A DNA stretch of 64,000 nt from IMG/VR virus record IMGVR_UViG_3300042566_001512, positions 144,808-208,807 of that record. One strand, written 5' to 3'. The translations under genes and the position numbers were made by a program. Shown here one piece after another: positions 1-64,000 of the stretch; within the stretch, counting starts at the first letter, position 1; every line of letters begins with the position of its first letter. The notes beneath the pieces are model-generated. The model worked only from the letters and a program-made list of their open reading frames with translations, was not told where the DNA came from and did no database searches.

Positions 1-1
1 A

Positions 2-844
2 GCATACCTGGCCGGTATAAATGCTACAGCTGAAGCCGCTGCAGCCGCAGCCGATGCTGTGTATGATCAACTTGAAGACATTAAGGTGCAGACGGAGGTA
101 GCCAGAGACGGCGCAGTAATTTCGGCCAACTCCGCTTCAGATTATTCCAATAGTGCCCAAGGCAGCGCGTTTACGGCTTCTCAACAGGCGCAACAAGCTG
201 AGAATAGTGCAGTAGCGGCGAGCGCCCTGGCGGCGGCGGCAGCCGGTAGTGCTTCGACTGCTAGCGGCTACAGTGAAACGGCCCTTCAGGCAGCAATTAC
301 CGCCACAAACGAGGCACAGTCGGCGGAACAATCGGCCGCCGTAGCTACCACTAAAGCACAAGAGGCAGTCCTTGCAGCAAGTGACCCGGGTGTAGTAGCC
401 GTAGGAGCCGACTTGTTAGGTGCAGACACAATAGGTACGGTTGCTGCCGTTTCGCAGGAAGTTGTAAAACTTGCCGGATTGGAAGAAGAAATAGTATCGC
501 TGGCATCGGGGGTTGTTCCTACCAGAGTCGTCACAATTGCAAATGGTAACTCTATTTCTATAAACGCCGATTTGACAGACGTGGCAGTGCAATCGAATAG
601 TCAAGTGGACGGCACACTTACTATAAACGCACCCACAGGAACACCTGGCGATTCTCAAAGATTAATAATTAGATTAAAAACCGACAATATTCAAAACCTA
701 GCATGGAACGGCGTGTTTCAGGGATCTTCCGTCATGCCTCTTCCCTCGGTATCCTCCGGCTTTGGATTTATTGACTATTTTGGTTTTTTCTACGACAGCA
801 CTACTAGTAAATGGCAGCTTGTTTCTTTTGTTGGAGGTTTTTAA
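2..844 (+). CDS. tail fibre-like virion protein (5'-partial)
   Basis: Frame is open to the window edge (AYLAGINATAEAAAAAADAVYDQ...); long Ala/Ser/Gln-rich stalk, then a globular C-terminus ending ...DYFGFFYDSTTSKWQLV. Confidence 0.65.
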   Translation, partial: AYLAGINATAEAAAAAADAVYDQLEDIKVQTEVARDGAVISANSASDYSNSAQGSAFTASQQAQQAENSAVAASALAAAAAGSASTASGYSETALQAAITATNEAQSAEQSAAVATTKAQEAVLAASDPGVVAVGADLLGADTIGTVAAVSQEVVKLAGLEEEIVSLASGVVPTRVVTIANGNSISINADLTDVAVQSNSQVDGTLTINAPTGTPGDSQRLIIRLKTDNIQNLAWNGVFQGSSVMPLPSVSSGFGFIDYFGFFYDSTTSKWQLVSFVGGF

Positions 845-1072
845 ATGATTACAATAGATTTCGAAAGAACGGACGGCAACTACACTTTCAGAGATGCGAT
901 TATACTTCCAGACGACCACGCGTTAACAGAAGAACAAATAGAAGAAATTAAAGATCGGCGCTGGTCAGAATGGTTAAAAGTATTGACGTCGCCGCCTCCT
1001 GCTCTGGACCAAGGCGCGATTGACTTTTTAGACCCAAATAACCAGGTCGATAAAGAGGTAAACAATGGCTGA
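845..1072 (+). CDS. small tail-fibre-associated protein (possible chaperone)
   Basis: 75 aa, abuts the upstream stop and overlaps the next start; lies inside the fibre cassette. Confidence 0.55.
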   Translation: MITIDFERTDGNYTFRDAIILPDDHALTEEQIEEIKDRRWSEWLKVLTSPPPALDQGAIDFLDPNNQVDKEVNNG

Positions 1073-2840
1073 TCGTTATTGGGTAGGCGGTGGCGGCACA
1101 TGGAGCTCCACTATTACGACTAACTGGAGCGAAACTAGCGGTGGAGCGGGGGGCGCTAGCGCGCCGACTAGTTTAGACGATGTCTATTTTGATGCAAACA
1201 GTGACGCGGGAAGTCCTTTTACGGTAACTATATCTACTGGCGCAGTTAATAGAAATATTAAAGTTACGTCATTAGATCAAACAATGACTTTTGGCGGTAC
1301 AGGCACTTGGTCTGTTCATGGCGACTTAGAATTTACTACCGGCGGTCTCTTGGTTAATTCTCACCAAGGAAGCATGAATTTTAATGGCACCGCCGGAGTA
1401 ACTAACTACATAAAGACTAACGGAGTTGTGCTGGTGCCCGGTGGCGGGGCCAGTAATTCGCCCTTTAATATTAGATTGAATATAAATTCTGGTAAATGGG
1501 TATTAGGTTCCGCGCTTTCGATAACACCGCAAAGTTATATGGGTGGTTTTTATGTTAATGGCGGAATATTAGACACCTCGGGATATAATTTAACAGGGGT
1601 GGGATTACAAATCACGGGATCGGCGTCAAAAGAGATATATTTAAGAAACTCCACCGTAACATTAACGTCAAGTTTCTATAATCCTTCTACTGCCGGATCT
1701 TTGTTGTTTGACGCCGGTACGTCTACTCTTAATTTTGGTGTTCTTGGCTCCATCGGCACCAGCGGACAATCTCTTAACTTTTATAATGTAAATTTCGGCA
1801 CTACATCTAGGGGTTCTTCTTCAATCGGTGGCGCGGCCGTATCTTTTAATAAGTTGACTATTGCGGATTCTGTATATAACAGCCCGGTTGTTCTTTCTGG
1901 TAATATAACAACAAACGAATTAGACATAAAGTCATATTGTACAATTATAAGTGACAGTCTTGGGACCCAAAGAACACTTACAATTAATTCCGCGTTTACT
2001 GCAAGCAGTAACCCGATATTGTTTAGGGACGTAAATGTCGCCGGGCCACTGGCTCCTATATCGGGTGCTAATTTTGGCGATGCAGGTAACAATTCCGGTA
2101 TAACGTTTCGCCCAGCAAAAACTCTTTACTCCAGATCTTCTTCGCTTTTTTTATATACATCGTTTACTTGGTCAGACACTAGTAACGGAGTAGCTAATCA
2201 TTATCTTTTGCCACAGGATACCGGCATAATAGATAACAATAGTCAAAGCAATATAGCGTGGCCATATTCTGCGGCCTATTTCTTTGGTACGCTAAACGCC
2301 GAAACTAGAACCACTCCGTTGACTTTAAGTATAAACATCAGCGCCGCCACGCAGTCTTTATATTACGCTACATTTGTTGGTGATTTTAAACTATCGAGCT
2401 CCGTTACTCTTACTACCCCAAGTGGCTCTGGAATAGGTCAAATACTATCATTCCAAGGTAACAAAAATCAAAAAATAAAGTTAAGCGGACAGCAAATAAA
2501 TACAATTAGTATAAGTAAAGTTAATTCTTCTTTAGATTTAGAGAGCGATCTCAATATAGTTAATACCAGAATTTTTGATATATCCTCAGGGACCTTTAAC
2601 ACTAATAACTATAACTTGACCTGTGGTTTCTTTTCATCTAGTAATACCTCCATTCGCAACATAAATTTAGGTACTAGTAAAATTACCCTGACTGGCACCG
2701 GGGTAGTTTGGAACACCGCCACTGCTACAAATCTAGTGCTTTCGGCGCAAAATTCTACAATCGCACTAAAAAACTCAGGAGATCAGAGTTTTGCCGGCGG
2801 TGGATTAAACTACGGTAAATTGTCAGTGGAGAACCCATAA
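1065..2840 (+). CDS. Gly/Ser/Thr-rich beta-strand-repeat adhesin/tail fibre, N-terminal part
   Basis: 591 aa; RYWVGGGGTW...NW...DDVYFDANS module; AGGT SD in the upstream gene; stop overlaps next ATG (TAATG). Confidence 0.7.
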   Translation: MADRYWVGGGGTWSSTITTNWSETSGGAGGASAPTSLDDVYFDANSDAGSPFTVTISTGAVNRNIKVTSLDQTMTFGGTGTWSVHGDLEFTTGGLLVNSHQGSMNFNGTAGVTNYIKTNGVVLVPGGGASNSPFNIRLNINSGKWVLGSALSITPQSYMGGFYVNGGILDTSGYNLTGVGLQITGSASKEIYLRNSTVTLTSSFYNPSTAGSLLFDAGTSTLNFGVLGSIGTSGQSLNFYNVNFGTTSRGSSSIGGAAVSFNKLTIADSVYNSPVVLSGNITTNELDIKSYCTIISDSLGTQRTLTINSAFTASSNPILFRDVNVAGPLAPISGANFGDAGNNSGITFRPAKTLYSRSSSLFLYTSFTWSDTSNGVANHYLLPQDTGIIDNNSQSNIAWPYSAAYFFGTLNAETRTTPLTLSINISAATQSLYYATFVGDFKLSSSVTLTTPSGSGIGQILSFQGNKNQKIKLSGQQINTISISKVNSSLDLESDLNIVNTRIFDISSGTFNTNNYNLTCGFFSSSNTSIRNINLGTSKITLTGTGVVWNTATATNLVLSAQNSTIALKNSGDQSFAGGGLNYGKLSVENP

Positions 2841-5800
2841 TGAAAACGGTAACGATCACTGGAGTAAATACATTTAAAGAAATATCGGACACTAATTGGA
2901 ATTCCGATACTCTGACTATTGTTTTTCCAAACGCGACAACAAATATTGAGAAATGGACAGTGTATGGATCGGCGGCATATCCTGTTACTTTGTCTAGAAC
3001 GGGTTCGTCGGGCTCTTTTACCCTGAACTACACGGGGACGAGCAACATATCTTCCGATTATATTAACGTATCTAACGGCGCTGGACTTCCTTCCAACACG
3101 TGGTATCTTGGGCCAAACAGTGTTAACGGCGTAAATACCTCTGGATTTATTTTTACGTATGGTGCAGTAAGGTATTGGGTGGGCGGCACCGGTACGTGGG
3201 ATCATCAAAGCGCAACAAATTGGGCATACCAAAGTGGCGGTTTCGCCGGGGCGCCGGCTCCCACTAATCTAGATGACGTGTATTTCGATAATAATAGCAG
3301 CAGCGGAGCTTTTACAGTAACCCTCGACAGCGGTTTTGTTGGAACAGGAAGCATAAGCGGAACCACACTGACTATTACCGCCGTTACTAAGGGAACCTTG
3401 GCTGTAGGAAAAAACATCTATTATAATTTATCTAATGTTTTTGCCCCTGATGCGGACTTATCTAACATAACTATACAAAGTATACTAACCGGAACCGGGG
3501 GGGTTGGTACGTACAGAATAAGCACTAGCTTTTCCAACGTGACAAGTAGAGCGATATATTCCGATATACCAAGATGTCGAGATCGCGCGTCGCCCACTAC
3601 AAATAGTTTAAGTTTTGTTGGATCCTCTCCAATAATAATATCCGGAAGCATAGAGGATTCTTTTTCTGTAAATAGCGCTGGCTATTCGTCCGTAATCATT
3701 TTAAACTCCGGATATAATTGCCGACTGGGCGCAGCGGCTTCATTAGCACGATATTTTCTAACCGGTTCTAATAATAGAACTCTGATAAGTTCATTAAGCG
3801 CCTCGATGGTGTTCGTATACTCTGGCGGATTTAATACAAGCAATTTAAGCGTCACACTAAGTAATTTTTTATCGGCTGGTGGATCCTTAACTAGAAACAT
3901 AGATCTTACATATTCTGAAATATTTTTAAGAGACGTATATAACTATCTTAACATAGTGAGCTCGGCAAACTTAACATTTAGTTCTATAAATTCAACAATA
4001 TATCTTAACTTCTACTCCGGACACGAAACGGCAGGATTTTTAACTAACAACCTGCAATACGGAAATATTATTTTTCGACCGGCACCGGCTGGAAGCTCGT
4101 ATGCAATTGTATATTTTACTGGAAATCTATATTGCAGAAACCTAAACATTGAGTCCATTCAGGGTTCTACTAATGCACAAGTAAACGTATGTTTCAACAG
4201 CGGCGCTTCTTCCTCTTTGCCTGTTTACGTAAACGTTTCAGAGAAGTTTACACTTCGTGGGTCCTCCGCTCTGGCCAGAAAGACGTTAGTGGGGTCGTGT
4301 GGCGAACTCAGCGCAAGCTTTAATAAGCCATCAAAGATATACATTACAGCAAGCCAATACGACATAGATTTCGTAGATTTTAGAGACGCAGAATTCACAA
4401 ACACAGTAATATCTGGACAAAGCATTGGAAATCTTGGCAATAACGCCGGCATTCAATTTACGCCACCCAAGACCGTTTATTGGAAAAACACCTCTACTTC
4501 TTACGCCGTTTGGAAGAGTGCATCTTACGCGTTAACCGAAGACGGCGTGGGTTCTTTTGATAACTATCCATTGGCACAAGACACTGTAATTTTTACAGAT
4601 GCAGGAATAGGGGCAAGTGCGTCCATTGGGTTTTTAAATCCATATGACGGACTTGCCGGCAACATCGACATGTCCAGATTAACAAAACCCCTGACCTTTA
4701 ACTGGACGGCATTTACTGGCGGTGGGGGATATAAGGGCATATACGGCGACTTTATTTTATCTAACAGCGTAACAATCAATAGCAACACTCCAATCGCCTT
4801 CTATAATAGAAAAAATTCTATTATAGATACCAAAGGAAAGATCGCTAATGGATATTTCTTTAACAGCGAGAATTGCACCTTAACCATTCAAAGCCCATTA
4901 GTTACATCAGGAGCAGTGACTTTGGTTCGTGGTAATTTATCAATGCTTGCTGATATTACATGTGACACCTTCTCTAGTTCGGCGGTGTTCTTGAGAAGTG
5001 TTGATTTTGGTAGCAACTTTATTAATGTTACAGGATTTAACAAAGATGTAGTTTCAAGTACGTCATCTGGCACCGGCTGGTCTTGTAGTGGAACAAAGAT
5101 GTTTGTCCTACAGGGATCCCCCACTAGCGGAATAAGAAACGTTGGTGGAATAGCATCATCAAATGCCACACAGGATCAAGTGTATTCTTTCAAAGTAGCA
5201 GGTGGTTCTGATACTGTTAGAACGATTAATTTAAGTAGATTTAATAGTATCATTTTTGAAGACGAATTTACAGGATCTAATGGTATTCTGTGGAATTATA
5301 TTTTTGGAGACTTAAGGTTTTCTGGTAACATGACTATAACTCCAACTCCAAGTGGAAGTGCGCATGATCTCTATTTTGTTGGATCAAAACAACAAAACTT
5401 AACAACTAACGGCGTTAATGTACCGAGGACATGTATTATTGCAAAAGACACGGGATCTAACGTTGTTCTTCAAGATGACGTTAATTTTATTCAGCATCTT
5501 AACAATAGCCAAAAGGTTCAGCTGCAATCTGGAACCTTAAATTTAAATGGCCGTAAGCTGACTACGGTTTCGTTCTCTTCAGAAACGTCAAGTCTGAAAA
5601 GCGTTAATTTTGCAAACGGTTCTTTGGTTGTGTCCGGGTCCTCTTTTTCTAATACTTCCACGGCCTTAACTATAACGGGCCCAGGAACCATTAGCATGAC
5701 GAGTAACGCGGCTAAAACGTTTGCAGGTGGAGGGTATCAGAGCTACCCTACGCTTAATCAGGGGGGAGCAGGGACTCTTACAATAACCGGAGCCAACGGG

Positions 5801-6154
5801 TTTCAGGCGATAACGGACACGGATTCGCAGTCCACTATAGTGTTTCCTTCTAACTCCACCACAAGAGTAAACGACTTTAGGCTAAGGGGCGAACCCGGTA
5901 AAATTTTGTCACTACAATCCTCGGTATCTGGGCAGCGGGCTACGCTTACATACTCCGGGATATCGAGCGGCCCAATATTGACTAGCTACGCATCTATTAA
6001 AGACATCTCGGTTACTGGGGCGCAGTGGAATTCTCCAGTAAATTACGGATGTGTTGACGCGGGTAATAACGTAGGTTGGAACTTTGGCAACGTTTCTCTT
6101 AAAAGAGATTTCTCGCCGTTTATGGCAGTTCCTATACCTATTGGTGCAAATTAA
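2840..6154 (+). CDS. Gly/Ser/Thr-rich beta-strand-repeat adhesin/tail fibre, C-terminal part
   Basis: 1104 aa; second RYWVGGTGTW...DDVYFDNNS module; repeats continue from the upstream ORF; GGAG 8 nt before ATG. Confidence 0.7.
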   Translation: MKTVTITGVNTFKEISDTNWNSDTLTIVFPNATTNIEKWTVYGSAAYPVTLSRTGSSGSFTLNYTGTSNISSDYINVSNGAGLPSNTWYLGPNSVNGVNTSGFIFTYGAVRYWVGGTGTWDHQSATNWAYQSGGFAGAPAPTNLDDVYFDNNSSSGAFTVTLDSGFVGTGSISGTTLTITAVTKGTLAVGKNIYYNLSNVFAPDADLSNITIQSILTGTGGVGTYRISTSFSNVTSRAIYSDIPRCRDRASPTTNSLSFVGSSPIIISGSIEDSFSVNSAGYSSVIILNSGYNCRLGAAASLARYFLTGSNNRTLISSLSASMVFVYSGGFNTSNLSVTLSNFLSAGGSLTRNIDLTYSEIFLRDVYNYLNIVSSANLTFSSINSTIYLNFYSGHETAGFLTNNLQYGNIIFRPAPAGSSYAIVYFTGNLYCRNLNIESIQGSTNAQVNVCFNSGASSSLPVYVNVSEKFTLRGSSALARKTLVGSCGELSASFNKPSKIYITASQYDIDFVDFRDAEFTNTVISGQSIGNLGNNAGIQFTPPKTVYWKNTSTSYAVWKSASYALTEDGVGSFDNYPLAQDTVIFTDAGIGASASIGFLNPYDGLAGNIDMSRLTKPLTFNWTAFTGGGGYKGIYGDFILSNSVTINSNTPIAFYNRKNSIIDTKGKIANGYFFNSENCTLTIQSPLVTSGAVTLVRGNLSMLADITCDTFSSSAVFLRSVDFGSNFINVTGFNKDVVSSTSSGTGWSCSGTKMFVLQGSPTSGIRNVGGIASSNATQDQVYSFKVAGGSDTVRTINLSRFNSIIFEDEFTGSNGILWNYIFGDLRFSGNMTITPTPSGSAHDLYFVGSKQQNLTTNGVNVPRTCIIAKDTGSNVVLQDDVNFIQHLNNSQKVQLQSGTLNLNGRKLTTVSFSSETSSLKSVNFANGSLVVSGSSFSNTSTALTITGPGTISMTSNAAKTFAGGGYQSYPTLNQGGAGTLTITGANGFQAITDTDSQSTIVFPSNSTTRVNDFRLRGEPGKILSLQSSVSGQRATLTYSGISSGPILTSYASIKDISVTGAQWNSPVNYGCVDAGNNVGWNFGNVSLKRDFSPFMAVPIPIGAN

Positions 6155-6194
6155 CTATTATAAATTAATTTACTAATTTTTTTTAATTATATAC

Positions 6195-6230
6195 AGCATA
6201 AATGGGAGGGCGAGCCCTCCCATTTATGCT
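6195..6230. terminator. intergenic palindrome / putative terminator
   Basis: AGCATAAATGGGAGGG-cgag-CCCTCCCATTTATGCT, 16-bp arms. Confidence 0.6.
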
Positions 6231-6294
6231 ATGGTCGCTATAAAGAATAAAATTATTTTAATGGTTTTCAATTATTTTAAACTAAGGAACACTA

Positions 6295-7155
6295 ATGGCT
6301 ACACCTAATAAGTTAAGATCACTAAACAGATTACCGTTTGATTTTGTGGACGGGTTAAAGATAAAAGGAACCGACGTAACGGATTTAATGTTTTTATTTT
6401 CCGATCAGGGTGCTTCTCTCGTTGGAAAGAACGGTGGCGGTTCTGTTCAAGACAAACTCGATGAAATAGACGGCCAAGAAAATACAGTAACTGGGCAATT
6501 TTCTTTATCTATATCTGGTTATAGAAACGAAATAACGGGCACTGCTACCGCCTGTTCGGGTAGAAACAACGATGTGTCCGGGAACGATTGTTTTGTAGCA
6601 GGAGACGGCAATACTTCAAGTGGAAATTGGACAACCGCATTCGGTTATAAAAACACAATATCGCACGATCACAGTCATGTAAGAGGCGGCTACAACGGCA
6701 TTACTAGTTGGAGTGGACAAGATGTACGCTGGTCGTACCGTAACTTAGAAGCCCCACTTACCCCAGCTCGTCAACATTTTTACCTGGACTTGAGCGACAA
6801 CACTGCCACCACCGCAGCATCGCAGTTAAAGCTACTAAATGGGAGCGCGTTAATAGGCATTCCAGAGTTGAGTATTTGGAAATGTAAACTGCAAGTGGTC
6901 GCAATGAGTTCTGGAATAAAGGGCGCGTCTTTCGATATATCTTTCACTATACAAAGAGGCGCTAGTTCCACAGTTTTCTTGGGCACTATTGACACCGTTA
7001 GTAAATTAGATTCCGGCTTAGGCACGGCCTCAAACGCAGCATCGGCATCTGTTGCATTGTCTGGAAACAATTTAGTTGTAAATATACAGCCAAGACTGGA
7101 CACTGCGCTTTCTATAAAGTGGGCCGGAACGCTTGAGGTTTTGGAAGTCAGGTGA
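6295..7155 (+). CDS. putative tail fibre/virion protein with YadA-head-like G/N repeats
   Basis: 286 aa; AAGGA SD; repeats ACSGRNNDVSGNDCFVAGDGNTSSGNWTTAFGYKN. Confidence 0.6.
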   Translation: MATPNKLRSLNRLPFDFVDGLKIKGTDVTDLMFLFSDQGASLVGKNGGGSVQDKLDEIDGQENTVTGQFSLSISGYRNEITGTATACSGRNNDVSGNDCFVAGDGNTSSGNWTTAFGYKNTISHDHSHVRGGYNGITSWSGQDVRWSYRNLEAPLTPARQHFYLDLSDNTATTAASQLKLLNGSALIGIPELSIWKCKLQVVAMSSGIKGASFDISFTIQRGASSTVFLGTIDTVSKLDSGLGTASNAASASVALSGNNLVVNIQPRLDTALSIKWAGTLEVLEVR

Positions 7156-7159
7156 CATT

Positions 7160-7198
7160 ATACGACATAAATGGGGGAGACCCCCATTTATGTCGTAT
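7160..7198. terminator. bidirectional hairpin between convergent genes
   Basis: ATACGACATAAATGGGGG-aga-CCCCCATTTATGTCGTAT. Confidence 0.7.
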
Positions 7199-7209
7199 GT
7201 TTTTGAAAT

Positions 7210-7470
7210 TCAGTCAGTGCTGGTATTTTGACTGCCGCTCACTATTACGGCACCACACCCCGCGACGTCACCTGTTTTAATCCCACGTAACGATTTACTT
7301 GTATAGCCCGCTGTGCCCGTTACGCCAGTAACCCCGTGACCGTCGATTGGGCAACTGTGCGAATCCCCACTAATGCACATAGGTATTCCGTTTACAAGAA
7401 CAGAAGAGCCTGCGCTTATCATGGTTCCGCCGTGCGAGCTTGAGTCACCTAACCTCACTACCTTTGCCAT
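7210..7470 (-). CDS. PAAR-like spike tip protein
   Basis: RLGDSSSHGG...VLVNGIP...GDSHSCPIDGHG...GDVAGCGAVIVSG; His/Cys metal ligands; next to spike gene. Confidence 0.9.
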   Translation of the reverse strand: MAKVVRLGDSSSHGGTMISAGSSVLVNGIPMCISGDSHSCPIDGHGVTGVTGTAGYTSKSLRGIKTGDVAGCGAVIVSGSQNTSTD

Positions 7471-7480
7471 GGTATCTCCT

Positions 7481-8317
7481 TTAATTGATGCTGGTGGCAG
7501 CAGAACTAAGACTCAGACTACTTGAATCGGTTATAGAAGTTCCGCTTGAAGAGGATATACTAGTGCTACCAGATTTTATATCTATAGTAGAGTTGGCCTT
7601 AAGTACGTAGTCATTGCATTTAACAGTGTATGTCTGGGGTACAGTCACGTCCAAATTTGGTCCTTTCATATCGAAAATAGTATTGTCTACATTTTTTAGG
7701 ACTATCTGCGTCTGACTAGAGTCCAATAAGACGTAATTACCAACGTCATCGGTTATGACCAGTTTACCATTTCCTGTGTCTAGTTGTATATCGTAACCAA
7801 ACGGCTCAGCGTTATCTTTGCTAGTGTGCAGGGTTATTAGTTTTTTATGCGTGCTTATTTCTATAAAATAAAAAGTCTGGGAATTCATCTCTGCAGATTC
7901 GTTGGTCGTTGCACTAAACGCGTATATAACCGTCTCTAGCTTTCTTAGCTTAAGATCTTCATTTAGTGTGGCCCAAAAATACCTATCGGTGTCGCCAAAC
8001 TTGTAAAGCATCACCATTTCCCCTCTACGCACGTCAGGGGGCGTTGTTCTGTTTGCTGCACCTATGGGTAGCCACTTAGCTTTGATGGTCGTAGTGGCCT
8101 GTACAGTGGCCTCGTAGCTCGATCCTAGGTTGTCTACAGCTTTAGCCGAGTAGTCAGTTGCGGCCGGTACTAGTTCGCCATCGAGCATCGGCATCTCCTC
8201 GATGGGAGTTACTTCTACTTCTTTACTGGATAATAATTTATTTTCAGCTACCGTACCTAAAGAATAGAACTTCAGCTTACTAATTTGCGGTGCAAATGGA
8301 TCAAAAACGTTTTCCAT
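7481..8317 (-). CDS. baseplate central spike protein (phiKZ gp164-like)
   Basis: N-terminal OB-like region (PPDVRRGEMVMLYKFGDTDRYFW), C-terminal beta-helix-like repeats; directly upstream of PAAR. Confidence 0.75.
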   Translation of the reverse strand: MENVFDPFAPQISKLKFYSLGTVAENKLLSSKEVEVTPIEEMPMLDGELVPAATDYSAKAVDNLGSSYEATVQATTTIKAKWLPIGAANRTTPPDVRRGEMVMLYKFGDTDRYFWATLNEDLKLRKLETVIYAFSATTNESAEMNSQTFYFIEISTHKKLITLHTSKDNAEPFGYDIQLDTGNGKLVITDDVGNYVLLDSSQTQIVLKNVDNTIFDMKGPNLDVTVPQTYTVKCNDYVLKANSTIDIKSGSTSISSSSGTSITDSSSLSLSSAATSIN

Positions 8318-8398
8318 AATTAAAATATTTCCTTTTTGTGTTAAACTATTTTTTAGTCATATGAAGTGTTTCACAGATACTATCTAGCATAAATAAAA

Positions 8399-10882
8399 AT
8401 GAAATACATTTACATTGAATTAAATAATTTCAAGAGAATGCCGCTGACTATAGGTGAACATTTCTCAATGGTTATAACGAATCCTATACAGATAATTCTA
8501 GGTACAAACGGTAGCGGAAAATCCAGGCTCATAAATGAACTCACGCCTTTCCCCCCAAATTCAAACGACTATTCTAAAAACGGCAGCAAGATAATAAAGA
8601 TTGAGCATAAAAATAAAATATATACATTAAAGACCGTTTTTAGTCCAAGCACAAAACATTCTTTTCATATAGACGATCAGGAAAACCTAAACGACGGAGG
8701 CACTCTCGGTGTTCAGGTCAGGTTAATTAAGGAGCATTTCGATTTCACACAAGAAACAAACGCCCTACTTCACGATCAAGAGTTATTCACTAACATGTCT
8801 CCTTCCCGAAAGAAGGAATGGTTTATAGAGATATGCGAGACGGATTACAACTACGCCATTGCGCAATATAACAAATTAAAAGAGAAATATAGAGATTGCT
8901 TAGGCGCACTAAAAATAACTAAAAAACGTCTAGCGGCCGAAACTGAAAAAACTCTAAAAAACCAAGAGCAAGAAAAAATACATGAAGAAGTAAGTCAACT
9001 GCATTCTCTATTGAGTCATCTTCTAGAATACAGGAGACCTGTAGAGAACAGCACCCAGGATATAGAGACCGAAATAAATAGACTAGAGTCACAGGTGCAG
9101 AGGTCGGCAACGCAGCTAATGTCTGTTTTGTCAAAAGACACGGCATACAGCGGGTACACTCTAGAGCATTTAACTGTTTTATCAAATAGATTAAATCAAT
9201 CCATCAATACCCTAAATGCTTTTCTAGACGAGTACACAAAACAATACGGCAAAAATTTAGAAAAGATAAAAATATTACAGCAAGCAGAACAAAGCACAAT
9301 TTCTACATTAGAACAAGAGATAGTCGAGTTAACTAATCAAAACTCTCACGTTCTAAAAAAGATAGGTGTTTTTTGCATTGGCAGTGCATCGTCGGCTTAC
9401 GAAAGTTTCCAAAATATAAAACAAATGCTTACGGAAATATGCACAAGCATACCGTCTAATAAAGATAAAAAATTCAATAATGATTCACTGAGGCGCTCCA
9501 GGGATGAGCTCGGCGCATTAAACATAAAAAAGCAAGCTGCACTAGAAAACATCTCTAGTAAACAAGCTCAGCTAAGGCATCTTTTGCTACACAAGGAAAC
9601 CCAACTGGTAAGTTGCACAAAATGCAATCACAAATTTTCTCTTGTGTATAACGAGAATACGCGAATGGAACTAGAGTCATCAATACAGCTAGCCCAGGAC
9701 AAATTAGATTTAATAAATGACAGTATAAAAACAACCCAAGCCTACGTCGATGAATGCCTTGAGTATTCTAGTCTCTATAGACAGTACAACCAAATGACTA
9801 CGGGTAACCCCGCACTACAGCCTTACTGGGATGACCTGAGAGAAAAGAACATAATTACAGACGATCCCAAGTCCGCTGTCCATCAACTAAACCAGTATGA
9901 GCAATTCTTAAAACTTCAAATAGAAGCTCAAAATACATCAGATAAGATAGAGAAAAAACAAAACCTTCTTAACTCCCTTAGAAACGTTGGCACTGAGAGC
10001 CTTCAAACCCTTCTAGATGCAAATAATTATCTTTATTCTAGGGTAGATAGAACTACTGAAAAAATAAGCTGTAAGAGCCGTAAATTAGAATTGATTAATT
10101 CTCTTATACAAAGAAAAAAGACAGTCGAAGCTATTAGTGAAAAAATAAAAACATTGTTAAATGAACATTCAGAGTGCACCGCACAATACATTGAGACCAT
10201 TAGAAGAGAAATGTTAAATGCACTTATTAAGCAGCTACAATCTGAACTAGGGGCTAAGGAGCATATTTTACATCTAGCATCTAATCAAAAAAGCGTAATT
10301 GCAAACATAGAAGAACAGATCGCAGATTTAGAAGTGGATAGACAAGCCCTTAGTTTATTGATAGACCAGTTATCGCCAAATGACGGCTTAATAGCCCAGG
10401 GATTGCTGGGGTTTATAAAATCGTTTATTGGCCAGATGAATACATTAATTGATAAAGTATGGTCATATCCAATGACAATAGGGACTTGCGACGTAAAAGA
10501 TGACGAATCTCTTGATTTGGACTATAGATTTCCAGTAAACCAAGGAGATGACCAAGACGGCGCACCAGACGTATCTCTTTGCTCTAAAGGAATGAAAGAA
10601 ATAATTAATCTGTCTTTTAAGATCACGGCAATGAAGTATCTAAATTTACTTGATACTCCTTTATACCTAGATGAGTTTGGTTCGGCCATGGACGGCGGTC
10701 ACCGTTCAGAGGTAATCTCTCTTATTAAGACTTTTAACGAACAAAAGACATTTAGTCAGACGTTTATAGTTAGTCACGACGTTACTCAGTATAATTCATT
10801 ACCAAATTCTGAAGTTTGCGTTATTTGCGACATCGGCGTAGTGGTCCCTAGTAAATATAACGAACACGTTACTTTTAAGTAA
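8399..10882 (+). CDS. sbcC: SbcC/Rad50-like SMC ATPase
   Basis: Walker A GTNGSGKS, long coiled coils, central CTKC zinc hook, Walker B LYLDEFG, H-loop VSHD. Confidence 0.9.
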   Translation: MKYIYIELNNFKRMPLTIGEHFSMVITNPIQIILGTNGSGKSRLINELTPFPPNSNDYSKNGSKIIKIEHKNKIYTLKTVFSPSTKHSFHIDDQENLNDGGTLGVQVRLIKEHFDFTQETNALLHDQELFTNMSPSRKKEWFIEICETDYNYAIAQYNKLKEKYRDCLGALKITKKRLAAETEKTLKNQEQEKIHEEVSQLHSLLSHLLEYRRPVENSTQDIETEINRLESQVQRSATQLMSVLSKDTAYSGYTLEHLTVLSNRLNQSINTLNAFLDEYTKQYGKNLEKIKILQQAEQSTISTLEQEIVELTNQNSHVLKKIGVFCIGSASSAYESFQNIKQMLTEICTSIPSNKDKKFNNDSLRRSRDELGALNIKKQAALENISSKQAQLRHLLLHKETQLVSCTKCNHKFSLVYNENTRMELESSIQLAQDKLDLINDSIKTTQAYVDECLEYSSLYRQYNQMTTGNPALQPYWDDLREKNIITDDPKSAVHQLNQYEQFLKLQIEAQNTSDKIEKKQNLLNSLRNVGTESLQTLLDANNYLYSRVDRTTEKISCKSRKLELINSLIQRKKTVEAISEKIKTLLNEHSECTAQYIETIRREMLNALIKQLQSELGAKEHILHLASNQKSVIANIEEQIADLEVDRQALSLLIDQLSPNDGLIAQGLLGFIKSFIGQMNTLIDKVWSYPMTIGTCDVKDDESLDLDYRFPVNQGDDQDGAPDVSLCSKGMKEIINLSFKITAMKYLNLLDTPLYLDEFGSAMDGGHRSEVISLIKTFNEQKTFSQTFIVSHDVTQYNSLPNSEVCVICDIGVVVPSKYNEHVTFK

Positions 10883-11207
10883 TTTATTTTTAAAGCTATA
10901 AATATTTAGAATGACGGCATACGCCCCAGATATGTTCCTATGTACAGTAAAACAGAATAATAATATTTTACAATTCGTCAAAGACGAATACCTCGACGTA
11001 GTAAAACTATTCTGAATGTAAAGCTAATAGCAAAACATGATAAATATTGTTTGATTTATAAAAACGGTAAATACATGGCCTCTTGTGGTGGTCCTTGGAC
11101 CACCACAAGAGGCATTGAATCATTGGGGTGATAATCACCCTGTACAAGAAAAGTGCCGCATTGTTTAGGATGGCATTCCTAAACAATGTGCAATAATTAG
11201 AATATGT

Positions 11208-11240
11208 CATAATAGCCCTGGTATTACCAGGGCTATTATG
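11208..11240. terminator. intergenic palindrome
   Basis: CATAATAGCCCTGGTA-t-TACCAGGGCTATTATG. Confidence 0.55.
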
Positions 11241-11260
11241 ATTTAAATCCTATTATATTT

Positions 11261-11306
11261 TTTCAGTCACATATACCTGACTCACATAGAAACAATATTG
11301 TTTCTA
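11261..11306 (+). promoter_or_regulatory. degenerate copy of repeated putative early promoter + leader hairpin
   Basis: TTTCAGTCACATATAcCTgA...TAGAAACAATATTGTTTCTA aligns without gaps to the copies at 22921 and 51789. Confidence 0.65.
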
Positions 11307-11505
11307 ATCCCATTCGCTAATACGGCACGAAAGGATCCACCGTGCTCAATTTCCAAAACCCTGGCACAGAACATTGTAAAAGTTATAGAGGTCATCATTG
11401 TCGTCAAGATCATCGAGGTGATCAATCGGCAACAATGATTCACGATGACTGGTTAGTTAAATATTAGTCGAATTTAACTATACTGAACGTTAACGTAGAT
11501 GGTCT

Positions 11506-11598
11506 ATGCTGAATAAATTCAGCATTGTTCTTTTCATTATCATCTTAATTTCAGCACTGGTGTTTTATGTAAGTCTATTCTTTTACATATACTTATAA
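11506..11598 (+). CDS. 30-aa single-pass membrane micro-protein (not in ORF track)
   Basis: MLNKFSIVLFIIILISALVFYVSLFFYIYL; downstream of the promoter repeat; weak SD. Confidence 0.4.
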   Translation: MLNKFSIVLFIIILISALVFYVSLFFYIYL

Positions 11599-11902
11599 CG
11601 AAATACTAACTGTGACATCGTGTCTATACGACCCAATATGAATTTACTTCTCATCTCCATCGTAATCGTGTACCTGGTATAGGATCTCGGTACTTGTCTT
11701 ATGGCAAAAAACGAATACCGTGCCGGGCGGTACAATCTGGATTAATATATTTCATCCGTATTCTGGGCCAAAGTACCCGTCATTAACACACTAATGCCGG
11801 TCCTCGGAGCCACGATGTGCATGATCTATCGATTGTCTTTCGGTGTGGAAGAATAAGCGGAGCCGACGCTCTTGCCTAAATAGTAACATGATTGGATAAG
11901 AG

Positions 11903-11950
11903 CACACTCCGTGGATAATTCCACGGAGTGTGTGTCTTTTTCTTTTCTTT
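11903..11950 (+). terminator. intrinsic terminator
   Basis: CACACTCCGTGGA-taat-TCCACGGAGTGTG followed by T-rich tract. Confidence 0.7.
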
Positions 11951-12003
11951 TTCAAATACAAAACATAATTTCTTAATTTTGCACAGTTATGTGTTCTTAC
12001 GAT

Positions 12004-12630
12004 TTAAGGAATCGTGATGCTGTTTTTAATAAACGTTTCCAGCACTTGTATTTTTTGATATAAATCAGCCGTAATGCTTTCCAGTTGAGATACTCGCAAT
12101 CTACTGGATACATTGTTTGTAATGTTTGTTATTCGTGCCTGCTCTACTGCCGCGTGCTCTTCTTGCGTTAGTATACTGGGCTCGGCATAAACGACTTCTT
12201 TTATCTCTGAACGAACGCCAATGTAGTTGAACACCACGTCCGATATTTCTTGTTTTAAGTCAGAAATGTCTAAATCGTCAGGTATGGCCGATAAAGATAT
12301 TCCTAGCATTACAATCCTGTAAGGTACGCCATTTGCGTCAGGTATGGCTTCTATGTATATTTCAGGTACTGATATTATCTCACCAATCGCCGATTCAAAC
12401 GTAATTATTCTAACACCGGCATCGGAGTCTGAATCGAACTGGGCTTGGGTCAGGCCTGCCGGCTCATACACGTCGGAAAAGGGATCGTCTCCTTTTGCAA
12501 CTAAACCATTTATAGTCTCCACTCCAATACACTGTTGTATTAGTCTAGGGTTTATTTGTGTGTCGAAAGGTGCTGTTGCCAACACGACGCCTTTCATGCC
12601 AACAGTAACGTTTATTCTTTGTACCGACAT
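12004..12630 (-). CDS. putative virion structural protein
   Basis: 208-aa ORF with acidic composition, in tandem with the upstream 440-aa ORF. Confidence 0.55.
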   Translation of the reverse strand: MSVQRINVTVGMKGVVLATAPFDTQINPRLIQQCIGVETINGLVAKGDDPFSDVYEPAGLTQAQFDSDSDAGVRIITFESAIGEIISVPEIYIEAIPDANGVPYRIVMLGISLSAIPDDLDISDLKQEISDVVFNYIGVRSEIKEVVYAEPSILTQEEHAAVEQARITNITNNVSSRLRVSQLESITADLYQKIQVLETFIKNSITIP

Positions 12631-12645
12631 AACTATTATAACCTT

Positions 12646-13968
12646 TTAATCGTAAAGAGGCGTAGTCAATTTACTAGATACAAGCAATTCGATATTCATG
12701 TATCTTGTACTAATGAAAACAATGCCGTATCTCTGTACCTTTCTATAACCGATGGGTATATCTGCATTATAGGTTAAATTCTCGGCTATCAATATCATTT
12801 GCGTTAGGCGAGTGAGCAGTCCCTGTGTCTGAGAAGACATCCGGTTGTAATCTACGCTGGTAGAAGAAACATTTATTATATCCGGATATATCTGAGTAAT
12901 ATCAAATAGATTTTCACGATTCTCGTATCCACCAATAACCAGCAGGGCCAGAGACTTATATGGGTGCGGCATTATGCTGGCGTGTGACTGCACAAAAGAT
13001 CCAGCGTAACCCGTCTCGGGTGTTAGTATGGACTTAAGATAATCTATTTCTTTGTCTGCATAAATTACCGGTGAATATATTCCCGATTGTAAAACCATAT
13101 TAGGTATTGCATAGTTGTGCCATCTAGGGAAGAATATAAATTCGGTTCTTTTAAATATATCTGGAAATATTGCTCTCCATTCAGATTCACTTCTGTTAGT
13201 GTTATTTAGAATGTATGCCGCAATTGCTTCCCTTATGACGTCGTTATCGTTCCCGTTAAGACCATATACCAAAATAGACCAGTTAGTATTTATTAGATTT
13301 GCGCCGTTAACGGGATCTACCCAGTTAAAAGATACGCCGACCAACGCAGTCTCTGGATCGTCACCCCTGGCTACCTGAATATAGTTAAATCTTTCTGAAT
13401 GTGTTACATTGCTCACCAACATCTGAACGTTGGCAGCAGTGCTAAAAAAAGAGTCTATGTTCTCAATTGGAGGGACGACTACTATCTCGTAGTTATCGTA
13501 CTTCTGTCTGAAGCTTTGATCGCTAAGCCATATAGTGGTAATATTGTCTTCGTCCAGGTAGCTTCTAGTCTTCCAACTTATCCACTCTGGGAACTGTTTG
13601 CCATTTGATGCGTTTACCAGGCTACCGCATTCCATTGAGTCGCATTCTTCTGCAAAATTGGTGGCCAACGACAATAGAAACTGTTGGGTGTTCTCTATAG
13701 TAGTACTTGCCAATTGTCTAGTGTACACCCAGTCCAATATAGAGTGACCTATAGAAACTATAGACGGTACCGGGTCTATTTCTTCGGTAACGTCACTGGT
13801 GCTGCTAAACGTATAAATAGTTATATATGAATTTAAATTAGAAGGATATACCTTCTTGTCTTTACTAAAAGTGGCACTATAGATCGATAGCTCCCCAATA
13901 GGAGCAACAACGCCACTAACGTTACTAACCAGTGTCTCTATGCTAGCAAACCCTTTTAACTGGTACAT
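12646..13968 (-). CDS. phiKZ-like virion structural protein
   Basis: 440 aa; MYQLKGF...VAPIGELS and IFPDIFKRTEFIFFPRW motifs recalled from jumbo phage structural proteins; AAGGA SD. Confidence 0.6.
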   Translation of the reverse strand: MYQLKGFASIETLVSNVSGVVAPIGELSIYSATFSKDKKVYPSNLNSYITIYTFSSTSDVTEEIDPVPSIVSIGHSILDWVYTRQLASTTIENTQQFLLSLATNFAEECDSMECGSLVNASNGKQFPEWISWKTRSYLDEDNITTIWLSDQSFRQKYDNYEIVVVPPIENIDSFFSTAANVQMLVSNVTHSERFNYIQVARGDDPETALVGVSFNWVDPVNGANLINTNWSILVYGLNGNDNDVIREAIAAYILNNTNRSESEWRAIFPDIFKRTEFIFFPRWHNYAIPNMVLQSGIYSPVIYADKEIDYLKSILTPETGYAGSFVQSHASIMPHPYKSLALLVIGGYENRENLFDITQIYPDIINVSSTSVDYNRMSSQTQGLLTRLTQMILIAENLTYNADIPIGYRKVQRYGIVFISTRYMNIELLVSSKLTTPLYD

Positions 13969-14102
13969 GTCCGCGTTTCCTTTTAAAATTAAAAATGTTA
14001 TGTTTTAACGTAAACCTTTTTATGTAAAAAGGTAACCATAAAATGGTCAGCTGGTTTGCCCTATTAAGGTTTTAGAAAGATTAAAGAAAGGACTATTCAT
14101 AA

Positions 14103-14528
14103 ATGAGCGCAATAATCACAACAATAAAAATAATTATGTTTTTGTTTCCCTTTTTAAAAGAGTTATTTATTGGCAAAGGCACCCCTTCAGCAAAAAAGGC
14201 TAAAATGGGCTCTTTTGAGAAACTAATGAAGTTGTCTGTTATAGCAATAGGTTGCTTTTCCGTAGCACTAAACGTTTATTTGGCGGGCAGGGTGTACGGC
14301 TTGAGTAAAGAAAACTTAAATTTTCAAAAACAAATAAAAGAATTTTCCTCAAAAGTCATCGATTGCCCTAAGCACCATGACGTAATAAAAGCACCTATGG
14401 CAAATACCTCACCAATAGAGAACAAAAGACCGGAACGTGACGAACGTCACTTTAGAAGAGGCGCTGCTTTGCCACCGGATAGAGAAACGTATATTAAAGA
14501 ATTAGAAAGAATAAACAACATACGTTGA
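14103..14528 (+). CDS. membrane protein, candidate inner-membrane spanin
   Basis: Hydrophobic helix LSVIAIGCFSVALNVYLAG followed by a short coiled coil and Cys; precedes a lipoprotein gene. Confidence 0.5.
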   Translation: MSAIITTIKIIMFLFPFLKELFIGKGTPSAKKAKMGSFEKLMKLSVIAIGCFSVALNVYLAGRVYGLSKENLNFQKQIKEFSSKVIDCPKHHDVIKAPMANTSPIENKRPERDERHFRRGAALPPDRETYIKELERINNIR

Positions 14529-14556
14529 TTTAAATATCAGTTTCAAAGACACCACC

Positions 14557-14910
14557 ATGAAAACAAATACCTCTATAGTGATTTGCTTGTTTCTATTATC
14601 TGGTTGCAGCAACATGGGCAACAGTAGTTCTACTACGCAAAACTTTTATAACACCGAATATGTAAGCAATGAATATATTACGATCGGGGAACAAAAGGAA
14701 TGCAGGATGTACGTTCCTCTTGACTACACTTTAACTCCAGATATACCGATATTAAAGATTAGACAAGCGGCAGATAAAAGCGACGCCGAAGTAATTTTAG
14801 AACTTACTAAATACTTGAAAGAACTAAGAGAATATATAGCCAAGGAAAAGAGAGAACAAAAAGCTCATTATCAGAATTATATAGACGCATGTTTGTCTGA
14901 AGTAAAATGA
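14557..14910 (+). CDS. lipoprotein, candidate outer-membrane spanin
   Basis: Signal peptide MKTNTSIVICLFLLSG-C with lipobox LSGC; Pro-containing segment and helical C-terminus. Confidence 0.6.
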   Translation: MKTNTSIVICLFLLSGCSNMGNSSSTTQNFYNTEYVSNEYITIGEQKECRMYVPLDYTLTPDIPILKIRQAADKSDAEVILELTKYLKELREYIAKEKREQKAHYQNYIDACLSEVK

Positions 14911-14969
14911 TAAACTCGCAAAGATGGTTTGTAATGAAACCAATTTTTTAACAGTTCAAAAAGACAAAC

Positions 14970-16448
14970 ATGGCCAGTAAAGCAAAAGCTTCAAATACAA
15001 AACAACCCGCCATTGTAGAATCTCCAGTGGGCGCAGTGGTCTACACTGATGGAGGCTGCCGGCCGTCAAAGGGATTTGGCGGTTGGGGTATGCACGGATA
15101 CGTATACAGCGATCAGTCACCTAAAAAGGGTTCTGGTAACGCAAGGCAATATCTGACAGATTTGGGTTATTTACCTAAATCGGAAAACGAAAAACCAACA
15201 GAGATCAAGCCAATTAGCTACATTGAGGGATACGGTTCTTTCTCTCATGAGGTTACTAACAATATCGCTGAAATAACGGCGGCAGCTAAAGCCGCGGAAT
15301 ATCTGTGTAAATACGATCTAAAAAAGGTAAACATTCTAACAGACAGTGAACAGGTTATCAAGGCCTCCACCAGTTGGATAGACGTGTGGAAGAGCAACAA
15401 CTGGATTAAGTCCGACGGAATGCCCGTAGCTAACCGGGACCATTGGGAGTTTTTGGATAAAAATATCCAAGCCCTTAAAGATAAAGGGACCGAAGTGTGC
15501 TTTAAATGGGTAAGAGGGCACAACGGTAACGACGGAAACGAAAGAGCTGATCAGTTGGCCACCATGGGAGTAATAAACTCCATAGAGGGCTCGCATCGTA
15601 ACGAAATAGACCAGCAGCCGGCCGACGGGTACTGGTCACAATCTCACGATAGAAATAGGTTCATAACCCACCGATCCCTATATTTTATCTCTAGAAGAGA
15701 AACCGTCGTACCTGGCGAGTACTATATGGGCAATCACGGGAAAAACGACGAGCTGCTGGCCAAGAGAGCCGCCGATGGCTGCTACGCCTACGTTAAGGTA
15801 AAAACTCCGGACCCGGTAATAGAGATGGCACGTGAGCGCCAAATAAAAGCATGTGAAGGAAATGAGCACATTTTTATTTTAAAGCTTTCTAAACTTTTTT
15901 CACAGGAAGTTTATAACGACATGATGAAGTGGGGTGAGGCGTGTTTGTATAAAAAGAACACAAACCCCAAGCAGCGCGGGTATTTGAATCTTTACTACCT
16001 AGACAAAGAAGTAGTTACGGAACAACTGAGTCCGCCGTTGATAGCTATACGGGCCATTGAATCGGTGAACGTGCTAAAGGGTCTTCTTTTGGCATGGGAG
16101 TCAAAAGATCCAAACATTAACTGCACTGACGTTACTGATTATTTCTATGAAACTGACGATAAGAAGAACAATAAACTAAAGGAGATGTTTATTTCCGGTT
16201 TTATTGGTCTGAGAGTTAAAGTGGACAATTTTACAGGTCAAAAGGACGAAGTCGAACTCACGCTGGGTATCGATATACCGGAGCGAAATACTCTAAAGCG
16301 CCTGGAGAAAGACAAGCCAAAAATGACCGTTATTACTTGGAAAGAATCGGCCGAAATGTACAGATACGCAACTATAATTCAATGCAAAGAAGACATTGGC
16401 ATCTGGGCCGGCATGTATTCTAATTTCAAGATAGTGACTGTGAAATAA
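14970..16448 (+). CDS. rnhA: ribonuclease HI with C-terminal extension
   Basis: YTDGGC, TNNIAE, ILTDS, KWVRGHNG..GNERADQLA catalytic motifs. Confidence 0.93.
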   Translation: MASKAKASNTKQPAIVESPVGAVVYTDGGCRPSKGFGGWGMHGYVYSDQSPKKGSGNARQYLTDLGYLPKSENEKPTEIKPISYIEGYGSFSHEVTNNIAEITAAAKAAEYLCKYDLKKVNILTDSEQVIKASTSWIDVWKSNNWIKSDGMPVANRDHWEFLDKNIQALKDKGTEVCFKWVRGHNGNDGNERADQLATMGVINSIEGSHRNEIDQQPADGYWSQSHDRNRFITHRSLYFISRRETVVPGEYYMGNHGKNDELLAKRAADGCYAYVKVKTPDPVIEMARERQIKACEGNEHIFILKLSKLFSQEVYNDMMKWGEACLYKKNTNPKQRGYLNLYYLDKEVVTEQLSPPLIAIRAIESVNVLKGLLLAWESKDPNINCTDVTDYFYETDDKKNNKLKEMFISGFIGLRVKVDNFTGQKDEVELTLGIDIPERNTLKRLEKDKPKMTVITWKESAEMYRYATIIQCKEDIGIWAGMYSNFKIVTVK

Positions 16449-16522
16449 TAATGTAGTCTAGTATATTAGACTGACAAAAAACAAGACGACTTTTATCGTA
16501 ATCTAGTTAACAGGAATACAAA

Positions 16523-16951
16523 GTGAATCGCACAAATGCCACCACAGACAACCGAGCAATACAATACATAGTTAATAGACTACCGTCTCACCTAAAGCGC
16601 ATCATTTTCCTAGCCAGTATCACTGCCGTAGCAAAGAACTTAAAAGAACCCGACGACGAGTTCATAGGTAAGCTTAATGATTTAATGCAATTATCGAACA
16701 CCGGAAACAACGCACTTAAATTACCAATTTACATTAACAAACTAATCTGGAGTCACAGGGAGTGCATTCAAGAAGAGCTAAACGTGCTCACTAGTTCCAC
16801 CTGCGACCCGCAATCCCGTCAACATTGCGTAGACAGAATAAACAGCTTCACCCCTTCCTGGCTTAAATACGCCGACCAAGACACAATCATCGGAGACCTC
16901 AATAGATTGTTTCAAAAGGAAAACAGTCTATTTACTCACACTACAGTATAA
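16523..16951 (+). CDS. hypothetical protein
   Basis: 142 aa, GTG start with AGGA SD. Confidence 0.65.
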   Translation: MNRTNATTDNRAIQYIVNRLPSHLKRIIFLASITAVAKNLKEPDDEFIGKLNDLMQLSNTGNNALKLPIYINKLIWSHRECIQEELNVLTSSTCDPQSRQHCVDRINSFTPSWLKYADQDTIIGDLNRLFQKENSLFTHTTV

Positions 16952-16960
16952 AAACACTCA

Positions 16961-16994
16961 GCATATAGCCCCGGATTTTTTCCGGGGCTATATG
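16961..16994. terminator. bidirectional hairpin between convergent genes
   Basis: CATATAGCCCCGGA-ttttt-TCCGGGGCTATATG. Confidence 0.7.
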
Positions 16995-16997
16995 GCA

Positions 16998-17846
16998 TCA
17001 ACCGAATATTTCAGTAATTTTATTTACCGTATTATCAATTGCTGAGCTTAGTCCCAGCGCGCGATAGTAGGTATTGCTAAAGTATTCCATTTCCTTTGCC
17101 ACCTGATAAGCGCCTAAGGACAGCCTTTCTGCGGCTTCCGGTCTGGTCTTGGCTCCGTTTCTTTTTATGTTGTCTGCTATTAAAGCTAGATAATTAACGC
17201 AATGATCTATCTCTTTCTTAAGGGCGTTTCTGTCCACAGATTGAAAGTTATCTATCACTGCTTTTTGCTTCAGTATCACATCCGACCAGTCCGAATTACG
17301 TTGTACTACCTCACCAACCGCGGTTTCGGTTTTGTATGAATCGGCTTTATATAGCGAAGTAAATTTTTCTATTCTTTTGTCTCGTGCTTCTTCGAGTTTT
17401 GAATATTCGAATCTTTTTGATTCTGCTGATAGTGCGGTGTCAGCGTTCGAAAGAAAGCTAGCCAGATATAGGGAGTAAGGAGAAACAACATGTGCATATA
17501 AACCTTTGGCGTATTCGCTGGACTCCAATAGAGCATCTAGCATTGTTAAATATGTGCAATTCATGCCCTCAGGCTTGTAAGCACGCAACTGACGAACCTC
17601 TGTAAAGGGTATATTGTTTACTAAATCCAGAAATTTCTTGTTTTCTTTGGTAAAAGGCGTTGCCTGTGCGCTGGTATGAAAACCTCGCAATTGTAAATAA
17701 TCGCCAGTGTTTCTAAACGCGTTAAAAATATTATTAACAAACAAACCGAAATCACCAACAAAGCCCTCTTGGGCTATTGACTCGATGCTCAGTTGTCTGC
17801 TTAGTATACTCAGGGTAGAGATATCTACTTCTCTGCTTTTTGTCAT
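16998..17846 (-). CDS. virion head protein (phiKZ gp153-like), probable cleaved propeptide
   Basis: 282 aa; N-terminal LSIESIAQE-G fits S/A/G-x-E prohead protease sites; synteny between RNase H and UvsX. Confidence 0.6.
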   Translation of the reverse strand: MTKSREVDISTLSILSRQLSIESIAQEGFVGDFGLFVNNIFNAFRNTGDYLQLRGFHTSAQATPFTKENKKFLDLVNNIPFTEVRQLRAYKPEGMNCTYLTMLDALLESSEYAKGLYAHVVSPYSLYLASFLSNADTALSAESKRFEYSKLEEARDKRIEKFTSLYKADSYKTETAVGEVVQRNSDWSDVILKQKAVIDNFQSVDRNALKKEIDHCVNYLALIADNIKRNGAKTRPEAAERLSLGAYQVAKEMEYFSNTYYRALGLSSAIDNTVNKITEIFG

Positions 17847-18010
17847 ATATGTTTTCCTTTCACAGAACGCTTGATTTTTAATTGAGTTTTTAAACCGCTA
17901 GCACAGACACACCATTTATGAAAGAAGCCCTTTATTGCTCTGTAAAAATATAGTTACGTGTGATAGTTTGTAAGAGAATCCCATTTAACTAAAAGAAAGT
18001 CAACCCTATC

Positions 18011-19459
18011 ATGCAAGATTTTAATTTTGACATATCTTCTGCATTTGAAGAAGCTCCCGCAATTAAACCATACATCAACATCGGCTCTTTGCTAGATATC
18101 CCTACTGGTGTATTCATAAAAGGAAAATATGGGGAACACATTCTAAATGGGGGCTTGGGTTTTATAACTGGAGTAGTTGGTATTGGTAACAATTTCAAAT
18201 CCACAGTTATGCATTACATGATGCTTTCGGCCATGGATCGCTTCCCCAAGTCAAAAGCTAACACTTATGACACCGAGATTAACATTCAACAAGCTCGCCT
18301 ACAGGCTCTCTCTTATAGCTTTGAGACGTTCAAGGCCCGTAGAATCATCGATGAGGGTATTTGGACGGTAACTGATAAAACCGTCTACTACGCTAACGAG
18401 TGGTACGAGCAGTGGAAGAAGTTCATGAATAGCAAGATCAGTAACGCTTCTAAGTTTACTGTGGAGCTACCTTTCCTAGACACAAAGAAGAGCGACGGAA
18501 CTTGTCTGAAGTTTGTATACCCTACATTTTCTCAGGTCGATAGCTTCTCTGAGTTTGAGACAGAGGACGTGGCCAATATTCAGAACAACAACGAACTGGG
18601 CGATTCGGGCGGTAACACCATCCACATGCGTCAAGGTCTCTCCAAGGTGCGGTTCCTATCCGATATCCCTAAGCTGATCGCTAAGGGATTTAACCCTATG
18701 ATGATGACTGCTCACATCGGTAAAGACATTCCAATGGATCCTCGTGCCGCACCGGTCAAGAAGCTCCAGTTCCTAAAGAATGGAGATAAGATCAAGGGCG
18801 TGACTGATAAGTTCATGTTCTTGACTTCTGCTTGCTGGCAGTGCTCTTCTGCTGTACCGTTTACTAACGATACGACTAAAGCACCTGAATATCCACGTAG
18901 TCCTGAGGACGATATGAAAGGCGATACGGATCTGAATATCGTAACGCTTACCTTGCTACGCAATAAGAACGGTGTTACGGGTTTGAATATCCAACTACTA
19001 GTTTCTCAACGTGAAGGGGTGTTGGCTCCATTGAGTGAATTCCATTACATCAAAACGAATGGGCGGTATGGCATTGATGGCACGCTGCAGCATTTCTATC
19101 TGGATTTATTGCCAGATGTAAAGATCTCTCGCACTACAGTGCGATCTAAGATCAATGAAGTACCGGCACTACGTCGCGCTCTTAATATCACGGCAGAGAT
19201 GTGTCAAATGAGCTTGATACATGATTACGAAAAAGGATTCATTTGCACGCCTAAAGAGCTATACAACGATTTGATCGCCAAGGGATATGATTGGGACGTC
19301 TTGCTCAATACTCGTGGATGGTATACTGCCGAGAATGATAAGCACAAGATCCCTTTTCTGTCCACGTATGACCTGTGTTCCATCCGAGCGGGTACGTACC
19401 ATCCCTATTGGCTAGAAGATGACAAGAAGACTATCAAGAAGAAATTCATTGTATCCTAA
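18011..19459 (+). CDS. uvsX: UvsX/RecA-like recombinase
   Basis: LDIPTG, Walker A GIGNNFKS, YDTE, Walker B QVDS; phiKZ gp152-like size and position. Confidence 0.88.
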   Translation: MQDFNFDISSAFEEAPAIKPYINIGSLLDIPTGVFIKGKYGEHILNGGLGFITGVVGIGNNFKSTVMHYMMLSAMDRFPKSKANTYDTEINIQQARLQALSYSFETFKARRIIDEGIWTVTDKTVYYANEWYEQWKKFMNSKISNASKFTVELPFLDTKKSDGTCLKFVYPTFSQVDSFSEFETEDVANIQNNNELGDSGGNTIHMRQGLSKVRFLSDIPKLIAKGFNPMMMTAHIGKDIPMDPRAAPVKKLQFLKNGDKIKGVTDKFMFLTSACWQCSSAVPFTNDTTKAPEYPRSPEDDMKGDTDLNIVTLTLLRNKNGVTGLNIQLLVSQREGVLAPLSEFHYIKTNGRYGIDGTLQHFYLDLLPDVKISRTTVRSKINEVPALRRALNITAEMCQMSLIHDYEKGFICTPKELYNDLIAKGYDWDVLLNTRGWYTAENDKHKIPFLSTYDLCSIRAGTYHPYWLEDDKKTIKKKFIVS

Positions 19460-19507
19460 CACCAAAGTTGACCTGCATCAGTCAGGGCGGCCGCAGAGTT
19501 AAACACC

Positions 19508-19744
19508 ATGAACAAAAGGCAACGATTCAAGAATAGAGCCAATGCTGCAGAACTGTCCCGCGTCGTTCGAGACAAGCGACTCGCACAGCACACCTGCGAG
19601 AACTGTGGAGAAAAAGGAGGCCACTGGGTGGTCACTAAGCAACTGTCCTTGCAAGCAATAATTACCGGAGCCGACGACAGCGAAGGGTTTTGGATTTGCC
19701 CGATGCTGTATGGGCCTGATGGTCTGAGGCTCGATTGCGTTTAA
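19508..19744 (+). CDS. small zinc-binding hypothetical protein
   Basis: HTCENCGEKGGH and FWIC; basic N-terminus; no clear SD. Confidence 0.55.
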   Translation: MNKRQRFKNRANAAELSRVVRDKRLAQHTCENCGEKGGHWVVTKQLSLQAIITGADDSEGFWICPMLYGPDGLRLDCV

Positions 19745-19957
19745 CACCACAAGTAAACGACCCTAGTAGGGTAGCTGCATAGTGCCCGGTTTGATCACGA
19801 GGATCGGCCTTACTGCTAAGGATATTCACTTGAAAAAGACAATCTAAACCATTCTCGTGGCAGCCTCAAAGCAAGCGCGAGTAAGTAGCCACTCGATGAC
19901 TCATCTCTATAAACGCTGGCTACGTTAACACCTAAAACTTAAAGGTAGAAGGTATCT

Positions 19958-20296
19958 ATGGGCAGTTTAATTGAGAAAAAACCCACGTATGCTCCAGCGT
20001 ACTTAGTGGGTATCTATCCCGCGCTAGCCGCTAAGGCAAAAGAGCTAGGATATGCATTAGCGCTGCACGGGAGTCTACAGCGTGACTTAGATGTAATTGC
20101 CGTGCCCTGGACAGATAAAGCTGCAGATCCTGCAGTGCTACTCAAAGCAATGTGCGATGAGTTTGATGTGAAAACTAATAATCGAGACGAATTACCCGAA
20201 ATTAAACCGCACGGTAGACTAGCTTGGTCTATACCACTTTGGTGGGGAGCTTATATTGATCTTTCAATAATCCCCCCAATAAAAACACAAATGTAG
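19958..20296 (+). CDS. hypothetical protein with nucleotidyltransferase-like motif
   Basis: LHGSLQRDLDVIAV resembles the Pol-beta hGS..DxD motif; AAGGT SD. Confidence 0.55.
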   Translation: MGSLIEKKPTYAPAYLVGIYPALAAKAKELGYALALHGSLQRDLDVIAVPWTDKAADPAVLLKAMCDEFDVKTNNRDELPEIKPHGRLAWSIPLWWGAYIDLSIIPPIKTQM

Positions 20297-20353
20297 TGAC
20301 AGATAGTTAGCATAAGAAAAACTCAATCAATTGGAATATCGAAAGAATTAAAA

Positions 20354-20671
20354 ATGAACACAAATCCTTTTCCGGAACATCAACCAGGCGACACTGACCT
20401 TGTGGCGGAGGTCAGTAAGCTATTAAAAGAAGCCGGACACAGTAATCCATTTAGCTGGGAGCAACAGTTGGGAGTTGTTGACTCTCACCGAATAGGGCCA
20501 AAACTGCAGCGGTTCCTTATAAACCGTTACTGGAGGCTCAAGATGGGTCTATGCCGGGCCGATTCAACTATGGAGAGATATTGCCTCATAGAGTCCGGTG
20601 AAGATAAAGATTACTTAGAAATATTCAAGGTAAACATTCTTCCTTTTATTATTAAAAACAATGTAGGTTAA
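20354..20671 (+). CDS. hypothetical protein
   Basis: 105-aa ORF co-oriented in operon. Confidence 0.65.
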   Translation: MNTNPFPEHQPGDTDLVAEVSKLLKEAGHSNPFSWEQQLGVVDSHRIGPKLQRFLINRYWRLKMGLCRADSTMERYCLIESGEDKDYLEIFKVNILPFIIKNNVG

Positions 20672-20678
20672 TAAAAAA

Positions 20679-21242
20679 ATGTATTTCAAAATAAATACAA
20701 CCATGAAGTCCCAGGTGCCAGCAACCTTTAACATGGGAAATTTATTTTATAATTTAAAAGGTTCCGATCAGCGGCTGCTGAGTATAGTAAAGTTTATTAA
20801 AAGTAAAAATATATTGGACTACAGAATAACGGCTAAGGAAGATATAAATAAATGTGGCAGCTTTTGCGATATAAGTTTAGATTTGGTATATTTACTTTTT
20901 GACTCTATAAACTTCCATCAGTTATTTGATTTAGAAAAAGAATCCGATATCTTGGATGCCAAGATAGCCGTTTATAACGATCTGGTTTCGCATTATAAAT
21001 TTGATCTTATTCAAGAATATCAAGATTCAAAAGTCAATAGTAGAGAAGATTATAACTTTAAGATTTCAGTGTTCTTAAAGCCCCTGATTTTTAGATGCAT
21101 TAAACTACACGTCGCATCCTCTCCCTATAATACCGAACAAGAGGGAGTATATAGCTTTTGGGAAATGGTAGACCACTATATATTTGTGAATAAAACTTCT
21201 CATCACCTAAAATCGCTAAAAACCTTCCAAGCGAATAAGTGA
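20679..21242 (+). CDS. hypothetical protein
   Basis: 187-aa AT-rich ORF co-oriented in operon. Confidence 0.6.
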   Translation: MYFKINTTMKSQVPATFNMGNLFYNLKGSDQRLLSIVKFIKSKNILDYRITAKEDINKCGSFCDISLDLVYLLFDSINFHQLFDLEKESDILDAKIAVYNDLVSHYKFDLIQEYQDSKVNSREDYNFKISVFLKPLIFRCIKLHVASSPYNTEQEGVYSFWEMVDHYIFVNKTSHHLKSLKTFQANK

Positions 21243-21268
21243 AAATAAGATAATAAAAAAGGATTAAT

Positions 21269-21931
21269 ATGTCTAATAGACAGCAAACAGAAAACTTCAT
21301 AATTGAATATATATCAAAATTGACAGGGCCTGTAAACGTTGGCCTTTATAAAAATAAATTTTCTAAAATGTCAGATGAAGAGTTTGACTCTTTTATGCGA
21401 GATTTGAGAGACAAAAAACAAAGACTGTGTGTCATTGATGCTAACTTTGGTCCAGAGAGACTGAGCGTAAAAAACAACATACAAGTCGCAAAAGAACTAG
21501 GAAAATCATTATTTCAGAGAGTGTGGGTAACTCAAGAACCCGGAAAGCCTTCTTATCTTACCCCCAACGAATACATAGTGACTATAATGCCTTTGAGAAG
21601 GCAGGCCCAGCTACTGTCAAAAAAGGTATCTATACCAGAAGACAATAATTCGGTTGATGATTTTACTGGTCAGCCAACTGGTAAATCAAAGGGTAGTAAA
21701 ATATCCTATCCCGAGACACAGGTACTTGCGTCTTTTGGTTTAAACAACTCTATTACTGAGCTTCTAAAGTATAGAGGGGGTGACGAGCGAGGCTTTGCCG
21801 CCATGAACACCATGATAGATCGCACCGGCCAAGTAAATCTAAAAACCATTGAACCTTATGCGGGCGGAGTAAAGTCTACCCAAACACTAAAGAGCCTCAT
21901 GACGGCGATGCACTTTAATGTCACAATTTAA
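21269..21931 (+). CDS. virion RNA polymerase beta C-terminal subunit (phiKZ gp149-like)
   Basis: RRQAQLLSKK, TGQPTGKSKGSKISYPETQVLAS, ELLKYRGGD match the beta C-terminal region (GQR.GEME..AL....L.ELLT.KSDD equivalent). Confidence 0.85.
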   Translation: MSNRQQTENFIIEYISKLTGPVNVGLYKNKFSKMSDEEFDSFMRDLRDKKQRLCVIDANFGPERLSVKNNIQVAKELGKSLFQRVWVTQEPGKPSYLTPNEYIVTIMPLRRQAQLLSKKVSIPEDNNSVDDFTGQPTGKSKGSKISYPETQVLASFGLNNSITELLKYRGGDERGFAAMNTMIDRTGQVNLKTIEPYAGGVKSTQTLKSLMTAMHFNVTI

Positions 21932-21939
21932 AACTAAAA

Positions 21940-21990
21940 ATATATCGCACCGAAAGCGGCATTTCGGTGCGATATATGATTTTTTTCTTT
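21940..21990 (+). terminator. intrinsic terminator
   Basis: ATATATCGCACCGAAA-gcggca-TTTCGGTGCGATATAT then T tract. Confidence 0.7.
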
Positions 21991-22019
21991 TACACGATAT
22001 TTTTAAGGAGTAAATCAAC

Positions 22020-22835
22020 ATGAAAACGTACGGATTAAACGACAGCGGCCCAGAAGTGTTACGGCTTCAAAGATATATGAACGAGGTGTTTTTGGCCGAT
22101 AATCGCCCCGACGGTGTTCTGGGTAAAGTGACACAGGCCACGCTTAAAAGACTGCAAATTAAATTAGGTATCGTTGAAGACGATGAAAGCGGTCCTTGTT
22201 ACGGACCCGTTACACAAAGCAAAGTCCTTGACTTCATAAACAAGAAATATTTAACAGAAGAAGATTTTCAAAGAGCATCCGTGAAATCTGGGTTAGAGGT
22301 AAACATAGTAAAAGCGGTAACTGAAGTGGAGGCTGTTCAGTTCGGCTTTTTCAGCACCGGGGCTCCGGTGGTTCTGTTTGAGAGGCACCACTTCTACAGA
22401 CTAGTGCGCAACTTAAAAGGAACCCCTTTTGCAAACAAACTGTCAATTGACAATCCGGACATTTGCTCGCCAGAACCGGGAGGGTACGTAGGCGGGAAAA
22501 GAGAATTACTGAGGCTAAATAAAGCCAGAGCCATAGACGATGAAGCCGCATTAAAATCTGCATCGTACGGGCTATTCCAAATAATGGGGTTTAACCACGA
22601 GCAAGCCGGCTACGACACCGTTAGAAAATACTACAATGCAATGTGTCAAAGCGAAGACAACCAGTTGGATGCCTTTGTTAATTATCTAATTTCAGACAAA
22701 GATAAAACGCTTATTACCAGTCTAAAGAAAAAAGACTTTGCTTCGTTTGCAAGGGAGTATAACGGCTCTGCATACAAGAAAAATAATTACGACGTTAAAA
22801 TTCTTAACGCTTATAATAAATTATCTAGTGTTTAA
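22020..22835 (+). CDS. modular endolysin: peptidoglycan-binding domain + N-acetylmuramidase (DUF3380-type)
   Basis: N-terminal GPEVLRLQ...DGVLGKVT PGBD; VTEVE, LFERHHF, SYGLFQIMGFNH, FAREYNG. Confidence 0.92.
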   Translation: MKTYGLNDSGPEVLRLQRYMNEVFLADNRPDGVLGKVTQATLKRLQIKLGIVEDDESGPCYGPVTQSKVLDFINKKYLTEEDFQRASVKSGLEVNIVKAVTEVEAVQFGFFSTGAPVVLFERHHFYRLVRNLKGTPFANKLSIDNPDICSPEPGGYVGGKRELLRLNKARAIDDEAALKSASYGLFQIMGFNHEQAGYDTVRKYYNAMCQSEDNQLDAFVNYLISDKDKTLITSLKKKDFASFAREYNGSAYKKNNYDVKILNAYNKLSSV

Positions 22836-22858
22836 ATATTCAATTTAATTAAAATATA

Positions 22859-22900
22859 CAGTCATAAATGGGTACCTGCCACGGTACCCATTTATGACTG
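22859..22900. terminator. palindrome after endolysin
   Basis: CAGTCATAAATGGGTACC-tgccac-GGTACCCATTTATGACTG. Confidence 0.7.
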
Positions 22901-22906
22901 TATATA

Positions 22907-22967
22907 CCGATTCCAAATAATTTCAGTCACATATATCTAAGGTGAATAGAAGCAATAGTGTTTCTAT
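22907..22967 (+). promoter_or_regulatory. 61-bp repeat copy 1: putative early promoter + leader hairpin
   Basis: Identical to 51775-51835. Confidence 0.8.
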
Positions 22968-22992
22968 ATATTTTATACTCGGAAAGAATATC

Positions 22993-23223
22993 ATGACTGC
23001 TGTTTATAAATTGACAATTGCCGCCATTTGCCTGCTTATCGCCAACAAGCTAGATTCCGTAATCCGCACAAACGAGCAGGCGGCTCTTTGTCAGGCGGCA
23101 AAGGAAGACGATGCTCAAGTCTCCAAACGTTGTGAAAAAGCGCTGCTGGCGGCAACGCACATTAAAAAGAATATCCTCTTAGGGATTCTCAGCGGCAGCG
23201 GATCGAGCAAGCGATCCAAATGA
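22993..23223 (+). CDS. small hypothetical early protein
   Basis: 76 aa from ATG 22993; the longer GTG start at 22942 lies inside the promoter repeat. Confidence 0.55.
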   Translation: MTAVYKLTIAAICLLIANKLDSVIRTNEQAALCQAAKEDDAQVSKRCEKALLAATHIKKNILLGILSGSGSSKRSK

Positions 23224-23321
23224 TCGCAGATGTTGCTAATTACTTGACCATCGAAGTTCAGCTGGAAAATATTAAAAAGGCAGATTCGATAATTGTGAGC
23301 GTGTATGAAGAAATCGTGTAA
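23220..23321 (+). CDS. 33-aa protein coupled by ATGA overlap (not in ORF track)
   Basis: MIADVANYLTIEVQLENIKKADSIIVSVYEEIV; followed directly by a terminator hairpin. Confidence 0.45.
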   Translation: MIADVANYLTIEVQLENIKKADSIIVSVYEEIV

Positions 23322-23322
23322 A

Positions 23323-23372
23323 GCATAGACAGTGAGCTGGGAATCCCAGCTCACTGTCTATATGTTTTTTTG
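23323..23372 (+). terminator. intrinsic terminator
   Basis: ATAGACAGTGAGCTGGGA-a-TCCCAGCTCACTGTCTAT then T tract. Confidence 0.75.
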
Positions 23373-23564
23373 ATTATTATACAAAAAATAATAATTTAAC
23401 TTACTTTGTGAATGACCTGTTTCTAAATAGTTACAAACCCATATAACTACAGTAGTAAAGGATATATAACTTTACTAAAGTGCAAAATTTAATGTCCCCG
23501 TAAATTATAAACAATGTTCAACGTATCTTTTTGAATATAAATACTTTTTATTAAGGAAAACATC

Positions 23565-24191
23565 ATGTCGCGACACAGCATAAAAAATTTTACTCATCAC
23601 ATCAAAAACATCTGTGCCCACGTTAATACGCCAATAATCGAAATCGCGGACGGGGACAAAAAGAAAAGAAACGTTTTTTCCTTGGTGTCTATAAACGACG
23701 ACACTGTTCGAGTGGAGTCTTACGAAGTTTATACGGTAGACGAGATCACCAAAGAAGAAGCGCTTGAGCGCGAAATGACACTGATAAATGCCGAAGACTA
23801 CTTTGTGGACAATAACAAGCTGTGGGTCGGTGACATCAAAAAGATCTTTTTGGACTATACGGTTACTCTTGAAAATAAATGCGGACCCGTGGTTTGGTGC
23901 GGCACTCCGTATAGATCAACTATAGTGGATTTCTACGTGGCCCTCGGGTACCCCGTAATGGTGACTAATTATTACATCGCCACTTTGGAGAGACTGAGCA
24001 AAGATAAATCTCTCACAAATGGCTCCTATTCTATAACAACCGACGAAGGGACTCGTCTGCTTTCCCAGTCTTTGGAATCCATTTCAGAAAAAGCGCCTTC
24101 TGCGTCTTCTGCCGTTTTTACTTGCGACAATTCTGTCGGATACGTACTAAACGCATCGGCGGCTCTTGTCTCTAAAAGTAACAACGAATAA
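23565..24191 (+). CDS. hypothetical protein
   Basis: 208 aa, AAGGA SD. Confidence 0.7.
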   Translation: MSRHSIKNFTHHIKNICAHVNTPIIEIADGDKKKRNVFSLVSINDDTVRVESYEVYTVDEITKEEALEREMTLINAEDYFVDNNKLWVGDIKKIFLDYTVTLENKCGPVVWCGTPYRSTIVDFYVALGYPVMVTNYYIATLERLSKDKSLTNGSYSITTDEGTRLLSQSLESISEKAPSASSAVFTCDNSVGYVLNASAALVSKSNNE

Positions 24192-24210
24192 TACTAAACA
24201 TAATTAGTAT

Positions 24211-24603
24211 ATGCCCGTCATGAAGAAGACAATTTCCCATTCTTACATTAGTTCCCTTTTTCACGAATTAAAGAAACATGAGGGGCTTCTAAAGCATTTT
24301 GATCAGACCGGGACAGGTCCCTATGTCTTTATGGGAGAATTCCTTTTTAAAGACGGACTCCTCTCAGTGAAGGTGTCTGTATTCAATATACATAAATACT
24401 CATCGCCTGCAGACTGTGATTTTATTAAAGATAATTACATAAAGTCAACCGTCGATTGGGTCGAGCGAGACATCCTTTGGTTCAGGAGATCTTCATCGGG
24501 GTACGAGGCGTTCATCGAATATACCGAAGACTACAGAGACTACTTCGTTATAGAAGATATTGCCCCAACTCTTGAACTGTCGGTAGATATAGCATCGATG
24601 TAA
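24211..24603 (+). CDS. hypothetical protein
   Basis: 130 aa, followed by a terminator at about 24608-24660. Confidence 0.6.
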   Translation: MPVMKKTISHSYISSLFHELKKHEGLLKHFDQTGTGPYVFMGEFLFKDGLLSVKVSVFNIHKYSSPADCDFIKDNYIKSTVDWVERDILWFRRSSSGYEAFIEYTEDYRDYFVIEDIAPTLELSVDIASM

Positions 24604-24708
24604 ACAAAAATAAGCCCCCTAGGATTTTACCTAGGGGGCTTATTTTATGTTTTTTTCTTTAAAAATATAAAGTACAATCATGTCTTGATTAAAAAACGAA
24701 ATAAACAA

Positions 24709-25134
24709 ATGATCTACAATAAACCAAAAAATCAAGAAAAACAGTCCACTAACCCAAAAGACTACAAAGTAAGAATAATAGTAGCAGGTACTAGGAAATG
24801 GAAAGATAAAAAACTATTTCATGAAATAATCGTTGACTACTTGGAAAGATTTAGTGAACCTGTGTTATTTATATCTGGAGCAGCGAATAGCGGAGCAGAC
24901 AGGTTTATAATCGATTGGTGTAAAAAATATAACTACCCTTGTTTAGAAATGCCAGCAGACTGGGACACTCACGGAAAATCCGCCGGTTATGTTCGAAATA
25001 CAGAAATGGCAGAAATAGGCACCCATCTAGTTTGTTTTTGGGACACTGTTAGTAGAGGTACCGCACACATGCGCACGGTGTCCAGTGAAAAACATCTAAA
25101 CATAATGACCGTATTGGTAAAGGTGGAAGAATGA
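24709..25134 (+). CDS. SLOG-superfamily protein (DUF2493/YspA-like)
   Basis: RIIVAGTR, ISGAANSGAD, PADWDTHGKSAGYVRNTEM, FWD..SRGT. Confidence 0.85.
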   Translation: MIYNKPKNQEKQSTNPKDYKVRIIVAGTRKWKDKKLFHEIIVDYLERFSEPVLFISGAANSGADRFIIDWCKKYNYPCLEMPADWDTHGKSAGYVRNTEMAEIGTHLVCFWDTVSRGTAHMRTVSSEKHLNIMTVLVKVEE

Positions 25135-25883
25135 AACCCGCAGAAAAGTTTATATTAATTACACTCGATTCCATACTGGATACTAGACAAGGCACCCTCC
25201 TTAAAATAAGCCCAGAAGTGGCCTATGAGATAACTTCAAAAGAAGACTATCATGCAAGGCAAAGTGACACATTCGTTAGCGAAAAATACGGCGAATTGTC
25301 ACCCGAACTATTTCAACAAGTCAAAGAAAAATTTAAACACGAAATAATTTTTAATTCGTTAAAAACTAAAATGTACTTGTTCTTGCAAGAACTAATAGAG
25401 GGATATGTAAAACTATCTCTATCCACACCACACGCTAGCATCATTACTTTAGAAGTGAACATACACCCTTATAAGTTCACCGAAACTCAGGCAGAGTATC
25501 TTTTAAAAGCCCTGATAGCCCATCTGGGAAATTCGGCGGCGATCAGCATAGTTGATTTTGATATAAAAGAATTATCCTTAAAAACTATTGCAGATAAGTA
25601 CGATTCTGTAATTATGTATAATCCGGTTGATTGGCTAAACAGTAGGCACAATGAATTGAAGATGGGGGTTTTAAAAGAGCTAACCCTTTATATACCAAAA
25701 ATAAACACAGTAAGAGATCTCACTGATAAAGAAAGAAAAAATCTAAATAAAAACATATCCGATGTATATAAGTTTACTCAGATGGTGTTTGCTGGTTTTA
25801 TAAAAATAAACTACGTGCCGGTTGAGTGTTATTGTGCAGACGTCCCTTACGTTAAACGTGAAAAAGAAAAAGACGCGGCATAA
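25131..25883 (+). CDS. conserved jumbo-phage hypothetical protein
   Basis: 250 aa; ATGA overlap; ILITLDSILDTR N-terminal motif. Confidence 0.7.
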   Translation: MKPAEKFILITLDSILDTRQGTLLKISPEVAYEITSKEDYHARQSDTFVSEKYGELSPELFQQVKEKFKHEIIFNSLKTKMYLFLQELIEGYVKLSLSTPHASIITLEVNIHPYKFTETQAEYLLKALIAHLGNSAAISIVDFDIKELSLKTIADKYDSVIMYNPVDWLNSRHNELKMGVLKELTLYIPKINTVRDLTDKERKNLNKNISDVYKFTQMVFAGFIKINYVPVECYCADVPYVKREKEKDAA

Positions 25884-25917
25884 ACGGAAAGAGGCTATTT
25901 CCTCTTTCCGTTTAATT

Positions 25918-26334
25918 TCACTTTTCAACTTTGCTCATGAAACTCTCATAGTCTAGCTGTGACGGGTTTACGTCCATCTCCCCAGGGATAATATCCACCT
26001 GCGGCAACAAGTCGGCCACCTTGGGTATAGTGCCTACAGTGCCGTCATCTTCAGTATTGCCTATTTTTTTGCTATTTGGCATATTAAATATACTGGCTAT
26101 TAGGTCAGCGGCTTGCTTGTTATTAGCCGCTACATCACTATCGGCCTTTATCTTCTTTCTACCTAAAGACACTCTATCCATATCGGATAGAGCCCCTAAC
26201 AAAATAGAAATTGTGCTTTCTTCTTTAGGTATGCCCTTTTCAGTAAGAGCGTTTATTATTTGTTTTCTTTTAGATCTAGCGTATTCTAGGTCCTGATCTA
26301 CTGGATCTTCTTTGGGTGTTTCAAAATTGTCCAT
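25918..26334 (-). CDS. hypothetical protein
   Basis: 138 aa from MDNFET; the ORF-track extension to 26409 looks non-coding. Confidence 0.65.
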   Translation of the reverse strand: MDNFETPKEDPVDQDLEYARSKRKQIINALTEKGIPKEESTISILLGALSDMDRVSLGRKKIKADSDVAANNKQAADLIASIFNMPNSKKIGNTEDDGTVGTIPKVADLLPQVDIIPGEMDVNPSQLDYESFMSKVEK

Positions 26335-26436
26335 TTTTAGAATAAACCTTTTATAGTAATCGGAATGAAAAAACTTATAGTACCATATTATCTTTCTGTA
26401 CTGGCGCAATAAAATACCTAACTAGATAATTAAACC

Positions 26437-26952
26437 ATGAAACTCTTTGTTAGATTGAGTAGTCTAAAATTGGAATATCTACTCAAAAGAACCGGAAAAG
26501 AAGAGGATTCTATAAAAACAAAAGCAATGATCTTGTCTTTGCTAGATCCGGATTCATTTATTAATGAAAATATACTGGTCACAAGTAAACTAAAATTTAC
26601 TGTAATTTTTGATTCGCTGATCACTTACAACAAGCGAATATTGCTGGCAATAACCCTTCTTAAAAATAATTCAGTAATAAGCGCAGACTGGTGCAGCTAC
26701 GATTATAAAAGGGTTTCTTACGATATATTTTTCTCAGATGGTGTTGTCTACTTAGACAAACAAAAAGAGATTGGTGAATTTATTCGTTTAGTCAAAGAGC
26801 TGCGACAACAAATATACAACATAAAAGACGCCCAGGTTGGCCCACAAGGGCATAACCTTAGGCAGATGTCTAGATTCCATACACATTTAAGCGACTTGAT
26901 AGTCGAGCTTATAAGAGGAAGTCATGAAATATCCTTATCTGAGCCCAGTTAG
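26437..26952 (+). CDS. hypothetical protein
   Basis: 171-aa ORF, start of operon. Confidence 0.65.
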   Translation: MKLFVRLSSLKLEYLLKRTGKEEDSIKTKAMILSLLDPDSFINENILVTSKLKFTVIFDSLITYNKRILLAITLLKNNSVISADWCSYDYKRVSYDIFFSDGVVYLDKQKEIGEFIRLVKELRQQIYNIKDAQVGPQGHNLRQMSRFHTHLSDLIVELIRGSHEISLSEPS

Positions 26953-27703
26953 TTTTTCTCCTCAGACCAACCCGGTAAAGGTTCGTCATACATACAGAGG
27001 AGTGGGCGGCTCTTTAGCTGAGCTGTTTCGAACTATCCAATATGACCTGGGAATTTCTGGTCCTAGAATGGAAGTTCTTATTAGCGAGTTTATAATAAAC
27101 GAAAAAAGAAATCTACCCGACAACCGCGTGGCTCGCTTTTTAGTCAGAGGAAATATACGAAGAGAACTAGAAAGATCATCTATGACTTTCAAAGTCTTCG
27201 TCAAGATGCTTAAAATCATAGGCGTTAAACGAATGAACTTTGGGGTCGAGATAGATTTCGGAAACTCCGCACCTATCCAGAAACACAGCGTATTCGTTGA
27301 CCTTAAGAACCACAGCGGAAAAAGCATAGATGAGGACGGGGGTCAAAGTGTCTCTGCCGTAATGTCTCACTTGTGGAATCACATAAGAGAGGCCCAAGGG
27401 TATACAACTGAACAGTTCGATAATCTACTCAGTGAATTTATTTCATCTGAGAGAAAAAGAATAAAGGACAAAAGAATAGCTAAACTTTTTACCAAGGGAA
27501 ATGTAAAAAGAGAGCTAGAAAAACCAACCATGACATTCAAGGTCTTTATAAAGGGCCTAAGGGTGATATCGGTAAAACACGTCAAGGTCTTTGTAAACAT
27601 AGAAAGATCAAGTGCACAAAAAGATAAAGTGCATTATTTCACTCAGGTAAACTTTAATAGCGAGACCGATTTCGATGAGAATGACAATGACGAACCCTCG
27701 TAA
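26924..27703 (+). CDS. protein with tandemly duplicated ~85-aa domain
   Basis: RGNIRRELERSSMTFKVFVKML versus KGNVKRELEKPTMTFKVFIKGL. Confidence 0.75.
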   Translation: MKYPYLSPVSFSPQTNPVKVRHTYRGVGGSLAELFRTIQYDLGISGPRMEVLISEFIINEKRNLPDNRVARFLVRGNIRRELERSSMTFKVFVKMLKIIGVKRMNFGVEIDFGNSAPIQKHSVFVDLKNHSGKSIDEDGGQSVSAVMSHLWNHIREAQGYTTEQFDNLLSEFISSERKRIKDKRIAKLFTKGNVKRELEKPTMTFKVFIKGLRVISVKHVKVFVNIERSSAQKDKVHYFTQVNFNSETDFDENDNDEPS

Positions 27704-28217
27704 AAATAGCAACGTGCTAACCGATGCCGAGTTTATCGAAACCATCAATCGGTTAGGAAAGCTAATTCCTTTGGCTGTAGGTATCATAGGCCAGCCGCAC
27801 CAGAAAAAAATTACAGATCACCTTAAATCTATTGCATCGAGCGACATTCTGTCACTGACCGATCCCACTAATAGCTTTAACTGGGCATATAACAGTAAAA
27901 GCGAGCCTTCCTACGTAAAGTTTTACAAGCAGCTAGAGTACATGCTGCTTTCTTGTCGCACTTGCGGATATGAAGACTTTTATGTGCGCCTTTGCAACAA
28001 TTTAGTCAAGGGATTAGTCAATAACACAATCAGCGAATACAGCATCAACCCCAATGGAGGAATTCTTGATTTAGCCACAGCCATATACAAAAAAGATTTT
28101 GTAGATTATCTAGTACCGCCCTCAAAAGAAAAAGTTCTACGTAGCTTTCTTTTGGACCAGCCCAACCTCGTAATTCGACTGCTGATAATGCAGTTTTACC
28201 ATAACGCGTCAAACTAA
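27675..28217 (+). CDS. hypothetical protein
   Basis: 180 aa, overlaps upstream gene end. Confidence 0.65.
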   Translation: MRMTMTNPRKNSNVLTDAEFIETINRLGKLIPLAVGIIGQPHQKKITDHLKSIASSDILSLTDPTNSFNWAYNSKSEPSYVKFYKQLEYMLLSCRTCGYEDFYVRLCNNLVKGLVNNTISEYSINPNGGILDLATAIYKKDFVDYLVPPSKEKVLRSFLLDQPNLVIRLLIMQFYHNASN

Positions 28218-28280
28218 ACAAGCGACAAGTGCTTGCTTAGAAGTATTTAGAACAAACGATATTTTTCCAGGAAAACAAAA

Positions 28281-29381
28281 ATGAACGACATTACCACCAC
28301 TTTGCCAGTAGAAAACGCACCGGAAGAAATGACCGCAATGCGTGCGGCCTTCGCCAGCGTGACCAGCAAGCCAACAGATACTGCAGACAGTACGTGCATT
28401 CAGAACACCGCCGAACAATCTGATGACTTTTTTGTCGTGGAAGCGATTAACGCCATTGAACTGGTGACCGATGCTCCCGTGACGCAAAGCGACGACGCTG
28501 GCGAAAACGGCTTTTCCGATGGCACAGGTGAGTCCATTCACCCTGCACCTGACGATGTTCTGGATAAGGTGGAAGAACGTATGGGCGAGACGCGTCAGCG
28601 CTCACGTCGTCGCCAGGAAAACGCCCCTGGTGCTGCGTCTGGTGAAAAGCTCAATGCACTAGCTGCGCACTACAAAAAGCCGAATAAGGGTCGTGCTGCG
28701 TTGTTCGACCTGCCCGCTGACCGTCCAGCCAGCCAGTTGCTGAAAAACATCTTTGACCCTTCTACCATCGAAGGAAAAGATGGAGTGGATCACATCAACA
28801 TCCACAATAACGCAGAAACCGAGCTAGGTCGATTCCTTGACATGAATGCGCATAGTCCATTCGTGCATCCGGATGCAGGTAACTTCCAGTCGGTTGGTGG
28901 CCTGTGGCACTACATCCAAACTCGTCCTCTCATGGAAGAGTTCCGAATTGCCTCGGGTGCACGTGTGCGCACTATGGCAAAGAAGATGAAAGATGAGGCG
29001 ATGTCTAACCAAAATGCGCCTCGCCACACGCCCATTAAGGGCTTTCGGACCATCATTGCAGATGCAATGTGGCACAAGGTGACGCAAAGCGCAAATGCGG
29101 TTCGGATGATGGCAGAATCCACGCTGCCTTTTGAGCACTACTTCACTCAGGGCGAACTAAACATTCGCCAGTATCCCAGCGAAGGCTATTGGATCGTGGC
29201 CGCATACGAGGAAATTCGCCGCGTCATTAAGCATCGCCTTGCTACAGGTGATACAGAAGCGCAGCCGAACTTCTCGAGCATTGAAACCATGGTGGATACT
29301 CGAAGCCCTTCTCAAAACCGAAACCAGGGTCGGCGCGATAATCCGTACGGCAACCGCCCGCGCCACCAGCCCCGTCGTTAA
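28281..29381 (+). CDS. NADAR-like (T4 30.3-like) domain protein with disordered termini
   Basis: DGVDHINIHN..ETELGRFL...PF.HP..G.FQSVGGLWHYI; acidic N-terminus, Arg/Gln-rich tail; AGGA SD. Confidence 0.6.
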   Translation: MNDITTTLPVENAPEEMTAMRAAFASVTSKPTDTADSTCIQNTAEQSDDFFVVEAINAIELVTDAPVTQSDDAGENGFSDGTGESIHPAPDDVLDKVEERMGETRQRSRRRQENAPGAASGEKLNALAAHYKKPNKGRAALFDLPADRPASQLLKNIFDPSTIEGKDGVDHINIHNNAETELGRFLDMNAHSPFVHPDAGNFQSVGGLWHYIQTRPLMEEFRIASGARVRTMAKKMKDEAMSNQNAPRHTPIKGFRTIIADAMWHKVTQSANAVRMMAESTLPFEHYFTQGELNIRQYPSEGYWIVAAYEEIRRVIKHRLATGDTEAQPNFSSIETMVDTRSPSQNRNQGRRDNPYGNRPRHQPRR

Positions 29382-29497
29382 CTTAATTTAACAGGTACAA
29401 ACCAGCGATCCTCAGATATGCGTACTCTTATGAGTGGCATATCGGGGATCGCTGGTATGCCCCATTTATTTTTTCTCATTTATAAAGGATAGGCATA

Positions 29498-30559
29498 ATG
29501 AATAGTCTGTTGAGCTTACCCGTGTTCATCTCCGGTGCCGACGATAAACTTGCCACAGTAGATCTGTACAAAGCAAGCGGAGAAGTCATTAATGACATAA
29601 GGGATATAAGTGAGGCGTTTAAGGCCAATTCTCTATCCGGCTTATTTGGCGGTAACACTTTACTAGATAGCGCTAAGCTAGATATTATAAAAAGTTTTGA
29701 TCAGGCAACTGCTGGTCTAGTCATGGACTCAGATAGTCTAGTAAAGGGGATTATAGCAATAAACCCCGGAATGGTTAGCGCATTAAGAAGTTTACCATCT
29801 TCAATTCAAGGCGAACTAACAAACGTTAAAGGTTTGATCACTAACATAACTGGCACCTTCAACGGAATCAAGGCAGAAATAACCAAAGCTAGCTTATCCA
29901 CAATAAACGGACTTGGTAGCCTAATAAACGGTATATCTGGAGCCAATTTACCATTTAATTTCACAGACAAAAACGGTCTGGCAAAACTTTCTTCATCTCT
30001 GATAATCCAGGCCACTAAAGTTGGAATACCCGGTGTATTTACTGCGTTTGTTAATGAGATAACAGACAAGAAAATAATTAAAGATATAGTCACAGAAGTA
30101 TCCAAATACGCTATAGTTAATAGCGCGGAAGGACTACTTAGCGATATTGCTAATTCACCGGCAGGTAGGATTTTGTCCAGTGTCACTGGGGGCATGGCAC
30201 TTAGGGTTACCCAGGATTATACTAAACCTACCAACAGTAGCGTTTTGCAGCAGTACCAAAAGTATCAAACAATAAAGAACACACTGGATACGGCGATAGC
30301 CCAATGGAACACTTATCAGAGACCGGGAGCTCTTGCTTACGAGGCCGGTTTTATGTCTACCGCCAGTGATGACTTTTTTACAGCCGTTTCTACCGCTGCT
30401 AAATTCCAGACAAAACGGATTATTCCCAATAACCCTGGGTCGATCAACACAGCAGCAGGAACCAGCGCCGAGGCGTATATGGCGCTTATAACAAGAAACC
30501 CGAACATGACAGCCAAGACTGCTATAAAACAAAACTTCCCTTTAGTATATATTAGGTAA
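29498..30559 (+). CDS. putative virion (tail/baseplate) structural protein
   Basis: 353 aa; FISGADDKLATVDLYK start; AAGGA SD. Confidence 0.55.
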   Translation: MNSLLSLPVFISGADDKLATVDLYKASGEVINDIRDISEAFKANSLSGLFGGNTLLDSAKLDIIKSFDQATAGLVMDSDSLVKGIIAINPGMVSALRSLPSSIQGELTNVKGLITNITGTFNGIKAEITKASLSTINGLGSLINGISGANLPFNFTDKNGLAKLSSSLIIQATKVGIPGVFTAFVNEITDKKIIKDIVTEVSKYAIVNSAEGLLSDIANSPAGRILSSVTGGMALRVTQDYTKPTNSSVLQQYQKYQTIKNTLDTAIAQWNTYQRPGALAYEAGFMSTASDDFFTAVSTAAKFQTKRIIPNNPGSINTAAGTSAEAYMALITRNPNMTAKTAIKQNFPLVYIR

Positions 30560-30562
30560 GAC

Positions 30563-30619
30563 ATACACGGCATAAAAGGCTTTTTGGGTTTTACCCAAAA
30601 AGCCTTTTATGCCGTGTAT
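30563..30619. terminator. 26-bp-arm bidirectional hairpin
   Basis: ATACACGGCATAAAAGGCTTTTTGGG-tttta-CCCAAAAAGCCTTTTATGCCGTGTAT between convergent genes. Confidence 0.75.
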
Positions 30620-30623
30620 TACT

Positions 30624-32726
30624 TCACTGCCTTTCTGTTCCTTTCATAAATGCGGTCAGCATATTGACTCCTGGTAAATTGGCAAGATCCTGCCCAATTT
30701 TTGCCGGAGATAGATAAGATGCAAAATCTGCCTTTGCTCTAGCCCACTGGTATTTCAGTATTGGCAATCTATCGTTCATGTCTCGCAAATTCATAGATGA
30801 GAGTGTCATCATGTAATCTGTAAAATTGTTATCCGGATCAAACAGCCCTCTGCCAGGTATAATACTAAAACCTGGAAGTATGGGCATGGCTACCACGCTA
30901 GATAAGTCCGCCACGGTAAAAGACACGTCTATTGCCATCGGGTGATCGTCGTTATTAAAACTAAGATTAGAAGTACCCCTGGTTACTGTTACGCTATCTA
31001 TTATACCGAGCCTACAAGTTCTACGTCCTCTGTCAAATAACTCACACAGAAATGGCGAGGTGTGGGATTGTTTACCTGTAGATAACGGTAACGCGCCGGC
31101 TAATAGGCAACACAGTGGCAAGTACAGGTAAAGCGTTTGCGATATTATATTTCCATAAGGGGAAATAAGAGTGAAAGAGTAGGTGCTCTTGTTTAGAGTA
31201 GCTGTGGATTCTGACCAGTTATCGGGTATGTCAACAAAGGCACTGCCTGCTGCAGCTGCCAGGCCGTCTAACTGTAGACTACTAGCCACTCCGCTCAATA
31301 TAGAGGTTACCCCTGTCGTTATAGTCTCCGATATGCCTAGGGGATCAATGTTACCTCCCGCAAAGTTAATTCTCAGGTCTCTGGCGGTTGAGGATAAGCT
31401 ATTAATCTTTTCTGCCATTGAGGATTTAGAGGTGGAGCTTCCAAATGACTCAGTTGCGGCACCTGTATTATTTACTCTAAAAGATACCCAGTCACTGCCG
31501 TCTGCTAAGGTGGTGACAAAGTGCTCGGCTATACCTGCAGAATCTTTGCTGGGCTCAAACGGAGTATCTTTTAAATCTGCTTGTTCGTTTTCGGAACTGG
31601 TAGCTGGCGCTTTAAGGTCCTTTTCTACTTTACCCGAAAAAAGTTCACTTACTCCAGAAAGAATACCTACGTCTAAAAAGCGAGTAATGTAGGATTCTAA
31701 AGAAGGTGACTCGTATTCTTTAGGCTCTTGTAGCCCTCCGCCCTGCTCATTCATTACCTTCTTTACTCTACCGTACCAGCCTTCTGCTCCTGCTTGTGGT
31801 AGCTGCTGGCGAAGGGCGTAATCCTGTCTTTGTTGCAATCGCTTTGATCTGTTTGCTATTGCGTATACGTCGATACTGCCGTCAGTTTTAAAGCCATCTG
31901 GAAAAAGAGTGCTCAATACACTGGTTTGTTGGGTGTTAATTTTTTGGGTAGTGCCCATTATAGTCTCCTGCTGATATCTAGGAGAAAATGTAGATACGCC
32001 CTTGTTAACGGCTATCTGGTTCATCATGTTGGTAACGGCTAGCCAATAAGTTGGCATGGACGGCTTTAAATAATAAAACTTACTAGATGGCCATTTCATG
32101 AAGAATCGTGCGGCGTGACCTATTAGGCCTATGGCTATCGGAACAATCGCCAGCGGCAATATAGCTAAAGTAATGACGGTTCCTCCGGCTTTTAAAACGT
32201 CCTCAACTATAGTTGTATCGAATCTGCCGGTCCTGGCAAGGGTGCTAGCGTTGCTGTTATAAAATCCGGTGAAAAACTGAAAAAGAGAGTTGTAGCTAGG
32301 AACTCCAAAACGCAAATGCACTACTTGCATGTTGTCGTCTATGGCCTCCGAGTAGTAATTACCCATCCCCAGCTCGCCTCTTTGAAGCTGCAGTGTTGTT
32401 TGGCTAGCTCCAGCCCTAAGACCCGGTTCACGTATGTCTGCATATCTTGTAAATTGCGGAAGGGGGTTTATGCAGACATTACCGCCTAGACTGGAATCTG
32501 TCCATTTAAGATAAGCAGAGCTAAAATACCTGTTTTCTAAATCTATGGAAGAAAGAAAAGATTCATCACCTTCGGTTGAGAGTATGAATGCTTGCCTTAC
32601 CCATTCCTTATCTTTTACTGCTATTGTGGGTATTTCCTCAGAGGGTGGTTTCTGTAGTAATATATCAGAAGCCATCTTGTTTAGCTTCCCGGAATCTGTT
32701 ATTTCTAACCCATATTCTTGTGCCAT
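30624..32726 (-). CDS. baseplate hub-like structural protein (phiKZ gp182-like)
   Basis: 700 aa; SLGGNVCINPLPQFTRYAD, GMG.YYSEAIDDN, SPFLCELFDRGR; follows the tape-measure/lysozyme gene. Confidence 0.7.
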   Translation of the reverse strand: MAQEYGLEITDSGKLNKMASDILLQKPPSEEIPTIAVKDKEWVRQAFILSTEGDESFLSSIDLENRYFSSAYLKWTDSSLGGNVCINPLPQFTRYADIREPGLRAGASQTTLQLQRGELGMGNYYSEAIDDNMQVVHLRFGVPSYNSLFQFFTGFYNSNASTLARTGRFDTTIVEDVLKAGGTVITLAILPLAIVPIAIGLIGHAARFFMKWPSSKFYYLKPSMPTYWLAVTNMMNQIAVNKGVSTFSPRYQQETIMGTTQKINTQQTSVLSTLFPDGFKTDGSIDVYAIANRSKRLQQRQDYALRQQLPQAGAEGWYGRVKKVMNEQGGGLQEPKEYESPSLESYITRFLDVGILSGVSELFSGKVEKDLKAPATSSENEQADLKDTPFEPSKDSAGIAEHFVTTLADGSDWVSFRVNNTGAATESFGSSTSKSSMAEKINSLSSTARDLRINFAGGNIDPLGISETITTGVTSILSGVASSLQLDGLAAAAGSAFVDIPDNWSESTATLNKSTYSFTLISPYGNIISQTLYLYLPLCCLLAGALPLSTGKQSHTSPFLCELFDRGRRTCRLGIIDSVTVTRGTSNLSFNNDDHPMAIDVSFTVADLSSVVAMPILPGFSIIPGRGLFDPDNNFTDYMMTLSSMNLRDMNDRLPILKYQWARAKADFASYLSPAKIGQDLANLPGVNMLTAFMKGTERQ

Positions 32727-32920
32727 TTAGTGTTTTTCCTTATACTGGTGTAAGTTTCTCATCATTTCATTTCAATGCATCACGGATAGTCGTCTACCCG
32801 AAAATAAAAGGGTCTTGTGCTATTGACAATAATAAACCCTTTACGTAGAAATGATTAATTAATTCACATAATCAGCAAGCGCATATCCAAATATAAATAG
32901 TTATTTTATCGAGCAGCATC

Positions 32921-32954
32921 ATAAAAAGGGATAGGCTAGCCTATCCCTTTTTAT
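32921..32954. terminator. intergenic palindrome
   Basis: ATAAAAAGGGATAGGC-ta-GCCTATCCCTTTTTAT just downstream of the tape-measure stop. Confidence 0.65.
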
Positions 32955-32961
32955 TCATTAA

Positions 32962-35900
32962 TTAAGCAGACTTTCGCATAGAAACAGGTGCAGACGGAGG
33001 TTCGTATTTACGACCATCGCTTTTGCTAGTGGGTACATTAGCTGTTTCTTTTGCGGCGCTTACAGTGTTTATCTTATCGTATATCAACTTCATTATGTCC
33101 AGAGTCTCCTTATGTACAATCAGGGATTGTGCCAGTAAAGATTCTGTATTGACCATAATGTCGGCAGTAAGGGTGTTTTTAGCCGCGTTATTATTTTCAG
33201 TAGAGGTACCTGCTACTCTAGGGTTTACTCCCACTGCGTCGTTAAGCGGGGAACTGCTTGCTTGCTTACTTGCCTGTACGGCCTTTTCCTGCTGTGCAAT
33301 AGGCCTGACTTTAGGGTTATATGAGGACTTCGGTCCTTCTATTTGAGAACTGGCCAGTTGTTCGGGCGGTAATCTTGGCGGCTGCTGCGCCGCAGCGGGC
33401 ATTACATAGTCGCCATTTATTTTTGGAGAAGAACTTACAGCGGACACTACTCTTACGAAGTCCTCTCGGGCTCCGCTAGACTTGTTGCTCCCAACTCCAG
33501 CGTAGTAGCTTCTTCCGGTTTTATAAGGTAGGCTGGCCCATTCTTTGCTGATATTGTCAGCAAATTGACCGGCGTCAATTTTTCCCTTTACGTAGTTATC
33601 AAGCCCTCTCATCTTTAATAACCCCACGGCCAACTTGTCCTGGGTCACGGGATTAAAAATGTCAGTTGCTTTTGCGTATCCGGCCTTAATTAGTCCGCTT
33701 AGAGTTTTTCTTATTATTTGATATTTTCCTACCGCAGTAGATTCGTGACCTCTAGCGATCATGTCTTTTTGGTAATCAGATACCTCTGCGATTGACATCT
33801 TTGTCAGGTTAGGTTCGGTTTTCCCGCCCACTAATATATTGTAATTTCCGTTACTTTCTTTTTGACCAATAAATTCCAATAAGGTATTTGTTGCGGGGTC
33901 AAAAGTCTTAACAGGTTCTCTCTTTATGTCGGCAGTCATAAGTCCTGAATCTTTTCTCGACTTCATCACTTGACTGGCTCCGTCGTCGTACTTGGGGTCT
34001 TTATCCTTAGATACGATCGAGGTACCTAGAGTGTTGTTTTGTGCATTGTTGTTTAGGGCCGGAGCGTTATTCGATGCCCTACTTTTATCCACTGCGACTT
34101 CTTTTGAAGTGGAAGCCGTGTCGCTCTTAAGTGGGGTAGAGTCGGCCGGTTTTGTCTTGGCCACATAATCGTGCTGTGTCTTTTCTTTGGCGCGCTCTGC
34201 AAGATACTCCAGGTTACCTTCTACACTAGAAGAATCGGTGTTTACCTGATACCCGGGCCACGGAGAATCAGTTACACTCCAAACTCCATTTATGGAAGAG
34301 ATTGTCTTAGCAACCTGAACAATTTTATTTGGACTTATAATTACAGGCGCTTCAGCTTTAGGCGGCTTTCCCGTTTCTGTTATATGCGCGGTTACGTAGT
34401 TGAGGTAAACTGGCAAGAATCTGTCTCTAAACCACTTACCCCAAGAAACTGCTGCCGGCCCAAATAAATCAGATATACCAAAGTAAACGTTCACCTTCTG
34501 AAGTAATTCGTTGAAATTATCATCAAAAGTAGCTTTGGTACCTTGTATCTTAATTAACTTACTAGTTTCGTTTTCTAGTTTATTTAGAGCTATTACCTTA
34601 GACAGCTCCAGTTCCTTAATACCGTATGTTTTATATCTGATTGCATCAAAAGCAGAAACGGTATTTTTTAATATAGTAGAACCCACAGTGGACGCACCGG
34701 TAACTGCGGTACCTGAGGGCTTTGCTTTTTCATCCGGTTTTCCAAGATCCACTCTAACGGCAGTGTTAGCGGCCTCTTGTGGAGGCTTTACGTCGGTGGG
34801 TAATCCAGTTGCCGTCTTTTTAGCATCGCCAGCTGGGGTAGCGAATTCTTTTAGTGCCGCCTCTATTGCTGCACTTACGTCCGCCGAATCTGAGGCCACG
34901 TACTTGCCTCCCAATATTGGAAGAGTCCCTGTTTTATAAGGACCGCTGGGGAATTTAGTAGCTTCTATGTATTTTAATTTAACGTCCTTCTTTAGGTCAT
35001 TTATTTTAGATAAGTCAATACTGCCATTTAAAATGGACAGCGCACTTACGTGAGTAAGGTAGACGGGTTTAAATCGTTTAATGTACCATGTGCCAAATTG
35101 TCTCTTGTGGTCATTATCCTTAGAAGAAAAACCGAATATTGACATCATCTCCTCAATGTCTATTTTCTTTTCTTCTAACTCCGCTTTTTCCGAACCCACT
35201 TTAACGAATTGTTTTAAATATTCTTCTAGATCTACTATTTTGCTAAAGTAGCTAGTTTCTTCTTTTTTAAAGCCGTATTGAACATAGCGTATGTTATCGA
35301 GCACTGTGGGCTTACTCATCCATCTGCGAACGGCTTTATAGCCCTTATAAGCACCGTAACCGACGGCAGCGGCACCCAGTATACCAAGGGTCACTGGAGA
35401 GCTTACAACGGCCGCTAGACCGGCTCCTAAGGCACCTAGTGCACCGGTAGCAGCCGCGCCCACGCCACCGGCGCCAGCTACCGCGGTAACGGCACTTCCG
35501 GCTAGACCGGCCACTCTTCCAATTCCTAAAAGTTTGCCTAGCCCGCTTAGTACTCCTCCGCCCTTCAATAGAGTTTTAAAGCCGCCCAAGAAACCGGTGA
35601 TGGCGTCAAGAGCACCGGACAATAGGCCGATCAATCCGCCCTTCTTGTCTTTTTCCTTACCAGGCTCAGCCGTTTTAGAGGACTGCTGCTTTGCTCTTTC
35701 TGCGTCTCTTCTGGCTTTTATATCTTCCCATGAACCTTCACGGTCACCGTCACCGTCTCGGTCGCCTTTTACTTTCTTTTCTGCGAAGAAGTCCGTAAAA
35801 GTATTTTTGATGTCACCCAGAAGGGAGACGGTCTGTTCGCCGGTGGTAGCTTCTTTATCTTTTTTATTTTTTATTGAGGAATTTGGCTTTATAGCTTCGC

Positions 35901-38900
35901 TTACGTTGAGCTTTACTCTTCTGCTAAACAACTTGTTTAATTTCTTAAACCCAGAAATTATTTTTGCAGAAGTAGAGGTCTTCAAAGGTTTTCCATTTTG
36001 ACCTAACAAACCTTCGTCTATGTCCTCGTTGCTCAAAACCATGGTTTCTTCTTTCTGGTCCCAAACAGGTCCGTCAATGTCGGAGACCAAAGAAATAATC
36101 TTTCCGGTTTTCTCAGATATGTATCTGCCGGCTTTCATGAGTGCCGCTCTTAGTCTAGGCTCAGGCTCACCCTTTACATATACGTCCTGTGGCTTACTGA
36201 GGTAGCGTATAAAACCACCTGCAACTTTAGCAGTGGCTCCGGCCAAACCCCTGGTTATTAACTTGGTTAACTTCAACCCCTTTTTCATTGTCCAGGCAGC
36301 TGCGGAGGTGAGTTTATTCATTATCCATTTTGCTGGTTTAAATGGATTAAATATGCCAAGCATAGAGTTATAAACACGCAAGTTTGGTAAGTCCTCGTCA
36401 AAGATTTTGACGTTACCTGCGGCGTCAACCACTTCGCCATTTATGTCGTTTTGATGATATATGGGCCTTCCGGTTGACCTGTTAAAGTACTCTCCGTTTC
36501 TTAGCCTGGTTGCGTATAGTCTAGGCTCCGGTTCGTCACCCGCGTATACGTCTTTTACGCTATATGGACCTGTCCCCATCGTAAGTTTTGCTAAATTTAT
36601 GCCAAATTTAGCGCCCTTTGCCAGCATTCTGAAGTTAAACTTTGTAAGCGGTATACCTATTTTGTTATAGTACCAAGAAACTCCGCCTATTACTTTTCCT
36701 GCTAGTTTTAATAATTTCCTAATAGGCGCAAATCGCTTTTGCCTGCTATCGTATACCACGAGGCTGTCTAGTTCTTCTACCGATACAACTGACCTGCCTT
36801 TTTCATCCTTTACCTCGCCTTGGATTTGTTCGGGTAAATAAATAGTCTTTCCAGAAATTGCGTCAGAGTAGTGGCCTTGTTGCATTTTAACTGCTGTCAT
36901 TCTGGGGTATTTTTCACCACCGACCCAAACGTCTTTGGCGCCGCCAAAAGCTACGCTTTTGAACATGTCGACAGTGTCCTTTACACCTGTCCAGGCCCTT
37001 TTTAAAATATCTACTGCTACAGATCCGGCCTTTGTGTTTTTTATATTTTTGGCTATTCCGTCAAATGTACCTTTTGCATAGTCGCCAAATCTTTTATACT
37101 GGCCGTCTTTATCTTTTACGTATGACTGATCAAGTTCATCGGATTTCAGTACGGTTTGTCCGCTTACGATGTCCTTAACGGTTCCGTTTATGTCAGACAA
37201 GGTTTTTACTATTTTTCCAGACGCCAGATCCACGTAGTGTCCCGCCTGTAGTTTAGCTTTTATGATTCTGGGGTTTTCTTCGCCCGAAACTCTCAAATCA
37301 ACCCATTTGTCTTTGAGAGTAAATGAGAGCTTTTGTATTTTGTCCTTTATCTCAGAATACGATTTACCAGAATAACCATCCTGGTTATTTCTTTCTTTAG
37401 AATCGTTTAGTTTGGTGGAAACTTTTCCTAGATAATTTTTAAATTTCCCGTATTGGCCGGATACTCTTTTACCTACATTGGCCTCGCTTATTTTTTGCTT
37501 TTGCTTCTTAAAGAAAAGTTTAGCTTTTGTAAACTGAGTCTTTCCTTTGTTTAATATATCTCCGGCGGGGCCGTTACTGTTTTCTTTGTTTACTTTATCT
37601 TTTTCTTCAAACTTACTGGCTTTGAACAAATCTGTAATTTCTTTGTAATAGCCTATAGAAGTGTCTAGTCTCTGTATAATTTGTTTAAAATAAACTTCAC
37701 AGTCTTGATCTTTCTTAGATAAAGGCGAGTAGTCGGATCTGGTAAATGAAGAAGTACCAACAGAAGAATAATCCGCAGAGGAAAAGGAGCCGACTCTACT
37801 GGAGACTTTGTCTGGCGCAACTGTGGGTTTAGAGATACCGGTTTTTTGCTTACGCACATTAGGCATCCGGCGCTTTTTGCCGATTTGGCCTTTGTAGAAG
37901 TCTTCCATGTCAAGATCATAACCTTCTTCTTTTCTGGTTATAATCCCAAGCTGAACCAGCTCGTTTTGTCTACCTTCCGATATAAGCTGCTCTATGGTAG
38001 CCCTAGGGTCGTTCATGCCTCTTACCAGGGAGTTCATCTGTCTATTGAGCAACAGCATTTCACTGGGCTTACTTTCCAAGTCGGACAAGTACTTACTTGT
38101 CAGTTCCTTTGGTCTTCCCTCCAAGCCCTTTTCCAGCTTAGATGACTGCATTTTATTTTTCAGGAAGGCCTGTTTTATGCTTATTCTTTCTTCCTCACTG
38201 AGTTTGTCCTCTGACTGAGAATCTATTTTATCTATAATTTTATCAAGGATGTCGTTTGTTCTTTTGGCATCATTGTCGTTGTATACTCTTGAGGCTATGC
38301 TCTTGAGTAATTTCGTTTTCCCAGTAAATCTGCCCTTGTCTTGATCGTACTCCACTCTGTCTATGTTTGGATTTCCCGTACGAATAATTTGAATTTCTTG
38401 CAAAATTCTAGACAAATATCCAGGTATAATTTCGTTGATGGATCTTTCGGTTTTCAGTGTAAACGGCTGTACAGCGCTTAAGTCTTTACCCGTGAGTCTA
38501 TTAAAACTACTGTCCACGTTTAGGGACGGCAAGATAGACTGCAGGCCGCGCATGATCCAGGCGCCTATGCCTTCTTTATTCGACCACGAATCGTCCTTCC
38601 TGAAATTTTCCGCGCTCCCTACTATATTTTCATTAAAGTTTTCTAGGTAATCCCCAACCTGCTCCACCTTAGGAAATACCTTTTTGATAGGTTCTTTAAA
38701 GCGCTTAGCAACACTGTAACCTACCGTGTTTGCCAAAAGGTCACCCGCGATCTCGCCACCTGTTTGATAAGTATCAAGCATGCCGGGCGCTACCTGTTCA
38801 CGAGCCATCTCAGCATCAGTAAGTCCAGATCTGAATCCCTGGGCATTTCTTTTTATAGTTTCTATAGTTCTATCTCGTATTTTACGAGTAGTCATTTGTA

Positions 38901-39828
38901 GATATTCGTCTGCGCTGGGCAATAGACCTCTAAAAGCAGTGCCGACAGTATCCGAGAATTTACCGAATAGTTTCTGACTGCTAAGTTCTTTTAGATTTAT
39001 TTTTTGCCAATCAGGAAGACCCGTGTTTTTAATTAACTTATTGTAAGCGTCTACGTGCAGTACGTGGGTTTTATTTACGGTCTCTAGTATGTCGTACTGA
39101 GCGAACAGCTGACGGTGCTGTAACTCAAGAGATTTTTTCTGATATTGTAGATTAATAGTGGTTTGATATTGTGATATCCTGGATAAGGACATCGCGGATT
39201 GATTTAACAGACTAAAGATGTCACGGTGTCTGTTTAGCTCAATACCTTCTTTTATTAGATCTTGACCTTCGTTCTCTATCTTATTATTTTCGGACTGTAC
39301 TATTTGTTCTTTGAATACTTCTGCAAGCTGTATGGATATTGCCGAGTCTCTTTGATCTCTGGCAGACAGGGCGGAACCTAGTTTTTGTTCATCCTTGGCT
39401 TCGTCCTCCCAGCGCTTAAAGATATCCTTTAATCTGCCGGGTATAAATTTACTATCCTTTGGTGCAAGCTTGGAAGCTACTCTTTTAAAGTCCTTTATGG
39501 CCGGCCGTACTTCTGCCGCTGCTTCACTATAGAGCTGCCTTAAATTCGTGGCAACCTTATCCCCCATGTCTAGTGTGTCGCCGTACCCTTTTGGCAGCAA
39601 TTCCCGCAATACACCAGTTATAAAAGAAGGATCGCTTACTTTGGCCTTTATCCCGCTTTTTAATCCGTCTTTAACTTTTGTGGCTGGTTTTCTATCGTCC
39701 TTAAAAGGATCAGCCTGAAAATCTATGTCGTCAAAAACGAGTTCATTATCAAAATCAAAACCGTTATCTAATGTGTTTGCTACTTTCTTACCCTTAGACA
39801 TGATTTTTATCTTTCTGTGAAAAAACAC
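32962..39828 (-). CDS. tape-measure protein / tail-associated lysozyme (phiKZ gp181-like)
   Basis: 2288 aa; Gly/Ala-rich membrane segment; C-terminal lysozyme-like KESNGNYN...AVGKYQII...QDKLA...EWASLP; divergent from vRNAP beta'. Confidence 0.88.
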   Translation of the reverse strand: MFFHRKIKIMSKGKKVANTLDNGFDFDNELVFDDIDFQADPFKDDRKPATKVKDGLKSGIKAKVSDPSFITGVLRELLPKGYGDTLDMGDKVATNLRQLYSEAAAEVRPAIKDFKRVASKLAPKDSKFIPGRLKDIFKRWEDEAKDEQKLGSALSARDQRDSAISIQLAEVFKEQIVQSENNKIENEGQDLIKEGIELNRHRDIFSLLNQSAMSLSRISQYQTTINLQYQKKSLELQHRQLFAQYDILETVNKTHVLHVDAYNKLIKNTGLPDWQKINLKELSSQKLFGKFSDTVGTAFRGLLPSADEYLQMTTRKIRDRTIETIKRNAQGFRSGLTDAEMAREQVAPGMLDTYQTGGEIAGDLLANTVGYSVAKRFKEPIKKVFPKVEQVGDYLENFNENIVGSAENFRKDDSWSNKEGIGAWIMRGLQSILPSLNVDSSFNRLTGKDLSAVQPFTLKTERSINEIIPGYLSRILQEIQIIRTGNPNIDRVEYDQDKGRFTGKTKLLKSIASRVYNDNDAKRTNDILDKIIDKIDSQSEDKLSEEERISIKQAFLKNKMQSSKLEKGLEGRPKELTSKYLSDLESKPSEMLLLNRQMNSLVRGMNDPRATIEQLISEGRQNELVQLGIITRKEEGYDLDMEDFYKGQIGKKRRMPNVRKQKTGISKPTVAPDKVSSRVGSFSSADYSSVGTSSFTRSDYSPLSKKDQDCEVYFKQIIQRLDTSIGYYKEITDLFKASKFEEKDKVNKENSNGPAGDILNKGKTQFTKAKLFFKKQKQKISEANVGKRVSGQYGKFKNYLGKVSTKLNDSKERNNQDGYSGKSYSEIKDKIQKLSFTLKDKWVDLRVSGEENPRIIKAKLQAGHYVDLASGKIVKTLSDINGTVKDIVSGQTVLKSDELDQSYVKDKDGQYKRFGDYAKGTFDGIAKNIKNTKAGSVAVDILKRAWTGVKDTVDMFKSVAFGGAKDVWVGGEKYPRMTAVKMQQGHYSDAISGKTIYLPEQIQGEVKDEKGRSVVSVEELDSLVVYDSRQKRFAPIRKLLKLAGKVIGGVSWYYNKIGIPLTKFNFRMLAKGAKFGINLAKLTMGTGPYSVKDVYAGDEPEPRLYATRLRNGEYFNRSTGRPIYHQNDINGEVVDAAGNVKIFDEDLPNLRVYNSMLGIFNPFKPAKWIMNKLTSAAAWTMKKGLKLTKLITRGLAGATAKVAGGFIRYLSKPQDVYVKGEPEPRLRAALMKAGRYISEKTGKIISLVSDIDGPVWDQKEETMVLSNEDIDEGLLGQNGKPLKTSTSAKIISGFKKLNKLFSRRVKLNVSEAIKPNSSIKNKKDKEATTGEQTVSLLGDIKNTFTDFFAEKKVKGDRDGDGDREGSWEDIKARRDAERAKQQSSKTAEPGKEKDKKGGLIGLLSGALDAITGFLGGFKTLLKGGGVLSGLGKLLGIGRVAGLAGSAVTAVAGAGGVGAAATGALGALGAGLAAVVSSPVTLGILGAAAVGYGAYKGYKAVRRWMSKPTVLDNIRYVQYGFKKEETSYFSKIVDLEEYLKQFVKVGSEKAELEEKKIDIEEMMSIFGFSSKDNDHKRQFGTWYIKRFKPVYLTHVSALSILNGSIDLSKINDLKKDVKLKYIEATKFPSGPYKTGTLPILGGKYVASDSADVSAAIEAALKEFATPAGDAKKTATGLPTDVKPPQEAANTAVRVDLGKPDEKAKPSGTAVTGASTVGSTILKNTVSAFDAIRYKTYGIKELELSKVIALNKLENETSKLIKIQGTKATFDDNFNELLQKVNVYFGISDLFGPAAVSWGKWFRDRFLPVYLNYVTAHITETGKPPKAEAPVIISPNKIVQVAKTISSINGVWSVTDSPWPGYQVNTDSSSVEGNLEYLAERAKEKTQHDYVAKTKPADSTPLKSDTASTSKEVAVDKSRASNNAPALNNNAQNNTLGTSIVSKDKDPKYDDGASQVMKSRKDSGLMTADIKREPVKTFDPATNTLLEFIGQKESNGNYNILVGGKTEPNLTKMSIAEVSDYQKDMIARGHESTAVGKYQIIRKTLSGLIKAGYAKATDIFNPVTQDKLAVGLLKMRGLDNYVKGKIDAGQFADNISKEWASLPYKTGRSYYAGVGSNKSSGAREDFVRVVSAVSSSPKINGDYVMPAAAQQPPRLPPEQLASSQIEGPKSSYNPKVRPIAQQEKAVQASKQASSSPLNDAVGVNPRVAGTSTENNNAAKNTLTADIMVNTESLLAQSLIVHKETLDIMKLIYDKINTVSAAKETANVPTSKSDGRKYEPPSAPVSMRKSA

Positions 39829-39906
39829 CGCACGCGCGTATTACTTTGGACGTATTTCATTTCTCATTTACCTTATTTTATCTTTTCTTTAGGAGCATAA
39901 AGCACC

Positions 39907-42334
39907 ATGGATAAACTGGACGTGCCTTTTAACATATTTTTTCTTAGACTAGACGAGCTTACCGTTAAGTACCTCAAGCCCGTGACTTCCCTTGACGTCT
40001 TTGATGGCCTTACTAAAAACCTCCATCCGGATGGATTATATTCGCCATCCATATTCGGCGTGGTTGGAAGTAATAATAGATACACAAAATTCTCCTATAT
40101 AGACATAAAGGTAAAAATAATGCACCCGGTGTATTATAAAGCAATTACCTCTATGAAATCATTATACGAATCCATAATGACCTCAAAAGAGTTTGCGGTC
40201 TGGGACCAGGAAAAAAAGGACTTTGTAAAGTCAAACGCGTTGGCAGGGCAAACCGGTTACGACTTCTTTATACAGCACTGTGATAGCATAGTGCACGAAG
40301 AAAGACCGTCTACCGATAGACAGGAAAACATATCACTTATAAATAAATATAAACAAAATTATTTATACGATAAAATCATCGTACTTCCGGCGGCATATAG
40401 GGACATTGAAATAGATGACAATGGAAGAGAATCCTCAGATGAGATAAATTCGCTTTATTACAAAATCATAGCGATATCAAACACAATAAACATTAACACC
40501 GTAAGAATCTCACCTGAAGCTTACAACACCCAGAGAATGTCCCTGCAAAGAGCATTCAACGACACATACGAGTATCTCTCTAACCTAATTAGAGGAAAGA
40601 GTAATCTCTTTATGGGCAAGTGGGCGTCTCGAAAAATATTTAACGGGACTAGAAACGTAATTACCTCAATGAACGTTACTCAAACTGAGCTAGGAGCACC
40701 CAATTCAATAAACTACAACGACACGCTTGTTGGGCTGTACCAAACTTTAAAAGGCATTTTGCCAGTAACGTTATACAGATTAAAAACTGGGTTTTTATCT
40801 GGAGTATTTCCATCAATAAGCTCACCTGCTCTATTGACTAATAAGACAACGTTAAAATCAGAAAAAGTTGTTTTAAAGACTGCCATATATGACAAGTGGA
40901 TGACCAATGAAGGATTGGAGTCACTTATTAGCTCTTATAAAGAACCATCAATCAGACACGACTATGTCACAGTGGACAACTATTATCTAGGTTTAATTTA
41001 TAGGGGGCCGGATAATACTTTTAAATTGATACACGGAATAGACGAACTTCCTGAGGACAGAGATCCAAAAGACTGCAGGCCTATCAGCTTGACGGAGTTA
41101 TTTTATTGTTCAATCTACGAAATTACGGACAATTACCCAGCACTAGTAACGCGGTATCCAGTAACCGGAGTCGGTAGCATATACCCGTCTATGGCTAAAT
41201 TAAAATCAACGATAGAAGTGGAAAAGAGATATAAGCTAGGGGTAGACTGGACTGTAGATCCACAATCTAAAGTGGCCTACGAATTCCCAACTCAAACTGA
41301 TTTATTCAGTGCTCTGTCTCCCCATCCTTTTAAACTAGGTAGACTTTCAGCTGATGGTTTTAAATGTAAGACTATATAAAACGGTTTTACATTTTAATCA
41401 CGTCCTGTTTTGCAGAAATGCGAAATAAGATTCTTCCTTAATTGCTGGGACATCTTGACACGTTAAAAGCTACAACGTAATGCGAAAGCATAGGCGCGAA
41501 TGCTTGAAAATTTTAACGTAAGACAATCAGCAGCGAAGCTCCTGCTCCCCGCCTAAACGGGAAAGGAGAACGTTCAACGGCCAGCCCTTAAGCAAGGGGT
41601 AGGAGCAAGTGCTCCGAAATGGGAAGCGCCTTACCAGCAATTGCTAGGAAGGTGAAGATATGGTCTTACCTGCATGGAGACATGCAGCGGCTTCTAATGG
41701 AAAGCCGGTAAGCGAGGTAACGTGCGCTTATTGAAAACACGTGTTCGACGGCGATTAAAAGTTATATTAACCCTCAATACCCTCGGGTTAAAACGAGTTA
41801 ATTTATAACACAAAAAGGTTGCCTATTCGCAGTAATGTGAATATAAAAAAATCTCTCTAATTGCTGGGACTCCTCGTTAAACCACTAAGACTACAACGCA
41901 GCGCGAAAGCGCAGACGTGAGAGTTTGAAAACATTAGTGGGTAGAGACAATCAGCAGCTAAGACCCTTACTGCATATAAATTGCAAATGGGTAAAGTTCA
42001 ACGACTAGATCGAAAGATCGTACCGTGTCAAGTGACGCGGGAAACGGGAGACTCCGGTTTTTACCGGATGAAGATATAGTCTTGTCTATGCGGAGACGCG
42101 TAGCTGTGGGATAGCATTTACTTCCCTTTAAAACGAAACAGGTTAACGCCCCTGTTTGAAAACCTAACGACAAGTAGTTGTAACTTCCTCTACTCCGAAG
42201 ATTCTATTAAAGAAATTTATGATTTTTTTAATAACACTCGGTGCTACGTAGGAACTGATGGAAAATTTATTAATAGTTTAGAAATAGATACGGTTAAATA
42301 CGTTTTACATAACCTCACAGGAGAACCACAATAA
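39907..42334 (+). CDS. virion RNA polymerase beta' catalytic subunit (phiKZ gp180-like), spliced: exons 39907-41355, 41744-41755, 42170-42334 (541 aa)
   Basis: HPDGLYSPSIFG, GKWASRKIFNGTRNVI, LVTRYP; splicing restores RLSAD|FDGD|TSSCN containing the DxDGD Mg-binding motif; stop overlaps the beta ATG. Confidence 0.93.
41356..41743 (+). ncRNA. group I intron 1 (388 nt, no ORF)
   Basis: P AATTGCTGGGA 41440, Q AATCAGCAGC 41525, R GTTCAACGGCCA 41572, S AAGATATGGTC 41655; 5' exon ends in U, intron ends in G. Confidence 0.92.
41744..41755 (+). other. 12-nt micro-exon encoding FDGD
   Basis: TTC GAC GGC GAT between two group I cores. Confidence 0.9.
41756..42169 (+). ncRNA. group I intron 2 (414 nt, no ORF)
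   Basis: P AATTGCTGGGA 41859, Q AATCAGCAGC 41949, R GTTCAACGACTA 41996, S AAGATATAGTC 42071; ends ...CCTAACG. Confidence 0.92.
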
Positions 42335-45300
42335 TGAATAATCAACAAGTTTTTTATAAAACATACGGAGTTAGAAACGTAAATGAACTCGCTTCTCCTA
42401 GACTTTTTGATCTAGTAGAATTTGTGTTTCCTTTTAACAGCATAATGCACTATGCGACTTATGACTCCATTGAGAACGGCCCGCCTGGTGACTATCCGCT
42501 GTTTAACCAAATAAAGAAACCGATATACTTTAAGACAATAAACGAAATATCTGCTTTTAATGGCAGCCCAAGGCTGCAGGCCATAAACACGCAGGAACTA
42601 GTTAGGGATTACAGAAATAACAATAGGCGAATGAAGTTACTGCAGGGAGAGGTTCAAAACGTATCGGACCCTACTGTATTAACCGTATTTAATTACTGCA
42701 TATTAAATAAACAATACAAATATGCCCGCAACTTATTTACGGACTATCATCGCTGGAAGAATATATTTACAACAGTTATAGACACTTTAGTAAATAGACT
42801 TTCTAGCCCACAAATAAACCACTATATACCGCTGACTATACCGGATATAATACCTAGCATGATTCAGTTAGATTTGGCCTCCAAAGGGCTTAATCAGTCG
42901 AACCTAAAAGTATTCAAAGACAATAATAGTTTTATGCTTTTAGAGTTATGGAAGTGGCTCAATCCTGCGACTAGTTCTGATAGTCTTTTTAGCAAAATAC
43001 CTATTAACAGAATTCATCTAGTTAATCTGGTTTATATTAAAAGAAACAAGTGGTGCGTTTTAAATTTAGGCGTAATAAATAGCTTTAAGGAAGTCAGTGG
43101 GGACGCCCTTAAACCAGAAAACACACCAATTGTGCTATCTAGGGTGAAGCTCAAATACGTTCAGATACAAAAACGTATACTGAACATGATGATGACCATA
43201 GAGGCCGGATCAGTTGTGGCCGTGGATATTCCCGAGGACATTAAACTGGACGTTCCCGATCAAACGGTAGAAGAACCCGATATCTATTCAGATTACCAAG
43301 AACAAGAGGTAACCACAGAGGCCCCTGTTAAACAAAAGCCTCCTCTTACTGATAAAGAATTACTGGTTCTTCAAGAAAAAGCTAATCAGTTATTATCCGT
43401 AGAAGATGATGACGATCAAGAAATAATAGATCAAAAGATCAAGTTACAAGATCTAGAACTAGACCAAAGACTAGATCAACTTAATGAAATTAACCAAAGA
43501 AAAGAAAATGAATTACAGACAATAGAAAACTCTACTATTTACGACGTTCTTAATGAACAAGAGCCGTCCCTTTATAAATTAGTAGAAAACATGTGCGACA
43601 GGTTAGCAGATAACAACATGCTAACTGCAGCGGAATATAAAAGACTAATTAGGTTGGCCGGTTCCTATAAGACGATAACTTCAAAGGACGGTAAAAGTAC
43701 TCTAGAAGAATACGTCAAAATACCACCAGAAGATCTGGTGGTGCAGGACGTAGTTAACATACCGGATTCTCCGGCAATTGTTGATAAAACGATGCTAAAA
43801 TCTTCTTTGCAGTCATTTACTTCCGACTATGTAAAAAAGGACATAATCGGAAAAGACACTGCATCGATGGTGATCGCGATTCAAAAATCTGGAATGATAG
43901 TCACAGATTACAAGGTGGAAAAATACGAAAGTATTTTAGGTGCGGAAGAAGAGCATACGTTGAGGATTGTACCTGTAGAAGGAATCCCATCGACCATCAG
44001 ATTTAAAGTTCCAGTAGTAAACGAAGACGGTACCTTTGTGGCGTCCGGCGTCAAATATAGACTAAGAAACCAAATAGGGGATTAAGATTTATAAAATATC
44101 GCAGAACATACTTTTGCGATAGTGACAAACAATGTGTTGTCTAAAAGGTCCCCGTGCTGCAGAAACGCCGCACAAGTAAACCTACCTAATTGCGGGAAAA
44201 CGCCATATCTAAATAGCTACCACTTATACCCAGAAACGGAGTATAAATACCTGCGGGGTAATGTTCCAGACAGGCAAGGTAAAAACGCTATTAAGAGGCA
44301 TAACCGACGCAGCAAAGCCCCTAAATGCCAAAAGCGGCACATTGGGGTGGGCTCAGAGGCCATCGAAAGCTATTGCGCCAGCGCATAATAACATTCGTGT
44401 AAAGTCGAATGGTCACTATTAGCATTAGTGATTAAAGCAAGTAGAGTAGGGGCGTTTATTCGCTCCGAAACGGTAGGCACCTAACGGCACTAAACGGCTC
44501 AAGGTGAAGATATGGTCCACATGGATGAGTGCTACCCATCCGCAAAATTGATTACAATAGAGTAAGCCTAACAAGCTACTATGGAAAAACTTTTATAAAC
44601 AGATCTCGAAAGCGAGCAAACGATTACGGCACCTGGATTCAAAACGCGGTGATGGCCAAAGCGCTTAATAAGGAAGACAAAGACATTACCGATTTGTTCA
44701 CGGCAAACGTATTCGATAACACGTTAAAAGCACCAAGAGCTTACACTGGTTTATCCATGTATTTTAAATCTTTTAAGGTAAAAGATTACGTACTGATGCT
44801 AGATCACAAGGTCATAAAGAGCACAGTAAACGATAAAATACTAAAGAAGTACGAAACCGACTCAAGTGTGGTGTGCGGTTATAAAAACTCTGATTTGTTA
44901 GTAATGGATAAAAACAACGCCATTTACAAAATCAAAGATGATCAATTGGAGTTCATATCCAGCATAGAGGATTTCCTTAACATAGACAGCAGCGCTGCTC
45001 CAGTGGAGTATGCCGAAGTAGTCATAGGCGCTAAAGATATACCCGTTGGCGTCGTTCTCAGCTATTACATAGGTTTTACAAAGCTACTTAAGCTTCTTAA
45101 TTTAAACCCAGTCAGAGTAGAGGCTGGAAAACGAGTGAATCTACAACCCAATGAGTTTTCTTTGGTGTTTAGTGACGAGACTCTCGTATTCTCCAGAGAC
45201 GATAGATTATCCTCTTTAATAGTGGGTGGATTCTTGGAGTATCACAAATCCATTAGAGCGTTCAACGTCCACAGCTTTGATAAAAAGGGCGTGTACGTTA

Positions 45301-48034
45301 ATTTGCTGGAGTCTAATAAACTAGGAACCAGATATATACGTGAGATGGATCTAATGCAGCAAATGTTCATAGATCCAATAACTAAAGAGATATTAAAAGA
45401 CATGAAGGAACCAACAACGTTCAACGGTCTTTTAGTTAGAGCATGCGAGCTATTGATGGATGATAAACACCCTCAAGAGTTAGATACGAAGTACATGCGA
45501 ATAAAGGGATACGAAAGAATACCTGGGGCCGTTTATAGGCAACTAGTTGCAGCTATACGCCAGCACAATGCGCAGTTAGGCAAGGCATCCAAGCAAATGA
45601 CACTCGATCCTTACGCAATATGGCGCTACATTACAGAGGATCCGACTAAGGTTCAGATAAGTGAGATTAATCCTATTCAGGCACTTAAAGAAACCGAAGC
45701 CGTAACTTTTTCAGGAACGGGCGGCCGTAGTAGCCGAAGCATGGTAAAAAGCACAAGAGCTTACCACAAAAACTCTATGGGCACTATTAGCGAGTCCACC
45801 GTTGACTCCTCTGATGTAGGTATAAATATCTACACTAGCGCCAATCCGCAATTTAATTCTTTGCGAGGAATATCCAGAGAATTTGATTTTGAGAAACAAG
45901 GTGCCACTAGCTTGCTATCCACCTCCGCAATGCTGGCACCGGCATCCGACAAAGATGATTAATAGTTTATTACAAAAATAAACTAATGGTCCGACAGATC
46001 AGCGATGATCAGTTTGTAATCTCCTTAATTGCTGGGACTCCCTTATAGCCGTTTTACTACAATGATCACGAAAGTGAGTCATGACAGTTAGAAAACAAAA
46101 CGGATTGGGTAATCAGCAGCGAAGCCTCTTTAAAATGAGGAACGTTCAACGACTAAGATCTTATCAATCTGTACCTGCAAAGTGTGGGGAAACGGGAGAC
46201 TGCTCCATCAGGAGCAGAAGATATAGTCTCTTCTGCATTGAGAGATGCAGCTGCGCAAACGCGCGAGTTAGATTAACGAACTAACTGAAGGTAAAGCCAA
46301 AACGAGTAAACTTAAAATGCTCCCTTTGAGAGTAATCTCAATTGAAAAACTTCTCTAATTGACAAGAAGTCCCTTATAGACAATTGACTACAGCGTGACC
46401 GGAAACGGTGAGCGTGAGAGTTTAGGACGATTGTATTGGGTAACTTGCAGCGAAGCTCCTATAAAAACGGAGAACGTTCATCGACTAGACCGTAAGGTCG
46501 TACACTCAAGTGAGTGGAAACGGGAAGCTCCTTTAGAAAAACTAAAGGATGGTGACATAGTCAGTTCTGTAGTGAAAGTTACAGCGGGTCATGTTTGGCC
46601 GGCATCGACGAAAAACTAGTCGATGTGAACATAAAGAAATTTTGTAGCCATACAACAAGGTCACTCCATAGCTTGCGACGGGTACCATCAGCCAACGGTG
46701 AGAACCGGCTACGATCAAGTGGTGGCTCATCGCTCCCATGATCTATTCGCAATAACCGCCACAAAACCAGGAACGGTATTGTCCATCAACAAAAAGGGCA
46801 TAGTGGTAGAATATGCAGATAAAACAAAACAAGGATACGAGCTAGGAAGGCGATTTGGTAATGCGGCAGGTTTGGTAATACCGCACGAAATAGTAACCGA
46901 TCTTAAAGCAGGTCAAGAGTTTGAAATCGGTGAGGCCATTTGCTATAACTCCGGGTTCTTTGAGCCGGATTTCTTTGATCCTAAGAGAATAGTTTTAAAG
47001 AATTCATTCAACGTAAGAACGGTTCTTTGGGAATCGCTGCAGACCTTAGAAGACGCTTCTTCTATTACAGAAAAGACTGCTAATAAACTAGTCACCTCTG
47101 TGACTAAAGTAAAGAACGTTTTGGTTTCGTTCGATCAGACTGTCAGTAATTTAGTAAAGATAGGAGAGAAGGTGGACTACGACACCGTCCTTTGTTATAT
47201 TCAGGACAGTATTACTGCTGGAAATAAACTTTTCACAGACGAAACCATAGACACATTAAAAATGCTAGGTGCCCAATCCCCCAGGGCGCACGTGCAAGGC
47301 GTTGTAGAGGCCATTGAGGTTTACTATCACGGAGAGAAAGAGGACATGTCCGAGTCTCTGCTGGAGCTATGCAACGAAAGCGATAAACGTCTGAAATATG
47401 TGGCAAATAGTCAAGGCAAAAAATTCATGTCGGGAAGCGTGGACTCCGGCTTCCGGATTGAAGCCAATCCTCTTGCTCTAGACTGCGTCGCTATAAGAAT
47501 CTACATTACTACGAAAGCACCCGCTGGAATTGGCGATTAGTTTTTAGTCCTGCTACGATGAAAATCGTAAACAGTTTTCTCCTTAATTGCTGGAAACTCT
47601 TTTATAAAAAAAGACAATCAGCAGCGAAGCCTCATTCCCAAAAAAATGAGGAACGTTCAACGACTATCCCGTAGCTGGGAGTAGGGTCATGTGGCCCCAA
47701 ACAGGAGATATCTTCGGGTCTTAACTGGCCAAAGATAAAGATATAGTCTAGTCTATGCGGTGACGCGTAGCTGCGAAATATAAAAAGTCGCAGGATTGGG
47801 TCTAACGAACCCAATCTAATAAAAACGAAAGGCGTGTTTGCTAACCAGATGAAGACAGTTTTTAGTGAAACTATAAAGCAGAGTTACAAAACTGAAGACG
47901 GAAAAGAAATAGACGCGGTTTTTGGTGCAAAGAGTATCGACGACCGTATCGTTAACTCCGCAGTTATAATTGGCACGGCCAATGCCACTCTTGACATTAT
48001 TACTGATAAAGCAGTAGAGATGTATTTTTCTTAA
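42334..48034 (+). CDS. virion RNA polymerase beta subunit (phiKZ gp178-like), spliced: exons 42334-44082, 44532-45959, 46297-46307, 46637-47537, 47828-48034 (1431 aa)
   Basis: Splicing restores IGD|LPIRKI, KDD|PKRV|NFVAIQQGHS and GIGD|KGVFANQMK; exon sum 4296 nt = 1432 codons; AGGAG SD. Confidence 0.92.
44083..44531 (+). ncRNA. group I intron 3 (449 nt, divergent core)
   Basis: P AATTGCGGGAAA 44188, Q-like AACCGACGCAGC 44302, R GCTCAGAGGCCA 44351, S AAGATATGGTC 44507; P3 CCTACC/GGTAGG. Confidence 0.85.
45960..46296 (+). ncRNA. group I intron 4 (337 nt, no ORF)
   Basis: P 46027, Q AATCAGCAGC 46111, R GTTCAACGACTA 46144, S AAGATATAGTC 46218; ends ...GTAAAG. Confidence 0.92.
46297..46307 (+). 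other. 11-nt micro-exon (CCA AAA CGA GT, PKRV)
   Basis: Needed to rebuild DDPKRVNF in frame; ends in U and is preceded by G. Confidence 0.85.
46308..46636 (+). ncRNA. group I intron 5 (329 nt, no ORF)
   Basis: P AATTGACAAGAA 46357 covaries with Q AACTTGCAGC 46442; R GTTCATCGACTA 46476; S GTGACATAGTC 46552; ends ...ATAAAG. Confidence 0.88.
47538..47827 (+). ncRNA. group I intron 6 (290 nt, no ORF)
   Basis: P AATTGCTGGAAA 47585, Q 47616, R GTTCAACGACTA 47655, S AAGATATAGTC 47738; splits GD|K. Confidence 0.92.
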
Positions 48035-48160
48035 ATCTCGTCATTTACTGCGAGTAAGATGGCGCGTGTTCGTTAATCCCTATGAGGATTAGAAAAAGAG
48101 CACGCGCCCTTTTTACTAAGTTTTCCATTCATGATTTATTAAAAGGACAAGGTAACAAAA

Positions 48161-48358
48161 ATGAAACCAGAATCAGAACGCACCCTAGTAACTGTGGCAA
48201 ATGCCATTTGCCTGGTCACAGAGGTTATCAAAGAAGTAGCTGGCGTGGACGTGGCAGATCGCTTATCTGGAGCACCGGTGAGCGATGAAACGTACGCCAC
48301 TTTAGTGGCCAGCGAAATAAACAAAAACATTGTAGCCGCTAAACTACCTGGAGCATAA
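48161..48358 (+). CDS. small hypothetical protein in vRNAP/head operon
   Basis: 65 aa; AAGGT SD; position between vRNAP beta and the head protein as in related jumbo phages. Confidence 0.65.
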   Translation: MKPESERTLVTVANAICLVTEVIKEVAGVDVADRLSGAPVSDETYATLVASEINKNIVAAKLPGA

Positions 48359-48363
48359 ATAAA

Positions 48364-49818
48364 ATGCTGAGACTTACACACGTTAACGCCGCCAGCCAAA
48401 TCGCCGGTAAACTAGACAGAATGGGTTACAGACTTCTACCTGTAGTCAACACCCCTTTATCGTCCTTAAATTCAGATATAAACGTAGCGTATCCAAGTAA
48501 CGGCGAATCGGATTTTACCCCCGATCACAAGTCCTATGTCGATTACGCTAACGCCCCCACGCCTGGTCAAGATGTGTCTGTTTATATCTCCAACATGGAG
48601 ACCACTGCCAGAACTATTGCTGGTTATGTTCAATCGCACCTTAGTTTTGCTAAGAACGTAGTCAAGCCAATAATAACCGAGTTTGTAGAAGTGTTCTCCG
48701 ATAGAACGAGCGCTTTGAACGTAACGCCCAGTTCGGGTCTTTCTATTGTTAAATTGGATTTACCTGCTCCGATGATGCAATCGGACATACAAGATCTAAT
48801 TTCCGAATATTCCACCGTGCAGGCTAGCCCGGGCGATTACGCAATTTTTAAAGGTCCTGAACTCGGCATCGTAGATATCATAGAGCTGATGAAGACAGGT
48901 ATCAAGAATGTCGACGAGGCTATAGACGAATGGGTGGCACTAATAGGCGAGCCCTTCTTTCTCGATGCGTACAATAGATCGTTTGGGAATGGAAAAAGTT
49001 CTTCCCAGGACCCCCCTGTTCTAATAAGTAGGAACGACAGTTCTTGGAATAGCACCCTGGCCGTTTTCCTAATGGCCAACAAACTACACAACAACCCATG
49101 GAAAGACTGTGGGCTGTCGATTGTGGATTACAACGTGGCTGTAGCAAAAATACGCGACGACGCCGGAAGCACACTTTTTGGCATTTACTCCATATTTGAG
49201 AGTTATGTTAAAACTCAGACTCTGGTGAGGACTTCTTTTGGTAACAAGATTACTGTAGTGGCTCCCGTTTACGAAAATTGGATTGCAGAAGGAAATAGCG
49301 ACGCTGTTCTTTATAGCACCCTCATTACTGCAAAACGACTTAACTTTGTAAACGAGATAAACGAAGCTAAGGTTGATCTTCTCAAAGCGTGGGAACTTCA
49401 CACGGCGATGACCATTAGCACTGAGAGAAATCGTAAATTTGCCACGATGAAGAAGACTCTCTACGATACCGCCTTTGAAATAGTGGAAAGAAACGCCGAC
49501 CCCATTTTCTCGCATCTAAAGAGCGAAGGGGCTAGTACCGACCACGTTCAAATGCAAGAATATAAAACCTTCAAAACTAAGTTTGAGGAATTCTTTGTAG
49601 GTCTACGAGAAGAAGATTTTGTGGACATATGGAAACTGGCAAAAGTTATTGTTTGCGATATGCTGTTTTACTACACTGACGCTGGAGAAATCCTCACAGG
49701 GATAGAGGACGCGTGCAGTACAAACCCAGACCTTAGCGTTGACGAAGCGGCACTGTTGTCCACCGTTGCGTACGTTACAAAGTACGTCTGTAACCAGATG
49801 ACGGTTAGTAAGATTTAA
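48364..49818 (+). CDS. virion head (internal) protein, phiKZ gp177-like
   Basis: 484 aa; synteny vRNAP beta - head protein - gp176-like - protease. Confidence 0.6.
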   Translation: MLRLTHVNAASQIAGKLDRMGYRLLPVVNTPLSSLNSDINVAYPSNGESDFTPDHKSYVDYANAPTPGQDVSVYISNMETTARTIAGYVQSHLSFAKNVVKPIITEFVEVFSDRTSALNVTPSSGLSIVKLDLPAPMMQSDIQDLISEYSTVQASPGDYAIFKGPELGIVDIIELMKTGIKNVDEAIDEWVALIGEPFFLDAYNRSFGNGKSSSQDPPVLISRNDSSWNSTLAVFLMANKLHNNPWKDCGLSIVDYNVAVAKIRDDAGSTLFGIYSIFESYVKTQTLVRTSFGNKITVVAPVYENWIAEGNSDAVLYSTLITAKRLNFVNEINEAKVDLLKAWELHTAMTISTERNRKFATMKKTLYDTAFEIVERNADPIFSHLKSEGASTDHVQMQEYKTFKTKFEEFFVGLREEDFVDIWKLAKVIVCDMLFYYTDAGEILTGIEDACSTNPDLSVDEAALLSTVAYVTKYVCNQMTVSKI

Positions 49819-49821
49819 ACT

Positions 49822-50550
49822 ATGAACATTTTCCGATCATTAACTAGAGATCCCAGCCGAGTAATCCAGACCCTGGTTGAACTAGAAGACGGGAGACTGG
49901 TAACTACAAAGGGATGTAAGATATACATCCCAGCAAGATTCGCAGAACACGATCTAGCTTACTTAGGGGTAAACAACTACATAGTGGGCATTTATGCGAT
50001 AGTGGTGGATGATGAATATTACGGGGTTAGCACCGTTAACGCCATGATAAACATCGATCCAACGGACACTAATAAAATTAAAATGGAAGATCAGGAATAC
50101 GTGGAGTTTGTTTTTAGTCCGGGCTCCACCGTATTTAAATCTCTAGATTTAGTTAAGATAGATGTTTTAACTTATAAAATCTACGATGAAATCTTCTCAA
50201 AAGGACGAGTCCCCTTTTACATGGATTATAACGACATTGGTGGAATTTTTGATACTGCCAAATACCACGCTAATGCCAACCTTGGGGCAACTGGGGAAGT
50301 AACCCAACTTATAGCTTCCATGATAAGTAGAGACCCTAAAGACAAGACTAAGTATTATAGAACGATAATAAAAGAGTTATCGGACGTTAGAAACGTACCG
50401 CCCGCTTTTATCCCACTGCGCAGCGTGGCCTACGCCGCCACAAACACCACTACCAGACTCGGAGGTTCGTATTTCGACAAAGGGGTAGTAAGCGCTCTTG
50501 TAAATCCGGCAGACAGAGTCGAGAGAATCGAGTCACTACTGAAGGCTTAA
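49822..50550 (+). CDS. phiKZ gp176-like protein, probable additional vRNAP subunit
   Basis: 242 aa; GCKIYIPARF, YATNTTTRLGGSYF; immediately upstream of the protease. Confidence 0.65.
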   Translation: MNIFRSLTRDPSRVIQTLVELEDGRLVTTKGCKIYIPARFAEHDLAYLGVNNYIVGIYAIVVDDEYYGVSTVNAMINIDPTDTNKIKMEDQEYVEFVFSPGSTVFKSLDLVKIDVLTYKIYDEIFSKGRVPFYMDYNDIGGIFDTAKYHANANLGATGEVTQLIASMISRDPKDKTKYYRTIIKELSDVRNVPPAFIPLRSVAYAATNTTTRLGGSYFDKGVVSALVNPADRVERIESLLKA

Positions 50551-50669
50551 TTATTCATTTTACCATGTACTGACGGTGTTGCCGTCAGTACATGGTAAAT
50601 TTGACGTAATCGTATAGTTAAACTGTCGTTTTTTATATGTGCACTGATTTTAATCTGTAGGAGCTTTAA

Positions 50670-51422
50670 ATGCAAAAAGTATTATTTTCCTGTTCCACTC
50701 TAGCCGGTACGGGTAAAAAGGGTAACTTAAAAAAAGATGAAAATGGTTATTACACCATGCCTATAGGCGGACTTAATGTGTTCAATAGCATCGGTGATTT
50801 TTACACCTATGAGGACGCCAAGGATTTATTTGCTGGCAGTTCAAACTTCATGAGAAGAGTAAAATCCGGTGCCCTTAAGGGAGAGTACGGTCACCCTAAA
50901 CAGGTGCCTGGTCAGACATACGAACAGTTTGCTGAACGAGTTCTGACCATAGAAGAGAAAAACATTTGTGCTCATTTTTCTGAAATATGGCTGGACTTTG
51001 AAAACGTTCGAGATAAGGACGGAAAAAAGGTCATAGCTATCATGGCCAAGGTAACTCCGTCTGGTCCTATGGGTCAGGCACTTGAGCGGTCTCTTGATAA
51101 CAACAATGAGGACGTGTGCTTTTCTATAAGAAGCTTTACCAGAGACACATACGTAGGCGGAATAAAACATAGAGCCCTGGCTGAAATTGTTACGTGGGAC
51201 TATGTGAACGAACCAGGTATTAATTTCGCCAGAAAGTACGCCTCGCCTTCCCTAGAGAGCCTGGCTGAGCAAACGTTTACAAGAAAAGACCTCCTTAGGG
51301 CGATTAAACAAATGGATAGGGGTATGGGCATGGAGTCCGCCAAAATGACCGGCGTGAACCTATTTAAGAGCCTTGGATGGTCATTTAACGAGAATGAAGT
51401 CCCTAGTTACATGCAGTGGTAA
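50670..51422 (+). CDS. prohead (head maturation) serine protease, phiKZ gp175-like
   Basis: LKGEYGHP, NICAHF, FSIRS (catalytic Ser), TWDYVNEPGI; AGGAG SD. Confidence 0.9.
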   Translation: MQKVLFSCSTLAGTGKKGNLKKDENGYYTMPIGGLNVFNSIGDFYTYEDAKDLFAGSSNFMRRVKSGALKGEYGHPKQVPGQTYEQFAERVLTIEEKNICAHFSEIWLDFENVRDKDGKKVIAIMAKVTPSGPMGQALERSLDNNNEDVCFSIRSFTRDTYVGGIKHRALAEIVTWDYVNEPGINFARKYASPSLESLAEQTFTRKDLLRAIKQMDRGMGMESAKMTGVNLFKSLGWSFNENEVPSYMQW

Positions 51423-51432
51423 GTAATACGTA

Positions 51433-51463
51433 ATAAATGGGAGGCGTTTGCCTCCCATTTATG
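51433..51463. terminator. palindrome after protease
   Basis: ATAAATGGGAGGC-gttt-GCCTCCCATTTAT-G. Confidence 0.65.
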
Positions 51464-51547
51464 CTGACTGTAAAATCTTTAAGTCACATATTCTTTATTT
51501 GCGAACGGAACGGATTCATATATACTGCAAATTAAAAAGGAACAGAC

Positions 51548-51769
51548 ATGCCTAAATTTCTCGTAGAGATCAGTACTAAGTCTTGGATTGAAAACCCGAA
51601 GATTATTTGTTATAAAGAAGTAGAGGCCGCTGAGGAATATGCCGCAAGGCATAAAGCATTTCGTGACTTCGAGAACGATCTCAAATATAAGCCTTCCGTA
51701 AAGAAGATAATGACCCTGAACAATTTGGAAGTATCTGATGTAGCCGCCAGTGATGCGGTAGAACTGTAG
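51548..51769 (+). CDS. small hypothetical early protein
   Basis: 73 aa; AAGGA SD; preceded by AGTCACATATTCT motif at 51482. Confidence 0.7.
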   Translation: MPKFLVEISTKSWIENPKIICYKEVEAAEEYAARHKAFRDFENDLKYKPSVKKIMTLNNLEVSDVAASDAVEL

Positions 51770-51774
51770 AAATC

Positions 51775-51835
51775 CCGATTCCAAATAATTTCAGTCACAT
51801 ATATCTAAGGTGAATAGAAGCAATAGTGTTTCTAT
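51775..51835 (+). promoter_or_regulatory. 61-bp repeat copy 2: putative early promoter + leader hairpin
   Basis: Identical to 22907-22967. Confidence 0.8.
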
Positions 51836-51862
51836 TTCATTCAAAAATATAGGAGCTAATAC

Positions 51863-51970
51863 ATGTTCAAAAATGTTATCATTGCCACTGGCAAGATCGT
51901 CGGAGTGGCAATGGGCGTGGCGATTGGCATGCTGGCTGCGCAAAAAATCACCGAAACCATGAAAAAATAG
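51863..51970 (+). CDS. 35-aa membrane micro-protein (not in ORF track)
   Basis: MFKNVIIATGKIVGVAMGVAIGMLAAQKITETMKK; AGGAG SD; GxxxG-type helix. Confidence 0.75.
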   Translation: MFKNVIIATGKIVGVAMGVAIGMLAAQKITETMKK

Positions 51971-51980
51971 GCTATTCTAA

Positions 51981-52586
51981 ATGATTTTCCCGACCAAGTC
52001 TGCATTCGTGCAGTTTGTAAGAACGTCAAATCTTCCAGTAACTGAGCAAGATGCCCTGATTGAGATCGTTGTGGAACATCACACCGATGGCGAAATCTCA
52101 GTGATCGGAGACTGCGACGACGTGATCGGCTTAACCTTCACGTCAGACCACGATGTTCAGCTGGTGCTGGATATCGGATTTGCAATCATCCGCGCAAGCA
52201 GTTCCCCCCAATCCCCCAGTAAAGTATACGTCACCAAGGAAACCAAAATGAGCGAACAAGCCCAAGCCCAAAACAAAAGCGCCGCCCCCGTCGAAGCCGA
52301 TATGGAGGCAACCCTCGCGATGATGAAGGCAATCATCGACGAGAGTGTGGCCTCCGCTGTGCAAGCAGCTCTGGAGAAGAAAGAAGCCGAGCGCGCGGCA
52401 AAAGAAAATGGCCCCGAGGCCCAAAGAAATGAGCCCACTCAAGCACCGGTGGCCACGCCCGACAAGGGCGGACGGGCCACTGTCATGAGTCCCTGGGCAA
52501 AAGCGGCGGCTTATACCGCTGGAGCGGCAGCGGTGGCGGCCGGTGGCTGGTACGCGTGGAAGAAATTCGGTACTCAGTCCACCTGA
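51981..52586 (+). CDS. C-terminally membrane-anchored protein (internal start at 52248)
   Basis: Ala/Glu helical linker; tail AAAYTAGAAAVAAGGWYAWKK; internal AAGGA-ATG. Confidence 0.7.
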   Translation: MIFPTKSAFVQFVRTSNLPVTEQDALIEIVVEHHTDGEISVIGDCDDVIGLTFTSDHDVQLVLDIGFAIIRASSSPQSPSKVYVTKETKMSEQAQAQNKSAAPVEADMEATLAMMKAIIDESVASAVQAALEKKEAERAAKENGPEAQRNEPTQAPVATPDKGGRATVMSPWAKAAAYTAGAAAVAAGGWYAWKKFGTQST

Positions 52587-52640
52587 TTCAGTAAGTTAAC
52601 AAACAGGAAACGCGGTAAGAGATTGCCGCATTAATCAATC

Positions 52641-52742
52641 ATGAAACGTTCGTTCCTTGCTGGCGCAAAAGTTGGCGCTTTCTTGGCTGGCCTGTCCACG
52701 CCCTTTGGTGTTAGTGGTATGTGCCGCCTCTTGGCTTCGTAA
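52641..52742 (+). CDS. 33-aa hydrophobic micro-protein (not in ORF track)
   Basis: MKRSFLAGAKVGAFLAGLSTPFGVSGMCRLLAS; similar to the next ORF. Confidence 0.55.
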   Translation: MKRSFLAGAKVGAFLAGLSTPFGVSGMCRLLAS

Positions 52743-52754
52743 GGAGTAATAGTA

Positions 52755-52868
52755 ATGGATCTGAAAAACGCCCTAAATAGGGGATTGAAGGTAGGTACCT
52801 TTGTTGCCGCTGCTGTGACACCTGTGGTGGCCGTTCTTGTGATTGCGTCTTGGTTGAAGAGCAACTGA
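52755..52868 (+). CDS. 37-aa membrane micro-protein (not in ORF track)
   Basis: MDLKNALNRGLKVGTFVAAAVTPVVAVLVIASWLKSN; AAGGAG SD; terminator follows. Confidence 0.75.
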   Translation: MDLKNALNRGLKVGTFVAAAVTPVVAVLVIASWLKSN

Positions 52869-52874
52869 CGACAA

Positions 52875-52920
52875 ATACACTGACGGGCATTGCCCGTCAG
52901 TGTATGCTTTTTTTCTTTTC
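52875..52920 (+). terminator. intrinsic terminator
   Basis: ATACACTGACGGGCA-t-TGCCCGTCAGTGTAT then T tract. Confidence 0.8.
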
Positions 52921-52935
52921 CGATTGCAATTTACT

Positions 52936-52954
52936 ACGACTACATATTACTGAT
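52936..52954 (+). promoter_or_regulatory. putative early (vRNAP) promoter
   Basis: ACATATTACTGA contains the phiKZ early-promoter hexamer TATTAC; upstream of 53058. Confidence 0.55.
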
Positions 52955-53057
52955 ACACGGTAGCTACGATTAAAGGGCTTTTTGGTAGTAAAAAAATATA
53001 CGAACCCCTACATCCAGTAGAAGCCGGAGTTTAACCAGTTTAACCAATAGGAGTAAA

Positions 53058-53621
53058 ATGAAAGTTGATTTTAATGGCCAATCTTACAATCTGCGGACGC
53101 TGGTATCTCTAGCTGGGTTCGGTCGACAAGAGGTGGTGCAAAAGACAAACATTTTTGTGGTAGACGGGTCTACTTATAAATGCAAAATACCCGTATGCAC
53201 TATCTACGACGGTAAGACGTACTTGTTAGCCGGAGAATTGCCGGTTAATAAAACCGATGTACAGGTCAGCATTCTAACAAAACACGTATTGAAAAAGGCA
53301 CTCGTCTCTAGTCAAGCATTCCAGCCGGATACCGGTTTCCGGCCACGGCCATTATTTGCGCCTGGCGAAGGTGAGGTGATAGGTGTAGAAGAAATGAGGG
53401 CTATTGCCATGTCGCGGTTAAATGCAAGTCAGCACTTGAACAAACGAAACGGTGCGCACGCAGACTCCTTCGTAAATCGCAGACCGGTAAAAACTCACGC
53501 TGATCAATTCTACCACCACGTCGACGACGGGCACCGTACAAACGGTGGAAGTCCTCAAATTATCGATAAAACCAGATTGGCGCTAAGTATACTTGAGGCA
53601 ACGATCTCCAGAGGGTTCTGA
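53058..53621 (+). CDS. hypothetical protein
   Basis: 187 aa, AGGAG SD. Confidence 0.7.
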   Translation: MKVDFNGQSYNLRTLVSLAGFGRQEVVQKTNIFVVDGSTYKCKIPVCTIYDGKTYLLAGELPVNKTDVQVSILTKHVLKKALVSSQAFQPDTGFRPRPLFAPGEGEVIGVEEMRAIAMSRLNASQHLNKRNGAHADSFVNRRPVKTHADQFYHHVDDGHRTNGGSPQIIDKTRLALSILEATISRGF

Positions 53622-53827
53622 GTTTTATATTCTTTTTGAAAATAAACTCAAACACATATAACTTATGTGTCAGTTAACTAAACGTATATAGAAAGTTAAA
53701 GGATTATTATAGATTATTTACAAATTACTACCGCGCAAGCAGGTAAATTATAAACATCCGCCCGTAATCCGGACTAGCCTAAAAAACAGTCCGTGTCAGT
53801 TTTTTCAACCCAAAAAGGAATAGCAAA

Positions 53828-54289
53828 ATGAAAACCGAAACAAAGAACCAAATCGACATCCTGGCCAGCAAACTTTCTAGCAAAATCGACATCAAAGACG
53901 GAAGCGCCAGCATCAGCGAAGACGCTTACGTTAAATCGTTGCCGGAAGGTCTTGACATCGAGACCGTAAAAAAGCTACAGGATCACAATGCAAACTTCTT
54001 CCCGGCGGTGACTAAGGCGTTCGCAGAAAAGTCTATTGAAGCGATGAAGGCCGACAATAAGATCGAGCAACTAGATCTGTCCGTGCCCATGGTCGGCGAG
54101 GACAAGTTCGATGTCACGTTTAAGCGCTCTTACGAGCACATGGACATCGCTTCGAAAGAAATGAAAAAGAGCTTCGGCGGCATCAGTGCTTCGTTGACAG
54201 TTCAGGCTGCTCGTCACAATCGCGGCGCGATGTCCGCGATCAAAAACGAAATGAAGGCAGCTGCATTGGCTGCGTTTGCAGAAGAGTGA
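53828..54289 (+). CDS. conserved jumbo-phage hypothetical protein, probably highly expressed
   Basis: 153 aa; YVKSLPEGLDIETVKKLQDHN; biased codons; AAGGA SD; own CACATATAACT motif at about 53653 and own terminator. Confidence 0.8.
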   Translation: MKTETKNQIDILASKLSSKIDIKDGSASISEDAYVKSLPEGLDIETVKKLQDHNANFFPAVTKAFAEKSIEAMKADNKIEQLDLSVPMVGEDKFDVTFKRSYEHMDIASKEMKKSFGGISASLTVQAARHNRGAMSAIKNEMKAAALAAFAEE

Positions 54290-54315
54290 GTAAGTAGTAG
54301 ATAACTAACCATTTA

Positions 54316-54362
54316 ATACAGGGTGGATTAATCCACCCTGTATGCTTTATTTTTTTTTTAAA
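54316..54362 (+). terminator. intrinsic terminator
   Basis: ATACAGGGTGGAT-ta-ATCCACCCTGTAT then T tract. Confidence 0.75.
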
Positions 54363-54381
54363 TTTGTGAGGTATTTTTAGT

Positions 54382-55248
54382 ATGAACCAAGAAGATAAAA
54401 CAAACGTAACAGTGGATACTCAGGAAAAACTAGTTAATCTTGGATACGACAGTTTTAAGAAAAGAATATTAAACCACCACGATATGGCTTTGCCAACATG
54501 TAAGTTTACTATATGGGCAAGTCCGGAAATTAGGAGCCTTGTTAATTCAAGAACATCTGAGGGCTTAAGAAGTGGTAAAATAGATTATAAACAAAACGGC
54601 CCTACAGAACCTCTACTTAGAAAAGAGTATGAAACAGAGAAGGTAACTGTAGACGAATTCGTGGACGTGGTAAGAAACGGTGTTTTGCAAATTAAACTTA
54701 AATTCACCTCGCTTAATCAGTCTCTTGTGCATTATAACGAAACCCTGTCTAGAAGATCTATATACTCATGGGGAAACAACGTAAGTATTTCTCATCTAAC
54801 CGACGATTACGAAGCTCAGGGGTTAGAATCTTGGAAATGCAGTATAAATAAATACGGCATAAATACTAAGCTATGGTACCCAGTAAACATAGTAACTAAC
54901 GCACCATGGTACAACCACATGCAGGAGCAAGAGTCTGTTTTTCCTCTAAATTACATATGCTTGGGAATAGACCAGGCGCAGGCTGCCAGAAGCGCAGGTA
55001 TGAGGCTAATGCCTCAGATTGACGACATAACCTGCGTGTCCACTTCTCCTGCTGCCGTTTTGAACAGCGACCTTAAACCCCACGCCGAAGAATACAACGA
55101 CACGGTAATTAACGACGAATACGAATTCGAATCAGAAGACGATAGTGGTTGGTTATTTGTGGCTATAAAAGGATACGTATTCACTCACTCTGTAGAAATA
55201 ATGATAACAGATAAGTATCAGAAAACAAGAGTATTTTCTTTTGTATAA
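54382..55248 (+). CDS. hypothetical protein
   Basis: 288 aa, GAGGT SD. Confidence 0.7.
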   Translation: MNQEDKTNVTVDTQEKLVNLGYDSFKKRILNHHDMALPTCKFTIWASPEIRSLVNSRTSEGLRSGKIDYKQNGPTEPLLRKEYETEKVTVDEFVDVVRNGVLQIKLKFTSLNQSLVHYNETLSRRSIYSWGNNVSISHLTDDYEAQGLESWKCSINKYGINTKLWYPVNIVTNAPWYNHMQEQESVFPLNYICLGIDQAQAARSAGMRLMPQIDDITCVSTSPAAVLNSDLKPHAEEYNDTVINDEYEFESEDDSGWLFVAIKGYVFTHSVEIMITDKYQKTRVFSFV

Positions 55249-55259
55249 AATCGATTGGG

Positions 55260-55291
55260 CATATACCCCGGGTAATTACCCGGGGTATATG
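55260..55291. terminator. bidirectional hairpin between convergent genes
   Basis: CATATACCCCGGGTAATTACCCGGGGTATATG perfect palindrome. Confidence 0.7.
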
Positions 55292-55303
55292 TTTTATGCT
55301 GCG

Positions 55304-56161
55304 TTAAACACGCAAAGCCGTACCGGCAAGATCGTCCATATTACCAGCAAGACCTCTGCCAGTAACGAATACGTCGCTTGCAATGCCTTGAGCAAAAGCT
55401 GGGCGCAGGTTCGGATTGGCATTGTTTAGGTTCAGGCTATTTAGAATAGCCTGAGAAAACATATCAACGCCGATACCGGACTGATAAACGCCGGTAAAGC
55501 CCACGCTCAGTTCGGAAAGATCACCAGCAGCAGTCAAGTCTTTACGACCTTCTATTGCGCCAGTGCCTCTGGGTCGCATGTTAGTACCTAGCCACGACTT
55601 AGCCACTTTACTGTGGGTAGGATCTGGCTCAATGAACAACATGGTAGCCGAAGACATATCGGCCAGCATGTCACTTGGTCTAACAGTGGACAGAGTATTG
55701 ATCATGGGAATCTTGTTATTGGGATCACCCATTAGATAAAGAATCCAGTTTTGGATAAAGGTCTGCATGGGGCGACCATACAGATCAGTAAACCCAAACG
55801 TTACATCGGAACGAGTCCGGGTAACGTTGCTGGTGTCTTCAAATTGTTCACCTGCGCCGCTGACGGCGACCGAAGTGCTTTCGACTTCCAGGCCGGCATT
55901 TAAGCCCTCTATAGTTCTGGCGTGCACCTCCACCATGTTCTTTAGTGCGCTGATCCAGAATTCTGGTTCAGGCAGGTACTGGAAACCCCGAGGGGCTTCC
56001 AAAAGAATGCAGTGAATGTTGCGACGTACATAGTGAGTTTGACTCACCCATTCCGTCAGGTTAGGAGCGTAACCGTTTTGGCCGCCATAGGTCAGGTCCA
56101 GCATGGTTTCTCTACCCCTGGAATAACCACCTTGTAAAATTGCGTCAGCAAGTCGAGACAT
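55304..56161 (-). CDS. tail tube protein (phiKZ gp30-like)
   Basis: LDLTYGGQNGYAPNLTEWVSQTHYVRRN...LLEAPRGF; downstream of sheath. Confidence 0.88.
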   Translation of the reverse strand: MSRLADAILQGGYSRGRETMLDLTYGGQNGYAPNLTEWVSQTHYVRRNIHCILLEAPRGFQYLPEPEFWISALKNMVEVHARTIEGLNAGLEVESTSVAVSGAGEQFEDTSNVTRTRSDVTFGFTDLYGRPMQTFIQNWILYLMGDPNNKIPMINTLSTVRPSDMLADMSSATMLFIEPDPTHSKVAKSWLGTNMRPRGTGAIEGRKDLTAAGDLSELSVGFTGVYQSGIGVDMFSQAILNSLNLNNANPNLRPAFAQGIASDVFVTGRGLAGNMDDLAGTALRV

Positions 56162-56219
56162 ATCTCAATCCTCTATCTTGTTAAATGTTAAAAAATTATC
56201 CGTTTTATATTCGACTATT

Positions 56220-58304
56220 TTAGGCTAGGTCGGATAGTCTGTAGGCCTTGAGCTCTACAGTTGCAACGGTGGACATTACGTTGCCGTAAATGGAGATAGG
56301 CAGAGTGTAGCTAAATCCGCGAGCGTTATCGGCCTCAGTCTTGTATGCAGCCGGAACGATTTTAAACAGCCCAGCAAAGCGGCCAACGGAACGCTCTTCC
56401 ACGGCACGATTGACTCTATCGAACAGGACAGGGTCTTCCAGTGAAATGGAGCCGCTAAAAAGGCGCCAAACACGTTCTGCGACCTTCTGCATTTCCACGC
56501 AAACCATGGCAAAGAAGAAGCTGTTAAGAACCGACGTGTCGTTGTTGTAAACCGTCTGCAGAGCAGGAATGAAGTAAGTGGAACGGGTAGATGTCTGAAC
56601 CCAATTAAGGCCAACGTCCCAGTCCTTATTTCGCACTTTAGTAGAAGTGAACGTGATGTTTATATCACGGAACATGTTGATTTGATTGTTCGGCGCTTTG
56701 TCAAACAGGGCCTCTTGATTCCAGCGGCCGTTACCGGCGCCCATCATTCTAGAGGACATAGCGGCCAGCTCGATCGTGATGGGTAGCTTTTTCTTGTATG
56801 CGCTATTTTTCAGTACGCCGTATCTACCCATTATAAGACCGCGCATCACTGCGGTGCCAAAGTAATCGCTTTCAGGATAGGACTGAACGCGTGCCATCAG
56901 AAGCAGAGCTGCAGAATTTTCGTTAGCTGCGCTCATCTCCGGGCCACCGACCACGTAAGTAGTCAGAACCACAAAAGTGTCTCTGCGAACAGAAATGAAC
57001 TTTATGAGTTCGTACTTAACTTCCATAGGGAAGCCGGTGTCGTAGATGATGGATTCCGGATACATGGCAGTATCCTGCAGAGGGCTGGTTTCGTCAGCAT
57101 ACGCAGCAACTCTTGCCGCCACTAGATCAGGAAACAGCTCTTCTTCGTCCATGGTGCCGTCAGTGGCTCCTGCTGCGTAAAGGCTAGTGCTTTCGTTCAG
57201 GTATATTGGACTGTCTACATCGGTCACCAGTTCAATGGCGTTATATGGCGCGCCGTTAGAGTTGGTGCCAGTAAAAATGTTTACCATGTAGGCTTCATCT
57301 GTGCCGGTAGCGGAGAAGTCGGTGTGAGCGTCCGCTTGCTCTTTTTCTGCTGCGTATAGATCGCTAAGAATGCTGTCGACGTTTTCTTGATAGACCTTCA
57401 GGCCGCCAAAATCACCATACTTCTTGGGGTAAGCAGGATCGTCCACGTTCTGATATTTGTTCAGGAATATGTCGCCCAAGTACATATCCGAACCGTAGGA
57501 CGGATGAGCCACACCGGGCTTTAGAACGAAATCAAAGAACGACTCGCCGGACTCGGTGAGTACCAGATTTGGGCTGGAAGTGACCTTTGGTTTGCGAATA
57601 GCCGAGACGCGGAAAGGATAAGCCTTGGTGTTGGTTAGAACACCTTCGTCTATGGGAGTGGTAGTGTTCTGCGTCGGTGCAGATAAACGAATGCCCGCCA
57701 GGTTGTAATAAGAGCCGTAGCTGCTAGCCCACCATTGTGCGATAGGGTAACGAACAGATTGAGTGCCGCCATCGGTTTGATCGCCAGGAGTCTGGGATTG
57801 GGTTCCAAACAAGGTCTCATTAGCGCGACTAGTGACGCTGGTAAGAACCCATTTGATTTTGTAACCGGGAACGGTTGCTGCCGGTGTAGCCGGAACCGGG
57901 TCGCCCAATTCATCTACAACGTAGCTTCCATCGGAGTTACGCTGATAGACAGTTACATCGGTTTCCAGAACATCTAGCCACAGCGTGAAGTTGGCACGGG
58001 GGCCAATATCGTCAGGCAGTACGCGCTCAATCATTTGAGCATTGCCCTCTGCGTTTACCTTGTTGGACAGCACGGTTTGGTGAGTAGCCCAGGCTCCTCT
58101 TTCGTCAAACGTTTGATCGCCGTACATTTGGGTGCGAGAATTACCCACCACCAGCTGTGGAGTGGTCGGACCCTTTTGAGCGTAGATGTACACCTTAGGG
58201 AGGTGGGTAGGCAGAACTTCCGGCTCTACCGGCACGGTTCTGGTGGAGAGGTCTTCGGTGCCCCTCAGAATAGTCATGGGAGCAGCGTTTAAAATTTGGC
58301 TCAT
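56220..58304 (-). CDS. contractile tail sheath protein (phiKZ gp29-like)
   Basis: NAAPMTILRGTEDLS, PTHLPKVYIYAQKGP, YDTGFP, RRDTFVV; 694 aa. Confidence 0.92.
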   Translation of the reverse strand: MSQILNAAPMTILRGTEDLSTRTVPVEPEVLPTHLPKVYIYAQKGPTTPQLVVGNSRTQMYGDQTFDERGAWATHQTVLSNKVNAEGNAQMIERVLPDDIGPRANFTLWLDVLETDVTVYQRNSDGSYVVDELGDPVPATPAATVPGYKIKWVLTSVTSRANETLFGTQSQTPGDQTDGGTQSVRYPIAQWWASSYGSYYNLAGIRLSAPTQNTTTPIDEGVLTNTKAYPFRVSAIRKPKVTSSPNLVLTESGESFFDFVLKPGVAHPSYGSDMYLGDIFLNKYQNVDDPAYPKKYGDFGGLKVYQENVDSILSDLYAAEKEQADAHTDFSATGTDEAYMVNIFTGTNSNGAPYNAIELVTDVDSPIYLNESTSLYAAGATDGTMDEEELFPDLVAARVAAYADETSPLQDTAMYPESIIYDTGFPMEVKYELIKFISVRRDTFVVLTTYVVGGPEMSAANENSAALLLMARVQSYPESDYFGTAVMRGLIMGRYGVLKNSAYKKKLPITIELAAMSSRMMGAGNGRWNQEALFDKAPNNQINMFRDINITFTSTKVRNKDWDVGLNWVQTSTRSTYFIPALQTVYNNDTSVLNSFFFAMVCVEMQKVAERVWRLFSGSISLEDPVLFDRVNRAVEERSVGRFAGLFKIVPAAYKTEADNARGFSYTLPISIYGNVMSTVATVELKAYRLSDLA

Positions 58305-58529
58305 TTCTTTGGTCCTCGTTTAAATTGGTTAAGTGATAAAAAATCTTCCGTGGTTTATATTTTGGTTTTACAAAAATACAAAATAAACCCATAATTTATA
58401 GGTTTCACAATATGATCTCTCCTATGTTTACAGCGCGTTATTTAGCTTTTGATGAGTGCATACAATTGCCTCCGGTGTAATACTGGACCATCATTTATTA
58501 TTTTTTTGTTTTTATCCGGAGTAAATAAA

Positions 58530-59510
58530 ATGTCTATCAACGAAACAGCGTATTCCACCACCGCTTGCATGGCCTATAAGACCCAAAACATAGTAGGCAT
58601 AATAGCCAAAGCCATGATAACCGGCAGCGTAAATATTAAAACGGTAAAGCTCAGCAATACGGGGCAAGTCGTTAGAGTGGGGTTAATAGAGGGCGGTAAC
58701 ACCATCAGTGACACTATTCCTTATTTCCACCACCCATTATTCGTGCACGACGTGTCAAAACCAGACGAAGAACCTGTCGTGTTCGTGGACGTCAGAGACT
58801 TTGGCATTTACAATAAGCCACAGCAGCAATTTGTAATTAGAAATAAAGTAGAGTACGTTTGGGCCATAAAGAGGGCAATACTAAACTATATCTGGGTTTA
58901 TGGTAGAAGAGAGACTCTCAGGGATTTGTCCGCTTTGCCTGCGGCTGCGTTTAGCTCCATGATAGCCGAAAGCGTCGGCCGCAGATATGCTCTAGATATG
59001 GCACAACAAACAACCATCCAGGTTCTGTCTTGTTATTTCTATTATTGTCAGTTCACAGACGATAAAGAGTTTGAAGAAATAGAATTCAATAGAGTAGTTG
59101 GGGCAATAGCAAGAAGCACCGGCGTACAAACGGACTACGTTTATAGGGTTCTAAATGAATTACCAGTCATAGAATCTTTAGAGGACTTTTGCAGGTATGC
59201 CAAAGAAAAAACAGAAAGTGTTAGTCTAACGGATTTTAACACGGGTATTCTTTTCTCCATCACTGGAGGAAATTGGTTCGGTACTAATAGTAGAGAGTTA
59301 ATGGCGGTTGCTTTGGAGCATGTGCCGACATGGGTAATGATTGTCTACGGTGGAGTTACTGAGGCCAGTTTCAAAAGATCGGTACTCGCTAAGCTGCTAG
59401 AAAGACTAACTAAAAGGTATTCTTCTGAGACTTTTGCAAAGAGCCTAATATCTTTATTGGGCACTGACGAGGCCCTAGAAGACTGGTTCCGTGGCACTAG
59501 TGGCCTATAA
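58530..59510 (+). CDS. virion structural protein (phiKZ gp28-like)
   Basis: 326 aa from MSINET (GGAG SD); divergent from sheath. Confidence 0.75.
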   Translation: MSINETAYSTTACMAYKTQNIVGIIAKAMITGSVNIKTVKLSNTGQVVRVGLIEGGNTISDTIPYFHHPLFVHDVSKPDEEPVVFVDVRDFGIYNKPQQQFVIRNKVEYVWAIKRAILNYIWVYGRRETLRDLSALPAAAFSSMIAESVGRRYALDMAQQTTIQVLSCYFYYCQFTDDKEFEEIEFNRVVGAIARSTGVQTDYVYRVLNELPVIESLEDFCRYAKEKTESVSLTDFNTGILFSITGGNWFGTNSRELMAVALEHVPTWVMIVYGGVTEASFKRSVLAKLLERLTKRYSSETFAKSLISLLGTDEALEDWFRGTSGL

Positions 59511-59528
59511 AACAGGAAATAAAAGGCG

Positions 59529-62075
59529 ATGTCTGACTTCTTAATAAAAAACGCAATAAATAACATCTGGTGTAATCCAAAACAGGATAATCAAATGGTT
59601 TTGAAGCCCGCTCGCCTCACCCCCTATGGTGGGGTGTGGAGAAGCTGGAAATTCTTGTGGACTAGTTTTAATCTACCCACTAATAACAATAGATATCACG
59701 TATACTCGATAGGTCAGATTAATCCGTTGCTAGTTAACTTGTTTCCTATAACCGATGTGTGGAAAAAGGTATCTGAGTCTTGCATGGCAACAGACACCCT
59801 AGTTGAGATATATACTCAAAAAGGTATACGTTTACCTATTACCCAAATATACTACATTTTCACCGAGGAGAGTAGTTTACTTTTCTGTGTTAGAAAAGAC
59901 GATAAATTATTTTGGGATTTTAACAACGAACCTATTTATATACGTTTATACGATAATGCCTATTTTGAAAGCAGCAGAAACTCAGGCGGGCACATATACG
60001 TAGAAGGCTCTACCGTTAACAGCACTGGCGAAATAATAGCCCATCAGGTAAACTATCAAGCAAAGCGCCAATTACCTGGCAAGGTTTATTCTTTTGTAAA
60101 TGGCTATAGAGTAAACGACATTTCCTTATTAACAGTCTCTATTGGTGACACTGTTGAATTTTACCACGACCCTTCTGTATTCTTCACATACGAATTTGAC
60201 GTTAATACTCTATTGACTTTTGATTCAATATTGGACGTTAAAAGAAAGTATCTGCTTCATCCACTTGGTGGAATAGGTAATAACATTTATTACCAGGATG
60301 ACGTGGATATTTACATATATAACAAAACCACGAAAAAAGGAATTTATTATCATAAAAATTCCGAGGATAATCTAAGAATGGTCACGCATCGCGATTACAG
60401 CGTTAGCGTTCCTGTTATCTCGTCCTTTTTTAACCAACACGTAGAGACTATAGACTACGATAACTCGGTGCTTGAGCTCAACGTTCGAAAATCGGGATAT
60501 GAGCGTCAACTAGTGGATGAGAAACTTAGGATTAAAGAGCTTTATAAGCTAACAGATCAACAAATTTTATCAGCAATGATAGGTGCCGATTCTTCCCTTG
60601 AATACTGGCGAGTAGACGAGCTAGAGAACTCTAACTATTGCAAGGTAATGAGGAGCTCCTTTTCTAGCGTAAATGACGAGCTAGTAAGAAACACATACGG
60701 GTACAATGCGGTAGTTAAAATGGCAGCAGAGCCCGTTATAAAAACGCAAATGTTTAGCGGTCAGAAGATTGCAAAAATGCCATACAAGTATAGACTAAAT
60801 TCTACGGTCTACGAATTCGATTCCAGTGGCTGGCTATCTGAGAAAAGACACCACACTTTAGGGGATGTTTATAACTGCACAGACCCTGACTCTTCTTACG
60901 TAATGGCAATTCAAGGAGAGTCTGCAGATTCGCCGGAAGACTACTATAACGTAGTTAGCGTAAACATGGAACCGAATTACGACTACAGGTTCTATGCGGC
61001 AAATAAAGACAACGTTCATCCAGACACCCAATGGGTAGACGTAACCGGTTCTTCTATGTATGCCGTGGTTGGTAATGTGGCAACTTGGCTGGTCATGGAT
61101 ACCAAGGATGTTCTTGTCAGAAGTAATAAAAAACATTTGCACAAGCGACTTTATCTAAATGCTTTATCTGGAAGTCTGACATTTAACATAACCCATCTGC
61201 AGTACATAGATGGGCAAATGGTAGATGCCGAAATGCAGATACCGATGGGTGAGTTAAAGATATATTTAAACGGCAGGTCTTTAATAAATCGACTAGACTA
61301 CCATGTAGATTTTCCTGTGGTCACTATCGTTAATAAAGAACATTTATTAGACCAGTCTAATCTTCAACAAAGAATAGATTATATTTTTACAGGTTTGTGC
61401 GATAGCAGCCTTGGTTTCTCAGGTTATTCTGAAAGTGGATTTGTGAGAAACGGGTACCTGTCTATTAATAATAGATTCGATATAAGGGACGACAGAGCCG
61501 TAATCATTTCTGCTAACGGAAGAATATACACTAGAGAAGACTTAAAGTTCATAGAAGACACGAATGACTTTGTTTTTGATAGCGAACTAAACGGAAAACC
61601 GTACAGCATAGAGTCCGCAGTGGTCCCCGTTAAAGACTTGGTTGAGACAGATACTTACGAATATAGATCGGACGCTTTGATAGTAGATAATGCAGTTTCT
61701 GATTATCTTACTTTGAAAATTCCTCAACCCGAAATACCGGATTTAAATCCAATACTGAGTTATTACAAACTCTACAGTCCTTTTGTAAGTAAAGTTATAA
61801 TGGCTGTTATTAGTAGCGCAATTGACCCCAATGCACTTAAGGTGCAATATAACGACGATAAAGTAAGAGAGCTAGTACAGCCCTATTTGTATCTATTGGA
61901 TATGGATCCTATTAACGAACAAAACAGACCAGATCCTAATTATTGCATAGTGCATCCGCACGTCCTTTCTAACGTAATAGAGGTAGACGTTTATCAGCAT
62001 AAATTCATTACCAAGGTGGTAAATATTTACGGAAATGGTTTGATTAACTTATCTGGTCACTTGATCATAACTTAA
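59529..62075 (+). CDS. baseplate wedge-like structural protein (phiKZ gp27-like)
   Basis: FLIKNAINNIWCNPKQDNQ start; 848 aa; synteny. Confidence 0.8.
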   Translation: MSDFLIKNAINNIWCNPKQDNQMVLKPARLTPYGGVWRSWKFLWTSFNLPTNNNRYHVYSIGQINPLLVNLFPITDVWKKVSESCMATDTLVEIYTQKGIRLPITQIYYIFTEESSLLFCVRKDDKLFWDFNNEPIYIRLYDNAYFESSRNSGGHIYVEGSTVNSTGEIIAHQVNYQAKRQLPGKVYSFVNGYRVNDISLLTVSIGDTVEFYHDPSVFFTYEFDVNTLLTFDSILDVKRKYLLHPLGGIGNNIYYQDDVDIYIYNKTTKKGIYYHKNSEDNLRMVTHRDYSVSVPVISSFFNQHVETIDYDNSVLELNVRKSGYERQLVDEKLRIKELYKLTDQQILSAMIGADSSLEYWRVDELENSNYCKVMRSSFSSVNDELVRNTYGYNAVVKMAAEPVIKTQMFSGQKIAKMPYKYRLNSTVYEFDSSGWLSEKRHHTLGDVYNCTDPDSSYVMAIQGESADSPEDYYNVVSVNMEPNYDYRFYAANKDNVHPDTQWVDVTGSSMYAVVGNVATWLVMDTKDVLVRSNKKHLHKRLYLNALSGSLTFNITHLQYIDGQMVDAEMQIPMGELKIYLNGRSLINRLDYHVDFPVVTIVNKEHLLDQSNLQQRIDYIFTGLCDSSLGFSGYSESGFVRNGYLSINNRFDIRDDRAVIISANGRIYTREDLKFIEDTNDFVFDSELNGKPYSIESAVVPVKDLVETDTYEYRSDALIVDNAVSDYLTLKIPQPEIPDLNPILSYYKLYSPFVSKVIMAVISSAIDPNALKVQYNDDKVRELVQPYLYLLDMDPINEQNRPDPNYCIVHPHVLSNVIEVDVYQHKFITKVVNIYGNGLINLSGHLIIT

Positions 62076-62099
62076 TAAAATATAAATAAAGGACTAAAA

Positions 62100-63812
62100 A
62101 TGGCAGTAAACCCCCCAAACCTAGGGGGCGTAGTCGGCACCGACAACATCGCCCCCATATACAACCCTTACGACAGATGGCAGACCTGGAATATTAATGA
62201 GGTATACACTGGCACAATTGGCCAAGGTAAGTTCGTGCCAAAGATTGACGACGTGGTTTTTGAGATTGACGGAAACACAATAGTTCGTTATATAGTCAGG
62301 GACATTAACCCTACTACTATGGTTGCCATGCTTCAGCAAGAATCCCCTGTTCAGCCCGATCCACTAACGCCAGAAGATATAATTTTTGGCATTGGTGTAT
62401 CTACTCCAAGCGAGACGTACAGGGTATATATCGACAAGAGCGTAAATCCTTATACGTTGACAATAGACTCACGTAATAAAATATACGGCAGTATGTCCAA
62501 TTACTGCAAGATATTTAAGGGCGTAGATACCTCCAACGGAGGTATTGTGATAAGTCGAATGTACGACACTAACAACATTTTCCTTGGGGAAAACATACCC
62601 CTGGAACTAGTTGCTTATGACAACCTAACTAACCATTCAATAAAAGTAGTTTCTCCAGCATACACCAACGCCGATTTACAAGATGGGGAAATAGTCACGG
62701 CGGTGATCTACAATGATCAAGGCGGGGTAGTATCCAGGCGCCAAATGTTAGCAGTAAATACGGCATACATTCGTTCTCCGGACGCAAGCAAGAAATACAT
62801 AGTAGACATTTCTTTACATTCTCCTTTCTTATCCAGCACTAACGACAGATTAATTGAATACCCAATTAACGTTCCGTTAAATGGACTTAACCTGAAGGGC
62901 CGCGTTACTTATAGTGACGGCAGCTATAGAGAGTATCCGGTAGACGGTACCAGGTTTGCAATATATGGCTTTGATGGGTATTTAGCCACCATAGTGGGTC
63001 AGCGCATTAATCTAGTGCTTAAATACAACATGCAGCCCAACGAGCTCTCGTATGATCTCACTACTGTAGACCCTGCGCAAATCTCTGTCGAGTATCAGGC
63101 CGTGACGCTTAACGTAGACGGTTCATACAACGTTAAGCTTTTTGGTTATCCTGTTTGGGTTGACGACGTGAACGGCTACAGGCTCGAGTGGTTTATGTAC
63201 AACCTAGATAGAAACATCAAGTACAACGTAACTCCTTACGTCACCATAAACTCCGACTACAGACCGTATAACCCCACTCAATACGGGGTGATACAGAGAC
63301 TTAACGTCTCTCTGAATATTCAGAATGCTAACGGATCTTTTAAGAACTATATCCACGCGCAAACGATAGATATAGTTTTAAATAAGAGAGGCTCTGAAAG
63401 ACCTAACAACTGGACGGTCGGTTTTAGTCCTGACCAGTTACCTCGTTACGGCAACGATACGTTTGCCACCGCTTACTTTATCAACACTAATAATTGGCGG
63501 ATACGGGTGGACTGCGAGGCAGCAGACTACGCCACTTGGCTTCAGAGGGTTTATACAAATACAGAACCGCTGTATGACCAGACAACGGAGATTGGTCCTA
63601 TTGAGCCAAACTGGTTCTCTTTAACAATTGGACAGACGGTCACCGAGTACCCAATAAGTCAATGGAATAGTGAAATAATTATAAACGGAACTATTCAAAA
63701 CAACACGAACGTTTATTTAAAGTTCTTTAAACGTAACAACGATACCGATCTTGAACTTGCAGTCGCTGGTATGATTCTGTATTACGTAGACGTAAACAAC
63801 ATACCTATCTAA
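62100..63812 (+). CDS. baseplate structural protein (phiKZ gp26-like)
   Basis: WNINEVYTG...GKFVPKIDDVV, YNVKLFGYPVW; 570 aa; synteny. Confidence 0.8.
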   Translation: MAVNPPNLGGVVGTDNIAPIYNPYDRWQTWNINEVYTGTIGQGKFVPKIDDVVFEIDGNTIVRYIVRDINPTTMVAMLQQESPVQPDPLTPEDIIFGIGVSTPSETYRVYIDKSVNPYTLTIDSRNKIYGSMSNYCKIFKGVDTSNGGIVISRMYDTNNIFLGENIPLELVAYDNLTNHSIKVVSPAYTNADLQDGEIVTAVIYNDQGGVVSRRQMLAVNTAYIRSPDASKKYIVDISLHSPFLSSTNDRLIEYPINVPLNGLNLKGRVTYSDGSYREYPVDGTRFAIYGFDGYLATIVGQRINLVLKYNMQPNELSYDLTTVDPAQISVEYQAVTLNVDGSYNVKLFGYPVWVDDVNGYRLEWFMYNLDRNIKYNVTPYVTINSDYRPYNPTQYGVIQRLNVSLNIQNANGSFKNYIHAQTIDIVLNKRGSERPNNWTVGFSPDQLPRYGNDTFATAYFINTNNWRIRVDCEAADYATWLQRVYTNTEPLYDQTTEIGPIEPNWFSLTIGQTVTEYPISQWNSEIIINGTIQNNTNVYLKFFKRNNDTDLELAVAGMILYYVDVNNIPI

Positions 63813-63855
63813 AGACGGTTAATAATGAAATATTACGAAAAAGATTATTAAATAA

Positions 63856-63890
63856 CATAAATGGTTAGGGTTTAACCCTAACCATTTATG
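63856..63890. terminator. bidirectional hairpin
   Basis: CATAAATGGTTAGGGTT-t-AACCCTAACCATTTATG. Confidence 0.7.
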
Positions 63891-63912
63891 ACGTAATTAT
63901 TAGCATTTTTAA

Positions 63913-63999
63913 TTAAATTGTATATACGACCAAAATAAAGAAAGCTTCATCGTGATTAACCTCAAAGTCATCAAACGACAATCTCAGCCAGATACTCTC
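63913..63999 (-). CDS. 3' end of a gene entering from the right edge
   Basis: ...ESIWLRLSFDDFEVNHDEAFFILVVYTI* converging on the hairpin. Confidence 0.45.
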   Translation of the reverse strand, partial: ESIWLRLSFDDFEVNHDEAFFILVVYTI

Positions 64000-64000
64000 C

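What the first reader, a model, noticed from the sequence alone, without database searches (positions are those of the whole stretch)
45960..46636. Second tandem intron pair leaving an 11-nt, phase-shifting micro-exon in vRNAP beta
Seen: ...GAT GAT | 337-nt intron | CCA AAA CGA GT | 329-nt intron | A AAT TTT GTA GCC rebuilds DDPKRVNFVAIQQGHS. The second intron is phase 2, splitting the Val codon. Skipping the 11-nt exon would shift the frame, unlike the 12-nt case. Two independent micro-exons in one operon point to repeated intron insertion a few nucleotides apart at conserved hot spots (inference).
Basis: partly seen in the sequence, partly recalled or inferred. Interest (0 to 1): 0.8.

Follow-up and report, generated by a model that had tools for sequence, protein, structure and literature searches.

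The report
Two self-splicing introns, 11-base exon
In an uncultured freshwater jumbo phage, the gene for a virion RNA polymerase subunit is broken by two separate group I self-splicing introns only 11 bases apart. Each sits at a spot that mobile introns have invaded repeatedly in related phages. The piece between them is a real 11-base exon, so this is an unusual arrangement of a well-known kind of element.

Summary
The exon ends GAT GAT at 45959. Then come a 337-nt intron (45960-46296), an 11-nt exon (46297-46307), a 329-nt intron (46308-46636), and the exon resumes at 46637. Both inserts are full-length Rfam group I intron matches (86.7 and 77.5 bits against a cut-off of 50).

Intronless homologues have exactly 12 nt here, encoding PKRV or close variants, so the rebuilt DDPKRVNF is right. 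Among 138 distinct related loci:
- 96 have no intron here;
- 26 have one only after DD, the known PhiPA3 gp210 / 201phi2-1 site;
- 10 have one only 11 nt downstream, plus one with an odd 3' end;
- 5 have both, in two diverged lineages.

No other position within these 12 nt is used. The downstream intron's guide sequence covaries with the third base of the Arg codon (A-U, G-C, C-G and U-A), which fixes its 5' splice site.

The two introns are not a local duplication. Neither carries an endonuclease gene here, although relatives carry homologous I-HmuI-like HNH genes at both sites. Independent metagenomes confirm the DNA arrangement. No RNA reads show the junctions, so splicing itself is inferred.

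It is a new member of a known kind with an uncommon arrangement; interest is moderate.

The parts
44532..45959 (+). Exon before the pair, in the vRNAP beta-like gene (phiKZ gp178 / RP12 ORF041 family). It ends ...SDKDD with GAT GAT.
   Evidence: tblastn with RP12 ORF041 residues 635-1110 gives 50.6% identity. Translation.
45960..46296 (+). Intron 1 (site 1, phase 0): a 337-nt group I intron with no endonuclease gene. P1 pairs 45957-45961 with 45987-45991, with the U45959-G45989 wobble at the splice site. The Rfam core match spans 45959-46250. Two 3' hairpins lie at 46252-46265 and 46266-46286. The terminal G is at 46296.
   Evidence: RF00028 at 86.7 bits, E = 1e-20, full model. P1 hairpin MFE -9.7 kcal/mol, z = -3.8. 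50 of 68 predicted pairs show compensatory changes across 16 site-1 introns. Same site as the PhiPA3 and 201phi2-1 introns.
46297..46307 (+). 11-nt micro-exon CCA AAA CGA GT, encoding P K R and the first two bases of V.
   Evidence: Intronless homologues have exactly 12 nt here, encoding PKRV/AKRV. The same 11-nt exon, with a synonymous CGA/CGG change, is in L005, L008/L009, L124 and L117. PDB phmmer aligns DDPKR with the HDDANR motif of Thermus RpoB.
46308..46636 (+). Intron 2 (site 2, phase 2): a 329-nt group I intron with no endonuclease gene. P1 pairs 46304-46308 with 46318-46322, with the U46307-G46319 wobble. The MFE fold also pairs exon 46298-46301 with 46325-46328. Two 3' hairpins lie at 46587-46600 and 46602-46626. 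The terminal G is at 46636.
   Evidence: RF00028 at 77.5 bits, E = 6e-18, full model. P1 fold. The guide sequence covaries with the exon: GAGU/GCUC, GGGU/GCCC, GCGU/GCGC, GUGU/GCAC. 28 of 43 predicted pairs are compensatory across 9 site-2 introns.
46637..47527 (+). Exon after the pair. It begins with the A that completes Val, then NFVAIQQGHS..., and ends ...AGIGD.
   Evidence: tblastn gives 50-52% identity to FLC9 and RP12. Translation.
41356..42169 (+). Context: the other tandem pair, in the upstream DFDGD-bearing subunit gene. Intron 41356-41743, 12-nt micro-exon 41744-41755 (TTCGACGGCGAT = FDGD), intron 41756-42169.
   Evidence: RF00028 at 83.6 and 88.8 bits. RP12 ORF042 reads LGADFDGDTASGN where the window reads LSAD | FDGD | TSSCN. 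Polymorphic in relatives.
44083..44531 (+). Context: a further group I intron in the same gene, between ...NQIGD and LPIRK...
   Evidence: RF00028 at 47.2 bits, E = 1e-9, just under the cut-off of 50. Exon junctions placed from RP12 ...QRGDMPIRK.
47528..47827 (+). Context: a further group I intron in the same gene, between ...AGIGD and KGVFANQ...
   Evidence: RF00028 at 101.7 bits. Exon junction placed from RP12 ...AGVGDKGVFGNQ.

Best explanation
Two separate, endonuclease-less group I self-splicing introns occupy two neighbouring homing sites in the virion RNA polymerase beta-like gene. Site 1 lies right after the conserved Asp-Asp. Site 2 lies 11 nt further on, inside the Val codon.

Each ribozyme finds its own 5' splice site through its own P1 helix. 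Intron 1 pairs exon GAU with GUC in its guide sequence. Intron 2 pairs exon GAGU, and possibly more of the micro-exon, with GCUC. Each intron ends in its own terminal G. The two introns should therefore be removable in either order. The spliced mRNA then reads ...DDPKRVNF..., colinear with intronless homologues.

The 11-nt exon is simply what is left between two hot spots that mobile introns carrying related I-HmuI-like HNH nickases have invaded repeatedly in this phage group. In this genome both introns have lost, or never had, the endonuclease gene.

Shown: the ribozyme cores, the splice-site signals, the restored reading frame, the presence/absence polymorphism at exactly two sites, the P1 covariation, and the homology of the endonucleases in relatives. 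Inferred: that splicing actually occurs, that its order is free, and that the pair arose by two separate insertions.
For: 1. Both inserts are full-length RF00028 matches well above the cut-off.
2. Both 5' exons end in U, which forms a U-G wobble in a stable P1 hairpin, and both introns end in G.
3. Intronless homologues have exactly four codons (PKRV/AKRV) between DD and NF.
4. Among 138 distinct loci, introns in this stretch sit only at offset 0 or offset 11. The counts are 26 at site 1 only, 10 at site 2 only (plus L031, with an odd 3' end), 5 at both and 96 at neither.
5. Within the window's own clade (79-85% protein identity) all states exist: none (L010), site 2 only with an endonuclease gene (L007), both with an endonuclease gene in intron 2 (L008/L009), and both without (L005, L124, window).
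6. The base pair between exon position -3 and the guide sequence of site-2 introns takes all four Watson-Crick forms. Helices of both intron sets are rich in compensatory changes.
7. The two introns are about 70% alike over alignable columns, no closer to each other than to introns at other sites. The best matches of intron 1 are site-1 introns of distant phages.
8. The site-2 endonuclease of L008 and PhiPA3 gp210 (site 1) are homologous HNH_3 + NUMOD proteins.
9. The second Asp codon is GAT in all 31 site-1 carriers, against 45 GAT and 45 GAC among the 96 intronless loci. This fits the need for a U at the splice site.
Against: - There is no RNA evidence. The two RNA runs that share words with this stretch gave one exon contig (45473-45663) and foreign intron cores, but no spliced junction.
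- P10 pairing for intron 1 is at most one base pair.
- In intron 2 the conserved stretch just before the 3' strand of P7 reads GGUGACAUAGUC, against the usual GAAGAUAUAGUC. Its activity is therefore not guaranteed by sequence alone.
- The intron tree is poorly resolved, and site-1 and site-2 introns do not form clean clades. The history of the two insertions cannot be read from it.
Confidence: 0.82

Rival explanations
1. The pair arose by local tandem duplication of one intron, or it travels as a single unit, rather than by two independent insertions.
For: All six introns of the window belong to one broad sequence family, with similar cores and similar 3' tails (UGAA..UAAAG). In the distant tandem locus L117, the two introns are among each other's best matches. 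An intron 11 nt from an endonuclease-bearing intron would be expected to be carried along by co-conversion during homing; this last point is inference.
Against: The window's two introns are not each other's best match. They are no more alike than either is to introns at unrelated sites. Each site is occupied alone in many phages. Intron types also assort independently within the window's clade. The L005/L008/L124 type of intron 1 is found with two unrelated types of intron 2, and the L007/L008 type of intron 2 is found with and without intron 1.
Confidence: 0.1
2. The junctions differ from those proposed. For example, the 3' splice site of intron 1 could lie after G46290, adding Val-Lys. Or the 5' splice site of intron 2 could lie after U46313, adding two residues. 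Both alternatives keep the frame.
For: Both alternatives obey the U-before / G-at-end rule and stay in frame (read).
Against: All 96 intronless loci have exactly 12 nt between DD and N/G-F, with no two-residue insertion. The P1 covariation fixes the 5' site of intron 2 at GU|. In the single-site and tandem loci that could be scored, the terminal G falls directly before CCN-AAR (site 1) or one base before AAY-TTY (site 2); L031 is the one exception.
Confidence: 0.03
3. The gene is dead or deliberately split here. One or both introns no longer splice, and the exon-sized ORFs are pseudogene pieces or separate subunits.
For: Jumbo-phage RNA polymerases are naturally split into several polypeptides (established knowledge). 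The upstream ORF runs straight into a TAA at the start of the intron. No splicing was seen in RNA data. The stretch before P7 in intron 2 departs from the consensus.
Against: All exons keep open frames at about 50% identity to functional homologues. The downstream exon has no start codon at its beginning. The 11 nt keep the conserved PKRV codons, including the Arg that aligns with the HDDANR motif of bacterial RpoB. The arrangement persists in five diverged genomes with synonymous and compensatory changes only. Near-identical DNA is present in at least two independent water samples.
Confidence: 0.04
4. The arrangement is a twintron (one intron inserted inside another), or it is an assembly chimera caused by the repeated intron cores.
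For: The short-read assemblies break at the conserved core around 46111-46155, where foreign intron cores pile up.
Against: The 11 nt between the two ribozymes are the expected coding bases, and each intron has its own P1 and terminal G. X2 contig 17 runs uninterrupted from 46126 to 47299, across the micro-exon and all of intron 2. X2 contig 14 runs from 42161 to 46140. The same layout occurs in L005, L008, L009, L124 and L117, from five other contigs in different sources.
Confidence: 0.01

Closest known systems
The PhiPA3 gp210 mobile group I intron in vRNAP beta (gp211/gp209), and the 201phi2-1 gp273/274 intron
   Same: Same gene family and the same insertion point as intron 1, immediately after the two conserved Asp codons (GAT GAT|) (PMC11620839). 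Similar ribozyme cores. 201phi2-1 also lacks an endonuclease gene and is annotated as a joined CDS.
   Different: PhiPA3 and 201phi2-1 have a single intron here. The window has a second intron 11 nt downstream. PhiPA3 carries the HNH nickase gp210, whereas the window has no endonuclease homologue anywhere in its 64 kb. I did not find site 2 described in the papers I could search.
[quoted passage not shown]
   Same: Several related group I introns in one phage gene. In Twort, some transcripts lack an exon between two introns, so skipping is a real risk for closely spaced introns.
   Different: I could not read the original paper, so I do not know the Twort exon sizes. Here the internal exon is 11 nt, so skipping would destroy the reading frame instead of giving an alternative protein.
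Mini-exons between group I/II introns in mitochondrial genes
   Same: [quoted passage not shown] The arrangement and its cause are the same: introns crowd into the most conserved codons.
   Different: Those are organellar genomes with other intron lineages, often assisted by maturases. This case is a virus of bacteria, with phage-type introns whose relatives move by HNH nickases.
Introns in the SPO1 / SP82 / Bastille DNA polymerase genes, with I-HmuI-family nicking endonucleases
   Same: The endonucleases in relatives at both sites match Pfam HNH_3, NUMOD1 and I-HmuI_NUMOD-like. The biology is the same: competition between intron endonucleases at one conserved target (cited in PMC11620839 and PMC12908238).
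   Different: From memory, not tested here: those introns share one identical insertion site. Here there are two sites 11 nt apart, and both can be occupied at once.

Membership tests
Group I self-splicing intron (Rfam RF00028) | Conserved catalytic core (P3-P9, including P7 with the G-binding site) recognised by the covariance model | tested here: met
   86.7 bits (45959-46250) and 77.5 bits (46298-46584), both covering model positions 1-253, against a cut-off of 50. The GACUA...UAGUC strands of P7 are present in both.
Group I self-splicing intron (Rfam RF00028) | The 5' exon ends in U, which forms a U-G wobble with the internal guide sequence in P1 | tested here: met
   U45959-G45989 and U46307-G46319 appear in the MFE hairpins. 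The guide sequence of site-2 introns covaries with the exon in all four Watson-Crick forms.
Group I self-splicing intron (Rfam RF00028) | The last intron nucleotide is G | tested here: met
   G46296 and G46636. The same holds in the relatives at both sites that were scored, except L031/L032.
Group I self-splicing intron (Rfam RF00028) | Helices are maintained by compensatory substitutions among homologues | tested here: met
   RNAalifold finds compensatory changes in 50 of 68 predicted pairs (16 site-1 introns) and in 28 of 43 (9 site-2 introns). The MAFFT alignments are imperfect in the variable loops.
Group I self-splicing intron (Rfam RF00028) | Removal restores a reading frame colinear with intronless homologues | tested here: met
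   Exactly 12 nt (PKRV/AKRV) lie between DD and NF in the intronless loci.
Group I self-splicing intron (Rfam RF00028) | Guanosine-dependent self-splicing, with ligated exons observed | tested here: inconclusive
   Two RNA runs were laid on 41300-47299. They gave one exon contig and no joints at the predicted sites. A bench assay is needed.
Mobile (homing) group I intron with an I-HmuI-like HNH endonuclease, as in PhiPA3 gp210 | The intron encodes a homing endonuclease | tested here: not met
   The introns are 337 and 329 nt. tblastn with three intron endonucleases and one DUF723 intron ORF found nothing in the window (all E > 3). Relatives do carry such genes at both sites: 14 of 26 site-1 introns and 4 of 10 site-2 introns are over 1 kb, and L007 and L008 encode 515-516-aa HNH proteins.
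Mobile (homing) group I intron with an I-HmuI-like HNH endonuclease, as in PhiPA3 gp210 | Same insertion site as the characterised element | tested here: met
   Intron 1 lies after GAT GAT, as in PhiPA3 and 201phi2-1 (PMC11620839). Intron 2 lies at a different site, +11.
Mobile (homing) group I intron with an I-HmuI-like HNH endonuclease, as in PhiPA3 gp210 | Presence/absence polymorphism among close relatives, not matching the host-gene phylogeny | tested here: met
   Within the 79-85% identity clade all four states are found. Intron types do not follow host similarity.
Mobile (homing) group I intron with an I-HmuI-like HNH endonuclease, as in PhiPA3 gp210 | The endonuclease cleaves or nicks the intronless allele, and the intron moves in crosses | not testable with these tools
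   Shown only for PhiPA3 gp210, which nicks the intronless target in vitro (PMC11620839).
Twintron (an intron inside an intron) | The second intron interrupts the sequence of the first, with no coding bases between them | tested here: not met
   The 11 conserved coding bases separate two complete ribozymes. Each site is occupied alone in other phages.

The most novel reading that the evidence does not exclude
Double occupancy may not be a passive leftover. It could be selected as protection. In PhiPA3, the site-1 intron nickase works as a weapon against co-infecting intronless phages (PMC11620839). A genome whose target stretch is split at both sites by endonuclease-less introns would offer an intact recognition sequence to neither of the two related nickase lineages. 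That could explain why this phage keeps six endonuclease-less introns exactly at positions where relatives carry armed ones. A related possibility is that an unarmed intron 11 nt from an armed one spreads by riding its co-conversion tract, as the L008 arrangement would allow. Nothing here tests either idea. The observed co-occurrence (5 loci, against about 3.6 expected under independence; my arithmetic) shows neither attraction nor exclusion.
Probability: 0.2. Interest if true: 0.7.

Novelty: new member of a known kind. Interest (0 to 1): 0.45.

Why it matters
The case shows that the most conserved codons of jumbo-phage virion RNA polymerase genes are crowded landing sites for mobile introns. 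Here these are the beta-type DD-x-x-R stretch and the beta-prime-type DFDGD motif. Two sites only 11-12 nt apart can be filled at the same time, which leaves exons shorter than four codons.

This matters in three ways:
- **Annotation.** Gene callers split these genes into exon-sized ORFs. More than 100 such fragments of about 480 aa are in the protein databases. They also drop the micro-exon residues.
- **Intron biology.** The locus is a compact natural test bed. It can show how short an exon can be when it must serve both as the 3' exon of one ribozyme and as the P1 substrate of the next. It can show whether exon skipping occurs, and whether neighbouring homing sites interfere with each other.
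- **Phage competition.** It identifies a second homing site, with its own branch of I-HmuI-like nickases, next to the one shown to act in PhiPA3/phiKZ competition.

Tried and rejected
- **Megablast of 44500-47600 against phage genomes:** no match. The genome is new. Its closest isolates, the RP12-like Ralstonia phages, are only about 50% identical in protein.
- **RNA evidence:** both sequencing-run searches and the single read-laying run were used. Only an exon contig and foreign intron cores were found, with no splice joints. The listed joints, such as 46155 to 46500, have short sides (about 22 nt) and inserted letters. They join conserved cores of other organisms' introns and are not products of this locus.
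- **Intron tree:** too poorly resolved to say which site was invaded first or whether the site-1 and site-2 introns are separate lineages. I use it only to say that the two window introns are not sisters.
- **The 9-mer AAAACGAGT:** it is shared by the micro-exon (46299-46307) and the inside of the second intron of the upstream pair (41790-41798). It looked like a fossil exon flank. But it occurs four times in the window and is absent from the equivalent introns of relatives, so I treat it as chance.
- **RNAalifold pairing of GGU in the site-1 guide region with G|CC at the 3' junction:** it conflicts with P1 and rests on invariant columns. It is not evidence for P10.
- **Pfam on the exon proteins:** no hit. 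The polymerase assignment therefore rests on annotated phage homologues and on a weak PDB match to Thermus RpoB (E = 0.0015) that aligns DDPKR with HDDANR.
- **The Twort paper:** it could not be opened.
- **Literature searches for phage micro-exons between group I introns:** nothing relevant was returned. This is absence from the held library, not proof of absence.
Full report
**1. What is in the sequence**

Reading 45700-46900 confirms the finding exactly:
- The open frame that begins after the previous intron ends ...GAC AAA GAT GAT at 45959 and then runs into TAA.
- 337 nt later, after G46296, stand the eleven bases CCAAAACGAGT (46297-46307).
- After another 329 nt that end in G46636, the frame resumes with A AAT TTT GTA GCC.
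- Joined, this reads DDPKRVNFVAIQQGHS, with Val split GT|A.

**2. The inserts are group I introns**

A scan of the whole window against Rfam found five matches to RF00028 above the curated cut-off. A sixth fell just below it (44094-44529 by the model; 47.2 bits against 50). All six lie in the two adjacent virion RNA polymerase genes.

The two introns of this finding score 86.7 bits (45959-46250) and 77.5 bits (46298-46584), and both cover the full model. The Rfam model ends after P9. Each intron then has about 50 further nucleotides that form two hairpins, followed by a similar tail (UGAAGGUAAAG and UGAACAUAAAG).

Short folds give the expected P1 helices:
- In intron 1, exon G45957-A-U45959 pairs with G45989-U-C45991. 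The splice-site U-G wobble sits on top of a 9-bp extension.
- In intron 2, exon G46304-A-G-U46307 pairs with G46319-C-U-C46322. The MFE fold also pairs 46298-46301 with 46325-46328. Up to 8 of the micro-exon's 11 bases may therefore sit in the P1 of intron 2.

**3. The 11 bases are an exon**

tblastn with the flanking exons against 50,697 phage records hits about 300 jumbo phages. In RP12, RP31, FLC9, Xoo-sp14 and RTH11 the two matches are exactly 12 nt apart. Those 12 nt translate to PKRV (RP12, Xoo-sp14) or AKRV (FLC9), giving KDDPKRVNF and its variants.

A phmmer search of the intronless relative L010 against PDB sequences aligns DDPKR with HDDANR of Thermus RpoB. Birkholz et al. place the two Asp at the position of E. 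coli RpoB D675 (PMC11620839). The micro-exon therefore encodes part of one of the most conserved stretches of the beta subunit.

**4. Gene map**

Using RP12 ORF042 and ORF041 as guides:

| Gene | Segment | Coordinates |
|---|---|---|
| A (carries the beta-prime-type DFDGD motif) | exon | 39907-41355 |
| | intron | 41356-41743 |
| | micro-exon (FDGD) | 41744-41755 |
| | intron | 41756-42169 |
| | exon | 42170-42334 |
| B (phiKZ gp178 family) | exon | 42334-44082 |
| | intron | 44083-44531 |
| | exon | 44532-45959 |
| | intron | 45960-46296 |
| | micro-exon | 46297-46307 |
| | intron | 46308-46636 |
| | exon | 46637-47527 |
| | intron | 47528-47827 |
| | exon | 47828-48034 |

Five of the six introns follow an Asp codon GAT. 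Only the intron at 46308 follows GT.

**5. Provenance and DNA support**

The window is 100% identical over the matched exon to IMG/VR contig IMGVR_UViG_3300042566_001512 (208,807 bp), and the best DNA holder is a lake-water metagenome run.

An independent freshwater run (X2) holds 94% of the sampled words. Its contigs cover 42161-46140 and 46126-47299 with 2-4 differences. This includes an unbroken stretch across the micro-exon and intron 2.

No spliced RNA was seen. One metatranscriptome has an exact exon contig (45473-45663). Everything else from the RNA runs is foreign intron cores.

**6. Relatives**

A protein search with the exon-sized piece, restricted by the tool to proteins of similar length, returned more than 100 ORFs of about 480 aa. 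Many stop exactly at ...DD. Others stop a few residues after DDPKRV. A few run through to the next intron site.

I fetched DNA for the four closest, 80 IMG/VR loci and 80 metagenome loci. I then measured the distance between the DD and NF anchors.

Counts among 138 distinct loci:

| State | Loci |
|---|---|
| No intron (exactly 12 nt) | 96 |
| Intron at offset 0 only (site 1) | 26 |
| Intron at offset 11 only (site 2) | 10, plus L031 with an odd 3' end |
| Both | 5 |

No other offset occurs.

In the window's own clade (79-85% protein identity) every state is present:
- L010 has none.
- L007 has site 2 only, with a 516-aa HNH gene.
- L008/L009 have both, with a 515-aa HNH gene in intron 2.
- L005, L124 and the window have both, without any endonuclease gene.

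A fifth tandem locus, L117, is only 51% identical in protein. Double occupancy therefore exists in at least two lineages.

With site 1 filled in 31 of 138 loci and site 2 in 16 of 138, independence predicts about 3.6 double carriers. Five are seen. This is my arithmetic and is not corrected for relatedness. It shows neither exclusion nor attraction.

**7. Splice sites tested by covariation**

In site-2 introns, the exon's last four bases and the guide sequence change together:
- GAGU with GCUC: window, L007, L008, L139.
- GGGU with GCCC: L005, L124, L087, L102, L110, L142.
- GCGU with GCGC: L031, L080.
- GUGU with GCAC: L070, L076.
- L117 uses a G-U pair.

RNAalifold on nine site-2 introns reports the same pair as GC 3, AU 2, CG 2, UA 1, GU 1. 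It finds compensatory changes in 28 of 43 predicted pairs. Sixteen site-1 introns give 50 of 68.

The variable exon base is the third position of the Arg codon. Protein constraint cannot explain the pattern, but RNA pairing can. This fixes the 3' edge of the micro-exon.

The 5' edge rests on three things: the terminal G directly before CCN-AAR in the 31 site-1 carriers scored, the 12-nt rule, and the site-1 P1. The second Asp codon is GAT in all 31 carriers, against 45 GAT and 45 GAC among the 96 intronless loci.

**8. Origin of the pair**

The two window introns are about 70% identical over alignable columns, like any two introns of this family. They are not sisters in the weakly resolved tree, and they are not each other's best BLAST match. 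The best matches of intron 1 are site-1 introns of distant phages.

Within the clade, intron types assort independently:
- One type of intron 1 (L005/L008/L124) is combined with two unrelated types of intron 2.
- The armed intron 2 of L007/L008 (92% identical) occurs with and without intron 1.

This argues for separate gains, losses or replacements at each site. It argues against a local duplication or an obligate unit.

**9. Link to known biology**

Site 1 is the insertion point of the PhiPA3 intron that encodes the HNH nickase gp210. There the reading is ...NDD | MKRVGF. [quoted passage not shown]

201phi2-1 gp273/274 has an endonuclease-less intron at the same point, annotated as a joined CDS.

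The site-2 endonuclease of L008 is homologous to gp210 (31-32% identity). Both match HNH_3, NUMOD1 and I-HmuI_NUMOD-like. Two branches of one nickase family thus appear to home to targets shifted by 11 nt.

The window itself contains no homologue of these proteins.

**10. How it most likely works**

Each intron carries its own recognition elements. Those of intron 2 lie wholly inside the micro-exon. Either intron can therefore be removed first, and both must be removed to give a functional subunit. This is inference from the anatomy.

Joining 45959 directly to 46637 would drop 11 nt and shift the frame. Exon skipping between similar phage introns is documented for Twort (PMC3073962). Some loss of product by this route is therefore conceivable, but it is untested.

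**11. Novelty**

These parts are already known:
- Group I introns in phage genes.
- The site-1 intron in this very gene family.
- HNH-mediated homing.
- Mini-exons of under four codons between organellar introns (PMC10352661).

These parts I did not find described in the searchable library:
- A second homing site 11 nt from the PhiPA3 site.
- Simultaneous occupancy of both sites in a phage, leaving an 11-nt phase-shifting exon.
- The parallel 12-nt FDGD exon in the neighbouring gene.

I rate this a new member of a known kind with an unusual arrangement, of moderate interest.

Noticed in passing
window 41356-42169: The other tandem pair splits the catalytic DFDGD motif: ...LSAD | FDGD (12 nt, 41744-41755) | TSSCN... 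Among about 104 distinct related loci, 84 have no intron here, about 10 have one after AD only, 3 have one after FDGD only, and 3 have both (window, L005, L018).
   Followed up: partly
L086 and L122 (gene A homologues, DFDGD region): Two relatives seem to carry an intron at yet other positions inside or just after the Phe codon of FDGD (offsets 1 and 3). The DFDGD hot spot therefore has more than two insertion points, unlike the DD..NF stretch.
   Followed up: no
window 44083-44531: A sixth group I intron, between ...NQIGD and LPIRK..., scores 47.2 bits. This is just under Rfam's cut-off of 50, so a default scan misses it. In L008 the equivalent intron holds a 485-aa ORF with a DUF723 match.
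   Followed up: partly
L031 and L032 (IMG/VR), site-2 intron: With the 5' site fixed by P1 (GCGU/GCGC), the only in-frame 3' junction makes the intron end in A (...CUCGCA|A AAU UUU) instead of the usual G. This could be a non-canonical terminal base, a decaying intron, or a different local protein sequence.
   Followed up: no
window 46100-46700, in runs X14, X2 and X3: Word depth is 10-100 times higher over the intron cores than over the exons, with many loose ends at 46111 and 46155. Closely similar group I cores from other organisms are abundant in wastewater and freshwater samples, and they break short-read assemblies at these points.
   Followed up: partly
window 46470-46500 (intron 2, stretch before the 3' strand of P7): This stretch reads GGUGACAUAGUC, where most relatives have GAAGAUAUAGUC. 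Run X2 has G>A at 46492. I did not assess whether this weakens the ribozyme.
   Followed up: no
window 39734, 41790, 45128, 46299: The 9-mer AAAACGAGT occurs four times, once in the micro-exon and once inside the second intron of the upstream pair. It is not conserved in that intron in relatives, so it is probably chance.
   Followed up: yes
protein database hits P0001-P0120: More than 100 ORFs of about 480 aa in public metagenome protein sets are single exons of this polymerase gene, bounded by introns on both sides, and most are unnamed. Intron-split vRNAP genes are common in environmental jumbo phages and are systematically mis-called.
   Followed up: partly
window 45473-45663: A metatranscriptome (run X11, aquatic) holds an exact 191-nt match to this exon at low depth. 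The phage, or its DNA as carry-over, is present in that sample, but coverage is too thin to see junctions.
   Followed up: partly

What the first reader, a model, noticed from the sequence alone, without database searches (positions are those of the whole stretch)
51863..52868. Unannotated early operon of membrane micro-proteins, including a paralogous pair
Seen: behind the 61-bp repeat lie a 35-aa ORF (AGGAG SD, GVAMGVAIG), a tail-anchored 201/112-aa ORF, and 33-aa and 37-aa ORFs sharing G(A/L)KVG(A/T)F(L/V)A...TP, closed by a terminator. All are GC-richer than neighbouring genes and each has one hydrophobic Gly/Ala-rich helix. Inference: a dedicated early membrane-remodelling module, for example superinfection exclusion, inhibition of host membrane complexes, or a role in the early phage infection vesicle known from nucleus-forming phages.
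Basis: partly seen in the sequence, partly recalled or inferred. Interest (0 to 1): 0.6.

Follow-up and report, generated by a model that had tools for sequence, protein, structure and literature searches.

The report
Conserved early membrane micro-protein operon
Just after its head-protease gene, an uncultured nucleus-forming jumbo phage carries a small operon for four tiny, probably membrane-embedded proteins; the operon is conserved in five related uncultured phages, so the genes are real, but their job at the host membrane is unknown.

Summary
The ORFs, Shine-Dalgarno sites, shared motif, higher G+C and closing terminator are all present as described. The window is the last 64 kb of a 208.8-kb chimallivirus genome that encodes chimallin, PhuZ and a phiKZ-type capsid protein. 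An exhaustive HMMER search found five relatives of the 201-aa protein. Their contigs carry the same gene order, so the module occurs in six lineages in all. Synonymous sites are saturated while the peptides keep 40-70% identity (pN/pS 0.4-0.5), so these are real genes. There are three corrections. First, the 33-aa ORF is a frameshifted copy of a conserved 35-aa gene, with one extra base at 52701-52708. It is a true, ancient paralogue of the 37-aa gene. Second, the 201-aa reading is correct, but an internal SD-ATG at codon 90 is invariant in seven family members, which suggests a second, 112-aa product. Third, "unannotated" is only partly true. The "61-bp repeat" is one of about 31 promoter-plus-hairpin sites. 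These precede chimallin, PhuZ and an RNAP subunit but no virion gene, which supports early expression. No family, fold or RNA evidence gives a function. An early envelope role such as exclusion is the best guess, held weakly.

The parts
51775..51855 (+). Promoter-plus-leader repeat. The promoter core AGTCACATAT is at 51793-51802. The leader hairpin is at 51815-51834 (extended form 51809-51843). The SD AGGAG is at 51851-51855.
   Evidence: It scores 40.7 with the promoter matrix, among the highest of about 31 sites, all on the + strand. 82 bp are identical to the copy at G000 38130. The hairpin is paired in 90.5% of cells, and its covariation score is reached by 2 of 500 shuffles.
51863..51970 (+). 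o35: a 35-aa protein with a Gly/Ala/Val-rich helix (GxxxGxxxG).
   Evidence: Its codon score is like that of real genes, and 0 of 486 null ORFs score as high. Orthologues sit at the same position in L055 and L056 (57-65% identity, pN/pS 0.38). Kyte-Doolittle 1.99.
51981..52586 (+). o201: a 201-aa protein. It has a folded N-terminal domain (51981-52244), linkers around a predicted long helix, and a conserved Ala/Gly-rich C-terminal helix (residues 171-196, 52491-52568).
   Evidence: Five full-length relatives at E 4e-19 to 2e-5. The tail has the invariant pattern K.A.Y...V...G..AW.K. In the AF2 model the N-domain has pLDDT about 90.
52236..52250 (+). Internal SD (AAGGAA, 52236-52241) and ATG (52248-52250) inside o201. 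Initiation here would give a 112-aa product made of linker plus tail only.
   Evidence: The pattern [AG]AGGA[AG]-N6-ATG is invariant in 5 orthologues and 2 paralogues, within an otherwise variable linker.
52612..52629 (+). Hairpin between o201 and the next gene. That gene has no SD in any of the five phages.
   Evidence: A hairpin lies at the same place in all five phages, with different sequences and energies of -7.6 to -19.2 kcal/mol.
52641..52749 (+). o33: a frameshifted copy of a conserved 35-aa gene. Frame A runs 52641-52706. One extra base lies within 52701-52708. The homologous frame continues to the stop at 52747-52749. As read, the ORF ends at 52742.
   Evidence: The family HMM hits two frames that split at the conserved Pro. 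Intact orthologues are at L055 4844-4951, L056 896-1003, L054 1378-1485 and L059 2164-2271. As read, the ORF has a null-like codon score.
52755..52868 (+). o37: a 37-aa single-helix protein and paralogue of o33. Its SD AAGGAG (52741-52746) lies inside the end of the intact o33 frame.
   Evidence: Orthologues are present in four relatives (43-59% identity, pN/pS 0.53). G10, G14, A18, P23, V27 and W33 are invariant across both paralogue groups. Kyte-Doolittle 2.43.
52875..52915 (+). Intrinsic terminator that closes the operon.
   Evidence: It has a 14-bp stem with 8 GC pairs and a T-run. A terminator sits at the same position in all relatives.
51548..51769 (+). o73: a 73-aa soluble protein with its own weaker promoter (motif at 51482). 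It is a variable upstream neighbour of the module.
   Evidence: Its orthologue in L059/L060 is 62% identical with pN/pS 0.34. It is absent from L055.
52921..52960 (+). The next promoter of the same class (motif at 52938). It serves the conserved gene at 53058-53621.
   Evidence: It scores 29.7 and is conserved in L054-L059.

Best explanation
This is a real operon of four genes, conserved in a small clade of uncultured freshwater and wastewater chimalliviruses.

Transcription (inferred). A virion-RNA-polymerase-type early promoter makes an mRNA of about 1.05 kb. The mRNA starts with a 5' stem-loop and ends at an intrinsic terminator.

Products.
- o35 is a 35-aa peptide with a glycine zipper.
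- o201 is a 201-aa protein with a folded 88-aa N-terminal domain, a helical linker and a conserved Ala/Gly-rich C-terminal anchor. A conserved internal SD-ATG probably also yields a 112-aa form with linker and anchor only.
- o33 and o37 are two ancient paralogous peptides of 35-37 aa, each with a GxxxGxxxA...P...W helix. In this genome o33 carries a one-base frameshift.

Likely action (inferred, not shown). The peptides insert into the host inner membrane soon after infection and associate through their small-residue helix faces. The o201 domain is then held on the cytoplasmic side to bind or sequester a partner, and the short isoform tunes the assembly. The most likely purpose is an envelope-level early function, such as excluding further infection or blunting a membrane-associated host response.

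My sub-confidences: real genes 0.95; early expression 0.7; membrane location 0.75; exclusion or envelope defence as the purpose about 0.25.
For: - Conservation. Full-length relatives of o201 exist, and the whole gene order recurs in L054, L055, L056-58, L059/60 and the P0004 contig.
- Selection. pS is saturated at 0.6-0.8 while pN/pS is 0.38-0.53 for the three micro-proteins.
- Coding signal. o35, o201 and o37 have gene-like codon scores.
- Paralogy. The o33-o37 match is about 7 sd above shuffles, and the family HMM splits across two frames in the window.
- Internal start. The SD-ATG is invariant in 7 genes.
- Promoter class. The motif scores 28-41 upstream of PhuZ, chimallin, RNAP beta, the ligase operon, o73, o35, o187 and g153. 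It scores at most 0 upstream of the capsid, protease, virion and tail genes. A review states that the motif one can find bioinformatically in such phages is the early vRNAP promoter (PMC7598289).
- Operon boundaries. Terminator and leader hairpin.
- Hydrophobic helices. Kyte-Doolittle 2.0-2.5 for o35, o33 and o37. AF2 predicts a C-terminal helix at residues 171-196 of o201.
Against: - No RNA or protein data exist. All 10 public runs that hold the stretch are DNA metagenomes.
- The early class is inferred by association only.
- The o201 tail is weakly hydrophobic in this phage (about 0.84).
- No TM predictor was available, and topology is unresolved.
- No known family or fold points to a function.
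- The module is absent from more distant chimalliviruses, so it is accessory.
- The operon sits among virion genes, right beside the head protease.
Confidence: 0.5

Rival explanations
1. Head-assembly accessory proteins. The module anchors or nucleates procapsid assembly at the inner membrane, and o201 is a substrate of the adjacent S80 prohead protease, cut after the invariant Glu.
For: - The operon lies directly after the Peptidase_S80 gene in every relative where the flank is known.
- The residues before the internal Met read S/T-K-E in 7 of 8 family members. This fits the S/A/G/T-X-E cleavage motifs of these proteases (PMC5694885).
- T4 heads nucleate on the inner membrane (PMC5694885).
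Against: - The operon has the promoter class of chimallin and PhuZ, not that of the capsid and protease genes. It also has its own terminator.
- The module is missing from 45 more distant relatives, which keep the protease and neighbouring core genes.
- The invariant Met at a fixed 6-nt spacing is explained by an SD-ATG, not by a cleavage site.
Confidence: 0.12
2. A lysis module. o201 and its short form act as a dual-start holin/antiholin-like pair, and the micro-proteins act as pinholin-like or accessory membrane-permeabilising peptides.
For: Two products in one reading frame from a conserved internal start recall dual-start holins (the comparison is from my own knowledge). The cassette also has several small hydrophobic helices with small-residue motifs.
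Against: - No muralytic gene lies within 2 kb.
- A better lysis candidate exists elsewhere: an SLT transglycosylase with a signal anchor at genome 83288-83788 and an N-terminal-TM protein at 84059-84433. However, those genes also lie just downstream of promoter-class sites at 83023 and 83851, so the promoter motif is only weak evidence against a lysis role here.
- The C-terminal anchor with a tiny tail is not a typical holin architecture.
- The early-type promoter argues weakly against it.
Confidence: 0.08
3. Host shut-off by membrane damage. The glycine-zipper peptides form pores or inhibit a host membrane machine (respiration, division or secretion) to arrest the host early.
For: GxxxG-type motifs are invariant in o35, o33 and o37. 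The operon has an early-type promoter. Other early cassettes in the same genome also start with small TM ORFs.
Against: There is no similarity to any toxin or inhibitor family. The conserved cytoplasmic domain and dual start of o201 are not needed for a simple pore. The idea is untested.
Confidence: 0.12
4. Spurious or decaying ORFs with no function.
For: As read, o33 has a null-like codon score and no SD, and it is frameshifted. No homologues exist outside a narrow clade.
Against: All four genes are kept in order in lineages that have diverged to synonymous saturation, with pN/pS well below 1. Downstream of the frameshift, the o33 sequence still matches its orthologues (SWLRKE is identical to L056).
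Confidence: 0.03

Closest known systems
PeSL cassettes (promoter-early stem-loops) of T4-type phages (PMC2839356, PMC4122927)
   Same: Both are short, near-identical promoter-plus-stem-loop units dispersed through the genome. Both flank small accessory ORFs in variable regions. Here two copies share 82 identical bp, and the interval between the protease gene and g153 is a length-variable hot spot.
   Different: The promoter here is not sigma-70-like; it is a phage-specific motif of the kind used by jumbo-phage virion RNAPs. The stem-loop lies downstream of the promoter and has no T-run, so it looks like a 5' leader rather than a terminator. Recombination between copies was not shown.
T4 Imm and Sp and other superinfection-exclusion proteins (from my own knowledge)
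   Same: They are small, early-expressed, accessory proteins of lytic phages, located in the membrane or envelope.
   Different: There is no sequence or fold similarity. This module has four products, including a domain-bearing anchored protein. Exclusion was not tested.
Dual-start holin/antiholin genes such as lambda S105/S107 (from my own knowledge)
   Same: One reading frame gives two membrane products from two conserved starts.
   Different: The two starts here are 89 codons apart and remove a whole folded domain. The hydrophobic helix is C-terminal. The promoter class and the lack of an adjacent endolysin argue against a lysis role.
C-tail-anchored inner-membrane proteins ElaB/YqjD/YgaM of E. 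coli (DUF883; from my own knowledge)
   Same: The architecture is alike: a helical cytoplasmic part, then an Ala/Gly-rich C-terminal helix flanked by Trp and basic residues.
   Different: There is no Pfam hit at E up to 10. Only o201 has the extra N-terminal alpha/beta domain.
Anti-sigma Ser kinases RsbW, SpoIIAB and UsfX (GHKL-type alpha/beta sandwich)
   Same: These are the best structural matches of the 88-aa N-domain over its whole length: Z 5.5-6.1, rmsd 3.0-3.3 A, 78-88 residues aligned.
   Different: Z is below the level at which the tool's own notes allow more than a common arrangement. The domain is about 40 residues shorter, and no conserved Gly-rich or Asn motif of an ATP site appears in the alignment. 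Foldseek found nothing.

Membership tests
PeSL regulatory cassettes (T4-type phages) | A strong sigma-70-like early promoter | tested here: not met
   The sigma-70 consensus scan found no site at 51775-51855, and only 3 sites in the region against 4.5 expected. The conserved motif is ..CACATAT[AT]ACT...
PeSL regulatory cassettes (T4-type phages) | A stem-loop that acts as a terminator | tested here: not met
   The hairpin at 51815-51834 has no T-run and lies after the promoter core. The real terminator is separate, at 52875-52915.
PeSL regulatory cassettes (T4-type phages) | Dispersed near-identical copies flanking accessory ORFs in variable regions | tested here: met
   Five near-identical and about 26 looser copies exist. 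The hot spot between the protease gene and g153 varies from 0.2 to 3.4 kb.
Jumbo-phage early (virion RNAP) promoters | A conserved AT-rich motif, findable bioinformatically, upstream of early operons | tested here: met
   About 31 sites were found, all on the + strand. They lie upstream of chimallin, PhuZ and RNAP beta and not of virion genes. The definition comes from PMC7598289.
Jumbo-phage early (virion RNAP) promoters | Transcription starts there early in infection | not testable with these tools
   No RNA run holds this phage.
Holin/antiholin | The gene lies adjacent to an endolysin and is expressed late | tested here: not met
   The neighbouring genes have no muralytic domain. The SLT gene is 113 kb away. 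The promoter is of the early type.
Holin/antiholin | Membrane permeabilisation on expression | not tested
   This needs an experiment.
Spanins | An i-spanin with an N-terminal TM plus an o-spanin with a lipobox | tested here: not met
   No product has a lipobox Cys after a signal peptide, and the o201 helix is C-terminal.
Substrates of the S80 prohead protease | An S/A/G(/T)-X-E motif at the processing site | tested here: inconclusive
   S/T-K-E is present in 7 of 8 family members, but the same codons form the internal SD.
Substrates of the S80 prohead protease | Presence in procapsids or virions | not testable with these tools
   No proteome exists for this uncultured phage.
GHKL anti-sigma kinases (RsbW/SpoIIAB) | A Bergerat ATP-binding fold with N, G1 and G2 boxes | tested here: not met
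   Z is only 5.5-6.1. The invariant residues are F3, F12, L26, F53, H57, D58, V59, I70 and E87, with no Gly boxes.
Any Pfam, PHROG or NCBIfam family | A profile match above the curated cut-off | tested here: not met
   No match reached a cut-off for any of the four products.

The most novel reading that the evidence does not exclude
The module is a phage-made inner-membrane platform specific to the chimallivirus life cycle. In this reading, the micro-proteins and the anchored o201 mark or remodel the host membrane for one of the two membrane-bound steps of these phages: the early infection vesicle, or the membrane-bound start of capsid assembly next to the protease gene. The N-domain would recruit a phage or host partner, and the short isoform would set the stoichiometry. 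No phage-encoded membrane protein came up for either step in the papers read here.
Probability: 0.1. Interest if true: 0.85.

Novelty: new variant of a known kind. Interest (0 to 1): 0.45.

Why it matters
Chimalliviruses pass through two membrane-linked stages: the early infection vesicle, and capsid assembly on the cell membrane. No phage-encoded membrane component came up for either stage in the papers read here. A conserved, probably early operon of membrane micro-proteins beside the head protease gives concrete candidates to test.

The case also shows that ORFs of 35-37 codons in jumbo phages can be validated by synteny and by substitution patterns. It shows that a micro-ORF which looks like noise can be a frameshifted real gene. 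Finally, it adds a likely dual-start tail-anchored protein family and a promoter-plus-leader-hairpin repeat with a conserved loop motif to what is known of jumbo-phage gene regulation.

Tried and rejected
- **DNA and protein searches of the phage collection.** blastn of the region, tblastn of o201 and tblastn of an o37 orthologue found nothing.
- **IMG/VR relatives.** Relatives found through the protease are at most 56% identical. They lack the module by tblastn and by family HMMs.
- **Word-based protein searches.** The o201 search returned only itself, and the o37-like and o35-like searches only near-identical proteins.
- **JGI metagenome scan** with the o201 alignment: no confirmed relative.
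- **Family libraries.** Pfam, PHROGs, NCBIfam and PDB sequence searches gave nothing above noise.
- **ESM Atlas**, by features and by structure: nothing usable.
- **Foldseek** against PDB and BFVD: no match at E 0.001 or better.
- **Rfam and tRNA scans** of the region: nothing.
- **Reads.** No RNA run exists. The DNA contigs of three other studies are identical inside the ORFs wherever they cover them, so they carry no substitution signal, and they do not cover 52576-52679 or the frameshift site.
- **Complex prediction** of the intact o37-like and o33-like peptides of L056: no verdict (score 0.03). This is evidence neither for nor against binding.
- **Rejected idea: a recent insertion private to this phage.** The module is shared by six lineages.
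- **Rejected idea: foreign origin as the cause of the high G+C.** The core gene g153 has the same GC3 (0.62), and the orthologous modules are GC3-rich in all relatives.
- **Read-through of o33.** I used a four-letter step and an X at the break only to display and compare the gene. No recoding is claimed.

Full report
**What is in the window**

- o35 lies at 51863-51970, with AGGAG 7 nt upstream.
- o201 lies at 51981-52586, with an in-frame ATG at 52248.
- o33 lies at 52641-52742.
- o37 lies at 52755-52868, with AAGGAG upstream.

A 14-bp-stem terminator with a T-run follows at 52875-52915. G+C rises to 0.55-0.60 across 52100-52700, against 0.41 for the genome. The GC and GC3 of o201 are each about 3 sd above the mean of 92 long genes. 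Rfam and tRNA scans of the region find nothing.

**Which genome this is**

The window is the last 64 kb of a single 208,807-bp record. It is an IMG/VR virus record with an estimated completeness of 76%.

The genome encodes these hallmark proteins:
- a Peptidase_S80 head protease immediately upstream of the finding (E 6e-80);
- a chimallin (95 bits against a cut-off of 27);
- a PhuZ-type tubulin;
- the phiKZ major capsid protein;
- a split RNA polymerase beta subunit.

It is therefore a nucleus-forming jumbo phage (chimallivirus). All 10 public runs that hold the stretch, from 8 studies, are DNA metagenomes from lake, freshwater, wastewater and faeces. No RNA run holds it.

**Are the genes real?**

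Early searches were blank.
- Nothing matched in the phage collection.
- IMG/VR relatives share at most 56% identity in the protease and lack these ORFs.
- The word-based protein search returned only the query.

The exhaustive HMMER search then found five relatives of o201. They match over the full length at 31-39% identity, with E from 4e-19 to 2e-5. Their contigs carry the same gene order:
- the protease gene (seen in L055);
- sometimes an o73 homologue (L059/L060);
- the promoter repeat;
- an o35-like gene (L055, L056);
- the o201-like gene;
- a hairpin;
- an intact o33-like gene of 35 codons;
- an o37-like gene;
- a terminator;
- a promoter of the same class;
- the homologue of 53058-53621;
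- the homologue of 53828-54289.

Substitution patterns show purifying selection. Between these phages synonymous sites are saturated (pS 0.6-0.8). The micro-proteins nevertheless keep 40-70% identity, with pN/pS of 0.38 (o35), 0.43 (o33) and 0.53 (o37). For comparison, the core gene g153 has 0.21. A codon-usage score trained on this genome puts o35, o201 and o37 among real genes. Between 0 and 0.8% of 486 null ORFs score as high.

**The paralogous pair and the frameshift**

The o33-o37 similarity scores 44 against 17.4 +/- 3.7 in shuffles. It is the best match of o37 among 1437 small ORFs in the genome. The second-best match is the overlapping +1 frame of the same locus.

A family HMM built without the window's o33 hits the window twice. 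Frame A matches model positions 1-23 (E 7e-7), and the +1 frame matches positions 23-37 (E 5e-3). The split falls at the invariant Pro. Compared with the relatives, the window has one extra base within 52701-52708.

Read through with an X at the break, or by a one-base step used only for display, the gene has 35 codons and ends in SWLRKE, exactly as in L056. Its stop at 52747-52749 then lies just after the SD of o37. This is the arrangement seen in the relatives and suggests coupled translation.

As printed, o33 has a null-like codon score and is in no protein collection. The laid contigs do not cover the site. I therefore cannot tell an assembly error from a very recent mutation or a +1 shift at CCC-U. 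Both paralogue groups occur in all five lineages with DNA in hand, so the duplication is ancient. Both groups share invariant G10, G14, A18, P23, V27 and W33.

**The 201-aa protein**

The alignment starts at residue 1-3 in every relative, so the long reading is correct.

AlphaFold2 gives these elements:
- a confident N-terminal domain of two helices on a five-stranded sheet (residues 1-88; pLDDT about 90 in the full model and 83 when folded alone);
- a low-confidence linker;
- a long helix at 104-142;
- a second linker;
- a C-terminal helix at 171-196.

The tail is the most conserved part, with the invariant pattern K.A.Y...V...G..AW.K. Its hydrophobicity is low in this phage (about 0.84 by hand) and modest in the relatives (1.3-1.7). 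It may need partner helices to stay in the membrane.

The internal Met is invariant. It is preceded by [AG]AGGA[AG] at a fixed 6-nt spacing in all five orthologues. The same is true of two shorter paralogues, in L054 and L059, which have a different N-domain. I take this as a conserved second start that yields a form with linker and anchor only. This is an inference.

The best structural matches of the N-domain are the anti-sigma kinases RsbW, SpoIIAB and UsfX (Z 5.5-6.1). That is too weak to claim kinship, and no ATP-site motifs are conserved. Foldseek and the Atlas found nothing.

**The repeat and the temporal class**

The "61-bp repeat" is a dispersed unit. A position matrix finds about 31 sites, all on the + strand. 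Five of them are nearly identical. The copy at genome 38130 shares 82 identical bp with the one here, including the SD.

A hairpin follows the promoter core.
- It is paired in 90.5% of cells, with covariation reached by 2 of 500 shuffles.
- Hairpins are enriched downstream of all the sites (mean -6.2 against -3.6 kcal/mol, p 6e-6).

The motif divides genes cleanly.
- It scores 28-41 upstream of PhuZ, chimallin, RNAP beta, the ligase operon, o73, o35, o187 and g153.
- It scores 0 or less upstream of the capsid, protease, virion-protein, tail-tube and tail-sheath genes.

The relatives use the same motif at the same places. A review states that in RNAP-encoding jumbo phages the bioinformatically detectable motif is the early promoter of the virion RNAP (PMC7598289). 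Early expression is therefore a reasonable inference, but it is not shown.

**Function**

Nothing in Pfam, PHROGs, NCBIfam, PDB sequences or the Atlas identifies any of the products.

My best reading is an early inner-membrane assembly. In it, the small-residue helices of o35, o33 and o37 pack with the weak anchor of o201, holding the o201 domain at the membrane. An exclusion-type or envelope-defence role seems the most likely purpose, but I hold it at only about 0.25.

Three rivals deserve mention.
- **Head assembly.** The operon always follows the S80 protease gene. The residues before the internal Met (S/T-K-E) fit the cleavage motifs of these proteases (PMC5694885). [quoted passage not shown] Against it stand the promoter class, the operon's own terminator and the module's absence from 45 more distant relatives.
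- **Lysis.** The dual start recalls holins. However, the likelier lysis genes lie at 83.3-84.4 kb. Those genes also sit just downstream of sites of the same promoter class, so the motif argues only weakly against a lysis role.
- **Early host shut-off** by membrane damage.

A complex prediction for the two paralogues gave no verdict.

**Comparison and novelty**

The regulatory layout works like the PeSL cassettes of T4-type phages (PMC2839356). It fails their defining features, which are a sigma-70 promoter and a terminator stem-loop. The proteins belong to no known family. The kind of element is familiar: an early, accessory cassette of small phage membrane proteins. This particular combination, in a chimallivirus and beside the protease gene, is new. 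The title word "unannotated" is only partly right.

Noticed in passing
Whole genome; window sites 11265, 22925, 23435, 51482, 51793, 52938 and 53650: About 31 promoter-like sites on the + strand are each followed by a hairpin. The loop motif CAATAGTG recurs on different stems, both in this genome and in relatives L054, L055 and L059. This suggests sequence-specific recognition of the leader hairpin.
   Followed up: partly
L047:18130-19101 (G000 38130-39101): A second cassette has an 82-bp promoter, leader and SD identical to window 51774-51855. It is followed by a 47-aa Gly/Val-rich TM ORF, a 47-aa ORF with an N-terminal TM and a 94-aa ORF.
   Followed up: partly
window 22925-23220: Another near-identical copy of the repeat drives an 88-aa ORF with an N-terminal hydrophobic helix.
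   Followed up: no
L052:5084-5400 (G000 125084-125400): A copy of the repeat is followed by no convincing ORF. It may drive a non-coding RNA.
   Followed up: no
window 52921-53057: The long 5' leader of the gene at 53058-53621 is conserved in L054-L059. It includes the palindrome GTAGCTAC and a TGTAAAAATTGAT box.
   Followed up: no
window 52612-52629, and the same place in L054, L055, L056 and L059: A hairpin of varying sequence sits 8-14 nt before the SD-less start of the o33-type gene in all five phages. It may be an attenuator, a processing site, or a device that brings an upstream SD-like AGGA closer to the start codon.
   Followed up: partly
L050:3288-4433 (G000 83288-84433): An SLT transglycosylase with a signal-anchor-like N-terminus, and a 124-aa protein with an N-terminal TM, lie just downstream of promoter-class sites at 83023 and 83851. 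They are the likelier lysis genes.
   Followed up: partly
window 51446-51449, 52890, 52908, 53499 and 53521: Differences among metagenomes fall in hairpin loops and T-runs: the protease terminator loop, 52890 T>A in the operon terminator loop, and a 1-nt deletion in its T-run. There is also a substitution at 53499 and an in-frame CGA insertion at 53521. None lies inside the four ORFs where they are covered.
   Followed up: yes
L001-L045, interval between the protease gene and the g153 homologue: This interval varies from about 0.2 to 3.4 kb in distant relatives. In L012, L014 and L017 it holds unrelated small TM ORFs, so the site repeatedly collects membrane ORFans.
   Followed up: partly
L054:73-507 and L059:654-1136: Relatives carry a second, shorter paralogue of the anchored protein. 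It has the same tail and internal SD-ATG but a different N-domain. They also carry extra micro-ORFs: a 37-aa type beginning MKALAL, and in L059/L060 a 71-aa two-helix protein.
   Followed up: partly
window 51548-51769: o73 is a conserved 73-aa soluble protein of unknown function with its own weaker promoter. It is present in L059/L060 and absent from L055.
   Followed up: partly
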